Under the pieces are notes generated by a model, which was not told the DNA's origin, did no database searches, and saw only the letters and a program-made list of their open reading frames with translations. From the UHGV virus genome UHGV-0036031: DNA of 63,725 bases; one strand, written 5' to 3'. Both the position numbers and the translations under genes were made by a program. This document shows, one piece after another, positions 1-63,725 of this stretch. The DNA comes from a virus. Numbering within the stretch: position 1 is the first letter of the stretch; every line of letters begins with the position of its first letter.

Positions 1-286
1 CGGCGCAAATATACAATGATCCACCACCTGACCAACACCACACCGAAAATAAACCCTACACCCCCCAGCACGGCAGCTTTCCACCTTTATTTAGAACCGT
101 TCTAAACTACTCGCAGCCTGCATCGCGCACAAGGCCAGCCGCAACCACCCCACCAACCCGTCACCCGCGCCAATCCATCAGCCACCGGACAGGGGTTGCA
201 GCAGTACGCCATGCGCGAGGGCTTCTGTTTCGGGGCGTATTGCTGCAACCCGGTGTTGTGCGGCGTGATTTTTAAGCATTAAGGCA

Positions 287-814
287 ATGGGCAAAAGGTC
301 AGACTTCCAAAGAATAGATCGGGACTACTACCCGACACCAGCAGAGGCAGTAGGTCCGTTGGTGCCACACTTGCCGCTGGCGCCGTTCTGGTACACCGAA
401 CCTTGCGGTGGCGACGGAAGACTTGTGAGGCACTTGGACGACCTGACACAAGGCCGTGCTCGATGCGAGTACGTGTGCGACCTTGAGCCGCAGATACCAG
501 AGGTTGAGCAATTCGATGCGCTGGGCATACAGTCGGCGTCCATGTTCATCACAAACCCGCCATGGGACAGGAAGGTGCTGCATCCGCTCATTGAGCACCT
601 TTCGAGCGTGGCTCCAACGTGGCTCCTGTTCGATGCCGACTGGATGCACACCAAGCAGTCGAGGCCAATGGTTCAGAGGCTCAAAAAGGTCGTGAGCGTG
701 GGCCGGGTTAGATGGATTGAAGGCACCAACATGACGGGCAAAGACAACTGCTGCTGGTATCTGTTCGAGGCCCGCGACGAAGGACAACCCGCTCAATTCT
801 TTGGAAGGCTATGA
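287..814 (+). CDS. Small DNA N-methyltransferase (N6-adenine/N4-cytosine class)
   Basis: 175-aa ORF. An 'FITNPPW' motif, (D/N)PP(Y/F/W), at aa ~88-94. A Gly-rich 'YTEPCGGDGRL' candidate SAM-binding motif I at aa ~36-46. N-terminal 'DRDYYPTP' segment. Flanked on both sides by CA-rich non-coding DNA. Confidence 0.6.
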   Translation: MGKRSDFQRIDRDYYPTPAEAVGPLVPHLPLAPFWYTEPCGGDGRLVRHLDDLTQGRARCEYVCDLEPQIPEVEQFDALGIQSASMFITNPPWDRKVLHPLIEHLSSVAPTWLLFDADWMHTKQSRPMVQRLKKVVSVGRVRWIEGTNMTGKDNCCWYLFEARDEGQPAQFFGRL

Positions 815-1235
815 GCGGTGGTATTTTCATGCCGCACAACATATCGCATGCGACATAGACCCAGACCGTAACGAGCTACCAGGGGGCATCTATTACACGC
901 CAAGGCCCTCCCATAGCCATCCAACGGTCAAGGCGGCTCTAACCCGTGGCGCAAGTAGACCGGCCAAGGGATAACATGTTGACGGCCATTGGCCCATATT
1001 CCGGCCCGCCAAGGGCATGGCGCGTCTTCCACCGCCAAAAGGTCACCCGCCCCCTCGCCCGTGGGAAAACAAGGGTGGCCCGCCCTCACATGGCACCGCG
1101 CACCGTGGGCGGCTCATGGGGCCCCTTTCCATGGCCGGGGGTGCCTCACAGCAGGCGCGGTTACCCCCTCCCACCCACCCCCGCCCCCACCACCACGGGT
1201 ACCCTTCCCCATTCTTGGTTTAGGGTTTAGGGGTT

Positions 1236-1493
1236 ATGTTTGCGTGGGTTATGCGTATACGGGTGAGTGATGTGAGGCGTTTTCGTGGTGAGTATGGGAG
1301 TTGGGAGGAGGTATGGGAGGCGAGTGAGGTGTTGGGGTTGGGGTTGAGCAAGAGTGCTGTGCGGCGGTGGTGGCGTGGTGATATGGTTGAGTTGGTGAAG
1401 GTGGAGAAGTTTTTGATGTTGATGGGATTGGAGTTGCGGGTTGTGCGGGGGCGGAAGTTGGAGGATCGACTAAGGGACCTTGGTGATGAGTGA
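1236..1493 (+). CDS. Hypothetical protein (G/T-rich codon usage)
   Basis: 85-aa ORF. It opens a co-directional series of small + strand ORFs leading to the terminase gene. Coding status uncertain because of extreme C-depletion of the strand. Confidence 0.3.
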   Translation: MFAWVMRIRVSDVRRFRGEYGSWEEVWEASEVLGLGLSKSAVRRWWRGDMVELVKVEKFLMLMGLELRVVRGRKLEDRLRDLGDE

Positions 1494-1854
1494 GAAGGAA
1501 TTGGGTGAGAAGTCTGGTGGCCTGGTGAATGGTGCCGGGAAGGAAGCCAAGAAGGACGTCAAGTCTGGTGAGGCATATTTGAGTTTGCCTGTGGTATTTT
1601 GGAGCCAGAAGGACCAGAAGTGGTCGCATGGTGGTGAGCCGTTGATGCTGGGTGTCAGGCGGTGTGATGTATTGAGTTGGAAGCCATTTGTGTTGTATGG
1701 GGCTCAGTGTGGAGCCCGGTTCAAGGAAGTGACGCACGTGGTATTGGGGATACCGAGTGTTGTGGGTGGTGTATATCAGGGCTTCACGGAGTATTTGGTG
1801 GCGTTGCCGAGTGGTGTATTGGACAGGGAGTTTGGGGTGAGGGTGTTGTGGTGA
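1480..1854 (+). CDS. Hypothetical protein
   Basis: 124-aa ORF, overlaps the preceding ORF by 14 nt. G-rich first codon positions. Confidence 0.3.
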   Translation: MVMSEKELGEKSGGLVNGAGKEAKKDVKSGEAYLSLPVVFWSQKDQKWSHGGEPLMLGVRRCDVLSWKPFVLYGAQCGARFKEVTHVVLGIPSVVGGVYQGFTEYLVALPSGVLDREFGVRVLW

Positions 1855-1879
1855 TTGGGAGGAATAAACACGAAGAGCG

Positions 1880-2185
1880 ATGGCAAGTCATTTGAAGATT
1901 GACCCTGCGGCGGAGCATGGTGACGAGTTGGTTCCGATCGAGGGGGTTGTGTTGGGGAAGGCTGTTCGGGAGAAGAGGTCTGGGAGTGCTGAGGTCGGGA
2001 CGGATCCGGGTGTTGCCCCTGCGGGTCCTGTGCCTGGGTTGAGTTCATGGCAGCCGCCTCCTGCGAAGGAGTACGGGCTCTTGTTCTCGTATGTGGGTGG
2101 TGGGAGCACGTTGGGTTGGTGGTATGACGACGAGGGGGACCGGGATGCGAAGTACACGTCGTTGGTGACGCAGTTGACCACGTGA
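1880..2185 (+). CDS. Hypothetical protein
   Basis: 101-aa ORF in the same + strand series. Confidence 0.3.
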   Translation: MASHLKIDPAAEHGDELVPIEGVVLGKAVREKRSGSAEVGTDPGVAPAGPVPGLSSWQPPPAKEYGLLFSYVGGGSTLGWWYDDEGDRDAKYTSLVTQLTT

Positions 2186-2255
2186 GGTTTACCTTCGTGG
2201 TGAGGAAGGAGTGTGGAGGGGTTGTTTGAACGAACGAAAAAACACTGATTGAAGG

Positions 2256-2564
2256 ATGGCAGTAGAGACATTGATCCCTGTGGACGCTACGGCGATCAGC
2301 GGGGAGCCTGTGAGCGTTGTGAACCTTGCGGGCTTGAGCAAGTTCACGGAGCCCCGGATGGTGGGTACTTTGCAGTACACTCCTGCGGGGAGCAGCAGCA
2401 ACTCGTGGAACGTGAACACGGTGACGACGGCGGCGGCTGCGACGAAGTACTGGCTGGTGTTCGCCAAGACCGATGGGACGTTCCAGCGATGGGAGTTCAA
2501 GGACCAGACGGACCTCAACGCGGCGTACACGACGACGCTGGGCAAGATCGACGTGACGGCGTGA
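2256..2564 (+). CDS. Hypothetical protein
   Basis: 102-aa ORF with protein-like composition ('...TKYWLVFAKTDGTFQRWEFKDQTDL...'). Confidence 0.4.
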   Translation: MAVETLIPVDATAISGEPVSVVNLAGLSKFTEPRMVGTLQYTPAGSSSNSWNVNTVTTAAAATKYWLVFAKTDGTFQRWEFKDQTDLNAAYTTTLGKIDVTA

Positions 2565-2614
2565 TGATGTGATCGGGATGGGCGGGGTGGATGTAGCCCC
2601 GCCCATTTTGTTAC

Positions 2615-3160
2615 ATGGAGACGGCGGCATGGAAGCGCATGACGGTGGGGGATGTCCTTGAGCGGCATCCCATGTCGGGCGTATTGTTCTTGCGGTGGTT
2701 GACATTGGTGGAGGGGGTATATGGCTTCGGGCGGTATTTGAGGGGTGGCATTGGTGACATGCCGGTGTTGCTGGCTTATGGGATCTTGCAGATGTTCCTT
2801 GTGGAGCAGGGTTTCGTGCTGGTGCTGGAGCATGGCAAGTGGGGGAAGGTGAAGGCGAACGTGTACAGGAGGTCGGCGGTGACGCGGCGGCTGATGCCAT
2901 GGATGAAGAACAAGTATTGGTCGCCGGACGTGGAGAGCGGCCTTGTGCGGGGTTTCATCACGGGGTTTGATGCGTTGGAGCGGCGGTTGACGATGCAGCG
3001 CCCGATAGTGGGTCGTCCATTGAACGGGGAGGGCACCGAGGACAGCGTGGTGGTGGGGGCCGACGTGGACAGGCTGCTGGAGCTGGCGAGGAAGAAGGAC
3101 ATGCGTAACCTTGAATTGTTGTTGGCGGGCGATGTTGGAGTTGGACAGGGACAATCTTGA
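2615..3160 (+). CDS. Hypothetical protein
   Basis: 181-aa ORF, ATG start verified. G-rich codon usage consistent with neighbours. Confidence 0.35.
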   Translation: METAAWKRMTVGDVLERHPMSGVLFLRWLTLVEGVYGFGRYLRGGIGDMPVLLAYGILQMFLVEQGFVLVLEHGKWGKVKANVYRRSAVTRRLMPWMKNKYWSPDVESGLVRGFITGFDALERRLTMQRPIVGRPLNGEGTEDSVVVGADVDRLLELARKKDMRNLELLLAGDVGVGQGQS

Positions 3161-3734
3161 CCGCATGGGGTCCCAGGTGGAGCTGGGGCTGCGGGCGGTG
3201 GCGGGGGTGGAGGCCACCTTCGCGGGCATGGAGTGCTATTGGAGGCTGAAGGTGCTGGAGCAGGCGCTGGCCGAGGCCCTTGACAGGGTGATGCCTTTGG
3301 CCGTGGATGAGGTCAGGGCGTGTGCCTTGCGCAAGGGCACGAAGGAGGATGTCGTGTACAATGGGCTGTTCAAGGTCAAGGAGAAGGGGGTGTTGTGGGA
3401 TGTGAGGCCCGACCCTGTGGCGTGGCAGTTCATGGACCACCCCGAGTTCAGGAAGGCGTCGGGTGCCCTGGTGAACATCAGGAAGAGGATATTGAAGGCC
3501 AGCAGGCATGGGGGTGATCCCGGATGGGAGGTGAGTCGCAACGAGGGCGTGCTGCCCATACTGGACACCTACCCATCGGGGTTCATGCCCGACGGGGACG
3601 GGGCGGGGCGGAACCGCAGCCGGTCGGACCCCCATGGGCGGGATATACGGCGCAAGAAGAGGATCTTGCAGGGCAAGGAGCAGAGGCTTCGGGCCAAGGA
3701 TGACGAACGGCTGAACAGGGGAAGCACCGAGTGA
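3111..3734 (+). CDS. Hypothetical protein; small-terminase candidate by position only
   Basis: 207-aa ORF. The more likely start is the internal ATG at ~3165, just after the stop of the previous gene. Basic C-terminus. Lies two genes upstream of the terminase large subunit. Confidence 0.35.
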   Translation: MNCCWRAMLELDRDNLDRMGSQVELGLRAVAGVEATFAGMECYWRLKVLEQALAEALDRVMPLAVDEVRACALRKGTKEDVVYNGLFKVKEKGVLWDVRPDPVAWQFMDHPEFRKASGALVNIRKRILKASRHGGDPGWEVSRNEGVLPILDTYPSGFMPDGDGAGRNRSRSDPHGRDIRRKKRILQGKEQRLRAKDDERLNRGSTE

Positions 3735-4018
3735 TGGGCAAGCTGGAACTGGTGGACACTTGGCTGGATGACCTTCGCGGAACGCGGGGGTACAGGAAGG
3801 GGGTGCCCTCCCTTGGCAACGTGCTTTCGGTGGTGACGGATATTGACAAGTGCCTGTGGCACATGAAGGAGGGGCACGGGGAGCACTGGCGCAAGGGGAT
3901 GATTCAGCGGTGCGACCTGCTGGCCAAGGAGGCCAAGGCCCTCGGTATACGGGTCAGGTACATGAAGGCCGAGATCAAGAGGGAAAGGAGGAAGATGAGG
4001 GAGGATGGGCGCATTTGA
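3731..4018 (+). CDS. Hypothetical protein
   Basis: 95-aa ORF immediately upstream of, and overlapping, the terminase gene start. Confidence 0.35.
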   Translation: MMGKLELVDTWLDDLRGTRGYRKGVPSLGNVLSVVTDIDKCLWHMKEGHGEHWRKGMIQRCDLLAKEAKALGIRVRYMKAEIKRERRKMREDGRI

Positions 4019-6299
4019 CGGCATATCGGGGAGGCCCAGGGTGCGGGGATCGCACGTGGCGCTGCTCAAGGAGCTGGGCGAAAGGGGCATGGCCCTCACC
4101 GGCGACGAGGTGGGCCTGCTCGTGGAGGTCGGGGTGATGACCCCCCAGGAGGGGGAGGCCCGCATAGACCACGACCAGAAGAGGGCCGTCTTCGGGGAGC
4201 TGGACCGGGACGTGCTCCAGGAGAAGGAATACCTTGACAGGTGCAAGGGCATCAAGGTCCCCGATGTCATCCGCAAGGAGGACTGGGATTGCAGGGAACC
4301 CGCCGAGTTCGACGAGGGGTTCGTCAGGTTCATCCTCTCACACAAGGACAGGTTCTGCGACCTTGCGCCGTACAGGCCCCTGTACCTGTACATCACGCAG
4401 GCAAGGAGGTGGATGGACGATGAGGTGCCCGACCTGTCCATGATGGACGACTATACCAGGAGGGCATGGTACCGCAGGGAGGCCGACAGGTACGACCAGA
4501 ACTCCATGTACGGGCTGATGCGCGAGCTCAAGTACAAGGAGGCTGATGCCGAGGAGGGGGAGCGGGCCTATGAGCCCACGATGGCCATGTGGCTCATGTC
4601 GTTCCTCTTCGACCAGAGGAGGTGCATGGCCATCGCCAAGGGTCGGCAGATCTCCAGCACCACCTTCTTCACCGGGGCGGCGGCCCTGAAGGTGGCACGA
4701 AGGCCCAACCTCCACGTGAAGTTCATAGCCTGCGACCTCCAGACCACCGAGGAGATCTTCGAGGACAAGCTCAAGTTCGCCTTCGGACGCTTCAGCAAGT
4801 GGGTGCGCCCCGTGGTCATCAACGACAAGGACAACATGCTGCGCGTGGCATTCAAGAGGGGGGCCGCCAAGGGGACAAGGAAGGCCGTCACCTCGAGGGT
4901 CAGCGTCAACGCCCCCAGCGCCTCGGCCATCAACGGCGGCGCCCCCGACATCATCGAGATCGACGAGGCTCCATTCCTGCCCGGAAGGCTCTTCGATGAC
5001 ATCATGAGGGAGGGAAGGCCCGTGCTCTTCAAGAAGGTGGACGGGAGGCTCAGGCTCAGGAGGCAGTTCATAGCCTGGGGAACAGGTGGAAGGGCCGTCA
5101 CCTCCAACAGCACCTTCGAGAAGTTCCACAGGACGCTCTTCGAGAGCTGGGCACAGGGGGATACCTCCGAGGGTATCGTGCCCATCTTCCTCGACTGGAC
5201 GTGCAGGCCGGGCGTCACCATCGAGTTCTACAGGCAGGAAATGGCACGGGTCATGGCATCGGTCAGGGGCAAGAGCGATGCCGACCGTGAGAGCGCCATC
5301 ATCCAGTTCCGGCAGACCATGCCCTCCAGCCTCGATGACGTGTATGCCGTGGACAGCAACACCATCGTCCCCATGAGCTTCATCGCCGCCTGCTCCGACA
5401 GGTGCGATTCCCTGCCCATGGACCTCAAGGGACATTGGGGGCGCTTCGAGCCGCTGTATGACACCTCCGAGAGGATGCACGCCGACTGCGTGGTGCCCTT
5501 CAGGATCCGGGGCGCCCAATGGGTGCCCGCCGATGAGGGTGACATATCGGCCCCCGTCTTCATGTTCATGCCACCCGAGAAGGGATGGGCCGGGCGATGG
5601 TACCAGGGCACCGACCCCATCCTCGCCGCACAGGGCCTCTCCATGCAGGCATCGGTGATATGGGATGCCGAACTGAGGACCATACCCTGCGTGGTCATGG
5701 GACGCACCAATGACCCCTATGACATGTACATGCAGACCAAGCTCATGGGCATGTACTACGCCAATGACGGCGAACAGGCGTGCCCCGAGCTTGTCGAGAA
5801 CAACATCGGCAAGGCGTACATCAAATGGATGGAGGCCCCCGAGTGGAGGCAGGTCCAGAGCCTGCTCACCAACAACAGGCTCATCGACATATTGCAGGGG
5901 GGAGGGGAGGTCATAGGCATCGACACCAAGGGCGCACGGAAGAATACCCTCGTGACGGGCATAGGAAAGAACATGCTCCTGAGCCACGGGCGCAACATCT
6001 ACATCCCGATGCTGTGGAGCCAGCTCCGCTTCTTCACCGGCACCGTGGGCGCGTCAGGCAGGGTGCTCTGGGGCGTGGACGACCGCAAGAACCACCAGGA
6101 TGACCTCGTGGACGCGGCATTCATCGCCTACGCATGCCGCATGTCCTTCCCCGCCATAAGCCCCAGAAGGACGGTCAAGGAGGATGATGGGGAGGACGGA
6201 CAAGGGGGCAGGCTGCGGTACAAGCTCATGTTCGACCGCCGCAGCGGACGCAACATCAAGGTGCCCGTAAGGGCGGACAAGGGTAACTTGGCGGCCTGA
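4005..6299 (+). CDS. terL: Terminase large subunit with an ~200-aa N-terminal extension
   Basis: 764-aa ORF with AGGAGG upstream. A deviant Walker A 'AIAKGRQISSTTFF' at aa ~212. Walker B 'DIIEIDEAPF'. C-terminal acidic nuclease motif 'HQDDLVDAAFIAYA'. Gene order terminase -> putative portal. Confidence 0.8.
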   Translation: MGAFDGISGRPRVRGSHVALLKELGERGMALTGDEVGLLVEVGVMTPQEGEARIDHDQKRAVFGELDRDVLQEKEYLDRCKGIKVPDVIRKEDWDCREPAEFDEGFVRFILSHKDRFCDLAPYRPLYLYITQARRWMDDEVPDLSMMDDYTRRAWYRREADRYDQNSMYGLMRELKYKEADAEEGERAYEPTMAMWLMSFLFDQRRCMAIAKGRQISSTTFFTGAAALKVARRPNLHVKFIACDLQTTEEIFEDKLKFAFGRFSKWVRPVVINDKDNMLRVAFKRGAAKGTRKAVTSRVSVNAPSASAINGGAPDIIEIDEAPFLPGRLFDDIMREGRPVLFKKVDGRLRLRRQFIAWGTGGRAVTSNSTFEKFHRTLFESWAQGDTSEGIVPIFLDWTCRPGVTIEFYRQEMARVMASVRGKSDADRESAIIQFRQTMPSSLDDVYAVDSNTIVPMSFIAACSDRCDSLPMDLKGHWGRFEPLYDTSERMHADCVVPFRIRGAQWVPADEGDISAPVFMFMPPEKGWAGRWYQGTDPILAAQGLSMQASVIWDAELRTIPCVVMGRTNDPYDMYMQTKLMGMYYANDGEQACPELVENNIGKAYIKWMEAPEWRQVQSLLTNNRLIDILQGGGEVIGIDTKGARKNTLVTGIGKNMLLSHGRNIYIPMLWSQLRFFTGTVGASGRVLWGVDDRKNHQDDLVDAAFIAYACRMSFPAISPRRTVKEDDGEDGQGGRLRYKLMFDRRSGRNIKVPVRADKGNLAA

Positions 6300-6301
6300 A
6301 G

Positions 6302-6901
6302 ATGAAAAGCGACGAACTCATCGCCAAAGGGTACTACCAGCTGTTCCGGCCCACCGGGAAGGCGGACCTGCTGGCCGACTACCCCGAACTCAGGGGCGTG
6401 GCCAGCTTCGCCGCCCTGTCACCACCCAAGATGATGTTCGTCTGGTGGTACGCCGCACGATGGTCGCCCGCACAGGTGCTCCGCGATGACAAGGACAAGG
6501 TGCGATACTGCGTGATGAAGGCGTGGGACCGCCCCCCGAAGGACATCATGGAGAAGTATGTGGCCCACCAGTGGGGCGCCGAGGTCTCCGAGGCCATAGA
6601 CGACATGAGGGGCTTCGAGCCCCTGCCCCGCGTGGTGATGAAGGCCACCTGCATGGACCTCATGGACAAGGTGAAGGGGATGCTATCCATGAGGGAGCCC
6701 ACCAAGGGCGACTTCCCCGATGTACAGGACTACTACAAGGCCGTGGGCGAATACCTCAAGGCCGTCAAGCAGGCCGTGGACCTGCAAAACACGCTGCTGC
6801 CGTACACCGAGCACAATGCCTTCGGCGTCACGCGCATGGAGAGGAGCATCGAGGAGGAGGAGGGGGAGATCGCCGAATGGCTGCTGACAAACCGTGACTG
6901 A
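6302..6901 (+). CDS. Hypothetical protein between terminase and portal
   Basis: 199-aa ORF, tightly packed (stop of terL +3 nt). Confidence 0.45.
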   Translation: MKSDELIAKGYYQLFRPTGKADLLADYPELRGVASFAALSPPKMMFVWWYAARWSPAQVLRDDKDKVRYCVMKAWDRPPKDIMEKYVAHQWGAEVSEAIDDMRGFEPLPRVVMKATCMDLMDKVKGMLSMREPTKGDFPDVQDYYKAVGEYLKAVKQAVDLQNTLLPYTEHNAFGVTRMERSIEEEEGEIAEWLLTNRD

Positions 6902-6903
6902 GG

Positions 6904-9126
6904 ATGTACCCGCGCATCACCTATGAGAATATTCCCGACATGAGCGTGGCCATGTCGAAGAAGAACGCGGATTACCGCATCCGCATGGCAAGGGCGCAGA
7001 TCTCCACCGCCGACAGGGACACCATACAGGAAATGGCCTCCACCGGCATCGACCTCGAAAAGGCCTATGCCGGGGAAATCCGTACCCAGGAGGACATCGA
7101 CACCTTCCTCACCGACGAGAACAACAACTCGCGCAACCGCGTGATGTGGAACGCCAACCTGCTCAAGCCCATCGTCGAGCAGTACCGGGGCGCAGCCCTC
7201 CAGGCCGAGTACAACGCCAGCGTCCAGCTTATCTCGCATCGCGCCGTCACCCGCAGGCAGGTGGCACGTGCCGAGGCCATGCTCATGCAGCTCGCCGCCG
7301 AGCGCAGCGAGGACATGCGCCGCATCGTCGGCGCCATGAACCCCGTGGGCGATACCATGGCCGAGGCCATGTCCATCTTCGAGGCCGCATGGAACGACCC
7401 CTACCAGAAGGCCATGCAGCACCTCGTGGAGAAGGCCGCTGAGATCGCCGGGGTCTTCAAGTACGACAACGAGAGCGCATGGAACTTCATCTTCTACGGG
7501 ATGATGGTGGACATGCTAAGGCCCGGTGGCACCTTCATCCACCGGGAAGTGATCGATCCCAAGGACTTCATCTGGGACACCTCCGCCAAGATGCTCGACC
7601 TCTCGGACGCATCATTCATGGGAACCTGCAAGAAGACCACTCTGCCGAAGATCGGGGAGCTGTGGGGAACCAGTAAGGATGACCTCGACGCCATCGTCGC
7701 AACCATACGCAATGACGGATGGGGACGCGGCAACATGAAGGTCGATGTCATCAGCCACTATTGGATAGACCGCGACATCAAGGAGGTCGGCTTCGTGGAC
7801 GAGGGCGGCGTGCCCACCATGGTGGTCTTCGGCAAGGACAAGAAGGTGTCCTACAACGACCTCATCGACCCGCCGGAGGCCCTGCGCGACGAGTTCGGGG
7901 GCAAGAGGACCAAGCGAAGCGAGGTCGAGGTGGTGATGTATTCCGACTTCATCCCCTACGAGAGCCTGGCGGCGCTGTCCAAGGGTCGCCTAGGAGACAG
8001 GATCCCCGACATTGAGCTGTCCGGCGGCGTGTACGACCTCCAGCCCTACAACCCCTATGATGCCCTGCGGGTGTCGCTGCCCTTCGCCGCAAGGGTCTAT
8101 GCCCTCGCCGACGGCAAGGTGGTCTCCCCCGTGCAGGCCATCAAGGACCCCAACAGGTTCGTGGCCCGCGTGCTCGGCGCCATGGAGGCACAGATGAACG
8201 TCAGCGGCGGAAGGACCGTGGGCGTGGACATGGACATGGTGGACCCCAGGATGACCGAGACGGACATCGACATCGCCATCAAGCAGGGCAAGCCCATCGG
8301 CTTCCACAACGGCGGGCGCGGCATCAGCAACGCCATCCATGTCTTCGATAGCGGCGCCGGAAGCGGCACCTATGCCATGCTCCAGATCGTGCAGGCCGTG
8401 CAGGAAATGGTGCGCACCATCACCGGCGTCCACGGGCCCATGATGGGCGAGGGCCAGAGGGACATGCTCAACGGCGTCACCGAAATACTCATCCGCCGGG
8501 GCGTCACCATGCAGGAGGCGTTCCACGGCCCCATGGCCCAGCAGAAGGAGCAGGTGTTCCGCATGCTCGCCACCTCGGGAAAGGAATACTACCTGTCCCG
8601 CCCCGACGTGCTCATGGACATGGTGACCGAGGAGGACCTCATCCCCCTGTACTTCACCGCTGACATGGCCATGGAGCGGTGCAACGGCACCGTGCGCCGC
8701 GAGAACACCGAGCGCGACCGCCGAGCACTGGCGAACCAGTGGCTCGACCAGCTCATCCAGCTCGGGCTGATCGACCGCACACGCTATGCCGACCTCTACA
8801 ACCGCGCCTACCCCGAGGACGTGTCCGTGGCCCTGCGCCAGTATGACGCCGAGCTCAGGCAGGCCGAGAAGGCACAGCAGCGCGAACAGGCCAAGCAGAA
8901 GATGATGGGGGCGCTGGCACAGGAGAAGATGATGCTCCAACAGCGGCAGGACAAGCTCGACGCCGACCGCCAGAAGAGCGCCGACATGCTCGCCAAGGAG
9001 GACGCCAAGGCACGGACCTCGCTGGCGCGTGAGCAGTTGAAGGCCGCGAACAAGGCCGACCAGACGATGCTGGAGGCCGACATCGAACGCTCACTTGCGA
9101 TGGAGGGTGCGGGCAATTCAGTGTAA
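6904..9126 (+). CDS. Putative portal protein
   Basis: 740-aa ORF directly downstream of the terminase module. The size fits a portal. The C-terminal ~120 aa is Gln/Lys/Glu-rich coiled-coil. No motif-level proof. Confidence 0.5.
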   Translation: MYPRITYENIPDMSVAMSKKNADYRIRMARAQISTADRDTIQEMASTGIDLEKAYAGEIRTQEDIDTFLTDENNNSRNRVMWNANLLKPIVEQYRGAALQAEYNASVQLISHRAVTRRQVARAEAMLMQLAAERSEDMRRIVGAMNPVGDTMAEAMSIFEAAWNDPYQKAMQHLVEKAAEIAGVFKYDNESAWNFIFYGMMVDMLRPGGTFIHREVIDPKDFIWDTSAKMLDLSDASFMGTCKKTTLPKIGELWGTSKDDLDAIVATIRNDGWGRGNMKVDVISHYWIDRDIKEVGFVDEGGVPTMVVFGKDKKVSYNDLIDPPEALRDEFGGKRTKRSEVEVVMYSDFIPYESLAALSKGRLGDRIPDIELSGGVYDLQPYNPYDALRVSLPFAARVYALADGKVVSPVQAIKDPNRFVARVLGAMEAQMNVSGGRTVGVDMDMVDPRMTETDIDIAIKQGKPIGFHNGGRGISNAIHVFDSGAGSGTYAMLQIVQAVQEMVRTITGVHGPMMGEGQRDMLNGVTEILIRRGVTMQEAFHGPMAQQKEQVFRMLATSGKEYYLSRPDVLMDMVTEEDLIPLYFTADMAMERCNGTVRRENTERDRRALANQWLDQLIQLGLIDRTRYADLYNRAYPEDVSVALRQYDAELRQAEKAQQREQAKQKMMGALAQEKMMLQQRQDKLDADRQKSADMLAKEDAKARTSLAREQLKAANKADQTMLEADIERSLAMEGAGNSV

Positions 9127-9135
9127 CGTTTACAT

Positions 9136-10284
9136 TTGCATGCGATGGATGAGGAGAAGGAAGCAGTGATGAGCGATGAGGAACGGGCCGAGGCCATGTT
9201 CCAGGCGGGTCTTGACGCACCTGGCAAGAGGACGTTCCACCCCGGTGGCGAGCCCACCAAGGAGCAGCCGAAGGACGAGGACGGAACCCCCGAGGACCTG
9301 ATCGACAACGCCGTGGATCCCAAGGGCAAGACCGAGGACACGGATGCGGACAAGAAAGGCGCCAAGACCACGCCGGACAAGGCCGCGACCGAGGACACGG
9401 ATGCGGACACGGACGACCTGATCGCCAGCGCCGTGGGCCTCAAGAAGCAGGCACCGCCCAAGGTCACGGCACCCGTCAAGGAGTGGTTCGAGAAGAACGG
9501 ATACGGGGATCCCGCAGCCATCATCGAGGAACTGCCAAGCCTGCGCAAGGAGGCAGAGCAACTGCGCGAGAAAGCCAAGCTCGCCGATGAACGCCTCGAC
9601 ACCCTCGACAAGCTCGACCTCGACCTGCGCAACGCCATCCGCCTCGCCTCCGAGGGCAAGGACTGGAAGCAGGTGCTGGGACGGCCCTCGCTGGACTTCT
9701 CCATCGAGGCCGACAAGCACGACCCCAAGACCCTGATTGACACCTACGCCCCAGGCAAGGTGTCGGCGGAGGATTGGGAGGAATACGCCGACGAGGACGG
9801 CGACCCCAAGGTGAAACGCTTCGTGGACGCCACGCTGGAGGCCGCGAAGGTCAAGTATGACAAGGACCGCTCCGAGGCCACATCCCTGATCGAGGGGATG
9901 GACAGGCAGGCCAAGGAGCGGCAGCAGAAGTATGATACCTCGTATGAGGCCTCATTGAACCATGTGTTCTCCGCCATCCCCGGAAGCAAGGGGCACAAGG
10001 CGGAGTTTGAAAAGGCGTTCCGGGACATCGGCAAGATGTTCATCGGCGACGATGGCGCGACGGTGCGACCCGAGGCCATCCTCAATGCTTGGCGCATCAA
10101 GAACTTCGATGCTCTTCTTGCGGCGGCGGAAAGGAAGGCGGAACAGCGGGCGCGGGACGTAGGCGCGATCGACCTCGCACGGAGGACGGACCAGCGGCGG
10201 GAGGTTGCCCGCGCTGACAGCGGGGATCCCGGACGCACGAAGATCGAGCAACAGGTGGACGAGTTCTTCAAGTCACACCTTTGA
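9136..10284 (+). CDS. Putative scaffolding protein
   Basis: 382-aa ORF. It is acidic and K/E/D-rich with a 'TEDTDAD' tandem repeat and predicted coiled coil. It sits between the portal and the major capsid gene. Confidence 0.45.
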   Translation: MHAMDEEKEAVMSDEERAEAMFQAGLDAPGKRTFHPGGEPTKEQPKDEDGTPEDLIDNAVDPKGKTEDTDADKKGAKTTPDKAATEDTDADTDDLIASAVGLKKQAPPKVTAPVKEWFEKNGYGDPAAIIEELPSLRKEAEQLREKAKLADERLDTLDKLDLDLRNAIRLASEGKDWKQVLGRPSLDFSIEADKHDPKTLIDTYAPGKVSAEDWEEYADEDGDPKVKRFVDATLEAAKVKYDKDRSEATSLIEGMDRQAKERQQKYDTSYEASLNHVFSAIPGSKGHKAEFEKAFRDIGKMFIGDDGATVRPEAILNAWRIKNFDALLAAAERKAEQRARDVGAIDLARRTDQRREVARADSGDPGRTKIEQQVDEFFKSHL

Positions 10285-10352
10285 CGGTGCTTCGCAGGGT
10301 TGGAAGAGGAGAGAGGGAATGTGAGAAGGAGAAACCAAACTGACAAAGCACA

Positions 10353-11660
10353 ATGCCACAAGTACGTTACCCCGATGGAGGGGTACCCAATGAGAACGTA
10401 GTAGTGAACCCGCTGGGTTCGCTCGTCCCGTATCTCGCACCCGCCGCCGCCAACGCGACGGTCACGGACCTGATCCAGAACAAGGTTCTCAACAAGTTCA
10501 TCGGCACGCGGCCCTCGAAGTACGAGAGCATGATCACCACGCTGCTCTTCGGCAGCCAGCCCGAGTTCTTCCCCACGCCCGAGTGCGTGTGGCGCGAATG
10601 GCCCGAGCAGCGCATCGCCCTGACCAGCACCGGCGTCATGGCCGCCGTGGGCGCCAACGCCAACGGCTATGTCACCGGCACCGTGACGGTCAACGCCGCC
10701 TCGTTCGCCGCCGCCAAGATCAACCAGCGCGTGTACTACAAGAACACCGTGGCCACGATCACCGGCAAGACCGCACCCGATACCCTGACGCTCAAGAGCG
10801 GTATCAAGGGCGGCGCATTGGAGGCACTGGCGGCGGGTGACATCATCACCCCCAGCGCCGAGGTCCGCGCCGATGGCGACAACGCCATCCACAACCACAG
10901 CCGCTTCGGCACCGTGCGCCGGGTGAACTTCACCACCACGATCATGAACACCGAGGAGTACGGCCGCAAGGCGTACCTCGCCATGAAGAACGGCGGAACC
11001 ACCGACTTCCTGCCCCGCTCCCTGGAGGAGCTGATCTGGCAGACCAAGGTGGATGCCATGGTCGAGATCATCCGTGGCGTGAAGGGCATCCAGGAGAACG
11101 CCGACGGGAAGCTGACGCACACCACCGACGGCATCGAGGCGCAGTACGCCAATGCCGGTGGCACCATCATCGGCGCCACCATGGGCAATCTCACCGCCGT
11201 CTTCGAGGACGCCCTGCACAACACCGCCCACAAGTCCAGCGGGCGCAAGCTGGTGATCGCCAGCAACCGCCTTCTGACCGAGCTGAGCAAGAAGTACAAG
11301 TTCACCGGCACCCGCTACGTCCCCAATGACGTGGTGGCCCGCCTGAACCTCAAGAGCGTCGAGGTCGGCGCCACCGAGGCGTACTTCGTGCCCTGCGACC
11401 TGCTGGAGGATCCCAACTACCTGCCCGGCTTCGAGGGCCGCATGTACCTGCTGGACCCCGACAGCATCAAGCCCGCAGGCATGGAGGGCATGCCCTACCT
11501 CGACATCAACGGCATGGTCGGCAACATGCTCGAAGGGCTGGAGCTGACCGACAAGCCCAAGGGCAGCAAGGAGGACATCAAGCGCAAGAGCGTCGAGGCC
11601 ACCTTCGCCGTGATGATGCAGAACGCGGGTACCAACGCGATCCTGAACGTGGCCCTGTAA
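10353..11660 (+). CDS. Major capsid protein (putative)
   Basis: 435-aa ORF preceded by a long purine-rich tract (GGAAGAGGAGAGAGGGAATGTGAGAAGGAGAAACC). Followed by a strong GC hairpin. Its position after the scaffold and its size fit an HK97-type capsid protein. Confidence 0.6.
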   Translation: MPQVRYPDGGVPNENVVVNPLGSLVPYLAPAAANATVTDLIQNKVLNKFIGTRPSKYESMITTLLFGSQPEFFPTPECVWREWPEQRIALTSTGVMAAVGANANGYVTGTVTVNAASFAAAKINQRVYYKNTVATITGKTAPDTLTLKSGIKGGALEALAAGDIITPSAEVRADGDNAIHNHSRFGTVRRVNFTTTIMNTEEYGRKAYLAMKNGGTTDFLPRSLEELIWQTKVDAMVEIIRGVKGIQENADGKLTHTTDGIEAQYANAGGTIIGATMGNLTAVFEDALHNTAHKSSGRKLVIASNRLLTELSKKYKFTGTRYVPNDVVARLNLKSVEVGATEAYFVPCDLLEDPNYLPGFEGRMYLLDPDSIKPAGMEGMPYLDINGMVGNMLEGLELTDKPKGSKEDIKRKSVEATFAVMMQNAGTNAILNVAL

Positions 11661-11677
11661 GACAGGGATGAGGCAAT

Positions 11678-11703
11678 GGGGGCGGGTCCACCGGCCCGCC
11701 CCC
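11678..11703 (+). terminator. GC-rich stem-loop downstream of the capsid gene (attenuator or RNA stabiliser; no U-tract)
   Basis: GGGGGCGGGTC-CACC-GGCCCGCCCCC: an 11-bp stem with one G-T wobble, 18 nt after the capsid stop codon. Confidence 0.35.
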
Positions 11704-11727
11704 TGAAGCCTTGGAAGACACAACCCG

Positions 11728-12546
11728 GTGGACAAGAACAAGACAATGGCAGGAGCAGGAAGCAAGAACCCCTACAAGCAGGAGGCCGAGGACCAGAAAC
11801 CCAAGCCGCAACCTGCTGATACCAAGGACCAGTCCTTCGCGGACGCCGTGAGGCAGGCCGTGGAGAAGGAGGTCGAGAAGGCCCGAAAGGAGCTGGCGGC
11901 ACAGTATGAGGCCAAGCTGGCACAGGCCGGTCGCACCCATGTCACCAATGACACCCAGAAGGTGTACGTGGTGGCAGAGAAGGAGGAGAAGCCCCTGTAT
12001 GCCGGACGCGCCGAGGTCGGCGATGATGACTGGACCGACACCACCATGCGCATCATCCGCCACGGCAACTCAAAGACCTTCAGCGGCTTCATCATCGGCG
12101 GGCGCCATGTGGAATGCCCCCGGTCGGTGCTGATCCGATTCCGCCCATGGTCCGGCGGCGGAGCCACCCGCTTCGGCGATGGCGACCAACTGGTGTACCT
12201 GGAGTTCTATGAGACCAACTCCATCAAGGAGCAGGAACTGTTCATGGCCGACGACCGCATGGGCGTGGATATGTACGTCGATGACGGGCGCATCGTGACC
12301 ACCGGCGACGTGGAGTACACCCGCCTGCTCACCACCTACAAGCGCATGCTCGACGGGGAACCCGCCGACCGCGTGCGCAAACGCTACACCGCCGAAGGCG
12401 GAAAGGCGGGGGTCAGCAGCGAGGACATGCGCCTGTGGCTCGCCAAGCGCGATGCCGATGCGCAGTTCCAACGGATGAAGGAGCAACGGAACCTGGAGAG
12501 CGTGACCGACAGAAAGGAAAGGATCCTGCAAGAAGGCAGGGTATGA
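11728..12546 (+). CDS. Hypothetical virion protein
   Basis: 272-aa ORF in the head morphogenesis block. Lys/Glu-rich N-terminus. Confidence 0.4.
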   Translation: MDKNKTMAGAGSKNPYKQEAEDQKPKPQPADTKDQSFADAVRQAVEKEVEKARKELAAQYEAKLAQAGRTHVTNDTQKVYVVAEKEEKPLYAGRAEVGDDDWTDTTMRIIRHGNSKTFSGFIIGGRHVECPRSVLIRFRPWSGGGATRFGDGDQLVYLEFYETNSIKEQELFMADDRMGVDMYVDDGRIVTTGDVEYTRLLTTYKRMLDGEPADRVRKRYTAEGGKAGVSSEDMRLWLAKRDADAQFQRMKEQRNLESVTDRKERILQEGRV

Positions 12547-12552
12547 TCCATC

Positions 12553-13362
12553 ATGATCGCATTCCGGGATGTCGATGAGCAGGTCCTTGCAAGGCTCGAT
12601 GCCGTGGGCACCGACGCCTACGACCTGAACCTCGACCGCATCCCCGCCGTCAACGCCGCACAGCACGCCGTACAGCATGCGCTCACCGCCATGCTGGAGG
12701 AACGCAAGTTCAGCGCCGAGAACCTGCGCGACCTCAATGTGGTGCCGGTATACCAGACAAGCCTGTACGGACAGGTGGAACTATCGGCGCCATCCAGCAA
12801 CGGGGCCACCCTGCCGTTCGACGTGTGGAGCGTGGTGGCCGTGTACCCCGAGTTCATCGCGGCCGGTCCCATGACCCCCGTGCCGGACACCGTGGATACA
12901 CGTAGCTGGCTTCGGCCCGACATACGCTTCACCGCACCCCTGAAGGCCGCAAAGCGGTACACCCAGGAGCAATGGGCGGCGGTGAACAAGGACATCTTCG
13001 CACCCGGAAACACCATCGCGACCAACCCCAAGGGCAAGGAGTACGGATACCTGTGGGCCAACAGGGCGCTCGTGGCCGGTGGCCCGCCGTCAAGGCCCGT
13101 GCTCACCGTGCTGGGGTTGCAGCAGGGGGCAAGGCACCAGGTGGCCGTGGCCCTGCTCAAGACCCCGAACATGGTGCCGCAGATGCCGCTCTACGAGGCC
13201 GACCCCCTGTATGCGTCCACGCAACTGGAGTGGCCCGACAACATGCGGGACCTGCTCGTGGCCTCGGCGCTCAGGGCGTTGTCCTACAAGCAGGGTGACG
13301 GCACCACGCAATACACCCTTTCCACGTCTGAACTGTCCATGCTCATGGGCCTGATAAGCTGA
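12553..13362 (+). CDS. Hypothetical virion protein
   Basis: 269-aa ORF, co-directional and tightly packed. Confidence 0.4.
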   Translation: MIAFRDVDEQVLARLDAVGTDAYDLNLDRIPAVNAAQHAVQHALTAMLEERKFSAENLRDLNVVPVYQTSLYGQVELSAPSSNGATLPFDVWSVVAVYPEFIAAGPMTPVPDTVDTRSWLRPDIRFTAPLKAAKRYTQEQWAAVNKDIFAPGNTIATNPKGKEYGYLWANRALVAGGPPSRPVLTVLGLQQGARHQVAVALLKTPNMVPQMPLYEADPLYASTQLEWPDNMRDLLVASALRALSYKQGDGTTQYTLSTSELSMLMGLIS

Positions 13363-14072
13363 TGGAGACGCTGCGAACGATATGGTCCGACGTGAAGAGG
13401 ACCTTGGCACAGACCAAGGATGACCTCGACATCCCCGACATGCAGGGATGGTACTGGACGCTCGTTGTCGCCGACCGCCTGCGCATGCAGCACATCGTGA
13501 AGATGCGCAGCGGCGCCTACCTCACGCGGTTCGTGCTGCCCGTGCTAACCGACACGGCCTTCACATCGCGCTACTACGTGACGCTGCCAAGGAGCATCTA
13601 TGACATCGACCTCGATGCGGCCGTGGAGTGCCTGTGCTACTGGAGGCCGTCCGCCTGCACGCCCGACTACGAGCGCATCACCTTCTTCCGAAGCGACTTC
13701 TCCCGGATACGGTCCCGCGCCATGAGCAAGTACCAGATGCCGGACCCCGCACATCCCTACTTCCTGCGGGAAGGTGACAGGCTGTATCTCGAAGGCGTGG
13801 CCGCAGGGCTGAACAATATCGAGGCACACCTGTACACCACCCTGCCGGACGTGGACAGCGTGGACCCAGACATGCCACTGGACTTCCCCAAGGAACTGAT
13901 ATACCCGCTGATCCGGGCGCTGAGGGACATGGGGCGCTTCGCCCTTGCCATGCCCGGAGAGCACCTGACCAATGACGGCACCAACCGACCGGCGGGGCGC
14001 GTGGCCGGTGCCCCCGAGAAGACGGTGAGCGTGAACGACCCCCTTGTGAACACTGGCGATGCCGACAAGTAG
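13362..14072 (+). CDS. Hypothetical virion protein
   Basis: 236-aa ORF. Its start overlaps the previous stop. Confidence 0.4.
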   Translation: METLRTIWSDVKRTLAQTKDDLDIPDMQGWYWTLVVADRLRMQHIVKMRSGAYLTRFVLPVLTDTAFTSRYYVTLPRSIYDIDLDAAVECLCYWRPSACTPDYERITFFRSDFSRIRSRAMSKYQMPDPAHPYFLREGDRLYLEGVAAGLNNIEAHLYTTLPDVDSVDPDMPLDFPKELIYPLIRALRDMGRFALAMPGEHLTNDGTNRPAGRVAGAPEKTVSVNDPLVNTGDADK

Positions 14073-14811
14073 CGGATATATATCCCCAGACGAGATCATC
14101 GCCGACGCCACGAGCCTTGTGGATGACGAGGGCTTCAAGAAGTTCAGCTACGGAAGCTACTTGTCAGAGGTCCAGCAGGCCCTCGGTGAACTGGCCTTCG
14201 ACACGCACTTCGACGACAAGGTGTGGTACTCCACCATCCCCCCGGACCTGCAAGTGCAGTTGCCCGAAGGGGTGGTCAGCATCGAGCGCATGTTCGTCTA
14301 CAACGGGGAGTGCTCACCCACCTCCATCGTACCCTTGCGCAAGGCCGTGGGCTTCACCCGCATGAAGGGCGCTACCTTCAAGGAGCAGATGGGGATCGGC
14401 AACACCGACGCCATCATGGATGACGTGTACAGCTACCCCCACGGGGTGCCGTACTACAACACCATCGGCGGTGTGATAATGCTCAGTGACGCCTGTGTGG
14501 CCTTCAGCAACATCATGGTCCGGTACAAGGGCCTGGGGTGCAACCTCGGTGACGCCCCGGTGATACCCTATGAGCTTCGTCAAGCCGTGAAGCTGTATGT
14601 GGCCAACGCCCAGCTCACCAAGCTCTTCGCACGGGAACCCGCACGCTGGGGCGCCGTGCTCCAGAACGTGAAGCGCGACCTGCACGTGGGCAACGGACCC
14701 CTCGACCCCGGCGCGTGGGTCAGGGCCAAGCGGCGCGTGCAGGCCATCGACAAGAAGGAGGCACGTGACATCGCCCTCTACCTGACGCGCTTGCAAAGCC
14801 CGCCGTATTGA
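14059..14811 (+). CDS. Hypothetical virion protein
   Basis: 250-aa ORF overlapping its neighbours by 14 and 4 nt. Confidence 0.4.
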   Translation: MPTSSGYISPDEIIADATSLVDDEGFKKFSYGSYLSEVQQALGELAFDTHFDDKVWYSTIPPDLQVQLPEGVVSIERMFVYNGECSPTSIVPLRKAVGFTRMKGATFKEQMGIGNTDAIMDDVYSYPHGVPYYNTIGGVIMLSDACVAFSNIMVRYKGLGCNLGDAPVIPYELRQAVKLYVANAQLTKLFAREPARWGAVLQNVKRDLHVGNGPLDPGAWVRAKRRVQAIDKKEARDIALYLTRLQSPPY

Positions 14812-17800
14812 TGAAGCAGGACCACCGCCCATGGACGGACAAGACCTTCTCCGGCGGCGCCAACACGGATGCCGACGGGGCCGTGGTGGCCAACAATGAG
14901 GGTACATACCGCGATGCGCGGAACATGCGCCTCGTGGATGATGCGGGCGGGAACGGCACCCTCGTGAAGATCGGGGGTGAGACGGTGATCCATCCACCTA
15001 CCGTTCATGGCGCATCCACCTACCGCTGTATCGGGGCCATCGACGTGAAGGGCAGGAAGGTGGAGTTCTGGGCCAGCAGTCAACCGGCGTCATACGCGCC
15101 ACTGGTGCGCATCGACGGGGTGGTGACGGCGCAGAGCGACAAGATACCCTACGTGTACAGCCACGTGTTGCAGCTCGACAAGAGCGAGGACTGCGAGGGT
15201 GGGCTGGTGTTCGACGCCAACAGCGATGCCATACCCCTGCATTGGGACATCGGCCACATGCTCGATGAGCTTGCCGCTGGCGCACAGACCTACTTCAGCG
15301 GGTTCGACGTGACGGCCTTGCAGGCCACGCCCACACGCCCCGTGAACCGCCCCGTGTTCCTTGGACTGGTGGACGCCGGGGCGGGCGGTGGCATATTCCC
15401 CGGACAGTATGCCTACTGCCTGCGGTATGTGAACCTCACCGGGGACCGCACGCCGGACGGACCCTTCCTTGAGCACGTGGATGTGCCGTGGATGAATGGC
15501 GGGGCGCCGTCCATACCGTCGGCAGGGGTGGTCGGGGCCACACCGGCACAGGCCGGGCAGCATACCCAATGGGGGGTCAGGCTCCTGTTCCGCGTGGACA
15601 ACAAGGCCAACTTCGACAGCATCGAGATCATCCGCAGGCAGCTCATACAGGACGCCGGGCCGGACGCCGTGGAGGACATCGTGGTGGCCGCTCGCATCGC
15701 CATCACCCCAGGACAGAACGAGGTGCTTGAGCATATCGACAAGGGCGACACCGTGGACGCCCTGCCGGGGGATGCAGAGGCCGTGCAGACCTACTACATC
15801 AAGAAGGCCGAGAGCGTGCGCTATGTGAACTACCGCGTGGCATACGGCAATGTGGAGATCGCCGGTAGGGACATCACCGCCTCCTACGGCAATGACCCCC
15901 TGTTCCCCGTAACGGCGTCCATCGGCACCATGGGACATGCCGACGCCGTGAACCGCTGCTACAAGCGCCGCTTCCAGAGCGGGGAGAGGTATGGCATCGG
16001 CGCCATGTACTACCTGCCTGACGGGTCACAGTCCTTCGTGGACCCCGTGAAGGACGTGCAGATGCCCAACCGGCGCGACCCGAAGACGGGGGATAGTTTG
16101 ACATGGAGCGATGCACCATGCCTCGCCGCCACCACGCAGTGCCTGTCGGCCACCAAGGTGGGACCTACGTTCGAGATCTTCGACCATGTGAACGCCACCG
16201 GCAAGAGGCCCACCATCGAGAACGGCGTGGGAAGGCACGTCAACGTCATGATGGGCGGAAGGAGGGCGACCATGGCACCGGCCGGTAATGACTTCGCCTT
16301 CAGCCCCGTGCCGGGTTCCGGGGAGACATACATCGACAATAGCTTCAAGAAGACGGCGTGGCCCGTGCCCCTGACCCCGCACATGGCATCCGAGCCGTGG
16401 AAGCTGGGGCTGGACTACCGCGTGAACAAGCAGGTGCGGTCGCACTACGGGACAAGGCTGGATTACGACCCCAAGGTGTTCAATGTCACACACCACTCCC
16501 TCGGGATGGCGTTCCGTGGGGTGGCGCCGGTGCCGGGAACCCAGGGCTTCTCCATGATGGCCACGAAACCCGCAGGGAGGGTGGTGGCGCAGGGGTTGGC
16601 AAGGTGGGTCCTGAAGGAGAACTACGCATCCAGCGGGGACAAACAGGTGTCCAAGGAGCTGTACTCCATGCAGGTGAGCTTCCCCGACTTTGACGCCGGG
16701 GTGATGAACCAGTCCGACTTCGACGCCATCGCGGCGGGGACGGCGGCGGGAGGGTACAAGGTCCAGATGGTGTCACCCCTTGGCTTCGCCAGCGAGGTGT
16801 ACGGATCGGCCATGATGGCGCATGCCAACGCACCCCTCGGCTTCCTTGCCGACATGATGAGCTACGCGAGGGTGCTGTGGGACAAGGGGCAGATAAACCC
16901 CGGCAACGCCGACGGCATCAACGAGCCGCAGGCTGACAACAGCAACTACTACGCGGGGTTCGGGCGCTGGCGCAATGGCATGGGGAGCGTGCCTTGGCAG
17001 ACGCAGGACGGCAACGTGGAGCTTGACGTGGCCACGGCAGCCACGACATCCATCCCCGGCGTGCTGACGCTCACCTTCAACCATCCGGTGTACAGCGGGT
17101 CGTGGGCAGGCCCCGGCATCTTCACCGACGGCAATACCAAGAACTTCCATGAGCCGTGGTACGTGGTGAACATCGTCCGGGACAGGCAGCCGGACCTTGA
17201 CGACGGATATGTGGGGTGCAACCACTTCCAGGCGTGGGTGAGCGACATCGGGGCCATCACCGGGCAGAACCAGTCGTTCCGCCTTGCCGATGAGCGCCTT
17301 GCCGACATCGAAGGGTACAACACCGACGGCATCGAGCGGTACGTGCATGTGGTGGACCCGGCGCTCGGCGACCTCGTGTACATGAACGTGGAGGGGCTGA
17401 CACCATCGCAGGTGGCCCAGATGCTGCTCCAGATCCCCGGCGGCGGCGCCGTGACCTCCCCTGTGAGCGGCACCACGGTGAACGGGCTGTACGAGGTCAT
17501 CGACAATGGCGACGGCACAAGGTCCGTGCTCATGCGCTCCTGGGTCCCCGTGGGCGCCCGTGTGGAGGTGAGGTATGACCAGAGGGTGCCCGTGCTGTTC
17601 TTCGGTGACAGGGTGAGCGCACCGTGCCTCGCCCCCATCGTGGACGGATACGGGGCCGTCAACGGCGATGCGTACCCGAACCCCGTTGAGCCGGTACCTC
17701 CATTCATCGGCGGCTCGGACAGGCCCATAGCCATCATCAATGCCGACGCCTCCGGCGGGTATATTCCGACGGTGAACCCCATGATGGACCCCGGTGACAT

Positions 17801-19307
17801 GCAGGGGTGCCTCGTGACACACGGGGCTGCCGTCGGACCCTTCAACAACTACGTGTTCTCCGATGAGTATTACACGCCGTTCCTGAACCCGCACGCCTTC
17901 GGGGTGGGCAATTCAGGCAGCAACTTCAATGCGGAGGCCCTTGTTGTCAACCAGTTCTCCAATGGCGTCATCCACAGCCTGCGGCAATGGCTGGTGATGT
18001 TCGACTGCGAGGTCAAGGCCCCGGTGATGCTGTCCATGTACGCACCACCCGACGACCGCACGTTCCCGCAGGTGAACTACTACCCGAGGCCGTACCGCTT
18101 CGACGGCTCCGGCTTCAGCACCACCAACGGCTTCTTCCCCTCGCACACCACGCTGTACCCGGACCCTGGGACGCTCGGCAGGGGTGGCTTCTTCCATAAG
18201 ACCACGATCTTCAGCCCCCACCGCGTGCTGCCAAGGGTGCGCAACTACCGGAAGCCCCCGTTCTCCAAGGAGGAGACCAAGCTGTGCAACGCCGTCATCT
18301 GGAGCGAGAAGCACAGCCCGCTCCACTCCGACACACCGGCGCTGAAGACCTACCCGGTGAACAACATCGAGTTCATCGAGAATGGCACCGGCTCCATCCA
18401 GTACCTCTACTTCAAGGAGGGCACGATGTACGTGGTGACGGAGCACGGGACGTATGCCGCCCTGATCGAGCGCGGCGTGGTGGCCTCCCCCGACGGGCAG
18501 GACCTCACCATGTATGCGCAGACGAACTTCATAGGCACCGTGCAGAACCTGTCCCGAAGCGTGGGCATGCCGACGGGAACATGGGAGACGGTGGCGGAGG
18601 GCAGCGTGATGACGGAGGGAGGCGCCCGCCGCGATGCGATGATGTGGTTCGACGGCACAACGGTGTACCGCCTCCTGGGGAACGCCCCGCAGGACATCGC
18701 CAAGGGCAAGTACCGGAAGGGGCTGTATGCGGCATCGTCCGCCAGCAGGGGGAATTGGGGGTGCGGAGCCTACGATGCCGCCCGCGATGAACTATACCTG
18801 TGCCTGTCGGCCGACACGGTGTTCCATGCCTCATCCCCCGGCACCGACCATTGGTACGGCACCACCTTCCACCGCTACGACAGGATGCTGTTCTCCGGTG
18901 GGCGCATGTACGGGATGCGCGACCTTACGACATACCTGCTCGATGACGGCGACACCCTTGCCGACGGGACGCCCGTGGAGGGGTGGGTGAAGGTGGCCAG
19001 CGCACCCTGGCCGGGGCACCGCATGGAGTGGATGCGCGTCAAGGTGGACAGCCCCAGAAAGCCCACGCGCATCGAGTTCTTTAACGAGGACGACACCCTC
19101 GTGGCATGGATGGATGCCGCCACCTTCGGGCCATTCTATCTCAAGAAGGAGGACGCATGGGAACACTGGATACCCCTCGACAGGGTGACGGCGGCACCGT
19201 CGAAAAGGAGGATACAGGGGCGCGTGGCATACGCGAAGGTTATCTTCGCCGATGCTGGTGATGACAGGGTTGCGATGGTGTCAACACAGGTAAAACCGCT
19301 GAAATGA
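14808..19307 (+). CDS. Large virion structural protein (1499 aa), function unknown
   Basis: Uninterrupted 4.5-kb ORF with ATGA start overlap. No recognisable sheath, tube or tape-measure signature. Confidence 0.5.
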   Translation: MMKQDHRPWTDKTFSGGANTDADGAVVANNEGTYRDARNMRLVDDAGGNGTLVKIGGETVIHPPTVHGASTYRCIGAIDVKGRKVEFWASSQPASYAPLVRIDGVVTAQSDKIPYVYSHVLQLDKSEDCEGGLVFDANSDAIPLHWDIGHMLDELAAGAQTYFSGFDVTALQATPTRPVNRPVFLGLVDAGAGGGIFPGQYAYCLRYVNLTGDRTPDGPFLEHVDVPWMNGGAPSIPSAGVVGATPAQAGQHTQWGVRLLFRVDNKANFDSIEIIRRQLIQDAGPDAVEDIVVAARIAITPGQNEVLEHIDKGDTVDALPGDAEAVQTYYIKKAESVRYVNYRVAYGNVEIAGRDITASYGNDPLFPVTASIGTMGHADAVNRCYKRRFQSGERYGIGAMYYLPDGSQSFVDPVKDVQMPNRRDPKTGDSLTWSDAPCLAATTQCLSATKVGPTFEIFDHVNATGKRPTIENGVGRHVNVMMGGRRATMAPAGNDFAFSPVPGSGETYIDNSFKKTAWPVPLTPHMASEPWKLGLDYRVNKQVRSHYGTRLDYDPKVFNVTHHSLGMAFRGVAPVPGTQGFSMMATKPAGRVVAQGLARWVLKENYASSGDKQVSKELYSMQVSFPDFDAGVMNQSDFDAIAAGTAAGGYKVQMVSPLGFASEVYGSAMMAHANAPLGFLADMMSYARVLWDKGQINPGNADGINEPQADNSNYYAGFGRWRNGMGSVPWQTQDGNVELDVATAATTSIPGVLTLTFNHPVYSGSWAGPGIFTDGNTKNFHEPWYVVNIVRDRQPDLDDGYVGCNHFQAWVSDIGAITGQNQSFRLADERLADIEGYNTDGIERYVHVVDPALGDLVYMNVEGLTPSQVAQMLLQIPGGGAVTSPVSGTTVNGLYEVIDNGDGTRSVLMRSWVPVGARVEVRYDQRVPVLFFGDRVSAPCLAPIVDGYGAVNGDAYPNPVEPVPPFIGGSDRPIAIINADASGGYIPTVNPMMDPGDMQGCLVTHGAAVGPFNNYVFSDEYYTPFLNPHAFGVGNSGSNFNAEALVVNQFSNGVIHSLRQWLVMFDCEVKAPVMLSMYAPPDDRTFPQVNYYPRPYRFDGSGFSTTNGFFPSHTTLYPDPGTLGRGGFFHKTTIFSPHRVLPRVRNYRKPPFSKEETKLCNAVIWSEKHSPLHSDTPALKTYPVNNIEFIENGTGSIQYLYFKEGTMYVVTEHGTYAALIERGVVASPDGQDLTMYAQTNFIGTVQNLSRSVGMPTGTWETVAEGSVMTEGGARRDAMMWFDGTTVYRLLGNAPQDIAKGKYRKGLYAASSASRGNWGCGAYDAARDELYLCLSADTVFHASSPGTDHWYGTTFHRYDRMLFSGGRMYGMRDLTTYLLDDGDTLADGTPVEGWVKVASAPWPGHRMEWMRVKVDSPRKPTRIEFFNEDDTLVAWMDAATFGPFYLKKEDAWEHWIPLDRVTAAPSKRRIQGRVAYAKVIFADAGDDRVAMVSTQVKPLK

Positions 19308-20083
19308 TGCTTCTACAGGAGATCCACGATACGTTCGCCGTGGCCGCGCTGCCGCTGGTGCTCATGGGGGCGCAGCTCATCAAGGGCATCGCCGATTCAT
19401 CCACCGCAGGGAGGATGGAGGGAAGAGCCGACGCCTTGGCGAAGGACATCCCGCAGCAGGACCCCGGCGTGCGGGGGGCGCTCGACGAGATCCGCCAGCG
19501 CAGGCGCTATGCCGAAATGGGGCATGGCGCCATGCTGGGGTACAAGCGCCGCATGGCCGAGGAGGCAGGGCGCAACATGGGCAACAACCTCGTGAGGGCC
19601 GCTGGCACCTCGCCGGGCGCCACGCAGCAGGCGTTGTTGCGCGGGCAGAACGTCACCCAGCAGAGCCTCATGCGTGCCGGTGCGGAGAGCGAGGCGCTGG
19701 CGCCGCAGTACATGGCCATGGAGACGCCCTTGGTGCAGGACATGGCCGACCGTAAGCTGGCCTTGCAGCAGTACGCCCGCGATCAGGCCAACCTGCGGGC
19801 CACGCAGAAGAGACTGGACGCCAACAACGCCATCTTGGGCGTGTTCGGCCTCGCGTCGGCGATGCTGCCCAAGGTGGGGCTGACGGACAAGACGCCCACG
19901 GATGCGGCCAAGAGTGCAACCGCTGCTGCGAGCGGGGCTGCCGATGTGGCCACTGGTGCCGTGCCGGGGCTGAAGGGGGTGGCGGCACAGACGGGGCAGG
20001 GCATGCAGGGGCAATGGGGCCTTGGCGAAGGCAACACGTTCATTGGGCCTGACCCCAGGTTCAAGGGCTTTGGACTGCTATAA
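19304..20083 (+). CDS. Hypothetical virion/internal protein
   Basis: 259-aa ORF, Ala/Gln-rich. Confidence 0.4.
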   Translation: MMLLQEIHDTFAVAALPLVLMGAQLIKGIADSSTAGRMEGRADALAKDIPQQDPGVRGALDEIRQRRRYAEMGHGAMLGYKRRMAEEAGRNMGNNLVRAAGTSPGATQQALLRGQNVTQQSLMRAGAESEALAPQYMAMETPLVQDMADRKLALQQYARDQANLRATQKRLDANNAILGVFGLASAMLPKVGLTDKTPTDAAKSATAAASGAADVATGAVPGLKGVAAQTGQGMQGQWGLGEGNTFIGPDPRFKGFGLL

Positions 20084-20090
20084 GTGACCG

Positions 20091-38285: not shown

Positions 38286-39466
38286 CCATGGCGACACGTC
38301 GCAGGCATAGGCCCAGGGAGTGCCCGGAACCACCTCCGGCCGAGGACTGCACCCCCCGAAGGCGCAGGCGCACCACCTGCGGGGATGCACCATCGTCGGA
38401 GGTCCACGTGGTGAACAGTGATACCAGCTATGCACAGACCGTTGCCTGCGGGTCCACGCTGACATTGCCGGATGTCACCCATACCGACAGTAACGGCTCG
38501 CCGGTGGTGCTGCCGGGGATGGTGCCGATGGTGTGCACCCCTGGCGGGTCTCCGGCCATAACCACCGTTAACGGCGTCACGTCCGACGTGCCGGACATCA
38601 CCGTGGTGCAGGATGGGGTGCAGGTGGGGACGCTGAACCCCGCCACGGGCGTGCATACAATACCGGAGTGCCAGACGCCTCCCGTTCCTGAGTGTGATGA
38701 CCTTGTGGATGCGGTGTGGGTTGAGGGTGCTGGCGATCCGGAAATCAACGGCCTTTATAGCTTTGATGGGTACGGTGGTCCTGCCGGTATCATGGCAGCA
38801 AAGAAGTATAAGAATGCTTACGACCACATAATTGCCGCGCATGATTTCGATTCTCCAGAAGGTCCGTTCGGATGGAGTGTTTACGACCAAGACGAAGAAG
38901 AACTCTACGGAAGCTCATCTCTTCCATTCAGTATATTCCCATCGCAAGGGGTGTACCTCATGGTCGAAAGTGAAGGACAGGAACCTCCACCCACTGTCCG
39001 CCAAGCCACCATCGCGGACCTGTGCCCGTGCGATGAGTGCGAGGACGCAACGGTGCAACTGAAGGACAGCGCGGGGGCCAACATCGGGGCGCCCTACTTG
39101 ATCCCGTCCGGCGCGACCAGCGACATCCCCGTCGGCGACAGCCCCATCACGCTGCCCAACGGCATGACCAAGCAGGTGAAGGCCACGCAGCCATACACCG
39201 TGCCGCTGACGGCGCCCTTGAAGTTCGGCATGGCGGCGTACCACGAGCAGAGCATGGAGTGGACGGTCACAGCCGATGAGGCTGGGCAGTACAACGCGTT
39301 CAGTGCCGATGGTTCAAGCGGCACGATCACCTACAGCAAGAACGGCGCGGCGTTCGCGGCACCCTCCGGCACGATCACGCTGGCCGTGAGCGACAAGATC
39401 AGGGTCAAGCGCACCACGTTCAGCGCCGCCGGATGGGTCAAGTGGGGGAGGCTCGTAACACCGTGA
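38048..39466 (+). CDS. Hypothetical structural protein (probable start at ATG 38288)
   Basis: The ORF as listed starts inside the previous gene. The first ATG after the upstream stop (38283-38285) is at 38288 ('MATRRRHRP...'), giving 392 aa. Arg-rich N-terminus with CP/EC motifs, and an acidic 'CPCDECED' cluster. Confidence 0.45.
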   Translation: MHVEGHGCEQASVDRDRGCQGLRWHLCGRGERDERNRLRWRSLDKRGHHRHHHQQTDLLGHHQRHRIAVECRGHQCVALTMATRRRHRPRECPEPPPAEDCTPRRRRRTTCGDAPSSEVHVVNSDTSYAQTVACGSTLTLPDVTHTDSNGSPVVLPGMVPMVCTPGGSPAITTVNGVTSDVPDITVVQDGVQVGTLNPATGVHTIPECQTPPVPECDDLVDAVWVEGAGDPEINGLYSFDGYGGPAGIMAAKKYKNAYDHIIAAHDFDSPEGPFGWSVYDQDEEELYGSSSLPFSIFPSQGVYLMVESEGQEPPPTVRQATIADLCPCDECEDATVQLKDSAGANIGAPYLIPSGATSDIPVGDSPITLPNGMTKQVKATQPYTVPLTAPLKFGMAAYHEQSMEWTVTADEAGQYNAFSADGSSGTITYSKNGAAFAAPSGTITLAVSDKIRVKRTTFSAAGWVKWGRLVTP

Positions 39467-39469
39467 CGC

Positions 39470-40219
39470 ATGGGTACGATCATCGGCTCGGAATACTTGG
39501 ACAATAACGCGATCCAGTTCGACGGGGTGAACCAGTACGCGGCGCGTGTGGGCGCGTTCCCGTGGCTCTCGCACAGCCAAGGGGCGTGGGCGTTTGACCT
39601 GACCTTGTTGAGCTTTCCGGGGGGAACGGGTAATGACGTGCGGTCCGTGATAAACGCGGGGGTATACGCCGCCGGGAAGGGACTATTCTTCATCTCATGC
39701 CGCCGGAACAGCGGCTATGGCGACACGGCCATCCGCCTCGACATTGCGAAATACAATGGCTCCGGCGCCACTTTTACGCGCGCACCATCTGCAGAGACCA
39801 TCACCATCGGGGTAAAGCGCCGGTACATCGTGCAGAGCGACGGCAAGATGTTCATTGACGGCGTAGAGGCATCGGTGTACCTCTCTTATAACGGGAACTC
39901 GTGGACCGGCGACTGGTACAGCGCCATGCCTGGGGTGGCCGCGAACTATGAGCAACGCTTCGCGGGTGAAGGTGATCCCGGCTCGCCCCCCGCACGTTTC
40001 GGCAATATCCGCCTGAACAACGTGGTGTACTATTCGTCGCCGCTGACGGCATCAGAGGCGCTGGCCGACTACAACGGCGGGCGGCCCCAAGACCCGCGCG
40101 AGCGCCCCGACCTCGCGGCCAAGGCCCTGTATTTCTGGCCGTTCGACGGGCACCTTAACGACATCATAGGCGGCCAGAACCTGACCGCGTACAACTCACC
40201 CACCTACCCCACGCCGTAA
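39470..40219 (+). CDS. ConA/LamG-like jelly-roll protein (putative fibre accessory)
   Basis: 249-aa ORF. The C-terminal 'LYFWPFDGHLNDIIGGQNLTAYN' resembles the characteristic phage LamG-domain motif (L-x-F-D-G-x-x-D-x-x-G-x-x-x-T). Confidence 0.4.
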   Translation: MGTIIGSEYLDNNAIQFDGVNQYAARVGAFPWLSHSQGAWAFDLTLLSFPGGTGNDVRSVINAGVYAAGKGLFFISCRRNSGYGDTAIRLDIAKYNGSGATFTRAPSAETITIGVKRRYIVQSDGKMFIDGVEASVYLSYNGNSWTGDWYSAMPGVAANYEQRFAGEGDPGSPPARFGNIRLNNVVYYSSPLTASEALADYNGGRPQDPRERPDLAAKALYFWPFDGHLNDIIGGQNLTAYNSPTYPTP

Positions 40220-40223
40220 CCGC

Positions 40224-40757
40224 ATGGCCGACACCACCTACATCAACGGGAGCGCAGCCCTGCGCAGCTTCATGCAGGGCATCCACAGCCGCGTGAACGA
40301 GCTACTGGACGAGCGCGAGATCAACGCCAGCGGAAGGCTGCAACGCTCGAACCGCGTCGACCTGCGCGAAAGCGTTTCCGCCTCCACGGGTGTGCTTTCA
40401 GCCCTTAGCTACTGGCGCACGGCGGGCAGCGGCTCGCCGCCGGGCACGGCCGTAGAGTGGACCGCGCTGCAACGCTGGGCCTTGGACAAGGGGCTGGCGA
40501 ACAACGAGCGCCGGGCCGGGTCGATATTGAATTACGGCAAGGTCATCGTCAATAACTGGATGGTGCTGAACGCCCCGCTGACCAGCGGGCAGCGCACGGA
40601 GTTGTATGGTGCAGGCCAGCACGCGCACCCGTGGAACCTCTCCTTCGGCAGCGCGATAACGCACCGCTACGACTTCGAGAATGACCTGACGGACGCGGTG
40701 GGCGGGGAGACGCTTACCGGCGTAAGTTTGGACGCATCAAACTACATCACCCCATGA
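40224..40757 (+). CDS. ConA/LamG-like protein, paralogue-like
   Basis: 177-aa ORF ending 'HRYDFENDLTDAVGGETLTGVSLDASNYITP', the same motif class and the same '...TP' C-terminus as its neighbour. Confidence 0.4.
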   Translation: MADTTYINGSAALRSFMQGIHSRVNELLDEREINASGRLQRSNRVDLRESVSASTGVLSALSYWRTAGSGSPPGTAVEWTALQRWALDKGLANNERRAGSILNYGKVIVNNWMVLNAPLTSGQRTELYGAGQHAHPWNLSFGSAITHRYDFENDLTDAVGGETLTGVSLDASNYITP

Positions 40758-41047
40758 GCACCCCCAAGTACACCTTCTACATCGTCAGCCGAGGCCGTGA
40801 CCACCACTACCCGGTGCTGATGGCGAACAACGGCAAGGCCGCGCTGAATGAACCCGTGCGGCGGGCGAAGATCGTACTGCGGTCGTTCATGCGGTTCCGT
40901 GACGCTATCATGAACCACGAGATGAACGTCACCTTCATCAAGGAGGCCGACTTCAAGAAGAAGTTCCCCACATACGCGCCCAACAAGGGGCCGAAGCGCA
41001 AGGCTGCGACCAAGAAGGCCATCACCCAAAAGACCAAGAAGAAATGA
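40754..41047 (+). CDS. DUF1508 (YegP)-like domain protein with Lys-rich histone-H1-like tail
   Basis: 97-aa ORF. 'YTFYIVSRGRDHHYPVLMANNGKAALNEPVRRAKIV' matches the YegP/DUF1508 pattern. The C-terminus is '[20 protein letters not shown]'. Confidence 0.5.
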   Translation: MSTPKYTFYIVSRGRDHHYPVLMANNGKAALNEPVRRAKIVLRSFMRFRDAIMNHEMNVTFIKEADFKKKFPTYAPNKGPKRKAATKKAITQKTKKK

Positions 41048-42048
41048 GGTTCCGCTGGCCGTGGTCCCGCAAACCTAAGCCGCCCCAGTACCCGGCGCGG
41101 CGCAACGGCTTCAACGCCGCCTTCGCCGCCAACTACGCGGGCATCACCGGCTTCGTGCCGCTCCTGCGCGAGCTTGGGGCCTGCTCCCCCGGCTTCGTCC
41201 TGCGCTTCCCCGGTGGCACGCTCGCCAACTACACGCACACCTCCGGGCGCGGCTACGGCCTCGTCCACTCGGAGATCGCTAACGCACCCCAATCCATCGC
41301 AGAGCAGTTCGCCAAGGACCAATCCACGACGGCCAACCACCTCGACACGATGGTGGCGCTGGCCAAGGACAGCGGTGCGGCGGTGCTGTGGGTGGCGAAC
41401 CTGTATACCGGCAGGCTGATCGAGACGGTGGAGGCCATCGGTGCCTTCAAGGCTGCCGGTGTGGAGGTCGTGGGCGTGGAGCTTGGCAATGAGTGGTATT
41501 TGACCCGATACCGCGACAAGTACCGCGATGTGTATGACTATGCCACGCAGGCTAAGGCATGGCGCGATGAGATCAAGCGCAACTGGCCCGACATGCCCGT
41601 GGGCGTGATCGTGGCACCATCGGCAGGCATGAAGGATGCGGACAGCGGGCGCGGGAGGGCCAAGATCCTCAGCGCCGCAAACGAGGTGCTGCGCGATCTC
41701 AAATGGCCGGATGCCTACGTGCTGCACTCCTACGCCCAAGCCGCCGACCCGGCGGGGCACCGCGATGCGCTGCGCGATCATCTGGACACGTTCGCCAAGC
41801 CGGTGTGGATCACCGAGTGGAACCTCCACGGCACGGAGAACGGCGGCACGGCAACTCAGTTGATGCACTACGGCGCTATGATGGACATGCTGGACGAGGT
41901 GCCCAAGGTGACGGTGCAGACTCTGCACAACCTTGCGGCCACGGGGGAGGGGTACAACGTGGTGCGGTGCAAGGTGAGGGGCGCGGAACTGACGCGGCTG
42001 GGCGAGGTGATACTGGAGCGGAACAACACGAAGCGGAACAATGTGTGA
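41044..42048 (+). CDS. Glycoside hydrolase, clan GH-A (TIM-barrel) type; candidate polysaccharide depolymerase
   Basis: 334-aa ORF. 'VGVELGNEW' is an acid/base NE(P/W) motif. 'VWITEWN' is a nucleophile TE motif about 100 aa downstream. This is the typical spacing of GH5-like enzymes. Confidence 0.6.
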
Positions 42049-44590
42049 GAATTGCGGATGTGGACAGGGGCAGGGCGTGGTGTTCATCACCGGCCCGACA
42101 GGCCCCCAAGGATTACGAGGACCAGAAGGGCCTGTCGGTCCTGCCGGGCCACCGGGTCTGGCCGGTGATACAGGCCCCCAGGGACCACAAGGACCACAAG
42201 GCCCGGCCGGACCACAAGGCCCGGCCGGTGACACGGGACCCCAGGGACCACAAGGCCCAGCCGGGCCCAATGGCCTCCAAGGTCCAGCCGGGCCTGTCGG
42301 TCCTGCCGGTACGGGCATCAACCTGCTGGGGTCCCTTGGGGATCCCGGCGACCTGCCGGGTGGTGGGAACACACAGGGCGACGCCTACCTCATATCCGGC
42401 AACATCTGGGTATGGAGTGATGGGTCATCGTCATGGATCAACTCGGGCAGCATACAAGGTCCTGCCGGGCCACAAGGTCCTGCCGGAGCCACGGGAGCCA
42501 CGGGTGCCACAGGGGCCACGGGTGCCACCGGGCCGCAGGGGCCACAGGGTCCACAAGGACCACAGGGTCCACAAGGACCGGCTGGGCCGGGTAGTTCCTT
42601 CTCGGGAGCCTACAACGACCTGATAGGTATCCCGTCCTCCTTCACGCCAAAGAACCATGCGGCACGCCACAAGGCTGGGGGGAATGACATGATCCGTCTC
42701 GATGAGCTGGGGGACCCCACGGACAACACGAACCGCAACGCCACCACGGGGCGGCACGGGTTGATGCCGAAGCTCAGTGGTGATGCCATGAAGTACATGG
42801 CTGGTGACGGGACATGGAAACCCCTCCCTAACGGCCTTGGCGGCGGCAACGTCATGGGGCCGACCAATGGGTCCGTGGATTGGGCACCCGTGTATTTCGA
42901 CGGGGCCACCGGCCTTGCCATCAAGGGCATGCCACGGTACCTGCAACCCTACGCCCGCAAGTCGGGCTTCGGCGTGTTCGACCTTGAGGAAGTGTACGGG
43001 TTGACGGGGTACAATGGCCCCATGAAACTGAACCAGCTTTACACCACGACCGAGGCGCAGGCCAAGTTCCCCAAGCTGTTCCAATGGTATGTGGCCGCTG
43101 GCATGAGCACGGCGCAGGTGATGTCCATCCGGCATGGTGCGGCATGCGCGAACGAGGCGGTATTGCAGGGGCACACGGACGGGAACATAGGAAGCGGCAA
43201 GGTGAACTCCCTGAACACGGTGATCTGGCCACGTGGGGTATTCCCGTGCAACATCGCCGTGATGATCGACGCCGGGAGGTACATCGGCAAGGGAACCCAT
43301 TCCGTTGACATGCACGGCGAGGAGATCCCCAATGCCACGACCATCGTGCCCGACATCACCGGATGGCTTGAGCCGGGAAAGGATATGACGCCGTTCCAGA
43401 CAACGACCACGCCGGGCTTCTCCCTCTACAACTACGTGGAGGGCGGGTATGTGTCCGGGTTCCGGTTCCAGGCACCCTATGGTGGCCGGTACCATGACAC
43501 CTCCGTGCATTGCTCAGGCATGCTGGTGGCGTGGGCCGGTGAGGTGTTCCGCATCGGGGATGTGAAGATGGACGGGTTCAACGACTACGGCCTTGAGTTG
43601 ATCGGGGCCACGCCCATCCTCGTGGATAACATCAGTGTGTTCCTCAACCGCAAGGGGGGTATCGGCGCCATCGGGTCCGCCCTGTCCACCATGCGCTTCG
43701 GCATGGTGAGTGCCGACGACAACCCTGCCATCTTCCGGGTGGACAGCAACTACAACGGAACCCACGGGGCGGCTGGCGGGAACATCAGTGTGGGTGGCGT
43801 GAAGGAAGAGACGAATTACCCCGACCGGCCACCCGCGATGTCCCAGATCCTGCTGTGGGCTGACGGGAACAGCGGCACGGGTTCCAATGACGGCGCCCAA
43901 CTGAACTTCACCGCCGAGAACGTCGCCTTTGCCTACAACGGGGCATCCGGGAGACGGCACGCCGCCTGCGTGGTCAAGGGCTTCAGCCAGAATGCGGCAG
44001 GAGGCTACTCCGGTGCCAGCCAAGCGAGGGTCAAGGTCGGCGGGATGAAGGGGTGGAACTACGACTACCTGCTTCACTGCCTGCGTACCGGCAACGCATG
44101 GGCTGCACGGCCCGACTATGAGGGTGTGGGCTTGGAGTGGAATGCCTCCACCGGGACGCTGGCAAGGGGGGCGGCTGATGGTTCCGCCGGTTCCGCCGTG
44201 GCCGTCACCACGGGCGGCGTCAAGTCAACCAGCCGTCTGGCACTGAAGACAACAGAGCCGACATGGAATGATGTGGCGGCATACGACATCACCAACGGCG
44301 GTGTTCCGGGTTCCTTCCCGTCGATCACGGCCAATGATTCAGCCGTGGGGGTGGGTGTGGTCCCAGCCGAGATCCATGTGGGTGAGACGGCGGCATTGTC
44401 GGTGCAGCGTGTTGACCGGAACAAGCAGCTTCATGGCGCCGGGGCGACGTGGTATGTAGGGTATTCCGCATCCACGGGCAACGGCACCATCGCCGGGACC
44501 ACCTTCACGGCGACAGCACCGGGCCTTGTTCAAGTGAGGGCCGTGGCGGGCGGATGCACGGGTATTGGATGGGTGAATGTTCTTCCATGA
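42041..44590 (+). CDS. Collagen-like tail fibre / tailspike with C-terminal Big_2 domain
   Basis: 849-aa ORF. N-terminal '[12 protein letters not shown]'. Two long Gly-X-Y tracts: [11 protein letters not shown]... at aa ~17-95, and [33 protein letters not shown] at aa ~140-185. The C-terminal ~85 aa '[22 protein letters not shown]...TWYVGYSAS...[18 protein letters not shown]' has a Big_2 (bacterial Ig-like) pattern. Confidence 0.6.
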
Positions 44591-44894
44591 CAGATCCCGA
44601 ATGACCCTTGAGCAACAAAACGGGGTGAACCTCGTGAACAAGATCGTGATGAGCGTGGCCTGGGTGGCCTGTGCCGCCTTCCTCGGGTCCATGACACAAT
44701 CCATACATCGCATGGAGGAGAAGCTGGACCTCGTGAAAGAAGTGCAGGACAGGGACCATGCGACGTTCAAGGTACAGGACGTGATACATGGTGCGGAGAT
44801 CGAGCGGATGAAGCACCAGTTGCAATCACTGGAGAAGTCCACGTCAAGGGCAGCGAGGCCGACACGAAACTACCAACAGGACGAAGATGAGTGA
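44577..44894 (+). CDS. Lysis-associated membrane protein (i-spanin- or holin-like)
   Basis: 105 aa. One N-terminal TM segment '[16 protein letters not shown]' followed by a charged coiled-coil region. Its stop overlaps the next ORF start. Confidence 0.4.
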
Positions 44895-45039
44895 GTGGAC
44901 CGATGGGCAATGGTGGTTGTTCAACAAGAGCAGCATCGCGTTGGCAGTGGTCATCGCCGTGGTCAGCGGCGTGGTGTTCCCGCTGGGGCATTACATCGGT
45001 GAGCGCATCGTGGCATATATCCGCAGGTGTCTGGAATGA
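44887..45039 (+). CDS. Small single-TM protein (50 aa; holin, antiholin or spanin partner), absent from the ORF track
   Basis: ATG at 44887, overlapping the preceding stop (gATGAgtga). It encodes [50 protein letters not shown]. The stop at 45037-45039 overlaps the endolysin start (ATGA overlap). Confidence 0.4.
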   Translation: MSEWTDGQWWLFNKSSIALAVVIAVVSGVVFPLGHYIGERIVAYIRRCLE

Positions 45040-45629
45040 ACCTCGTGCAGTGGTTGAGGCCTATGGCCGTGCGGGCGCTGCTGGTGATGGCGCCGAGGAC
45101 CGCCGTGGTGATGACCGGAGCGGGAGCGGCCACGGACTACACATCCCGGTACATCGACCTGTCCGGCGACCTGCCGGTGGCCGAGGCCAGACACTACCCG
45201 AGGCGCGACCTGTCCGAGATCAATGGTCTTGTCATCCACCATTCGGCTACCAAGGGGAGGACCATACGGAGCATGGCCGAGTATCACATTGAGGTCAAGG
45301 GATGGCCGGGACTGGCCTATCACTATGCGATAGGTTGGGATGGCGTGGTGTACCACTGCCAGGACGACCGCAACGCCAGCTACCACACACAGGGGCACAA
45401 CAGGCACAACGTGGGGGTGGTCCTTGTCGGGGACTACGAGGCCAAGGAGCCGAGTGAGGCTATGATACGGTCGCTGGGAATGCTGATCGAGGACCTGCGG
45501 GGGAAGTACCGCATGGACCACGCGTGGATGCACAGGGAGACGAAGGCTACGCTATGTCCGGGGAGCCGGGCTGTGCCGCACGTCCAGCCCCTGTTGTTCG
45601 GGCCAAGGCCGCATCGTCGGACGAAGTAG
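45027..45629 (+). CDS. N-acetylmuramoyl-L-alanine amidase endolysin (Amidase_2/PGRP fold), possible SAR-type N-terminus
   Basis: 'INGLVIHHSAT...EYHIEVKGWPGLAYHYAIGWDGVVYHC...TQGHNRHNVGVVLVGDY' matches T7-lysozyme/PGRP amidase motifs. The listed start is GTG; an ATG lies at 45036. The N-terminal 'VRALLVMAPRTAVVMTGAGAA' is weakly hydrophobic and Gly/Ala-rich. Confidence 0.75.
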   Translation: MSGMNLVQWLRPMAVRALLVMAPRTAVVMTGAGAATDYTSRYIDLSGDLPVAEARHYPRRDLSEINGLVIHHSATKGRTIRSMAEYHIEVKGWPGLAYHYAIGWDGVVYHCQDDRNASYHTQGHNRHNVGVVLVGDYEAKEPSEAMIRSLGMLIEDLRGKYRMDHAWMHRETKATLCPGSRAVPHVQPLLFGPRPHRRTK

Positions 45630-45680
45630 TTACCTTCGCAACGTGTTGAGGTGTTCTGTCGGCGCTCGGCGGGCTTAGGC

Positions 45681-45709
45681 TTGCCGGGCGTCGGCGTTTT
45701 GGCTATATT
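45681..45709 (+). promoter_or_regulatory. Sigma70-like promoter candidate (TTGCCG-N17-TATATT)
   Basis: A -35 TTGCCG at 45681-45686, a 17-nt spacer and a -10 TATATT at 45704-45709. It lies in the 118-nt gap after the endolysin gene and upstream of the membrane-protein genes. Confidence 0.3.
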
Positions 45710-45747
45710 AGCGGCGGCAGTAATCTCCAGTTCTGCCTGTCAATGAC

Positions 45748-46134
45748 TTGGCTCGCCTCACTAGGGCGGGTCTTGTCATTTTTGACTACCTTGGTGCCAT
45801 GACCCGCACGGCCTCCTTCGTCGCCGGTATCATCCTGGCCCTGCTGGTGGTGCTGTTCCTGTGGGGTGCCATCGCGAGGCCCCGCACGCAGAGGTTGCGC
45901 GATGGGATCAAGGCGCTGAAGACCGAGGCCCGCCATCTGAGGGGTCAGGCACGCATGGCCGATGAGCGGGCAAGGATGGACATGGACCGCGCCGACAGCC
46001 TCGCCGCCGTGGTGCTGCAACTACAGGCCAAGGTGACCAAGGAACAAGACCGATACCATGAAGATGTGGGCCGCTACCGTGGCGCTGGCCCTGATAGTGT
46101 ACGGCGCGTCATCCTATGGGCAAACCCCCGCTGA
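45748..46134 (+). CDS. Membrane protein with N-terminal TM and coiled coil (spanin-like)
   Basis: The listed start is TTG. A likely ATG start at ~45799 gives 'MTRTASFVAGIILALLVVLFLWGAI' (TM) followed by an Arg/Ala-rich helix. The 3' end overlaps the next ORF by 77 nt. Confidence 0.35.
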   Translation: MARLTRAGLVIFDYLGAMTRTASFVAGIILALLVVLFLWGAIARPRTQRLRDGIKALKTEARHLRGQARMADERARMDMDRADSLAAVVLQLQAKVTKEQDRYHEDVGRYRGAGPDSVRRVILWANPR

Positions 46135-46462
46135 TAGCTGCTGGCTGTGCCTGACCGAAGCGGAGGCGCGGCAGGCCGTGGACAGCGCCCTGTGGGGGCA
46201 GCACAACGTGAGGCAGGCGGCGATCATGACGGCTCTGTACAGGTCGCAGGCGATGGAGGTGCGGTCGTTGCGGGATGCCATCATGGGCAAGGATGCGGGC
46301 CTTGCGCTCCGTGACCGTGAGACGGAGGCTTTGCGGCGCAGCCTGGATCTGATGGCCGACGATGCGCGGCGGGCGAAGTGGCGGGCAACGCGCCGGACGA
46401 TAGGGTGGGCTGCGTTGTTGGGTGGCATGGGGTTCGTGGCGGGGGTCATCGTCGTAGATTAG
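46058..46462 (+). CDS. Secreted/membrane protein with signal peptide and C-terminal TM
   Basis: 134 aa. 'MKMWAATVALALIVYGASSYG' is signal-like. A coiled-coil middle region. A C-terminal 'IGWAALLGGMGFVAGVIVV' TM segment. Confidence 0.4.
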   Translation: MKMWAATVALALIVYGASSYGQTPADSCWLCLTEAEARQAVDSALWGQHNVRQAAIMTALYRSQAMEVRSLRDAIMGKDAGLALRDRETEALRRSLDLMADDARRAKWRATRRTIGWAALLGGMGFVAGVIVVD

Positions 46463-46466
46463 AGCC

Positions 46467-46694
46467 ATGAAAGAAAGGGATACCATCTGGCGCTACCTCT
46501 TCCGCAAGTCCGGTTTCGGCCGCACCGGATGGGTTGAGTTCGCTGTCATTGCCATGGCCGTGGTGATGATGGGAGGCTATGCCATCATAGGGGAGGACAC
46601 CGCATCAAGGATAGCGTGCGGAGCGTTCGCGCTGGGCATCACCGCCGTGATGGTGTGGGGCACGGCCAAGAACTACAGGGAGGACAACCCATGA
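46467..46694 (+). CDS. Two-TM small membrane protein (holin-like)
   Basis: 75 aa with two hydrophobic helices ('VEFAVIAMAVVMMGGYAII', 'IACGAFALGITAVMVWG'). Confidence 0.4.
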   Translation: MKERDTIWRYLFRKSGFGRTGWVEFAVIAMAVVMMGGYAIIGEDTASRIACGAFALGITAVMVWGTAKNYREDNP

Positions 46695-47095
46695 GCATCC
46701 TCGCGGTCCTGTTCGCCGTCATTGGTGGCATCATACAGGCTGATGTCCACGCCTCGCTGATACACCGTGGCCGGATGGACAGCACAGTGAAGGCATGGTG
46801 GCTTGGCATACGGGCTGTGTGGCTACTGGTGCTGACGATGGCCTCCAAGGGTGGTGCCTCCATGTCCATCGGCCTGTGGATGATCTACAACAGCACCTTC
46901 ACCCTAGTGCTGAACATGGTGATGGGATGGAAGCCCGACTATGTGGGCACCACATCGCGGTGGGACAGGCTCCAGCGGGATATGGCCCTATGGGTGGAGC
47001 GCCTTGGCATCGCCGACCAGCGCACCGCGCTTGCGGCCATCGCGTCCGTCGTCATCTACGGTGGCGCCGCGTTAGGGCTATTCCTTGCCTTGTGA
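46616..47095 (+). CDS. Multi-TM membrane protein (likely start at ATG 46691)
   Basis: The ATG at 46691 overlaps the previous stop (ATGA). That start gives a 134-aa product with 3-4 predicted TM helices. Confidence 0.4.
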   Translation: MRSVRAGHHRRDGVGHGQELQGGQPMSILAVLFAVIGGIIQADVHASLIHRGRMDSTVKAWWLGIRAVWLLVLTMASKGGASMSIGLWMIYNSTFTLVLNMVMGWKPDYVGTTSRWDRLQRDMALWVERLGIADQRTALAAIASVVIYGGAALGLFLAL

Positions 47096-47238
47096 CCGGA
47101 AATCCTGGATGACGAACTCAGCGGCGGGGATGATGTCCGGGAAGTGGTGGCACAACCGTCAACGCTGGCGTAAGACCTATGATTAGTCAGTCCTTTCCGG
47201 CGGAGCTGGTTCTTTTTCTTCAGTCCTCCGCAGTTCTC

Positions 47239-47272
47239 GGGCGGCATTGGCTGCCGCCCTTTTCTGGGTTCT
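47239..47272 (+). terminator. Rho-independent terminator of the + strand late/lysis operon
   Basis: GGGCGGCA-TTGGC-TGCCGCCC hairpin (8-bp GC stem) followed by TTTTCTGGGTTCT. It lies in the convergence zone between the + and - strand gene arms. Confidence 0.55.
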
Positions 47273-47359
47273 CAGCCGGGCCGGGTTCTGTTCTGAAGTC
47301 GAGCATGCGCCTTGGTAGCGTTGGCGTATTTTCGTGCGGTGGCTTGGCGCGTTGGCTTT

Positions 47360-47458
47360 TCGCGATGGCACCTAACACACGCTATACGGCACCCTCCCAT
47401 CGCACTGGCCCAACACGCGCCGCATAGCTCCAACGTTGGTGGCAATGCCAATTACCAC
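47360..47458 (-). repeat. Early-region composite-hairpin repeat, copy 1 (subfamily B), at the 3' end of the minus-strand gene arm
   Basis: '...CACACGCTATACGGCAC...GCGCCGCATAGCTC...GGCAATGCCAATTACCAC'. It overlaps the stop codon TAA (47452-47454) of the last early gene. It shares the CTATACGGC/GCCGCATAG inverted repeat with the copy at 62819. Confidence 0.6.
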
Positions 47459-47892
47459 TCCGTCTCTACTTCGCAGATCCATCCTTGAAGTTGTAGGTGC
47501 CTGCGTATGTAGTCGCAGAATGTAGGACATCCACCGGGCGATGCCTCATCAATAGTGACGCGGTAGGTTCCGTCCGCGAAAGCCTTCACCTCGCAGCACT
47601 TCAGGTCGCCCCAGTTGATAGCTTCTTCTTCCACTCCTAACTGCTCACATCGCACCGGGTCACGCTGGTAGAACATCTGGTCGCCTTCGACCACTGGCCT
47701 GTAAAGCGCCCCAATAAGCCGATCAACGGCCTTGTCGATCAACTCTTCAGCCGTTGTCTCAATGCCGCACAACTTCAAGTGTGCAAGTAGTTCTGGTCCG
47801 TTCATCTTGCTACCTATTGACCTCAAATCCGAAAAGCACTGCCACCAACATGCACCTATGCGGCATTCTCCCCACGCACGACCGATGCTCAC
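47452..47892 (-). CDS. Hypothetical early protein (true start likely ATG at 47805)
   Basis: The listed ORF starts with GTG inside the repeat. Its N-terminal 29 aa are a read-through translation of the repeat. An ATG at 47805 ('MNGPELLAHLKLC...') follows the conserved leader box, giving 117 aa. Confidence 0.45.
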   Translation of the reverse strand: MSIGRAWGECRIGACWWQCFSDLRSIGSKMNGPELLAHLKLCGIETTAEELIDKAVDRLIGALYRPVVEGDQMFYQRDPVRCEQLGVEEEAINWGDLKCCEVKAFADGTYRVTIDEASPGGCPTFCDYIRRHLQLQGWICEVETEW

Positions 47893-47934
47893 GCCGCAGA
47901 GCTGCTGAACCGTTCTGCGCCATGCAATTACAAC
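47831..47934 (-). repeat. Early-region composite-hairpin repeat, copy 2 (full)
   Basis: 'GAAAAGCAC...CACCTATGCGGC-ATTCTCCCCACGCACGACCGATGCTCAC-GCCGCAGAGCTG...GTTCTGCGCCATGCAATTACAAC'. The 3' end overlaps the stop of gene 47928..48143. Confidence 0.65.
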
Positions 47935-48143
47935 TGCGGACCAGCATCCAGAACCTTGTAATGGGTGACGTGCTCCTCAACGAATTGCATTCCGTGTGCG
48001 CCAAAGTGTACCCACTCAACACCTCCGCGCTCACTGTCCTGCCAAAAGGCCGTGTACTGACACTTGTTGCTTGGGCACCATACCAGCACAGCTCTGCGCT
48101 TTGGCGGCATCTTCGTGTAGTCGAGTTCAATCCAGTCGTTCAT
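47928..48143 (-). CDS. Hypothetical early protein
   Basis: 71 aa. ATG verified at 48143. Preceded by the conserved leader '...CATAGGTTGATCAAGTAACAACGAACGACG-ATG'. Confidence 0.45.
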   Translation of the reverse strand: MNDWIELDYTKMPPKRRAVLVWCPSNKCQYTAFWQDSERGGVEWVHFGAHGMQFVEEHVTHYKVLDAGPQL

Positions 48144-48193
48144 CGTCGTTCGTTGTTACTTGATCAACCTATGGCCTACTGGCCTTAACCCAT

Positions 48194-48229
48194 GAAAAGC
48201 ACGGCGCAGAACATGCAGCTATGCGGCAT
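48194..48229 (-). repeat. Half copy (left arm only) of the early-region repeat
   Basis: 'GAAAAGCACGGCGCAGAACATGCAGCTATGCGGCAT', with no matching right arm downstream. Confidence 0.5.
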
Positions 48230-48500
48230 GCCCTCAACACAGGTCCAACGCGCTCCCACCGAATGCGTCGTTTGCGAAAGCCCCCAACGCACTTGTGTGG
48301 CCCTTTCTGCGTAAATCTGTCGCGACCACACAACATACAACGCCACCGAAGCTCGGCACTTCCACCAACAGCAGTTTGCTGCAAGCGGCCCGTCTGCTCT
48401 TCGTTCGGAATGTTCGTCTGATCCTCCATGTCCGTGCTTCGTTTCAGTGTTTGTGTGTAGCCGCCTTCAGCAACCTGCGGAACGTCCGTTGGCAGCAAGT

Positions 48501-48764
48501 TTATTGAACCCACCACTCAACGACTTTACCTGTAACTCTATCAACAATACAAGCCTTTGCGACTGTATCATCAACAAGTGCTTTGTATTCCTGTGCTTCT
48601 TTAAGCGTTTTGACAGGCTCGGCAATGTTTTCAACTTTCTTAAATCCGACTTCTGTAAAGCCTTTAAAAGAAATGGTTACAACATAACGAAAACCTGCTG
48701 CCACCACCTGCTTTACAATAGCAGGGCTGACATCTATATTTTGAGCCTTTGCAATTCTATTCAT
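48501..48764 (-). CDS. Hypothetical early protein in an AT-rich (foreign-looking) cassette
   Basis: 87 aa. Local GC ~40% versus ~60% for the surrounding genome. Its leader is AT-rich and lacks the conserved box. Confidence 0.4.
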   Translation of the reverse strand: MNRIAKAQNIDVSPAIVKQVVAAGFRYVVTISFKGFTEVGFKKVENIAEPVKTLKEAQEYKALVDDTVAKACIVDRVTGKVVEWWVQ

Positions 48765-48823
48765 CTTTTGTAGGTATTTGAAAGTTAGTAATTCTAATTC
48801 ATGCCATCGTAAGCAGTCGGACG

Positions 48824-49132
48824 TTAGGCCACATTCTCAGGAACACGCTGGCCGTAGTAGTTGCTATGTCTCGCCACTTCCATCGCTGCCAAGGCATCAT
48901 CAGTTTTTCGGTGTTCTGGAAGTTTCCGCCACATCCTTTCGCACGATGCCATGTCTGACGCATCGCCCGGAAGTATCTGCTCAGAAAGCAAACTAAGGCC
49001 GTAAGCTATCGCCACAATGGAGTTGCTGCTCATGCCAGTGTCTCGGCCAATAGCACCAAACTCAACTCTACCAGTTCGCGTTGCACGGTCGGCCAAAAAC
49101 TCAACGTCTTTCAATAGCTGCTCTGTCGTCAT
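48824..49132 (-). CDS. Hypothetical early protein
   Basis: 102 aa. ATG verified at 49132. Leader '...CAGGCATTTAGGTAACAGGTAAAAAGCAAACAGC-ATG'. Confidence 0.45.
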   Translation of the reverse strand: MTTEQLLKDVEFLADRATRTGRVEFGAIGRDTGMSSNSIVAIAYGLSLLSEQILPGDASDMASCERMWRKLPEHRKTDDALAAMEVARHSNYYGQRVPENVA

Positions 49133-49256
49133 GCTGTTTGCTTTTTACCTGTTACCTAAATGCCTGAAGAGAAAAGAACGGGGCCTGACACTGCATTGCC
49201 AAAAGCCGTTGAGTTGTCGTTTGTTGGTGTTTACATGACGGAGTTGCGTATATTTC

Positions 49257-49282
49257 GTAGTTCTGCGCCATGCAATTACAAC
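49257..49282 (-). repeat. 3'-terminal fragment of the early-region repeat
   Basis: 'GTAGTTCTGCGCCATGCAATTACAAC', overlapping the stop (49276-49278) of gene 49276..49500. Confidence 0.5.
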
Positions 49283-49500
49283 CCTTCGGGAGGATCAGGC
49301 AGTCGCATCCAGTGAGTGACGTTCCCGCAACTATTGCCAAATAGGTCAGACCATACCATGACCAGTTCATCTTCGACCTTGCGGAGCACGTAGCTACCCA
49401 CTCGTACACCCCACTTCGAGTAGTCGTACATGATGACCTCCTCACCAGCCCGAGGCCGGGAGTGGTCGATCGGTATCCAGTTTTCCATCGTTGTTCGCAT
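49276..49500 (-). CDS. Hypothetical early protein
   Basis: 74 aa. The conserved box '...GCGAACAACG-ATG' suggests the second ATG (49488) may be the real start. Confidence 0.45.
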   Translation of the reverse strand: MRTTMENWIPIDHSRPRAGEEVIMYDYSKWGVRVGSYVLRKVEDELVMVWSDLFGNSCGNVTHWMRLPDPPEGL

Positions 49501-49540
49501 TTACCTGTTCAACCTACTGACCTAATGCCTGAATGCCATG

Positions 49541-49631
49541 AGAAAGCACGGCGCAGAACATGCAGCTATGCGGCATCCTCCCCGCGCACGACCGAAGCTC
49601 ACGCCGCATAGCTGCTGGACCGTTATGTGGC
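49541..49631 (-). repeat. Early-region composite-hairpin repeat, copy (full)
   Basis: 'AGAAAGCACGGCGCAGAACATG-CAGCTATGCGGC-ATCCTCCCCGCGCACGACCGAAGCTCAC-GCCGCATAGCTG-CTGGACCGTTATGTGGC'. A 12-bp perfect inner stem. Overlaps the HNH gene stop. Confidence 0.65.
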
Positions 49632-50021
49632 AGCGAAAAGACCACCGTCGCGGGTTCTAAGGCGGGCAGTACGGACATCCTCTCGCGTCTTCTTCCGGTG
49701 GCACGGCAGACAAAGGGTTTGATACCCCGACAAGTCGCAGCCTCCGCCACCGTTTACGACCGCCGTGATGTGATCGGCCTCCCACTCACGGTTCTCGGCA
49801 CCGCATCCGGCGCACACGCCATCATCGCGCTTGTAAAGCTCCTTGCGAATGGTGCCCACATCGCCCTTCACGATCAGGAACTCGGTCACGGCGGTTCTCT
49901 CGCACTCGTATCCGCACCATCGGCGCTGCCTGCCAGGAAGTACGCCTTGGCAGTAGGCGCAGCGGCCTTTCTCCCGCGTCGGGAACATGCTGTTGATGGT
50001 CATGCCTTTATTGTACCTCAT
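49623..50021 (-). CDS. HNH endonuclease
   Basis: 132 aa. 'CAYCQG...RWCGYEC' (Cys4 zinc ribbon) followed by 'GVCAGCG...EADHITAVVNGGGGCDLSGYQTLCLPCHRKKT' (HNH motif with the second Cys pair). Confidence 0.7.
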   Translation of the reverse strand: MRYNKGMTINSMFPTREKGRCAYCQGVLPGRQRRWCGYECERTAVTEFLIVKGDVGTIRKELYKRDDGVCAGCGAENREWEADHITAVVNGGGGCDLSGYQTLCLPCHRKKTREDVRTARLRTRDGGLFAAT

Positions 50022-50043
50022 GGCCTTAATGCCTTAGAACCCA

Positions 50044-50136
50044 GAAGCGCCGCCACAGAACATGCACCTATGCGGCATTCTACCCACGCACGACCGATGC
50101 TCACGCCGCATAGCTGCTGGACCGTTCTGCGCCATG
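50044..50136 (-). repeat. Early-region composite-hairpin repeat, copy (full, best-preserved)
   Basis: Outer stem GCGCCGCCACAGAAC/GTTCTGCGCC, internal loop ATG/CTGGACC, inner stem CACCTATGCGGC/GCCGCATAGCTG, apical loop ATTCTACCCACGCACGACCGATGCTCAC. Confidence 0.7.
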
Positions 50137-50145
50137 GAAATGCGA

Positions 50146-50376
50146 CTACTTGTTTCTGTCAGTCGCCACGAGCACTCCTCCATTCATCTTCCCGGCAGGT
50201 CTTATGCGTTCGACATAAGTACTATGCCGCCATCCAGTGGCGCTCGCCACAACGTCAATGTCTATCCAAACAGTTGTTGCTATTTCTCGACCGCACAATA
50301 CCCTGAGCCTGTCACGCCAGCCCAGCTTCGTGCGTGCCGTGTGCGCTACAGTGTCCCTTGTTTCTTTGTTCTTCAT
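50146..50376 (-). CDS. Hypothetical early protein
   Basis: 76 aa. ATG verified. Conserved leader '...GTAACTAAGCAACGAACAACG-ATG'. Confidence 0.4.
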   Translation of the reverse strand: MKNKETRDTVAHTARTKLGWRDRLRVLCGREIATTVWIDIDVVASATGWRHSTYVERIRPAGKMNGGVLVATDRNK

Positions 50377-50424
50377 CGTTGTTCGTTGCTTAGTTACGCC
50401 ACTGGCCTACTGGCCCAATACACT

Positions 50425-50516
50425 GAGAAAGCACGGCGCAGAACATGCACCTATGCGGCATTCTACCCACGCACGACCGATGCTCACGCCGCATAGCTGC
50501 TGTGACGTTGTACGCC
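50425..50516 (-). repeat. Early-region composite-hairpin repeat, copy (full)
   Basis: 'GAGAAAGCACGGCGCAGAACATGCACCTATGCGGCATTCTACCCACGCACGACCGATGCTCACGCCGCATAGCTGCTGTGACGTTGTACGCC'. Confidence 0.65.
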
Positions 50517-50628
50517 ACCAGAGAGAACGTCAGCCCTTCGGCCAACCGGCAGCGGCAATCCGGTACGCATTGCCAGCAACCGCCTCGGCTGACCATGAAC
50601 CTGAACCGCTGACCAATGAAATGCAAGC

Positions 50629-51984
50629 TCATGGCTTAATGGCTTTAATGCGCTCTCCGATCCACCTTGCACAGGGGACCGCCCAAGAATTACCAAGGGC
50701 CCTGTAGCGTGGCCCGTCCGGGCTTTCGGGCTTGCCACGCCACGGGATGTTCGTGTAGCCTCGCGGAAATCCCTGAAGAGCCTCGCACTCTTTTGGCGTA
50801 AGTCTGCGGACCTGCGTACCCGTTGCGGTCATAGGAAGGGCGCCATGCGAACCAGCGCGAAGCGTTTCGTGAACTTCTCCCTCGATGCCTCGGTTTGTGA
50901 ATGCCAACACTTGATCGTTCGCCGTTGCCAGTGTGAGGCTTTGATCCTCCGATACCAATGGGCCTTTGCCTCCGCCTTCCTTGCCTTCGCGCATACGCAC
51001 CAGCATCGGAGGCTCGGCACGGTGCAAGGTGTGGCACGGGTCGCCCGGTTGTGGGTTGCTGCGGTTGGTAACGCTGGTGACCTGTGCGGGGTCGAAAACG
51101 ATGGGCGCTTCGTGGTTACAGGTGAGCGACGGCGAGCCGTCGCTCACCATTTCGGCACCAGACTGACCATGTGCCATGACGACGGGAAGCGGCCTGCCTC
51201 CGCCCGTTGGCGACCCCTTCATCAGCGGACCCATAGGCTCTCCTGCCCAAACTGGGTTGTTCTCATAGTCTACTCCTTCGACACCAACTCCAGAGCTTCC
51301 CGCAGTCTTTCCGGTAGGTCCTTTCCCCGTGCCTCGGCTCGGCGCAGGATGCCAGCGGCTGCCTTCGATGATAGGAAGTAGCGCGTCGGCAACGGCCCAT
51401 CTTCCAGCACCGCCGCGAGCGAGCACGAAGACCCGCTTCCGTCGCTGGGCCAAGCCGAAGTGCTGGGCGTCCAAGATCCGCCAGGCCGCGCATCGGGTTG
51501 GCCCATCAACCACACCCGCGCCGGTCCATCCGTCCGCAGGTTCAGGGATGGGGGCTGTACGTCCGACCAAGCCTCCCAAGAAGGCGCCGAAGGCGTTGTC
51601 GTTGGTGCTGAGGACGCCGGGGACGTTTTCCCAGAGGACCCAAGCTGGCTCTCTTCCAGCAGTTGATCGAAGATGGTCGATTGCATCGGCGAGCAGTACG
51701 AATTGAAGAGTGAGGTTGCCCCTGTCATCGGCCAGGGATTGCCGGTTGCCCGCCACGCTGAAGGCTTGGCACGGTGTGCCACCGCACAGCAGGTCAGCGT
51801 CCACTATCCACGGCTCATCCTTCAGCGTAGTGAAATCGCCGTGGCAAGGCGTGTCAGGGTAGTGGTGCTTCAACACAGCGCGGGGGAACGCTTCGATCTC
51901 GCTGAAGGCCAATGGCCGCCAGCCAAGAGGCTCAAAAGCCACCGAAGCGGCCTCAATGCCGGAACAGATCGAGAGGTATTTCAT
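50629..51984 (-). CDS. DNA (cytosine-5)-methyltransferase
   Basis: 451 aa. 'LSICSGIEA' (motif I), 'GGTPCQAFSVAG' (motif IV PCQ), 'ENV' (motif VI), 'RRKRVFVLA' (motif VIII), a variable TRD region, then 'TPKECEALQGFP' and 'GNSWAVP' (motifs IX/X). Confidence 0.85.
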   Translation of the reverse strand: MKYLSICSGIEAASVAFEPLGWRPLAFSEIEAFPRAVLKHHYPDTPCHGDFTTLKDEPWIVDADLLCGGTPCQAFSVAGNRQSLADDRGNLTLQFVLLADAIDHLRSTAGREPAWVLWENVPGVLSTNDNAFGAFLGGLVGRTAPIPEPADGWTGAGVVDGPTRCAAWRILDAQHFGLAQRRKRVFVLARGGAGRWAVADALLPIIEGSRWHPAPSRGTGKGPTGKTAGSSGVGVEGVDYENNPVWAGEPMGPLMKGSPTGGGRPLPVVMAHGQSGAEMVSDGSPSLTCNHEAPIVFDPAQVTSVTNRSNPQPGDPCHTLHRAEPPMLVRMREGKEGGGKGPLVSEDQSLTLATANDQVLAFTNRGIEGEVHETLRAGSHGALPMTATGTQVRRLTPKECEALQGFPRGYTNIPWRGKPESPDGPRYRALGNSWAVPCARWIGERIKAIKP

Positions 51985-52141
51985 TGGTCAGCGGTTCAGA
52001 GAATGAAAAGGCGGCGTACAACTACAGCTTGCCGCAAGCCCGCCAAATGCGCGGGCCAGCGTCAAGCAATGCCCGTTATGGGCAAGCGAATACCCCAACG
52101 CGCAGGCCCACCCTACGCGCCGGGGGAAACGCCCATGGCCT

Positions 52142-52402
52142 TTAAGCCGTTGCGGCCTTGACCGCCCACATCGCAGCCTCTTCATACGCGGTCTGTGCGA
52201 GCGATGCCAACCGGCCATCCTTGGCCTTCAGCTCTTCGCACAGGTTGATGAGTTCGGCGCTCTTCGCCTTGATCTCCGCGATGACATCGCTGCCGGTCAC
52301 GTTGAAGTCGGTGCGTACGCGCAGTTCGCCTACCGACTTCTTTGCCTCTTGAACTTGTCCTTCCATCTTGATCGGGGTTTTACAAGGCCGCCCCAAGGCC
52401 AT
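52142..52402 (-). CDS. Hypothetical early protein
   Basis: 86 aa, coiled-coil-like. Confidence 0.35.
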   Translation of the reverse strand: MALGRPCKTPIKMEGQVQEAKKSVGELRVRTDFNVTGSDVIAEIKAKSAELINLCEELKAKDGRLASLAQTAYEEAAMWAVKAATA

Positions 52403-52492
52403 TTGCTTTGAAATTCAGAGAGCCGCCGCATAACAGCGTGGTTGTAGCCATGCAGAGCCACGGCTACAAACACGCGGCCAGTTAGTCCACAT

Positions 52493-52876
52493 TCAATACA
52501 ACGACCGAGCCTTTGCCCAAGCATTCCGGCGCTCATCTTCAAGCTCACGCACCCTTGCCTCTGATGCCTTCAGCGTCTTTTCAAGCGCCTCGATTTCAGC
52601 CTTAGCAACCTCTCCACTTCGCTTGGCGATTTCGCGGCGACCTGCATTGATGGCGGGAACAATGACGTTCACGGTATCTGCATGGGCTTCGTATGATTTC
52701 GCGCCGTGCCACCCGGCCTCGGTCCATCCATCCAATAGCTGCGCCGTCACATCGCGTATCACCTGATCGTCGCAGGCGATGTGCTGGAAAAGTTCGGTCT
52801 TGTCTTCGTCCGCAATGTTCCGGAGAAGGTCGTTGATGTCAATCACCAATGCGCCTTTTTGAATCGTCGTTTTCAT
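52493..52876 (-). CDS. Hypothetical early protein
   Basis: 127 aa. Leader '...TCTTCAGGTAACAGAAAAGTAAAC...'. Confidence 0.4.
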   Translation of the reverse strand: MKTTIQKGALVIDINDLLRNIADEDKTELFQHIACDDQVIRDVTAQLLDGWTEAGWHGAKSYEAHADTVNVIVPAINAGRREIAKRSGEVAKAEIEALEKTLKASEARVRELEDERRNAWAKARSLY

Positions 52877-53134
52877 GTTAGTGTGGTTTACTTTTCTGTT
52901 ACCTGAAGAGAGAAAGAACGTGGCCTAACAAGCCAGTATAGGCCACGAGGCGCGGCCCATACACTTGTCCGTTACCCGCCATCCGCCCCCTATGCTTCAT
53001 CATTCCGTACCCCCCGCCAGAGTGGCATCCAATCCAGAGCCAACACCCCTTGATTCTATCAATGGCGACAGAAGACTTGATCCGGGCCTTTTCTTGGTCG
53101 ATCGAGTAGTTCACTATTATAGGCTTTCGAGGCA

Positions 53135-53659
53135 TTATTTCAGGTAGTTTTTTGTGACGGTTTCTACGTCATTTATTCCATAACAAACTACGACTTTCCA
53201 TCCAGCATTCCTAAGCAATTCATGTATCCTCAACTGCGCATCACTCGGCTTGCGTGGGTAAATTTTCAGCTCGATCGCGAGGCCCACCTTGCGGTCGCCC
53301 CATCCTTCGCGGTCAGCCATGGTTCGGATGTTCTCCGGGTGGAACACCATGATGTCGGGGTATCCCGGCACCGTGCCCATGCCCTTCAGCTTCGCGCCCA
53401 CGATGGCGTTGCGCTGCCCTCCGTTGGGTATGTGCATCACGGCCTCCATCGGCACGTCCTGCGTTGCGGCGATGGTACGGACAAGGGCTATCGCGGTGCG
53501 CTGGAAGTCATCCTCCTTGCCGATGTAGGCTCCGAGCGGCTTGGTACGGCGGGTGGTCATTCGATGGACTTTTCGATTCGCCAAACAGCCTTCCAGACAA
53601 GGAAGATCCCTGACGCAATGGCGACTATGATGGGCATGGACAGACCGCCATACATCCAC
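53135..53659 (-). CDS. VRR-NUC domain nuclease (true start likely ATG 53560)
   Basis: 'GYPDIMVF...GLAIELKIYPRKPS...' is a PD-(D/E)xK core typical of VRR-NUC. The ATG at 53560 forms an ATGA overlap with the upstream gene stop, so the product is 141 aa. Confidence 0.65.
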   Translation of the reverse strand: MDVWRSVHAHHSRHCVRDLPCLEGCLANRKVHRMTTRRTKPLGAYIGKEDDFQRTAIALVRTIAATQDVPMEAVMHIPNGGQRNAIVGAKLKGMGTVPGYPDIMVFHPENIRTMADREGWGDRKVGLAIELKIYPRKPSDAQLRIHELLRNAGWKVVVCYGINDVETVTKNYLK

Positions 53660-53928
53660 ATAACGATTGCCATGCCAATCGGGAACATACCGATGACAAA
53701 CAGCATCAAGTTCCAGATGAAGGCGCGTGTTTCCTTGTTCATTGGTCGCGCTTTTCCCAAGCCTCCCGCTCCCAGCGGTCCAGCTTGTTGGGGTTGGTGA
53801 AGAACCAGCCGAAGCGGGCGTTGAACCACGCCTCGAAGCGGCGTAAATAGAGGAGGATGCGGGTCATGGGGGTGGTGGGTTTGTGTTTCGTCAATGCCTC
53901 CCTTGTGCTTGTTTGGCTTTTCTTCCAA
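53557..53928 (-). CDS. Small two-TM membrane protein (likely start 53742, 61 aa)
   Basis: The internal ATG at 53742 gives 'MNKETRAFIWNLMLFVIGMFPIGMAIVMWMYGGLSMPIIVAIASGIFLVWKAV...'. The upstream part of the listed ORF is Pro/His-rich and probably non-coding read-through. Confidence 0.35.
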   Translation of the reverse strand: MEEKPNKHKGGIDETQTHHPHDPHPPLFTPLRGVVQRPLRLVLHQPQQAGPLGAGGLGKARPMNKETRAFIWNLMLFVIGMFPIGMAIVMWMYGGLSMPIIVAIASGIFLVWKAVWRIEKSIE

Positions 53929-53990
53929 ACGGGTTTGGTTGTAAGTATAGCCAGTTGCCCGTTGAGTGAGACCAGCTTCTTCTTAGTCAT
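53739..53990 (-). CDS. Hypothetical basic protein
   Basis: 83 aa. Its stop overlaps the 53742 start. Confidence 0.3.
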   Translation of the reverse strand: MTKKKLVSLNGQLAILTTKPVWKKSQTSTREALTKHKPTTPMTRILLYLRRFEAWFNARFGWFFTNPNKLDRWEREAWEKRDQ

Positions 53991-54011
53991 CGTTTCTTGT
54001 GTTTTGAGGTT

Positions 54012-54278
54012 TCAGTTCCCGATCAGCTTTTGCACCACCCCCGGTTGGTTGCCAGGCACGATGCGGTGGATGTCCGTGAGGTGGTCAGCCACGTAGGCGC
54101 GGACCCTTGCATCATCGGCCATGGGGTACGAGGCCAGGAAAGCCTCCGCCCGCATTACGGCGGCGCGGATGTGGTCCTCGCCGGGGCGGCGGCTGCGCCC
54201 GTTGCGCAGGGCCGCAAGGCGGGAGTTGACCGCACCCTGGAGGATGGTGCGCAGTGGTTTAGAAGGGGTTGTCCTCAT
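54012..54278 (-). CDS. Hypothetical protein
   Basis: 88 aa, overlaps the DnaB stop by 20 nt. Confidence 0.3.
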   Translation of the reverse strand: MRTTPSKPLRTILQGAVNSRLAALRNGRSRRPGEDHIRAAVMRAEAFLASYPMADDARVRAYVADHLTDIHRIVPGNQPGVVQKLIGN

Positions 54279-55647
54279 GGTAGTGCTCCGTGTTGGTGTT
54301 CACGGGTAACGAAGGCGAAAAGGGCTGCGCCGCCAACGGGCCTATCCTCTGGGTGGACAACTCAAAAGGCAGCTCCACGGTCCCTATCGGTCCCACCTTG
54401 TTCTTGGCAATGTAGCACCGCATGGCCTGTTCACCCTTGCCCCTGCCAAGGAGCACGATGATGTCTGCGTCCGCCTCTATCTGGCCGCTCTCGCGGAGGT
54501 CGCTCATCAGGGGTGCTTCATCGGCGCCATCGCGGCGTTTGAGCTGGGAAAGTTCGATGATGCGCACATCCGTCGCCTTGGCTGCTGTCTTGAGGGCGCG
54601 GGATATGCTGTTCATGCGCTCCACCGGGCTGTCGCCGACACCCTCGATGCACTGGAGGTAGTCAATGGCGATCACCTTCATGCCTTGGCGCTTGACGGCC
54701 TTCGCCACAAGGCCGCTGACCTGCACCGACCGCAGGCTGTCCATGTCCATGACCATCAGGTTGGCCAGCCACCCCCCATTGGTCTGGGTGGCCATGGCAA
54801 GGCGCTCCCGCTCCTCATCGGTCATCGTGTTGTAGGTGATGCGTTCCACGTCTATGCCGGTGAGGATGCCCCCGACCTTGGCCATGAGCTGCGTGGCCGT
54901 CATTTCGAGGGATATGAACAACACCTTATGGCCTGCGCGTGCCATGTTCATCAGTCCATTGATGATGAAGGTGGTCTTGCCCACGGAGGGGCGGGCACCG
55001 ACCGCCACCACGCACTTCGGTCCCATGCGGACATGCTCGTCCAGGATGCCCATGTCCAGGGTAAGATATTCCGGCTGCACAAGGTCATCGGCCATGGCCG
55101 AAAGGATGGATGCCGCCGTATCGGGATCCTTGCCGGTGGGGATGGCATTGACCTCGGCCATCATCGCATTCGCTTGGTCAAGGGTATCGAACACGTCCTC
55201 TGTCTCATCGAGCGTGACAAGGCGATGGCCCATGTTGATGAGGCTGCGCTGGATGAACTTCTGCTGGATGATGCGGGCATGGTGCTCCGCATTGGCGGGT
55301 GAGGCCACCTTGTTGGCGAGTTGGCTGATGTAGAAGGGACCGCCGATGATCTCCAGGGTGCCCGCATCCTTGGCCTTCTGGACCACGGTGAGCAGGTCCA
55401 CGGGGGCACCTTCATCAACCAGCGAGGTGACGACCCTCCACAATTCGATGTTCGCCGTCACGTAGAAGTGTTCCGGGCGAAGGATGGCGGAAAGGCTGCG
55501 GGCCGTCTCCGCGTCGATCATGGCGGCACATATCACGGCCTGCTCCAAGTCAGGAGCCTGTGGCGGCACCCTGCCAAGGTCGCCGTTCCTGTGGACAAGG
55601 CTGATATTCCGCTTCTCCGGTCTCATCGTCCTGTCGGGGTGTTCCAC
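54259..55647 (-). CDS. dnaB: Replicative DNA helicase (DnaB family); likely start 55626
   Basis: An N-terminal DnaB-N-like helical region. 'GARPSVGKTTFIINGLM' (Walker A), 'VIAIDYLQ' (Walker B) and 'SQLKR' (the RecA-fold arginine finger region). The ATG at 55626 forms an ATGA overlap with the upstream gene stop. Confidence 0.85.
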   Translation of the reverse strand: MEHPDRTMRPEKRNISLVHRNGDLGRVPPQAPDLEQAVICAAMIDAETARSLSAILRPEHFYVTANIELWRVVTSLVDEGAPVDLLTVVQKAKDAGTLEIIGGPFYISQLANKVASPANAEHHARIIQQKFIQRSLINMGHRLVTLDETEDVFDTLDQANAMMAEVNAIPTGKDPDTAASILSAMADDLVQPEYLTLDMGILDEHVRMGPKCVVAVGARPSVGKTTFIINGLMNMARAGHKVLFISLEMTATQLMAKVGGILTGIDVERITYNTMTDEERERLAMATQTNGGWLANLMVMDMDSLRSVQVSGLVAKAVKRQGMKVIAIDYLQCIEGVGDSPVERMNSISRALKTAAKATDVRIIELSQLKRRDGADEAPLMSDLRESGQIEADADIIVLLGRGKGEQAMRCYIAKNKVGPIGTVELPFELSTQRIGPLAAQPFSPSLPVNTNTEHYHEDNPF

Positions 55648-56528
55648 ACTGCCTTGAGGTTGTTCAGGTCAATGGGCGCTACGGCCGGGGTCTTGTTATG
55701 TCCGTTCTGCGAGGGCCTTGGCTCCACGGGGAACCTCCACCCCTTTGCTTCAGCCTCTGTCAGATGGTCCACACACTCTTGGCCGGAGCTGTACATCTTG
55801 CCCAGCATGGTGATCGCCGCCTGCTCGCTCTGAAGGGTCTTGTACTTGAGCTTGTGGGTGATGCGCCGGTACTCCTTGAAGCGTTCCCATGCCTGCTTGG
55901 TCTGCGGTCCCGCCCACTTGGGCCATTGGATCTCGATGTCAGGTGTCTTGGATTGGCCCGTTTTCGCCTCCCCCTTTTCGATTTGCGTGGCTTTTGGGGG
56001 TCGGGCGGTACTTGGATACCCCTCGTGGCGTTTCGTGGCTTCTGAGGCTTGAATGTCGCTGAAGGTCGATCCTTTCCCCATACCCCTATCCTTGCCTTCA
56101 ACTGCATCTTCTACTTCATCTTCATCTACAACTCTATCTTCATCTTCTACGCGCGGGCTTTTTTTGGGTATTGTTTGGGTTAACCCAGAAGAAAGGCTTG
56201 GGTTTTCGGCCTTGCTGGACGTGGCTTTCGGACGGCCTCCCTTCCTGCCATTTTCCCGTTGACGCTCCAAGAAAAGTGCCCTTTCAGCCCTGTATTCCTC
56301 CATCCATGGGAGGCTCAAAAGACCATCTTTCTCGGTGAACAGAAACCCAACCCTATCCCAACCCAAACCCACTACTAACCCAAGCTTAACCCGGTCGGTT
56401 GGTCCGTTCTTCCATAGGTACATCATCGCCTTGGTCCAGGCCCCGATTGCCTCGTTATCCCCGTAGATGGGCATGAGGTCAACGAGCCTGTCAGCAACGT
56501 AAAACTGAAAAGCTGGAGGTCGGCTCAT
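55623..56528 (-). CDS. Replication-associated protein (DUF1376/YdaU-like N-terminus, putative)
   Basis: 301 aa. The N-terminal 'FQFYVADRLVDLMPIYGDNEAIGAWTKAMMYLWKNGP' resembles the YdaU/DUF1376 family. A low-complexity acidic linker and a basic C-terminus. Immediately upstream of dnaB. Confidence 0.4.
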   Translation of the reverse strand: MSRPPAFQFYVADRLVDLMPIYGDNEAIGAWTKAMMYLWKNGPTDRVKLGLVVGLGWDRVGFLFTEKDGLLSLPWMEEYRAERALFLERQRENGRKGGRPKATSSKAENPSLSSGLTQTIPKKSPRVEDEDRVVDEDEVEDAVEGKDRGMGKGSTFSDIQASEATKRHEGYPSTARPPKATQIEKGEAKTGQSKTPDIEIQWPKWAGPQTKQAWERFKEYRRITHKLKYKTLQSEQAAITMLGKMYSSGQECVDHLTEAEAKGWRFPVEPRPSQNGHNKTPAVAPIDLNNLKAVWNTPTGR

Positions 56529-56651
56529 GGCCGTAAAAGATCATGCCCCCTCACCAAGCCGCACACCGGGATGTGTCTCGCAGCCGTGGCGACGGCAAGG
56601 TTTGGGGGCAGGTTAGGATCTTTCATAGACTGCGAGACAGTGCAAGTATAA

Positions 56652-56969
56652 CTACTTCCTCCGCTTCCTAGTGGTCTTCTTTTCAACAGGGGCCGTTTCG
56701 CCGGTAACTTCAAAGAGCATGACACCCAGCAAGGTCTCCATCTTGGCGATCAACCCCAAGTCCCACTTGTCGCCCTTGTCAATCAGGGCGCGGGCGATGC
56801 GTTGGCCCATGTTATACGCCATCTGCTCCATCATCACCTTGTGCCGCCAGCGGTCCAGGTTCTCCAGCTTCTGTTTCAGCACCTCGATGTCCAAGGCCAT
56901 CCGCGCCGTGTCTATGTCCAGTTCCGCCGCTTTGATGCCCTTGGCGGTGGGCTTCCTTGTCTTGCTCAT
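56652..56969 (-). CDS. Hypothetical protein
   Basis: 105 aa, basic ends and a coiled-coil centre. Confidence 0.4.
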   Translation of the reverse strand: MSKTRKPTAKGIKAAELDIDTARMALDIEVLKQKLENLDRWRHKVMMEQMAYNMGQRIARALIDKGDKWDLGLIAKMETLLGVMLFEVTGETAPVEKKTTRKRRK

Positions 56970-56985
56970 CGGTCGTTGGTGTTGG

Positions 56986-57261
56986 TTACCTTCTCTTATC
57001 CTTGACCTTCACCCTGCGTTGCCGCTTGTCGCTGACGGCCTCCAGGAACGTGCGGTACACCTTTGCGTGCGGCACCTTGCGGATGCGCCCTTGCCGGTCC
57101 TTTACCGTCACGTGGTCCTTGGTTTGGGCCTGCACGGTCACGGCCTTGTAGGCTGTCGGGGTGGTTATCCAGCGTTCAACGGGCATCGGGGTCGGCAACT
57201 TCAGGTACATCATTGAAGGAAAGTTCCGGCTCCTTATCATCAGCAAAGCGTTGATGAACAT
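56986..57261 (-). CDS. Hypothetical basic protein, or out-of-frame continuation of the P-loop ORF
   Basis: 91 aa, overlaps the 3' 86 nt of ORF 57176..57643 in another frame. Confidence 0.25.
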   Translation of the reverse strand: MFINALLMIRSRNFPSMMYLKLPTPMPVERWITTPTAYKAVTVQAQTKDHVTVKDRQGRIRKVPHAKVYRTFLEAVSDKRQRRVKVKDKRR

Positions 57262-57643
57262 CCTTTAGGTTCATGATCGCCTGCTTGTAGTAGCTCTCCT
57301 TCAATTCGATGCCGAACTTCGATGCCTCGGAAAGGAACTGGAATGCAACCGCCAACGGCGTCAGGACTAGCACCGGCTTCCCCGTGTACTTCCTGTAATT
57401 CACGGCTGTGGTAAGTTCTATGATCGTCTTGCCCAGCCCGGTGTCAAGGAACACGGCGCACCTGCCCCGCCGGATGGCGTATTCAGATACGAACTGCTGA
57501 AAGTCAAACAACCCGTCAGGCATCCATGTCGGATCAATGCCATGGTCCGCGGCCTTGTGCGTCTTGCTGTTGATGAAGTCGTTGTAGTTCATTGTCCTTT
57601 CCCGTTCTTGTACTTGATCTTGATCTTCCGTGCGGCGATCCAC
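57176..57643 (-). CDS. P-loop NTPase, helicase N-terminal-domain-like (short or truncated)
   Basis: 155 aa. 'FDFQQFVSEYAIRRGRCAVFLDTGLGKT' is the Q-motif/motif I pattern of SF2 helicases. No downstream DExH motif in this frame. Confidence 0.45.
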   Translation of the reverse strand: MDRRTEDQDQVQERERTMNYNDFINSKTHKAADHGIDPTWMPDGLFDFQQFVSEYAIRRGRCAVFLDTGLGKTIIELTTAVNYRKYTGKPVLVLTPLAVAFQFLSEASKFGIELKESYYKQAIMNLKDVHQRFADDKEPELSFNDVPEVADPDAR

Positions 57644-57966
57644 TCCTGGGCCTCGTGCTTGAGCACCAGCATGGCTCTGTCGTAGTCATGGCGGAAGGCG
57701 CCGCTGCTTTGCCACAGGCCAATGAACCAGTCCGTGAGCTGGCTGACACTGTAGGTTGTGACGCCTATTGACCCACGTATCTCGTTCCACCGCAGGCCGC
57801 AGGCGAAAAGCACCCCCACCATCATGGCAAGGCGCCTATCCTCGTGCAGGTCCATGTCCTCCACGATGGCCTTGCCCTTCATCGCGAGGTGCTTGGTCAG
57901 CGCATCCACGGCATGGCCGGGGAGCGTGTACGTCAAAAGCGGATGTGTGCGTGCCGTGGTCGTCAT
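57589..57966 (-). CDS. Hypothetical protein
   Basis: 125 aa. Confidence 0.3.
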   Translation of the reverse strand: MTTTARTHPLLTYTLPGHAVDALTKHLAMKGKAIVEDMDLHEDRRLAMMVGVLFACGLRWNEIRGSIGVTTYSVSQLTDWFIGLWQSSGAFRHDYDRAMLVLKHEAQEWIAARKIKIKYKNGKGQ

Positions 57967-58175
57967 TTCTGATCGAGGATATTGTTGACGGAGCCCGTGC
58001 GCTCCACGTCCTGGAGCCTGTACATCGTGGGCCGCGCCTTGCCGTCCGGCATGATCTCAATGCAGGTGACGTGGCCCTTGGCATGGTCGGCCCCCGTGAC
58101 CACTAGCAGGCGGTCATGGGGCGCGTTCCTTCGGCGAAGCGTGTCGCCGCTGCGGATGGTGGTGGGCATGGTCAT
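57963..58175 (-). CDS. Hypothetical protein
   Basis: 70 aa. Confidence 0.3.
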   Translation of the reverse strand: MTMPTTIRSGDTLRRRNAPHDRLLVVTGADHAKGHVTCIEIMPDGKARPTMYRLQDVERTGSVNNILDQK

Positions 58176-58211
58176 ACTTCAAGGGTTTTGGCGAAGTCCA
58201 CAAGCGCCTCG

Positions 58212-58517
58212 TTATGGGCAAGCCGGAAAAGAGTACCAGTAGCCATATCTGTCCCTTGGGTGCCCATGCTTTACCAGTAGCCCGAGATCAGCCATTCTTG
58301 AACACCACCGCTTGAACCCTTGGCTGTGAGGGAAAATGTCGCCAGGAAAGAAATGGTCAGCTTTACCCATGGCCTCCCGGACCTTTTCGAGAGAGTAAGA
58401 TGGCCTGCCCATAACAGCAGGCTTGCCAACAGCCCCACCGTCTTCGGTTGACTGCTTATCGTTTGAAGTGTCGCTCATCGTCTTGTAGTTAAGTTGTTCG
58501 TGCGGGGCCATCGTCAA
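58212..58517 (-). CDS. Hypothetical protein
   Basis: 101 aa. Confidence 0.35.
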   Translation of the reverse strand: MTMAPHEQLNYKTMSDTSNDKQSTEDGGAVGKPAVMGRPSYSLEKVREAMGKADHFFPGDIFPHSQGFKRWCSRMADLGLLVKHGHPRDRYGYWYSFPACP

Positions 58518-58945
58518 GCCTGCGGCCCGTTGTTGTACTCGCCCGCCGTCAATTTGAGGATTTCGTCAATGGTGTACTTGCGGTCTTTGTCAATGCCCTT
58601 GGCTGCCACGAATGCCTTGCATCCTGCTGCGCACGCGCCAGTCACAGACCTGTACAGGTTGATGCTGGTGGTAAAGTCAATCTTATCGGACCGCTTCAGC
58701 GACCGGAACTCATCGACCGACCGCTTTGCGGACTTGAACAACAGGTCATACTTGGCCTCGGCCTCGGCCTCTTCCTCCTGCTTCTTGGCAAGGTAGGCTT
58801 CGCCGTCCTTGTCGTCCAGGCTGTTGATGGTATAGGTGAGGTATTCCTCCAGTCTCGCGATCTTGGCGGCGACCGGATTGAATGCCGCGATGTCCGCCCC
58901 TATCCGTTCGTTCACGGCGTTCGTGTTGACAACTTGTGCTTCCAT
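58514..58945 (-). CDS. Hypothetical protein
   Basis: 143 aa, coiled-coil-rich. Confidence 0.4.
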   Translation of the reverse strand: MEAQVVNTNAVNERIGADIAAFNPVAAKIARLEEYLTYTINSLDDKDGEAYLAKKQEEEAEAEAKYDLLFKSAKRSVDEFRSLKRSDKIDFTTSINLYRSVTGACAAGCKAFVAAKGIDKDRKYTIDEILKLTAGEYNNGPQA

Positions 58946-58954
58946 GTGTGTTGG

Positions 58955-59746
58955 TTATTGGTTCAACAATGCCTTGATCTTGTGCATGATGTTCACACAC
59001 TCCGCCTCGCACCGCTCCAGCTTATCCGTTATCTGCTTGGCGATCTCATCGGTGAGCGTGAACGTCTTGGCGGCGTAGTAGTAGCCATCGCTGGCGTAGG
59101 TGTAGCTCCATGGGTAGATGCTCTCCTGTGAGTATTGCTCCGCCCGTTGGTCGATCAGTGTCTGCGCTTCATGTAGTTCGTCATGGTCCAGTTTGTACAC
59201 CGGCAGGCGGTCAGTGAAGTAGACCAGGTGCGCGGTGCCGCACCCGGTGGTGAGGGCCTGCACCATGATCTGCCATGCGTACATGGTGTCCCAGCCCAAC
59301 AAGGTGTCGAAGTCCCCGTCGATAACCTCGTCGGCGAAGCGCACCACGTCCACGGGGTTCGCAGGGCATTTGAGGTCCATAGTGGCTTTCCCGTTGTCCA
59401 CCAGTGCGTCGGGCGTGCTGCCGAGGTTGTCGCCGTAGGCTTGCCACGTGCAGGGGTCGCACTGCCTCCATACTTTGTTGAGGATGTGGAGCGCGGCGGG
59501 TTCCAAAAGCAGGCCACGGCGGGCGGCGAAGCCCTTGTCCTCCCCGTCGTCCATGGGCACGCCCGTAAGGCGTTCGACGGCCTTGGCGGTGATGTAGGCC
59601 ATGGCCACGGCACCGCACTTCCCGGCATCCCTGTCGGCCTTGCTGCGCGGCTGGGTCATCAACGCGCCGAAGCGCGAGGCGGTGAATCTGCCGATGCGGG
59701 TGCCGTGCCACGCTGCGCGGTCCTGCTGGGTGGGCGCGGCGATCAT
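58955..59746 (-). CDS. YqaJ-like (lambda-exonuclease-fold) recombination exonuclease
   Basis: 263 aa. N-terminal 'GTRIGRFTASRFGALM' is the YqaJ signature. '...PDALV...MDLKCP...' is the PD-(D/E)xK core. Adjacent to the RecT-like gene. Confidence 0.65.
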   Translation of the reverse strand: MIAAPTQQDRAAWHGTRIGRFTASRFGALMTQPRSKADRDAGKCGAVAMAYITAKAVERLTGVPMDDGEDKGFAARRGLLLEPAALHILNKVWRQCDPCTWQAYGDNLGSTPDALVDNGKATMDLKCPANPVDVVRFADEVIDGDFDTLLGWDTMYAWQIMVQALTTGCGTAHLVYFTDRLPVYKLDHDELHEAQTLIDQRAEQYSQESIYPWSYTYASDGYYYAAKTFTLTDEIAKQITDKLERCEAECVNIMHKIKALLNQ

Positions 59747-60672
59747 TGGGCGAAGGCTTTGATCTCCTCAACCTGGTCGGCGGCCAGCGTGGGCCACTGC
59801 TTCTGGATCTCCTCGACGGTGGTGTTGCCGCTGACGATCTCCTGCATGGCCTGCTGCATCTGCTTGGGCGACCAGCGAACGGTGGTCGGTGCCGCCGTCA
59901 CCCTGAACCAGTCGGCGGGCTTGCTGATGCCGTCCTTCAGGCTGTTGCCGATCTTGGTCAGGCCCACGTACAGGGCCGGCGTGATGCTGTCCATGGGCCG
60001 CTGAATGCGCTCTTCGAGCATTTCCTTCGTAACCCCAAGCGCATCGAACGCCTCCACCAGCTTCGCCACCTTCTTTTCGCTAAGGTCCACATTGACCGCC
60101 AACGTTCGCTGGCACTCCTCCACGGCCTCCTCCACCACGTCCCCGGGGATGATCCCAAGGATGCAGGCACGGAGGCGGCGGGCGCCGTTGTTGGCGGCCA
60201 GCTCGTAGATGTCGCGAGGGTCGTTGAGTTTCTTTACGCCGCTGCGCGTGTGCCTCTCGTGCTTCACCTGGAATGTCTTCTCCTGCCGCGCGTTCGTCTC
60301 CAAGTCCCATGCGTACGCCTGCATCGTGCTCTCCCCATTGGCTTGGCTCAGCTCACGGATTCCGAACTGGATGTTGCCCCATGCTTGCGCGATCGCTTCG
60401 GCAAGTCGGATGGATGGCCCGGTCACGTCCGACCCTCCTCTCGCATATGTATACATGGCCACCTCGGCTAGGGCCGGGCGCTGGCAGGCCATCTTGATCC
60501 GGTTAATCGCCAGCACCGGGTCGCGGGGGAACTGCCGCGCCATGATCACCGCAGCTTGCACTTCGGCGATGCTGCGCTGCTGCTCAACGGCCACTACGCC
60601 ATTGGGCGAGGGGCGGCCTTGCGCTGCCGCGTATTCGGCGGCGGGGTCGATGGAAAGTTGTTCGTTTCTCAT
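59743..60672 (-). CDS. recT: RecT-family single-strand annealing protein
   Basis: 309 aa. Paired with, and translationally overlapping, the YqaJ exonuclease. Its profile fits RecT/Red-beta-like annealing proteins. Confidence 0.6.
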   Translation of the reverse strand: MRNEQLSIDPAAEYAAAQGRPSPNGVVAVEQQRSIAEVQAAVIMARQFPRDPVLAINRIKMACQRPALAEVAMYTYARGGSDVTGPSIRLAEAIAQAWGNIQFGIRELSQANGESTMQAYAWDLETNARQEKTFQVKHERHTRSGVKKLNDPRDIYELAANNGARRLRACILGIIPGDVVEEAVEECQRTLAVNVDLSEKKVAKLVEAFDALGVTKEMLEERIQRPMDSITPALYVGLTKIGNSLKDGISKPADWFRVTAAPTTVRWSPKQMQQAMQEIVSGNTTVEEIQKQWPTLAADQVEEIKAFAQ

Positions 60673-60699
60673 TTGTTCGGGGTTTGTGTTGGTTGTTAG

Positions 60700-60963
60700 T
60701 CAAGGGTCGGGCGAGCGATCGGCCTTGCCGGTCCATTCCAGCACGTCACGGCGCAGCATGATGATGCTTGCGGCCAGTTCGGTGATCGCCGTCCGCGCGT
60801 CCTTCATCCGCGATTGCAGGTCGGACAGGTAGGTGCTGCCGATGCCCTCTTCCTCGCGTTGGTCGGCCGCGAAGGCTTCGGCCTCCGCCCGCAGGTACGC
60901 TTTCGGTGGTACCTCCCCTTCCAGCACGGCGATCAGCGCGGTGAGCAGTTCCTTGTCGCTCAT
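60700..60963 (-). CDS. Hypothetical protein
   Basis: 87 aa. Confidence 0.35.
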   Translation of the reverse strand: MSDKELLTALIAVLEGEVPPKAYLRAEAEAFAADQREEEGIGSTYLSDLQSRMKDARTAITELAASIIMLRRDVLEWTGKADRSPDP

Positions 60964-61244
60964 TGGGCGTCGGTGTTTAGTAGGTTACGTATCTCATCGA
61001 GGGCCGTGTCGGGGCCGATGCCCTTGGCCTTGAGCAGGGCGTCCTGCTGGTGGTCGCGCAAGTCCTCGATGGCCTTCTGCACGGCGTCAAGGCGGATATG
61101 GTAGAGTGTGCGTGCCGCAAGCCTGCACTCCGGGGGCAGGGCATCGATGCGCTCACCCATGAAGCGGTGGTCCGTGGCTGCCTCGTGAAGCCGGGGGAGT
61201 AGTTGCATGACATGCTCCCGGTCGTTGATGTGGTTGGTGTCCAT
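60960..61244 (-). CDS. Hypothetical protein
   Basis: 94 aa. Confidence 0.35.
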   Translation of the reverse strand: MDTNHINDREHVMQLLPRLHEAATDHRFMGERIDALPPECRLAARTLYHIRLDAVQKAIEDLRDHQQDALLKAKGIGPDTALDEIRNLLNTDAQ

Positions 61245-61266
61245 GTGTCGGGCGTTGGTGTTTGGA

Positions 61267-61689
61267 TTATTCGATCTCGTAGGCCACTTCCGTGGAAACC
61301 TTCCAGCCTTGGCGCTTCAGGGCGTCCACGGGCACGGCCTCCAATGCGCGGGCGGTGATGCGCCTGTCCTCGGTGCTCTCGCGGCTGTAGTCGTAGCTGC
61401 CGGTCCAGGACAACACGAGGCGGACGACGCCGCGCCATGAGCACTTGCGCTTCAGCCACCCCGTAGAGGCCACGGCCACGTCGCAGTCGAAGCCGCTGCA
61501 CGGCTCGTCGAACAGGTTGGACAGTTCCTCAATAACTTCAGCCCTGCTCACCTCACCGCGTTCCTCCGTCTCCTTTTTCAACTCCACGACCACATCACAA
61601 ATGATGGTCACGTCCTCATGCAGGCCGATGGGCTCGGGTGGTGCCGATGCCCCGGTGGGATCGCCGCCTATGTACTGGTTCGTCCTCAT
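61267..61689 (-). CDS. Hypothetical protein
   Basis: 140 aa. Confidence 0.35.
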   Translation of the reverse strand: MRTNQYIGGDPTGASAPPEPIGLHEDVTIICDVVVELKKETEERGEVSRAEVIEELSNLFDEPCSGFDCDVAVASTGWLKRKCSWRGVVRLVLSWTGSYDYSRESTEDRRITARALEAVPVDALKRQGWKVSTEVAYEIE

Positions 61690-61931
61690 TGCTGCGAGCT
61701 GTTTGCAAGTTCAACGCGCTCGGCAACCGCCTCGAGCTTCTCCACCAGTACGCGGTCGGATGAGATCGCCACGCGGCGGCCGTACCATAGGCCGTGGATC
61801 AGCTTCTGCTCGCGGTTGGTCAGGCGCATGCCGTGGGCTAGGCAGGGGTGAACGAAGCCTTGCAGCCCGTATCGGGCGAAAGTCTCCCGCACGGCTGCGA
61901 TGCGGGTGGAGAGCGGTGTGTGGTTGGTCAT
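61686..61931 (-). CDS. Hypothetical protein
   Basis: 81 aa. Confidence 0.35.
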   Translation of the reverse strand: MTNHTPLSTRIAAVRETFARYGLQGFVHPCLAHGMRLTNREQKLIHGLWYGRRVAISSDRVLVEKLEAVAERVELANSSQQ

Positions 61932-61997
61932 TCTTGCTTAGGTCTTGCACCCCGAAACCCCGCCACCTTTCGGCGCGGGGCGGCGGGGTAGGGTAGT

Positions 61998-62020
61998 GTT
62001 CTGCGCCATGCAATTACAAC
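61998..62020 (-). repeat. 3'-terminal fragment of the early-region repeat
   Basis: 'GTTCTGCGCCATGCAATTACAAC', overlapping the stop (62014-62016) of gene 62014..62238. Confidence 0.5.
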
Positions 62021-62238
62021 CCGACCGATGTTGTTACCGCTCCCGCAACGATCGGAGACACCTCGTTCAACTCTTCCACCTCTACGCCTGCGACTTCAGC
62101 ATCGTTACAACATGCCCCGAGCGTAGGTCCATCTTTAATTCCAGTGATGTCGGCAGCGGCGAACATCGCTTGTTTGGGATCGTCAGCCTCTAACCAAACA
62201 TACGCCTCAATCTTAACCTTGGCCAAGTATTTTTTCAT
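62014..62238 (-). CDS. Hypothetical early protein
   Basis: 74 aa. ATG verified. Conserved leader 'GGTCAGTAGGTTGAACAAGTAACACGAACGACG-ATG'. Confidence 0.4.
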   Translation of the reverse strand: MKKYLAKVKIEAYVWLEADDPKQAMFAAADITGIKDGPTLGACCNDAEVAGVEVEELNEVSPIVAGAVTTSVGL

Positions 62239-62280
62239 CGTCGTTCGTGTTACTTGTTCAACCTACTGACCTAATGCCCT

Positions 62281-62378
62281 GAGAAAGCACGGCGCAGAAC
62301 AGGTCAGTTGCCTCCATGCAAATTGCACCGCACGGCGGCAACTGCCCGGACCGTTGGTGGCAATGCGAATGACCACTA
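62281..62378 (-). repeat. Early-region repeat, variant copy with compensatory inner-stem substitutions
   Basis: The left outer arm GAGAAAGCACGGCGCAGAAC is conserved. The inner stem is replaced by CAGTTGCC (62305-62312) and GGCAACTG (62337-62344), an 8-bp perfect inverted repeat. It ends CAATGCGAATGACCACTAC, overlapping the stop (62376-62378). Confidence 0.6.
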
Positions 62379-62771
62379 CTCCCGCACAAAGTCCACGCTC
62401 TCTGAATAGTACCCGTTGCTCGTGCCGTAGAACTTCAGTGTCATGTAGCCCTTGACCGTGGCCAAGCGGTAGAACGTCCAGGTGAAGGTGCCGTATTCCT
62501 TGTCCAATGGGTCGGCAGGCTCGGCCGGTGTTTCGCTCACCTCTTCGGCCAGCGTGATCGGCGAACCAATGATGTCTTCATCGCTGCCCTCCACATCGTC
62601 AAGGCTTACGCTTTCGCAGCAGTCTTGTTGATGTATGAACGCCATGGTTGAGCCATCGGCCAAGTGCAGCCGCATCAACACCTCACCGCCGCCTTTGCGA
62701 TCAATGGCCGTTACCGTTTGGCCTACAAGGGCCTTCAAGTTGTCCTCTGTATTCTGATCATAGTAGCTCAT
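62376..62771 (-). CDS. Hypothetical early protein
   Basis: 131 aa. Start and stop verified against the sequence. Confidence 0.4.
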   Translation of the reverse strand: MSYYDQNTEDNLKALVGQTVTAIDRKGGGEVLMRLHLADGSTMAFIHQQDCCESVSLDDVEGSDEDIIGSPITLAEEVSETPAEPADPLDKEYGTFTWTFYRLATVKGYMTLKFYGTSNGYYSESVDFVRE

Positions 62772-62818
62772 CTGTTACGGGTTCGTTTAGCCGCCCAAGG
62801 CTTACATACCTGAAATCC

Positions 62819-62906
62819 GAAAAGCACCGCCACCAACACACGCTATACGGCACTCGCCAACGCACATCCTCAACACGCGCCGCATAGCTCTGTCCGTTCA
62901 GCGCAC
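62819..62906 (-). repeat. Early-region repeat, subfamily B copy
   Basis: 'GAAAAGCACCGCCACCAACACACGCTATACGGCAC...GCGCCGCATAGCTCTGTCCGTTCAGCGCAC', overlapping the stop (62898-62900) of gene 62898..63215. Confidence 0.6.
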
Positions 62907-63215
62907 CTCGAAGCCGTCGATGTTCATGCCACGGCGCATCGCGAGGCCGGTCAGGTGGCGGCTGTCGCCGATGCCGTACACACGGTGCAGGCTGCCGTTG
63001 GCGTGGGCGGCACGGACCTTGTGAGCGTCCCATTGCCCGTGGATGGTGATGCCATTGACGTGGCAGGCGCCTGCCGCCTTGGAGTAGTTTTCCATGGTGA
63101 AGAGGCAGGCGCCGTTCGTGTAGATGGTCTTGGTGTTCATCGTGTGAGGTGTTTGTTGTTCGTTGGTGAGGCAAATATAAGGGCCCGCAAAGCCTTTGTG
63201 CAGGTCCTTACGCAA
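62898..63215 (-). CDS. First early gene of the minus arm (true start likely ATG 63140, 80 aa)
   Basis: The listed start is TTG. The ATG at 63140 follows '...CCTCACCAACGAACAACAAACACCTCACACG', a variant of the conserved leader box. Confidence 0.4.
   Translation of the reverse strand: MRKDLHKGFAGPYICLTNEQQTPHTMNTKTIYTNGACLFTMENYSKAAGACHVNGITIHGQWDAHKVRAAHANGSLHRVYGIGDSRHLTGLAMRRGMNIDGFEVR

Positions 63216-63725: not shown

Follow-up and report, generated by a model that had tools for sequence, protein, structure and literature searches.

The window analysed here, the whole 63,725-nucleotide stretch of the viral genome UHGV-0036031, contains a composite element of ~100 nt that recurs between small minus-strand open reading frames (ORFs) at positions 47353–50520. 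The five best copies were recovered by nhmmer with E-values of 1e-41 to 1e-25, and the four best scored 102–112 bits with model R1. When a covariation model, R2, was run over the window with filters off, 12 copies were found, 11 on the minus strand and one on the plus strand (positions 173–278), each in the same direction as the genes around it; solo left arms were present in addition. Each copy is composed of a left arm ending in AAC, 3–6 unpaired bases, an 11–14 bp hairpin whose loop varies, and a right arm that begins with GTT. The repeat described in the initial annotation (at least six near-full and four partial copies) is real, and its partial copies at 48194, 49257, and 61998 are present, though the array is larger, with 12 copies plus solo arms. 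The sites and cassettes are as follows.

62814–62909, minus: site F (R2 62.6 bits, E 2e-15); left arm GGTGCGCTGAAC, overlapping the stop of ORF 62898–63140, then hairpin and right arm GTTGGTGGCGGTG
62277–62366, minus: site G (R2 59.1 bits); left arm CATTGCCACCAAC, right arm GTTCTGCGCCGTG
61994–62017, minus: solo left arm J, GTAATTGCATGGCGCAGAAC, closing the cassette of ORF 62014–62238
52906–52984, minus: site K (R2 42.2 bits, E 2e-9); left arm GATGGCGGGTAAC, right arm GTTAGGCCACGTT
52411–52494, minus: site N (R2 27.8 bits, E 2e-5), upstream of an Acb2/Tad1-like cassette (ORF 52142–52402)
51999–52088, minus: site M (R2 29.5 bits, E 7e-6), upstream of a C5 methyltransferase; right arm GTTGTACGCCGCC
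50507–52022, minus: C5 DNA methyltransferase cassette (ORF 50629–51984), with matched end arms GTTGTACGCC and GGCGTACAAC
50421–50520, minus: site A (R1 112 bits, R2 89.7 bits), apparently chimeric
50038–50137, minus: site B, the "best copy" of the initial annotation; left arm CATGGCGCAGAAC, right arm GTTCTGTGGCGGC
49536–49635, minus: site C; left arm GCTGCCACATAAC, containing the stop codon of the HNH gene, right arm GTTCTGCGCCGTG, opening the DUF551 cassette
49256–49279, minus: solo left arm I, GTAATTGCATGGCGCAGAAC
48823–48836, minus: solo left arm Q, GAATGTGGCCTAAC, carrying the stop of ORF 48824–49132
48488–48500, minus: solo left arm ACTTGCTGCCAAC, closing an AT-rich cassette
48189–48282, minus: site H (R2 38.9 bits); the real part is ~48189–48240
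47826–47925, minus: site D, apparently chimeric; left arm CATGGCGCAGAAC, right arm GTTGGTGGCAGTG
47353–47448, minus: site E (R2 47.6 bits), last of the array
173–278, plus: site P (R2 27.9 bits, E 2e-5), opening a methyltransferase cassette (ORF 287–814)
173–840, plus: that methyltransferase cassette including site P; right arm GTTGTGCGGCGTG (255–267), solo left arm CATGCCGCACAAC (828–840)

The AAC and GTT triplets are unchanged in every one of 53 distinct copies. In a set of 57 distinct copies, drawn from the window and from ~35 metagenome contigs, pairing is seen in 92.5% of inner-stem cells, and changes on both sides are seen at 14 of 14 pairs; none of 500 shuffles reached these values, and slid controls gave 22–43%. 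Since most metagenome copies were fetched with an 18-mer from one right-arm type, arm-type frequencies in this set are biased. The inner stem carries a bulge in at most two of the 57 copies, the unpaired spacer is asymmetric (3–6 nt versus 1–4 nt), and the arms are 13–14 nt long. G.T pairs in the stems outnumber A.C pairs by 166 to 20, the favoured strand being the "bottom" strand in chromosomal arrays. The consistent fold proposed for the copies holds for the inner stem, while the outer stem does not covary. In site B, the 12-bp inner stem is supported, albeit with a G.G mismatch, and the right arm is GTTCTGTGGC rather than GTTCTGCGCC as first given. The pyrimidine-rich GTGCTTTYC tail was confirmed, whereas the stop-codon segment ascribed to every copy, GTAATTGCATGG, is found in some copies only.

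The proposed 10–13 bp outer stem is not under selection as a stem: across the hairpin, the Watson–Crick fraction at variable arm positions is 0.42, versus 0.46 for random pairing, and only AAC/GTT is invariant. Across the cassette, in contrast, this fraction is 0.87, versus 0.44–0.55 for permuted arms, a value reached by none of 20000 permutations. The across-cassette match involves at least eight arm types and is seen in 10 of the 11 window cassettes tested (nine of the ten minus-strand cassettes, and the methyltransferase cassette on the plus strand). The right arm of site F matches the left arm of site G across a DUF7448 cassette, the right arm of K matches the left arm of N with two mismatches, and the right arm of M, GTTGTACGCCGCC, matches the left arm of A, GGTGGCGTACAAC, 1.5 kb apart. 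Site A has its left arm from the methyltransferase cassette and its right arm, GTTCTGCGCCGTG, from the next cassette. Across the HNH cassette (ORF 49623–50021), the arms that match are the right one of B and the left one of C, and site D has a left arm matching the right arm of H and a right arm matching the left arm of E. The arms of the plus-strand cassette match with one mismatch, and their type occurs nowhere else in the window. Judged from sequence, arms that match over genes but not over hairpins are the mark of chimeric attC sites that circular cassettes leave behind; the arms would match in this way because each array site combines parts of two neighbouring cassettes.

The hairpin core varies independently of the left and the right arm, which is unexpected from a single crossover point. 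Site G, for example, has a different inner hairpin (GGGCAGTTGCC/GGCAACTGACC) in an unchanged frame, and this hairpin type is present in at least seven contigs with seven different left arms. Site H is reduced to its right arm and the hairpin half next to it, the upstream ORF 48169–48429 reading through it; from the loop onward, it is 95% identical to a site in viral contig L002. Site E has no gene after it and is devoid of the U-rich tail and leader.

When contexts are compared, their homology ends precisely at AAC or GTT, as seen in ~10 solo left arms. In solo arm J, homology to other copies ends exactly after AAC, and an ordinary GC hairpin with a TTT terminator lies 3' of it (61950–61988). 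In solo arm I, AAC is followed by a conserved non-hairpin module, TACGAAATATACGCAACTCC, also found 3' of AAC in eight other contigs, and a right-arm-like GTCAGGCCCCGTTC is located at 49176–49189. Directly after solo arm Q comes the AT-rich foreign cassette (ORF 48501–48764), which is also present in contig L116 (92% identity) behind a different left arm; there, its closing arm ACTTGCTGCCAAC is next to a complete hairpin site. Two other contigs, L047 and L103, share 98.9% identity starting at (T)GTT, and similarity between L056 and L124 ends at AAC. The C5 methyltransferase cassette is common to the otherwise unrelated L002, with homology limited to window positions 52037–50505 (blastn and blastp). 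The DUF551 cassette is also found in L093 (93% identity), where the hairpin loop and left arm differ. In Polaribacter phage P12002L, R2 family members flank methyltransferase genes (E 3e-6), and one of the matches is the site published as P12002L_attC1, earlier predicted to be an attC site (PMC9892861). This sole experimentally tested member of the family did not recombine with IntI1 (PMC9892861).

The phage cassettes contain methyltransferases (ORF 50629–51984, C5 DNA methyltransferase, PHROG phrog_116, E 1e-78; ORF 287–814, phrog_799), an Acb2/Tad1-like protein (ORF 52142–52402, Pfam PF24729, E 6e-14), an HNH endonuclease (ORF 49623–50021, PF01844), and DUF551 proteins (ORF 49276–49500, E 1e-7). 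Counter-defence genes are probably among them.

Members of the same site family also occur in Flavobacteriales chromosomes, immediately downstream of a Xer-like tyrosine recombinase. Among six Flavobacteriales strains whose recombinase is identical, no sequence difference is seen up to ...CCCACTAGTT, after which the region is variable and carries different cassettes. The divergence of the six strains after ...CTAGTT therefore places an attI junction at G|TT; the recombinase gene lies 100 nt upstream of it, and an array of the same site family lies beyond. R2 matches in 10 chromosomal loci from four species are mostly inside the variable region; those with E < 0.01 are all on one strand and, with one exception (L181, 20517–20672), all in that region. 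The arm of the first cassette is always matched by an arm at the far end. Chromosomal cassettes include the defence systems Gabija (ends GTTGGCTGT and ACAGCCAAC) and GmrSD, and the sites are antisense to the cassette genes. The recombinase scores 235 bits against a cutoff of 220 for NCBIfam "tyrosine recombinase/integron integrase", and is devoid of the IntI-specific domain (19 residues versus 62 in VchIntIA). Its similarity to XerA/XerC equals that to IntI, so that it could be a housekeeping Xer.

These comparative sequence data suggest, with a probability of roughly 80%, that the repeats are attC-like structure-specific recombination sites, and that the region represents an integron-type array of cassettes, lacking an integrase (CALIN), in a phage. 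The array would be carried in the early region of a phage whose host is probably a member of the Flavobacteriales. A cassette would start with a GTT arm on one side of its gene and end with the matching AAC arm on the opposite side; when free and circular, it would have one site with both arms pairing perfectly, and after insertion each site of the array would become chimeric, derived from two neighbouring cassettes. The folding strand would be the integron "bottom" strand, which in the phage would also be the coding strand, opposite to the situation in chromosomal cassettes. Pfam and PHROGs searches of the window yielded no recombinase gene, so the enzyme, presumably encoded outside the window, must act in trans; the candidate would be a Xer-like tyrosine recombinase of the host.

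The relation to integron attC sites and CALINs, including those of virulent phages (Cury et al. 2016, PMC4889954; Qi et al. 2023, PMC9892861), extends to several features. Small cassettes are arranged in tandem in one orientation with imperfect palindromes between them; the conserved AAC and GTT mark the inner end of the outer (R) box; an unpaired spacer, inner stem, and variable terminal loop are present; one strand is favoured for folding; sites are chimeric, so that the two ends of each cassette match; the attI junction at G|TT lies beside a tyrosine recombinase; and methyltransferase cassettes are found, as in phage CALINs. Unlike attC, the sites have no extrahelical bases, their arms are 13–14 nt with a fixed G.T position, compared to the 7-bp R box, and the RYYYAAC/GTTRRRY consensus is matched in some copies only. 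Unlike in integrons, the associated recombinase has no IntI-specific domain and is in the same orientation as the array, and the phage ORFs are on the bottom strand. At least 12 sites are present in this genome, versus 2–4 reported per phage. The validated attC sites of phage TJE1 were undetected by model R2. The initial annotation ranked attC/CALIN second among analogies and discounted it for missing R''/R' cores; the analogy is supported and its lower rank is not, because the core-defining AAC and GTT never vary, the two ends of a cassette have matching arms, and a recombinase with an attI junction lies beside the family.

Similarities to Xer systems can also be recognized. The attP site of CTX phage is a folded single strand that serves as a Xer-dependent substrate, and pdif modules of Acinetobacter plasmids are discrete gene modules between recombinase sites. 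In dif-type sites, a 6-bp core is flanked by 11-bp arms and a long hairpin is lacking, and neighbouring pdif sites alternate in orientation. The sites described here would share with these systems a Xer-type tyrosine recombinase, without an IntI domain, that acts on short inverted arms; unlike pdif, they all point in the same direction, and, unlike in Xer systems, their crossover triplets are AAC/GTT.

It is unlikely that the element acts primarily as RNA, either as an intercistronic hairpin with a U-tract that terminates or attenuates early transcription, or as an RNase III-type site for processing or stabilisation, in which the arm pairs around each cistron would form processing stems like those of rRNA operons. 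The 12 window copies and those of P12002L are all on the same strand as their flanking genes, the sense strand has far more G.U than A.C pairs, a U-rich tract follows the right arm in both 60% and 30% GC genomes, a short CTTTTC-type tail is also found on ordinary terminators of the window, and the total helix is ~two turns with an internal loop, as in the RNase III sites of phage T7. However, a sense-strand RNA function cannot explain conservation, because chromosomal sites are antisense to cassette genes, and the invariant AAC/GTT, the breakpoints exactly there, and the attI junction are left unexplained. Seven serial sites in 3.2 kb cannot be efficient terminators, no promoter consensus was found at or between sites, and some copies leave only ~13–25 nt to the next ATG (~13 nt in one case).

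Even less probable is a regulatory boundary akin to the T4 PeSL, i.e., intergenic homology used in general recombination (e.g., by a RecE/YqaJ-like exonuclease) with no site-specific enzyme. The concept is published: the T4 PeSL combines a terminator stem-loop with a sigma-70 early promoter and works through homology (PMC2839356, PMC4122927). As in T4, conserved composite intergenic motifs surround small variable early genes and mark insertion/deletion boundaries between related phages. The phage encodes a RecE/YqaJ-type exonuclease (58955–59746) and a VRR-NUC nuclease, some breakpoints are within hairpins (site H; the L002 site upstream of the methyltransferase), and loops and stems are exchangeable independently. 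Homologous exchange nevertheless leaves the inverted-repeat arms matched across each gene and the unvarying AAC/GTT unexplained; many left-arm/hairpin combinations are joined over only 5–8 nt of shared sequence, and six strains diverge at one exact base beside a recombinase gene. Unlike the T4 PeSL, this family has cassette-specific inverted-repeat arms and a recombinase platform. The choice of the PeSL as the best analogue is also at odds with the lack of a promoter motif, the short distance to the next ATG, and the breakpoints at fixed triplets. Non-autonomous, transposase-moved units with 13-nt terminal inverted repeats (GTT...AAC) and hairpins as preferred targets would account for the inverted repeat that each gene has around it, and a TnpB/OrfB_IS605 gene is present on one element-bearing contig (L048), but such units are highly improbable given the absence of target-site duplications and of a consistently linked transposase, the tandem arrangement with one hairpin between neighbours, and the chromosomal start at one fixed junction by a tyrosine recombinase.

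The integron-like cassette array leaves room for a role in RNA. Since the sites are transcribed as stable hairpins with a U-rich tract, a probable further effect is the attenuation or punctuation of early transcripts; the terminator, RNase site, and put/nut functions proposed initially may be side effects. The view of a recombinogenic element that bounds gene cassettes and leaves partial copies, rather than a simple terminator, was borne out. Such an array would enable the phage to gain, lose, and swap accessory genes as units, probable counter-defence genes included.

A composite element recurs between the small ORFs of the minus-strand gene block at 47.3–50.5 kb of the window. A profile built from six copies recovered those six with E values of 1e-41 to 1e-25, together with weaker copies at 62.8 kb, at 47.4 kb and around position 250 of the plus strand. 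An unfiltered run of a covariance model built on all copies (R2) found 12 copies in the window, 12/12 of them on the strand of the flanking genes. Both searches thus confirm the repeat reported in the initial annotation; the interval 47360–50516 to which it had been assigned does hold copies, but the array reaches beyond it. Left arms standing without a hairpin (solo arms) were also observed.

Left-arm-only remnants in the window
49256–49279, minus strand, left-arm-only remnant
61994–62017, minus strand, left-arm-only remnant
48823–48836, minus strand, left-arm-only remnant
48488–48500, minus strand, left-arm-only remnant

The whole window was without a match in Rfam at the gathering threshold. 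No match in the phage database was obtained by blastn of the region or by tblastn of the portal protein, which indicates that the virus has no close cultured relative.

The fold was evaluated on an alignment made with a second covariance model (R1; 68 matches, 57 of them distinct). In the 57 distinct copies, 92.5% of inner-helix cells were paired and 14/14 pairs varied on both sides; 0/500 shuffles reached the observed values, and slid controls gave 22–43%. The inner stem proposed initially is thus supported by covariation across copies, and more than 10 different stem sequences occupy the same frame. Two other details did not survive, or survived in part: the right arm of the supposedly best copy (50044–50136), claimed to be GTTCTGCGCC, is actually GTTCTGTGGC, and the GTAATTGCATGG segment said to overlap the stop codon in each copy is present in some copies but absent from others. 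The AAC before the hairpin and the GTT after it, which correspond to the R'' and R' triplets at the inner end of the R box of attC sites, are invariant (53/53 distinct copies), and are found as well in the phage and chromosomal copies described below. As in integron attC sites, the fold is bipartite, with outer arms, an unpaired spacer of 3–6 nt on one side and 1–4 nt on the other, an inner helix of 11–14 bp, and a loop of ~7 to >100 nt. How large the terminal loop can become is shown by contig L065 (4976–5126), where ~90 nt closed by GCCCCAC/GTGGGGC, with a possible mini-ORF, is inserted in the apical loop. The core consensus RYYYAAC/GTTRRRY is fitted by GCCTAAC, ACCTAAC, GTTAGGC, and GTTAGGT, but not by the commonest arm type, GCAGAAC/GTTCTGC.

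The two strands of the element are not equivalent. G.T pairs outnumber A.C pairs by 166 to 20, an excess that argues for selection on one strand and not on a symmetric cruciform. With respect to attI and to the cassette genes of the chromosomes, the G.T-favoured strand is the “bottom” one. Two G.T (G.U) wobbles, at arm position 11 and at the top of the inner stem (columns 4–181 and 35–150 of alignment A3), are kept in ~90% of copies, including those of the 30% GC phage P12002L; one arm position always has a G on the right and a T on the left (CGTG vs. CATG). The conserved wobbles make the two arms non-equivalent, and they may replace the role of the extrahelical bases of canonical attC sites. 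In canonical sites, such L-box bases determine the choice of strand and are contacted by IntI. They were not apparent in the aligned copies, at most 2 of 57 of which use the only two insert columns within the inner helix. By eye, attC aadA7 and both sites of phage TJE1 have one or two additional bases in the L'' half (PMC9892861, Table S3).

The outer arms behaved differently across a hairpin and across a cassette. Across a hairpin, 13-nt arms pair at 0.42 vs. 0.46 for random, and the outer stem was ruled out as a real RNA helix because this pairing is at the random level. Across a cassette, the two arms that enclose one gene, a right arm 5' of it and a left arm 3' of it, are reverse complements of each other, with a match of 0.87 vs. 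0.44–0.55 for permuted arms (0/20000 permutations reached it, also with the commonest arm type excluded). In the window, the match is seen in 9/10 cassettes on the minus strand and in the methyltransferase cassette on the plus strand, which has a unique arm type; it also holds in chromosomal arrays. This is the relationship expected if a cassette was once a circle with one paired-arm site and crossover took place between the arms. Chimeric attC sites in integrons arise via such circular cassettes (PMC4889954).

Cassette boundaries are sharp. Many unrelated sequences follow the conserved left arm, starting exactly after AAC; a cassette common to contigs L047 and L103 is 98.9% identical and begins at (T)GTT, and several other contig pairs have a single common cassette ending at AAC. 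The earlier suggestion that the element is recombinogenic is supported. Neither arm is linked to a particular hairpin core, an independent assortment that one crossover point leaves unexplained and that may reflect the use of both strands, extra homologous exchange, or another process. An AT-rich cassette in the window (48501–48764, minus strand; an 87-aa ORF in a genome of ~60% GC) looks foreign and recently acquired; the same cassette, 92% identical, is found in contig L116 with another left arm.

Searches outside the window were carried out with several probes. A right-arm 18-mer retrieved ~35 metagenome contigs with true copies, a sample biased by the probe, since at least one copy on each contig must have the right-arm type of the 18-mer; the same 18-mer gave chance matches only in a genome collection. 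One IMG/VR contig carried the element. It has only the methyltransferase cassette and the elements in common with the window, and the shared block runs from the right half of one hairpin to the AAC of the next left arm. Syntenic relatives sought in IMG/VR via the methyltransferase and DnaB were limited to distant or unrelated phages. On one element-bearing contig, a TnpB-like gene (L048, 3585–4532; OrfB_IS605 and a Cas12f-like TNB domain) adjoins a gene for a YqaJ-like exonuclease.

In Polaribacter phage P12002L, methyltransferase and Mom-like genes are flanked by four intergenic sites that R2 recognizes (E 3e-6 to 0.03). One of them (29993–30066 of locus L172) is the site published as P12002L_attC1, with which IntI1 gave no recombinants, in contrast to the attC2 site beside it (PMC9892861). 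Two weaker matches lie just upstream of methyltransferase genes in Cellulophaga phage phi12:1, and one of these has a loop sequence in common with a P12002L site. With these members, the family spans phages of 30% to 60% GC. R2 gave no match to the attC sites of phage TJE1, which have been validated experimentally. A surrogate attC model from five published sites (alignment A4) was dropped because the PH101 L-box alignment was unreliable, and direct feature comparison and the R2 control on TJE1 were used instead.

One of the probe-retrieved contigs, L124, is a Flavobacteriales chromosome fragment, in which a tyrosine recombinase gene lies 99 nt from an array. Six strains with an identical recombinase gene are the same for 100 nt past its stop codon, to ...CCCACTAGTT; the match at attI is identical through ...ACTAGTT and is then lost. 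Beyond GTT, the strains differ (GTT|ATGGG, AGCGG, CTGCG, GGCAG) and carry different genes until a conserved 267-aa gene is reached. The junction motif GAAATAAACC-N12-ACAACCGACTA|GTT is common to three further species, with recombinases 64–78% identical. In ten loci, R2 matches fell mostly within the variable region, and all but one of those with E <0.01 were inside it; the outlier (L181, 20517–20672) lies ~9 kb downstream. These matches share a single strand and lie at the 3' ends of cassette genes, which the opposite strand encodes. In every case, the arm next to the junction fits the one that closes the first cassette. The locus is thus an integron-like platform, comprising a recombinase, an attI with crossover at G|TT, and a variable array. 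One cassette, between GTTGGCTGT and ACAGCCAAC, consists of a Gabija pair (OLD-TOPRIM and UvrD).

Cargo of the Flavobacteriales arrays
L183, 12500–16252, Gabija-like OLD-TOPRIM and UvrD
L181, 13384–20308, two GmrSD genes with a WYL protein
L175, 11306–12184, Macro-domain protein

These cassettes indicate that the host array stores defence genes. Phage ORFs lie on the G.T-favoured strand, the reverse of chromosomal cassettes. One chromosome (L176) also carries reversed, phage-type cassettes, one of which has 80% identity with a cassette of the phage-type contig L056; the site and leader region of the latter are common to contig L119. No cassette ORFs common to the window and the ten chromosomal loci were found; site and leader sequence alone match. 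Directly after the AAC of solo left arms, a non-hairpin module, TAGGAAATATAC(G/C)CAACTCC...ACAAACG, was observed at 49208–49259 of the window and in eight metagenome contigs (L047, L059, L093, L103, L104, L116, L124, and L129). Read on the other strand, the module ends ...CTA|GTT, resembling the chromosomal attI, and it could be a phage-borne attI-like site.

In place of the additional IntI-specific domain, which lies near patch III, the chromosomal recombinase (392 aa) has 19 residues, vs. 62 in VchIntIA (2a3v alignment). It scored below the cutoff of the integron-integrase model TIGR02249 (213 bits; cutoff 265) and above that of the XerA/integron-integrase model NF040815 (235 bits; cutoff 220). 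Among 56 ORF translations from the window, no tyrosine recombinase or integrase was found with Pfam and PHROGs.

The window itself looks like a tailed phage, with genes for a portal, a crAss-type muzzle-like protein, an amidase, a DnaB helicase, and a RecE/YqaJ-like exonuclease. A 3507-aa ORF (21968–32491, plus strand) encodes a polyvalent protein with ddrB-ParB, LPD1, and LPD5 domains and no match among solved structures; N4-like hairpin promoters, considered because of this ORF, were dropped once it was recognized as a polyvalent protein. The 849-aa ORF at 42041–44590, which contains collagen-like Gly-X-Y repeats (42092–42594, plus strand), is probably a tail fibre. Most genes have no Shine-Dalgarno sequence, and leaders are A/C-rich. 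The motif TATATTTG precedes the first minus-strand gene and occurs only at 63172–63179 and 6–13 (minus strand), near both window ends; it fits the pattern TAnnTTTG, which we take to be the Bacteroidota −7 promoter element, and points to a Bacteroidota host. Non-coding positions 63220–63725 fall between the two motifs if the genome is circular or terminally redundant.

The accessory genes between elements encode a C5 methyltransferase, a second methyltransferase, an Acb2/Tad1-like protein, an HNH endonuclease, two DUF551 proteins, and a DUF7448 protein, along with several ORFs without a match. The 86-aa Acb2/Tad1 ORF (52142–52402, minus strand; hairpin domain PF24729, E 6e-14) forms its own cassette between two sites, and may encode an anti-CBASS or anti-Thoeris sponge. 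A second, inner inverted repeat of 22–24 nt (51976–51999 and 50601–50624, minus strand), also seen in contigs L001 and L002, directly flanks the C5 methyltransferase ORF; of its two halves, CTGAACCGCTGACCAATGAAATAC spans the ATG and GCATTTCATTGGTCAGCGGTTCAG lies just past the stop. In L002, the same frame encloses an unrelated N6/N4 methyltransferase, as if ORFs were swapped within a fixed cassette frame.

Of the two analogies drawn initially, the discounted one, with integron attC sites, proved to be right, while the favoured one, with T4 PeSL, is only a loose parallel. In T4 PeSL, a host-type early promoter lies just downstream of the stem-loop, and this feature is absent here: sigma-70-like sites occur in the window at chance level, with 0 inside elements, as does TAnnTTTG (9 seen vs. 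9.0 expected; 0 inside elements). In some copies, ~13–25 nt separate the element from the ATG. Set beside an intrinsic terminator, in which a U-run directly adjoins a GC-rich stem, the element has a tract of U3-4 (high GC) or U5-6 (P12002L) after the right arm; however, the adjoining arm usually has no cross-hairpin partner, and loops are large. A transcribed hairpin with its U-tract may modulate phage early expression. Outside the cassette arrays, a large hairpin of another kind, with TTTT after it and no match to the model, lies directly upstream of the ATG of ORF 55623–56528 (56529–56651, minus strand).

The likeness to integron attC consists in the AAC/GTT cores, the bipartite fold, and the chimeric sites. 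The likeness to a complete integron, a tyrosine recombinase beside an attI with insertion at G|TT, is found in Flavobacteriales chromosomes and not in the window, whose 12 model matches and solo arms fit the definition of a CALIN (two or more close attC sites, no integrase nearby). The sites differ from those of canonical integrons in having no extrahelical bases, and the recombinase in having no IntI-specific domain. It is coherent that the bases are missing together with the domain that binds them, and their joint absence means that this is not a canonical integron. Judged from its sequence, the window array is an integron-like cassette array in a phage, linked to a non-canonical platform on chromosomes of the probable host group. 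The neighbouring Xer-like enzyme would be the recombinase of these sites and would act in trans on phage DNA. In integrons, the bottom strand folds and recombines, and here, too, the bottom strand would be the substrate.

In a broader reading, to which we assign a probability of roughly 45%, Flavobacteriales and their phages share one non-canonical integron system, in which the Xer-like recombinase has no IntI domain and the attC-like sites have no extrahelical bases. Bacteria would stockpile defence cassettes (Gabija, GmrSD, Macro), phages, with genes on the opposite strand, would stockpile counter-defence (methyltransferases, the Acb2/Tad1-like sponge), and cassettes would move between both. 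The attI (...GAAATAAACCACATATAGCGTCTACCCACTAGTT), attC sequences, and candidate enzyme are already available for a direct recombination assay.

If true, this would provide a site-specific mechanism of phage mosaicism, by which a lytic phage exchanges its accessory and counter-defence genes unit by unit, with no need for general recombination. Phage gene arrays would be connected with a platform on the host chromosome where defence systems are kept, and host and phage would then share one exchange system in their arms race. Recombination of the integron type may be possible without the IntI-specific domain and the extrahelical bases, the features by which integrons are defined and detected; if so, current detection tools would miss a whole class in Bacteroidota and their phages.

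Follow-up and report, generated by a model that had tools for sequence, protein, structure and literature searches.

The intergenic repeats of this phage genome are probably the junctions of a mobile array of accessory-gene cassettes, where they would work as structure-specific recombination sites resembling the attC sites of integrons. Judged by its layout, the array is most likely a mirror image of the integrase-less attC clusters known as CALINs. At least a dozen swappable accessory-gene cassettes are present in the genome.

The window analyzed here, a stretch of 63,725 nucleotides, represents most of a podovirus-like phage genome of ~64.6 kb; an ENA contig of 64,955 bp carries the same genome, of which ~900 bp fall beyond the window. 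The genome codes for a portal protein, a muzzle-like protein of the crAss type and a polyvalent protein of 3507 aa, and its early/replication arm runs on the minus strand from ~63,200 down to 47,450. A Bacteroidota host is suggested by the absence of Shine-Dalgarno sequences from the phage genes, by the TATATTTG motif upstream of the first early gene in the window, and by a related array on a contig binned into a Flavobacteriales MAG (L040). No near-identical relative of the early arm was found among 50,697 phage records, and the Rfam and tRNA scans gave no matches. Exact repeat motifs had only single, apparently chance matches in IMG/VR, the DUF7448 protein had no close relative in IMG/VR or in GTDB genomes, and the DnaB relatives in IMG/VR were only ~30% identical. 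Scanning of genomes with the loop motif returned 9 matches including one real array, that of the Flavobacteriales MAG contig, whereas ~12 real elements were recognized among the 120 matches listed by a metagenome scan with a 17-mer.

The repeats form a family of ~16 intergenic elements on the transcribed (minus) strand, including those at 62287-62366, 62824-62909 and 47363-47448. Searches for repeats, alignments and a covariance model trained on 24 elements together gave, in the window, ten full copies, one half copy, two long-loop forms, one plus-strand copy (186-276) and two 5' arms that stand alone. The model recovered its ten full training copies in the window at E <=1e-11 and added four sites on which it had not been trained (186-276 on the plus strand, 48191-48282, 58394-58542 and 48348-48501). 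Read along the sense strand, every element opens with the stop codon of the gene before it, after which come a 14-nt 5' arm with AAC at its end, a spacer of 4-8 nt (mostly GGWCC), a hairpin with a GC-rich stem of 10-17 pairs and a variable loop, a second spacer of 1-6 nt, and a 14-nt 3' arm beginning with GTT. Beyond the 3' arm, a pyrimidine-rich tract (GTGCTTTYTC) and then ~40 nt of A-rich leader precede the next ATG. Among 24 non-redundant elements from the window and related contigs, the only invariant columns are AAC and GTT. The elements and the cassettes identified between them are the following.

62824-62909, minus strand: element c8, with a 5' arm at 62896-62909 (GAGGTGCGCTGAAC) that includes the TGA stop of the gene 62898-63140, a hairpin at 62838-62895 and a type B 3' arm at 62824-62837 (GTTGGTGGCGGTGC); z = -5.6, 60 bits.
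62376-62771, minus strand: gB, a DUF7448 protein of 131 aa, with type B arms (GTTGGTGGCGGTGC upstream, GCATTGCCACCAAC downstream).
62287-62366, minus strand: element c7, the variant copy, with a type B 5' arm at 62353-62366, a hairpin at 62301-62352 with the CAGTTGCC/GGCAACTG core, and a type A 3' arm at 62287-62300 (GTTCTGCGCCGTGC), then the T-tract GTGCTTTCTC; 65 bits.
62014-62238, minus strand: gC, a protein of 74 aa with no family match, with type A arms.
61957-62011, minus strand: end of the first array, with the gC 5' arm at 61998-62011 (GCATGGCGCAGAAC) and then backbone (ACTACCCT).
61957-61989, minus strand: a GC-rich hairpin past the end of the first array.
58211-58542, minus strand: a single cassette with a long-loop element (the 58-kb cassette), with a 5' arm at 58529-58542, a stem-loop at 58416-58528 that contains the ATG of the ORF (58476-58478), a 3' arm at 58402-58415 (GTTATGGGCAGGCC) within the ORF, and the matching 5' arm at 58211-58224 (GGCTTGCCCATAAC); 18.5 bits.
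52916-52984, minus strand: element w52a, the start of the main array, with 5' arm GGATGGCGGGTAAC, hairpin 52930-52970 and 3' arm GTTAGGCCACGTTC; 52 bits.
52421-52494, minus strand: element w52b, with 5' arm GAATGTGGACTAAC, hairpin 52435-52480 and 3' arm GTTATGCGGCGGCT; 56 bits.
52142-52402, minus strand: an Acb2/Tad1-like protein of 86 aa (PF24729, E = 6e-14).
52009-52088, minus strand: element w52c, with 5' arm CGCTTGCCCATAAC, hairpin 52023-52074 and 3' arm GTTGTACGCCGCCT; 56 bits.
50629-51984, minus strand: a C5 cytosine DNA methyltransferase of 451 aa, between GTTGTACGCC... (52009-52022) and ...GGCGTACAAC (50507-50520).
50431-50520, minus strand: element c6, with 5' arm TGGTGGCGTACAAC, canonical hairpin 50445-50506 and a type A 3' arm; 69 bits.
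50048-50137, minus strand: element c5, with a type A 5' arm that closes the cassette 50146-50376, canonical hairpin 50062-50123 and 3' arm GTTCTGTGGCGGCG; 66 bits.
49623-50021, minus strand: an HNH endonuclease, in a cassette closed by the c4 5' arm.
49546-49635, minus strand: element c4, with 5' arm CGCTGCCACATAAC, canonical hairpin 49560-49621 and a type A 3' arm; z = -2.8, 71 bits.
49276-49500, minus strand: a DUF551 protein; a second DUF551(-like) cassette lies at 47928-48143.
49260-49273, minus strand: a lone type A 5' arm that closes the DUF551 cassette and has no hairpin after it (AAC, then TACGAAAT).
48356-48500, minus strand: element e13, a weak long-loop form with a 5' arm at 48488-48500, the ATG of the downstream ORF in its loop and a 3' arm at 48356-48369 (GTTGGTGGAAGTGC) within that ORF; 12 bits, E = 0.17.
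48199-48260, minus strand: half element c3, the 3' half of the canonical hairpin and a type A 3' arm at 48199-48212, upstream of the DUF551-like cassette 47928-48143; 28 bits.
47836-47925, minus strand: element c2, with a type A 5' arm, canonical hairpin 47850-47911 and a type B 3' arm (GTTGGTGGCAGTGC); 75 bits.
47363-47448, minus strand: element c1, the last of the genome arm, with a type B 5' arm that closes the cassette 47452-47808, a hairpin at 47377-47434 of the c8 subfamily, and 3' arm GTTAGGTGCCATCG with no gene beyond; 53 bits.
187-840, plus strand: a cassette on the opposite genome arm, with hairpin 187-254, 3' arm 255-268 (GTTGTGCGGCGTGA) and matching 5' arm 827-840 (TCATGCCGCACAAC); 36 bits, E = 3e-7, a site on which the model had not been trained.
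287-814, plus strand: the ORF of this cassette, a probable DNA methyltransferase of 175 aa with an NPPW motif.

An earlier note on this DNA had singled out the copy 62281-62378, together with a second subfamily of copies, and all of its sequence statements are correct on re-check. The outer left arm that this copy was said to keep, GAGAAAGCACGGCGCAGAAC at 62281-62300, has identical counterparts at 49540 and 50425 and another, differing by 3 mismatches, at 48193 (4 matches vs 0.01 expected). For the 3' end, GGTGGCAATGCGAATGACCAC at 62356-62376, the only further occurrence is at 47438 and has 2 mismatches. The inner stem, described as different and still complementary, is formed by exact complements (CAGTTGCC, 62305-62312, and GGCAACTG, 62337-62344), and on the minus strand it extends to ~11 pairs (fold z = -3.2). 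The two members of the second subfamily, 62824-62909 and 47363-47448, indeed have a common inner stem, GCTATACGGC / GCCGCATAGC, in which an A·C mismatch on the plus strand corresponds to a G·U pair on the minus strand. One correction is that the 'outer left arm' of the copy 62281-62378 is not complementary to its '3' end'.

The note had further read the changed stem as covariation, the signature of a selected structure. At the family level, this claim stands for the inner stem, which is under structural selection. Among 24 elements, the inner stem is paired in 89.6% of cells, compared with 61% in shuffles, and its covariation score of 0.613 (0.174 in shuffles) is reached in 0 of 500 shuffles; slid-register controls score 0.05-0.15. 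RNAalifold gives a consensus of 10 pairs, with double changes in 9, and one inner-stem pair is G·U in 20 of the 24 sequences. Since both covariation and pairing lie beyond the shuffles, the general claim is retained. The part that fell concerns c7 itself, which did not arise from a canonical copy by stepwise compensatory change. The c7 hairpin, 52 nt long, is a module in its own right and is found near-identical in L028/L029, with one mismatch in the spacer after AAC. These loci also carry the c7 3' arm and a largely identical 5' UTR, and belong to a lineage that is distant from the window (55% identity of the DUF7448 protein, 29-45% of the tail proteins). The variant copy is thus a module replacement, with the hairpin, the 3' arm and most of the leader near-identical in these distant loci. 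Similarly, the w52c hairpin is near-identical (one mismatch) in L019, where it has other arms. In L028/L029, the c7 flanks enclose an ORF that is unrelated to the gC gene of the window; such common flanks around unrelated ORFs, in the gC cassette and in the L028 cassette, count against the attC-like reading, as they are not predicted by simple whole-cassette transfer.

The arms obey a rule of their own. The 14-nt 3' arm that precedes a gene is complementary to the 14-nt 5' arm that follows that gene. In 26 cassettes picked by position only, 175 of the 182 variable arm positions pair across the gene (96%), compared with 111 of 203 arm positions (55%, the chance level) across the element's own hairpin. 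The observed average of 6.73 out of 7 positions compares with a mean of 4.08 out of 7 upon random re-pairing and with 5.35 out of 7 in the best of 10,000 permutations. The sense-strand layout is GTT-N7-G-N3 ... gene ... N3-T-N7-AAC; the G·T at arm position 11 is present in every one of the 26 cassettes, and the set comprises ~15 arm types. Further arm types were found in arrays L044, L086, L125 and L151, and metagenomic arrays reach eight or nine consecutive cassettes (L125). For instance, the arms on the two sides of the c7 hairpin (TTGCCACCAAC vs GTTCTGCGCC) and of the c2 hairpin (GGCGCAGAAC vs GTTGGTGGC) are not complementary, and the w52b 5' arm pairs with the w52a 3' arm across the gene 52493-52876. 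The rule is kept in the 58-kb cassette, where the 3' arm lies inside the ORF, in the plus-strand cassette 255-840, and in cassettes that carry low-GC cargo in reverse orientation (genes of 334 aa and 116 aa, MerT/ArsR), in which the polarity of the G·T pair follows the array and not the gene. The sole cassette with a poor arm match (4/7 core positions) is that of the Acb2/Tad1-like protein. The earlier picture of arms and stem as one hairpin per copy is therefore given up in favor of pairing across the flanked gene, as the outer arms of 28 of 29 elements are mismatched in the arrayed state.

As a positive control, we analyzed a class 1 integron array (L164; intI1-estX-psp-aadA2-cmlA1-aadA1-qacL), looking for complementarity between the stretch that follows GTT in the preceding attC and the stretch that leads up to AAC in the attC of the cassette itself. 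In this array, 8-12 nt pair across the gene, whereas pairing across the attC as arrayed ends after 3-6 nt; the class 1 attC sites retrieved are nearly all of one 60-bp type. The across-gene pairing in the integron array arises because the crossover at G^TT (the caret marks the break; PMC9892861) splits the cassette's site on integration. The phage arms follow the integron rule, and thus bear the mark known from structured recombination sites that insertion has split. The literature that we searched contained no description of such gene-specific arm pairs in phage arrays.

These observations leave very little room for the explanation that the repeats arose by tandem duplication of an intergenic region and are now decaying without any function, their palindromes being due to chance. 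Such duplications would account for the several copies that are clustered within 3 kb and have 80-90% identity, but the stem covariation and the across-gene arm pairing are far beyond the controls, and the element family is present in many distinct metagenomic contigs with unrelated cargo. We therefore consider this explanation scarcely credible.

The folding of the sites depends on which arms are joined. The array-state folds of four copies are no better than shuffles (z from -0.8 to +1.3), because their outer arms are mismatched. When a site is reconstituted by joining the cassette's own arms to the hairpin, as in a circle, the fold consists of an outer stem of 13-15 bp, an asymmetric internal loop, an inner stem of 11-17 bp and a loop. 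The array elements are 69-98 nt long, the 15 reconstituted sites tested are 72-94 nt, and the long-loop forms are ~141-145 nt. Conserved in these folds are the G·T pair of the outer stem, the G·U pair of the inner stem and the unpaired GGWCC spacer of 4-8 nt. In 15 of 15 reconstituted sites, the sense strand is more stable than its complement, by ~4-9 kcal/mol, since the complement has A·C mismatches in place of its G·T pairs.

Because the strand that folds is also the transcribed strand, the elements may have an added RNA-level role alongside recombination. In a rival explanation, the hairpins would be attenuators, RNase processing sites or 3'-end stabilizers of regulatory cassettes in a polycistronic early transcript, comparable to the RNase III sites of T7 or the PeSLs of T4-type phages, the arms would be long-range mRNA stems closing each cistron, and the shuffling of genes would be a by-product of homologous recombination. 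This explanation is in line with the intergenic position of the elements and their co-orientation with transcription on both genome arms, with the restriction of the conserved G·U and of the stronger folding to the sense strand, and with the T-rich tract and conserved A-rich 5' UTR after the 3' arm. However, sigma-70-type promoter and canonical terminator signals do not exceed the shuffles: the consensus scan, confined to promoters of the sigma-70 as opposed to the Bacteroidota type, gave 7 promoter-like and 22 terminator-like sites compared with 6.0 and 17.7 in shuffles, and none of them falls consistently within the elements. The terminator function that the earlier note had listed is thus unsupported, the T-tract being located 15-20 nt from the inner stem. 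An intrinsic terminator was also considered as a candidate and rejected, as the T-tract follows the 3' arm and not the stem, and the outer arms are mismatched in 28 of 29 arrayed elements. Among the functions proposed there (terminator, processing, recombination), recombination fits best. The RNA-level explanation is further at odds with an arm polarity that follows the array rather than the gene in reversed cassettes, with 3' arms that lie inside ORFs, and with integron arrays that reproduce the across-gene pattern. To our knowledge, stems that bracket cistrons in phage mRNA have no precedent.

Evidence for cassette mobility comes from related metagenomic phages, which have common backbones and different cassettes. 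Contigs that are nearly identical to the window diverge just past the 5' arm of the DUF7448 gene: exactly the unit 'hairpin c7 + gC + 5' arm' is absent from L013, and other cassettes occupy the same point in L011 and L014. In a second lineage, one and the same backbone gene ends in GGCGGGTAAC and is followed directly by four different cassettes (L026, L027, L028 and L030). The arrays of this lineage terminate at AAC^TACTAGG, and a single cassette of 144 aa was found at three different positions. In the all-against-all list, ~20 of the 50 unique breakpoints of homology are, as we read them, located at AAC, often joining arms that have nothing else in common, and a few are located at ^GTT or within common hairpins, leaders/UTRs or the conserved 3' module. 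The breakpoints after AAC imply that the hairpin goes with the downstream gene, and it usually moves with the downstream 3' arm and UTR. The breakpoints outside this position imply that homologous recombination also shuffles modules. The breaks are found at the gene-proximal AAC and not at G^TT, an observation that speaks against the attC-like reading. A candidate inversion between L031 and L032 was dropped, being an annotation difference only.

The breakpoints bear on the RNA-level explanation in both directions. Some of them lie within common hairpins and UTRs, and ORFs are exchanged between identical flanks, as expected for homology-driven shuffling. A phage precedent is documented in the PeSL elements, mini-circles included (PMC2839356). 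Nevertheless, homology-driven shuffling leaves unexplained the invariance of AAC and GTT, the conserved G·T and the junctions with AAC only (L013 vs the window). Altogether, we consider a purely RNA-level reading of the arrays unlikely.

Another explanation is that each gene belongs to a transposon-like unit of the MITE or IS type, which has 14-bp terminal inverted repeats (GTT...AAC) and was inserted by a transposase beside pre-existing palindromic targets. Perfect gene-specific inverted repeats do bound each unit, and the cassette GTTACCCGCC...GGCGGGTAAC, common to L086 and L151, has hairpins that differ on both sides. However, the unit of insertion or deletion between L013 and the window includes the hairpin, and neither direct target-site duplications nor a transposase were found. 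In addition, ~15 unrelated repeat sequences with only GTT/AAC in common are a poor fit to one transposase, and the same gene is associated with two different self-complementary arm pairs in L027 and L044. Transposition of this kind is therefore very improbable.

Under the preferred attC-like reading, the 5' arm, the hairpin and the 3' arm would be brought together when a cassette is free, probably as a circle, or when single-stranded DNA folds. The joined site would be a long imperfect hairpin, with a 14-bp outer stem containing the conserved G·T, an asymmetric spacer (usually GGWCC), an inner stem of 10-17 bp and a variable loop. Recombination at the invariant AAC/GTT would insert the cassette elsewhere and split the outer stem to both sides of the gene. 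The site would mostly stay with the downstream gene (site first, gene second), thus forming an integron cassette in mirror image, and homologous recombination between common hairpins and UTR modules would add to the shuffling. As no recombinase was detected in the phage, the enzyme may act in trans, as a host integron-type integrase would, or may be an unrecognized phage protein. Neither a tyrosine recombinase nor an HUH nuclease was identified in the 70 window ORFs or in neighboring contigs. Pfam and PHROGs searches for recombinases among these ORFs, the backbone proteins and the metagenomic neighbors gave only VRR-NUC, HNH, exonuclease and DnaB. Likewise, no Phage_integrase-type domain was found in the 70 ORFs or in neighboring loci, and the ~900 bp beyond the window contain only ORFs of 145 aa and 113 aa. 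A circular cassette was not observed, which also counts against the attC-like reading.

A more specific proposal, which we put forward only tentatively, is that the arrays represent an undescribed cassette-exchange system of phages with probable Bacteroidota hosts. Its site-first cassettes would carry long structured single-strand sites, in which a 14-bp outer stem that always contains a G·T pair is combined with a GGWCC spacer and an inner hairpin. These sites would be cut at AAC by an enzyme other than a classical integron integrase, either an unrecognized phage protein or a host factor. Cassettes would be traded between phage lineages and, as the MerT/ArsR cargo hints, with bacterial DNA.

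The cargo of the cassettes is typical accessory or anti-defence material. In addition to the methyltransferases, HNH endonuclease and Acb2/Tad1-like protein of the window, the cargo of other arrays includes N6/N4 methyltransferases, an FkbM methyltransferase, MerT/ArsR and a protein with a weak PAPS-reductase match. Turnover of accessory and anti-defence genes in phages is fast, and it is mostly ascribed to illegitimate or short-homology recombination. Our results point to the cassette junctions as a route by which phages trade anti-defence genes, in an environmental phage family whose arrays of ~16 sites obey the integron split-site rule in mirror image, without a recognizable integrase. If the sites are recombinogenic, single-strand recombination of the integron type would be a regular engine of phage genome plasticity and would provide a defined route of gene flow between phages and bacterial cassette pools. 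In that case, the GTT-N7-G-N3 ... N3-T-N7-AAC rule could be used to find cassette cargo in metagenomes, new anti-defence genes included. If the tentative proposal of a separate exchange system holds, the array would be a dedicated platform for anti-defence gene trade.

Among known systems, the phage elements can be compared with T7 early-region RNase III sites, PeSLs and integron attC sites. The RNase III hairpins of T7 are similar in being long interrupted hairpins with G·U pairs, located between early genes of one transcript and alike from site to site. Neither these sites nor intrinsic terminators are known to have gene-bracketing complementary arms, an invariant AAC/GTT or presence/absence polymorphism of cassettes, and, unlike in intrinsic terminators, the U-tract of the phage elements is not adjacent to the stem. 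The PeSL cassettes of T4-type phages, which recombine by homology, join a strong sigma-70 promoter to a functional terminator (Arbiol et al. 2010, PMC2839356; PMC4122927). Both groups have repeated intergenic stem-loops that flank small non-essential ORFs in plastic regions and mark the boundaries of insertions, deletions and replacements between related phages, and circular intermediates have been proposed for both. The phage elements described here differ in that no such promoter or terminator signal was found in them, their junctions have only AAC in common, and their gene-specific complementary arms are without counterpart in the PeSL abstracts.

The closest similarity is to integron attC sites, which are defined as 57-141 bp long with two paired boxes, an unpaired spacer and a variable terminal loop (PMC3053210). 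The phage sites have this size and the same plan of outer stem, unpaired spacer, inner stem and variable loop; they are variable imperfect palindromes between ...AAC and GTT... in which only the triplets are conserved, the stop codon is often within the ...TAAC arm, and one strand folds better. As in integrons, the arm at the gene end is complementary to the arm at the gene start and not to the adjoining arm of the array, and the arrays consist of promoterless-looking single-gene cassettes, methyltransferases included, with occasional reversed cargo. Some arms fit the RYYYAAC/GTTRRRY consensus (ACCTAAC/GTTAGGT, GCCTAAC/GTTAGGC), whereas most depart from it (GCAGAAC, CACCAAC, GGGTAAC). In contrast to attC sites, the phage arms are longer (14 nt) with a fixed G·T, and the folds are without single extrahelical bases of the T-N6-G kind and have an asymmetric spacer (4-8 vs 1-6 nt). 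The phage breakpoints are mostly located after AAC, with the hairpin going with the downstream gene, whereas integrons break at G^TT and the attC follows its gene. Unlike in a complete integron, no IntI or attI was found with the phage array, although a CALIN requires neither; unlike integrons and CALINs, the arrays are located at fixed places across a whole phage family. CALINs have been reported from a small number of virulent phages, and of six sites tested, five were recombined by IntI1 (Qi et al. 2023, PMC9892861).

One gene was found between two different pairs of the 14-nt arms that bracket a cassette, at 13894-14327 in locus L027, where it has a Pfam Lockin match, and at 398-832 in locus L044. 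The arm pairs are CTTGGCA/TGCCAAG and GTACGGC/GCCGTAC, each internally complementary, and homology between the two loci begins and stops precisely where the variable cores of the arms have their inner edge, beside the conserved G·T. Arm matching is poor in a single cassette only (4 of 7 core positions), whose cargo belongs to a cyclic-nucleotide sponge family:

52142-52402, minus strand: Acb2/Tad1-like protein of 86 aa, cassette cargo

Among the related metagenomic arrays, the following cassette is bounded by GTTATGGGC...GCCCATAAC and adjoined by a DUF7448 cassette:

L020 (Logan SRR31678696), 57-1371, genes reversed: cassette with MerT-HMA and ArsR-type genes, 1.3 kb, 34% GC

This cassette suggests that cargo is exchanged with bacterial DNA.

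Several elements carry a long hairpin loop:

58402-58542 and 48356-48500 of the window, minus strand; L026 12473-12850; L028 8150: long-loop elements

The downstream ORF has its start codon in this loop and continues across the 3' half of the stem and on through the 3' arm; thus, otherwise unrelated proteins have an N-terminal peptide (..NEEQTGRLQQ.AV..) in common.

Some 5' arms have on their 5' side another hairpin, small and conserved (CCCCGGCGCG...CGCGTTGGGG), with TATTCGCT after it:

52089-52140 of the window, minus strand; L027 13293-13360 and 14277-14340: second small hairpin

The hairpin and TATTCGCT apparently form a 3' module of their own, common to unrelated cassettes.

At the upstream edge of the main array, which is opened by element w52a, two features were identified:

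52899-53135, minus strand: 78-aa ORF resembling the N-terminus of an HNH endonuclease and running into w52a
53135-53659: VRR-NUC nuclease gene, directly upstream of the main array

The HNH-like ORF may be a gene cut off by the array.

The window's first early gene is preceded by a long non-coding stretch, which includes a 13-bp hairpin (63628-63666) and, close to 63170, the motif TATATTTG:

63141-63725: non-coding stretch

The genome closes ∼900 bp beyond the window, and this gap holds two more early ORFs (145 and 113 aa).

The window also contains two large ORFs:

42041-44590, plus strand: 849-aa ORF with collagen-like GXY repeats (Pfam Collagen)
21968-32491, plus strand: 3507-aa ORF with DdrB-like ParB, LPD1 and LPD5 domains

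The collagen-like ORF is probably a tail fibre, and the 3507-aa ORF appears to encode one of the large polyvalent proteins that are thought to be co-injected with the DNA.
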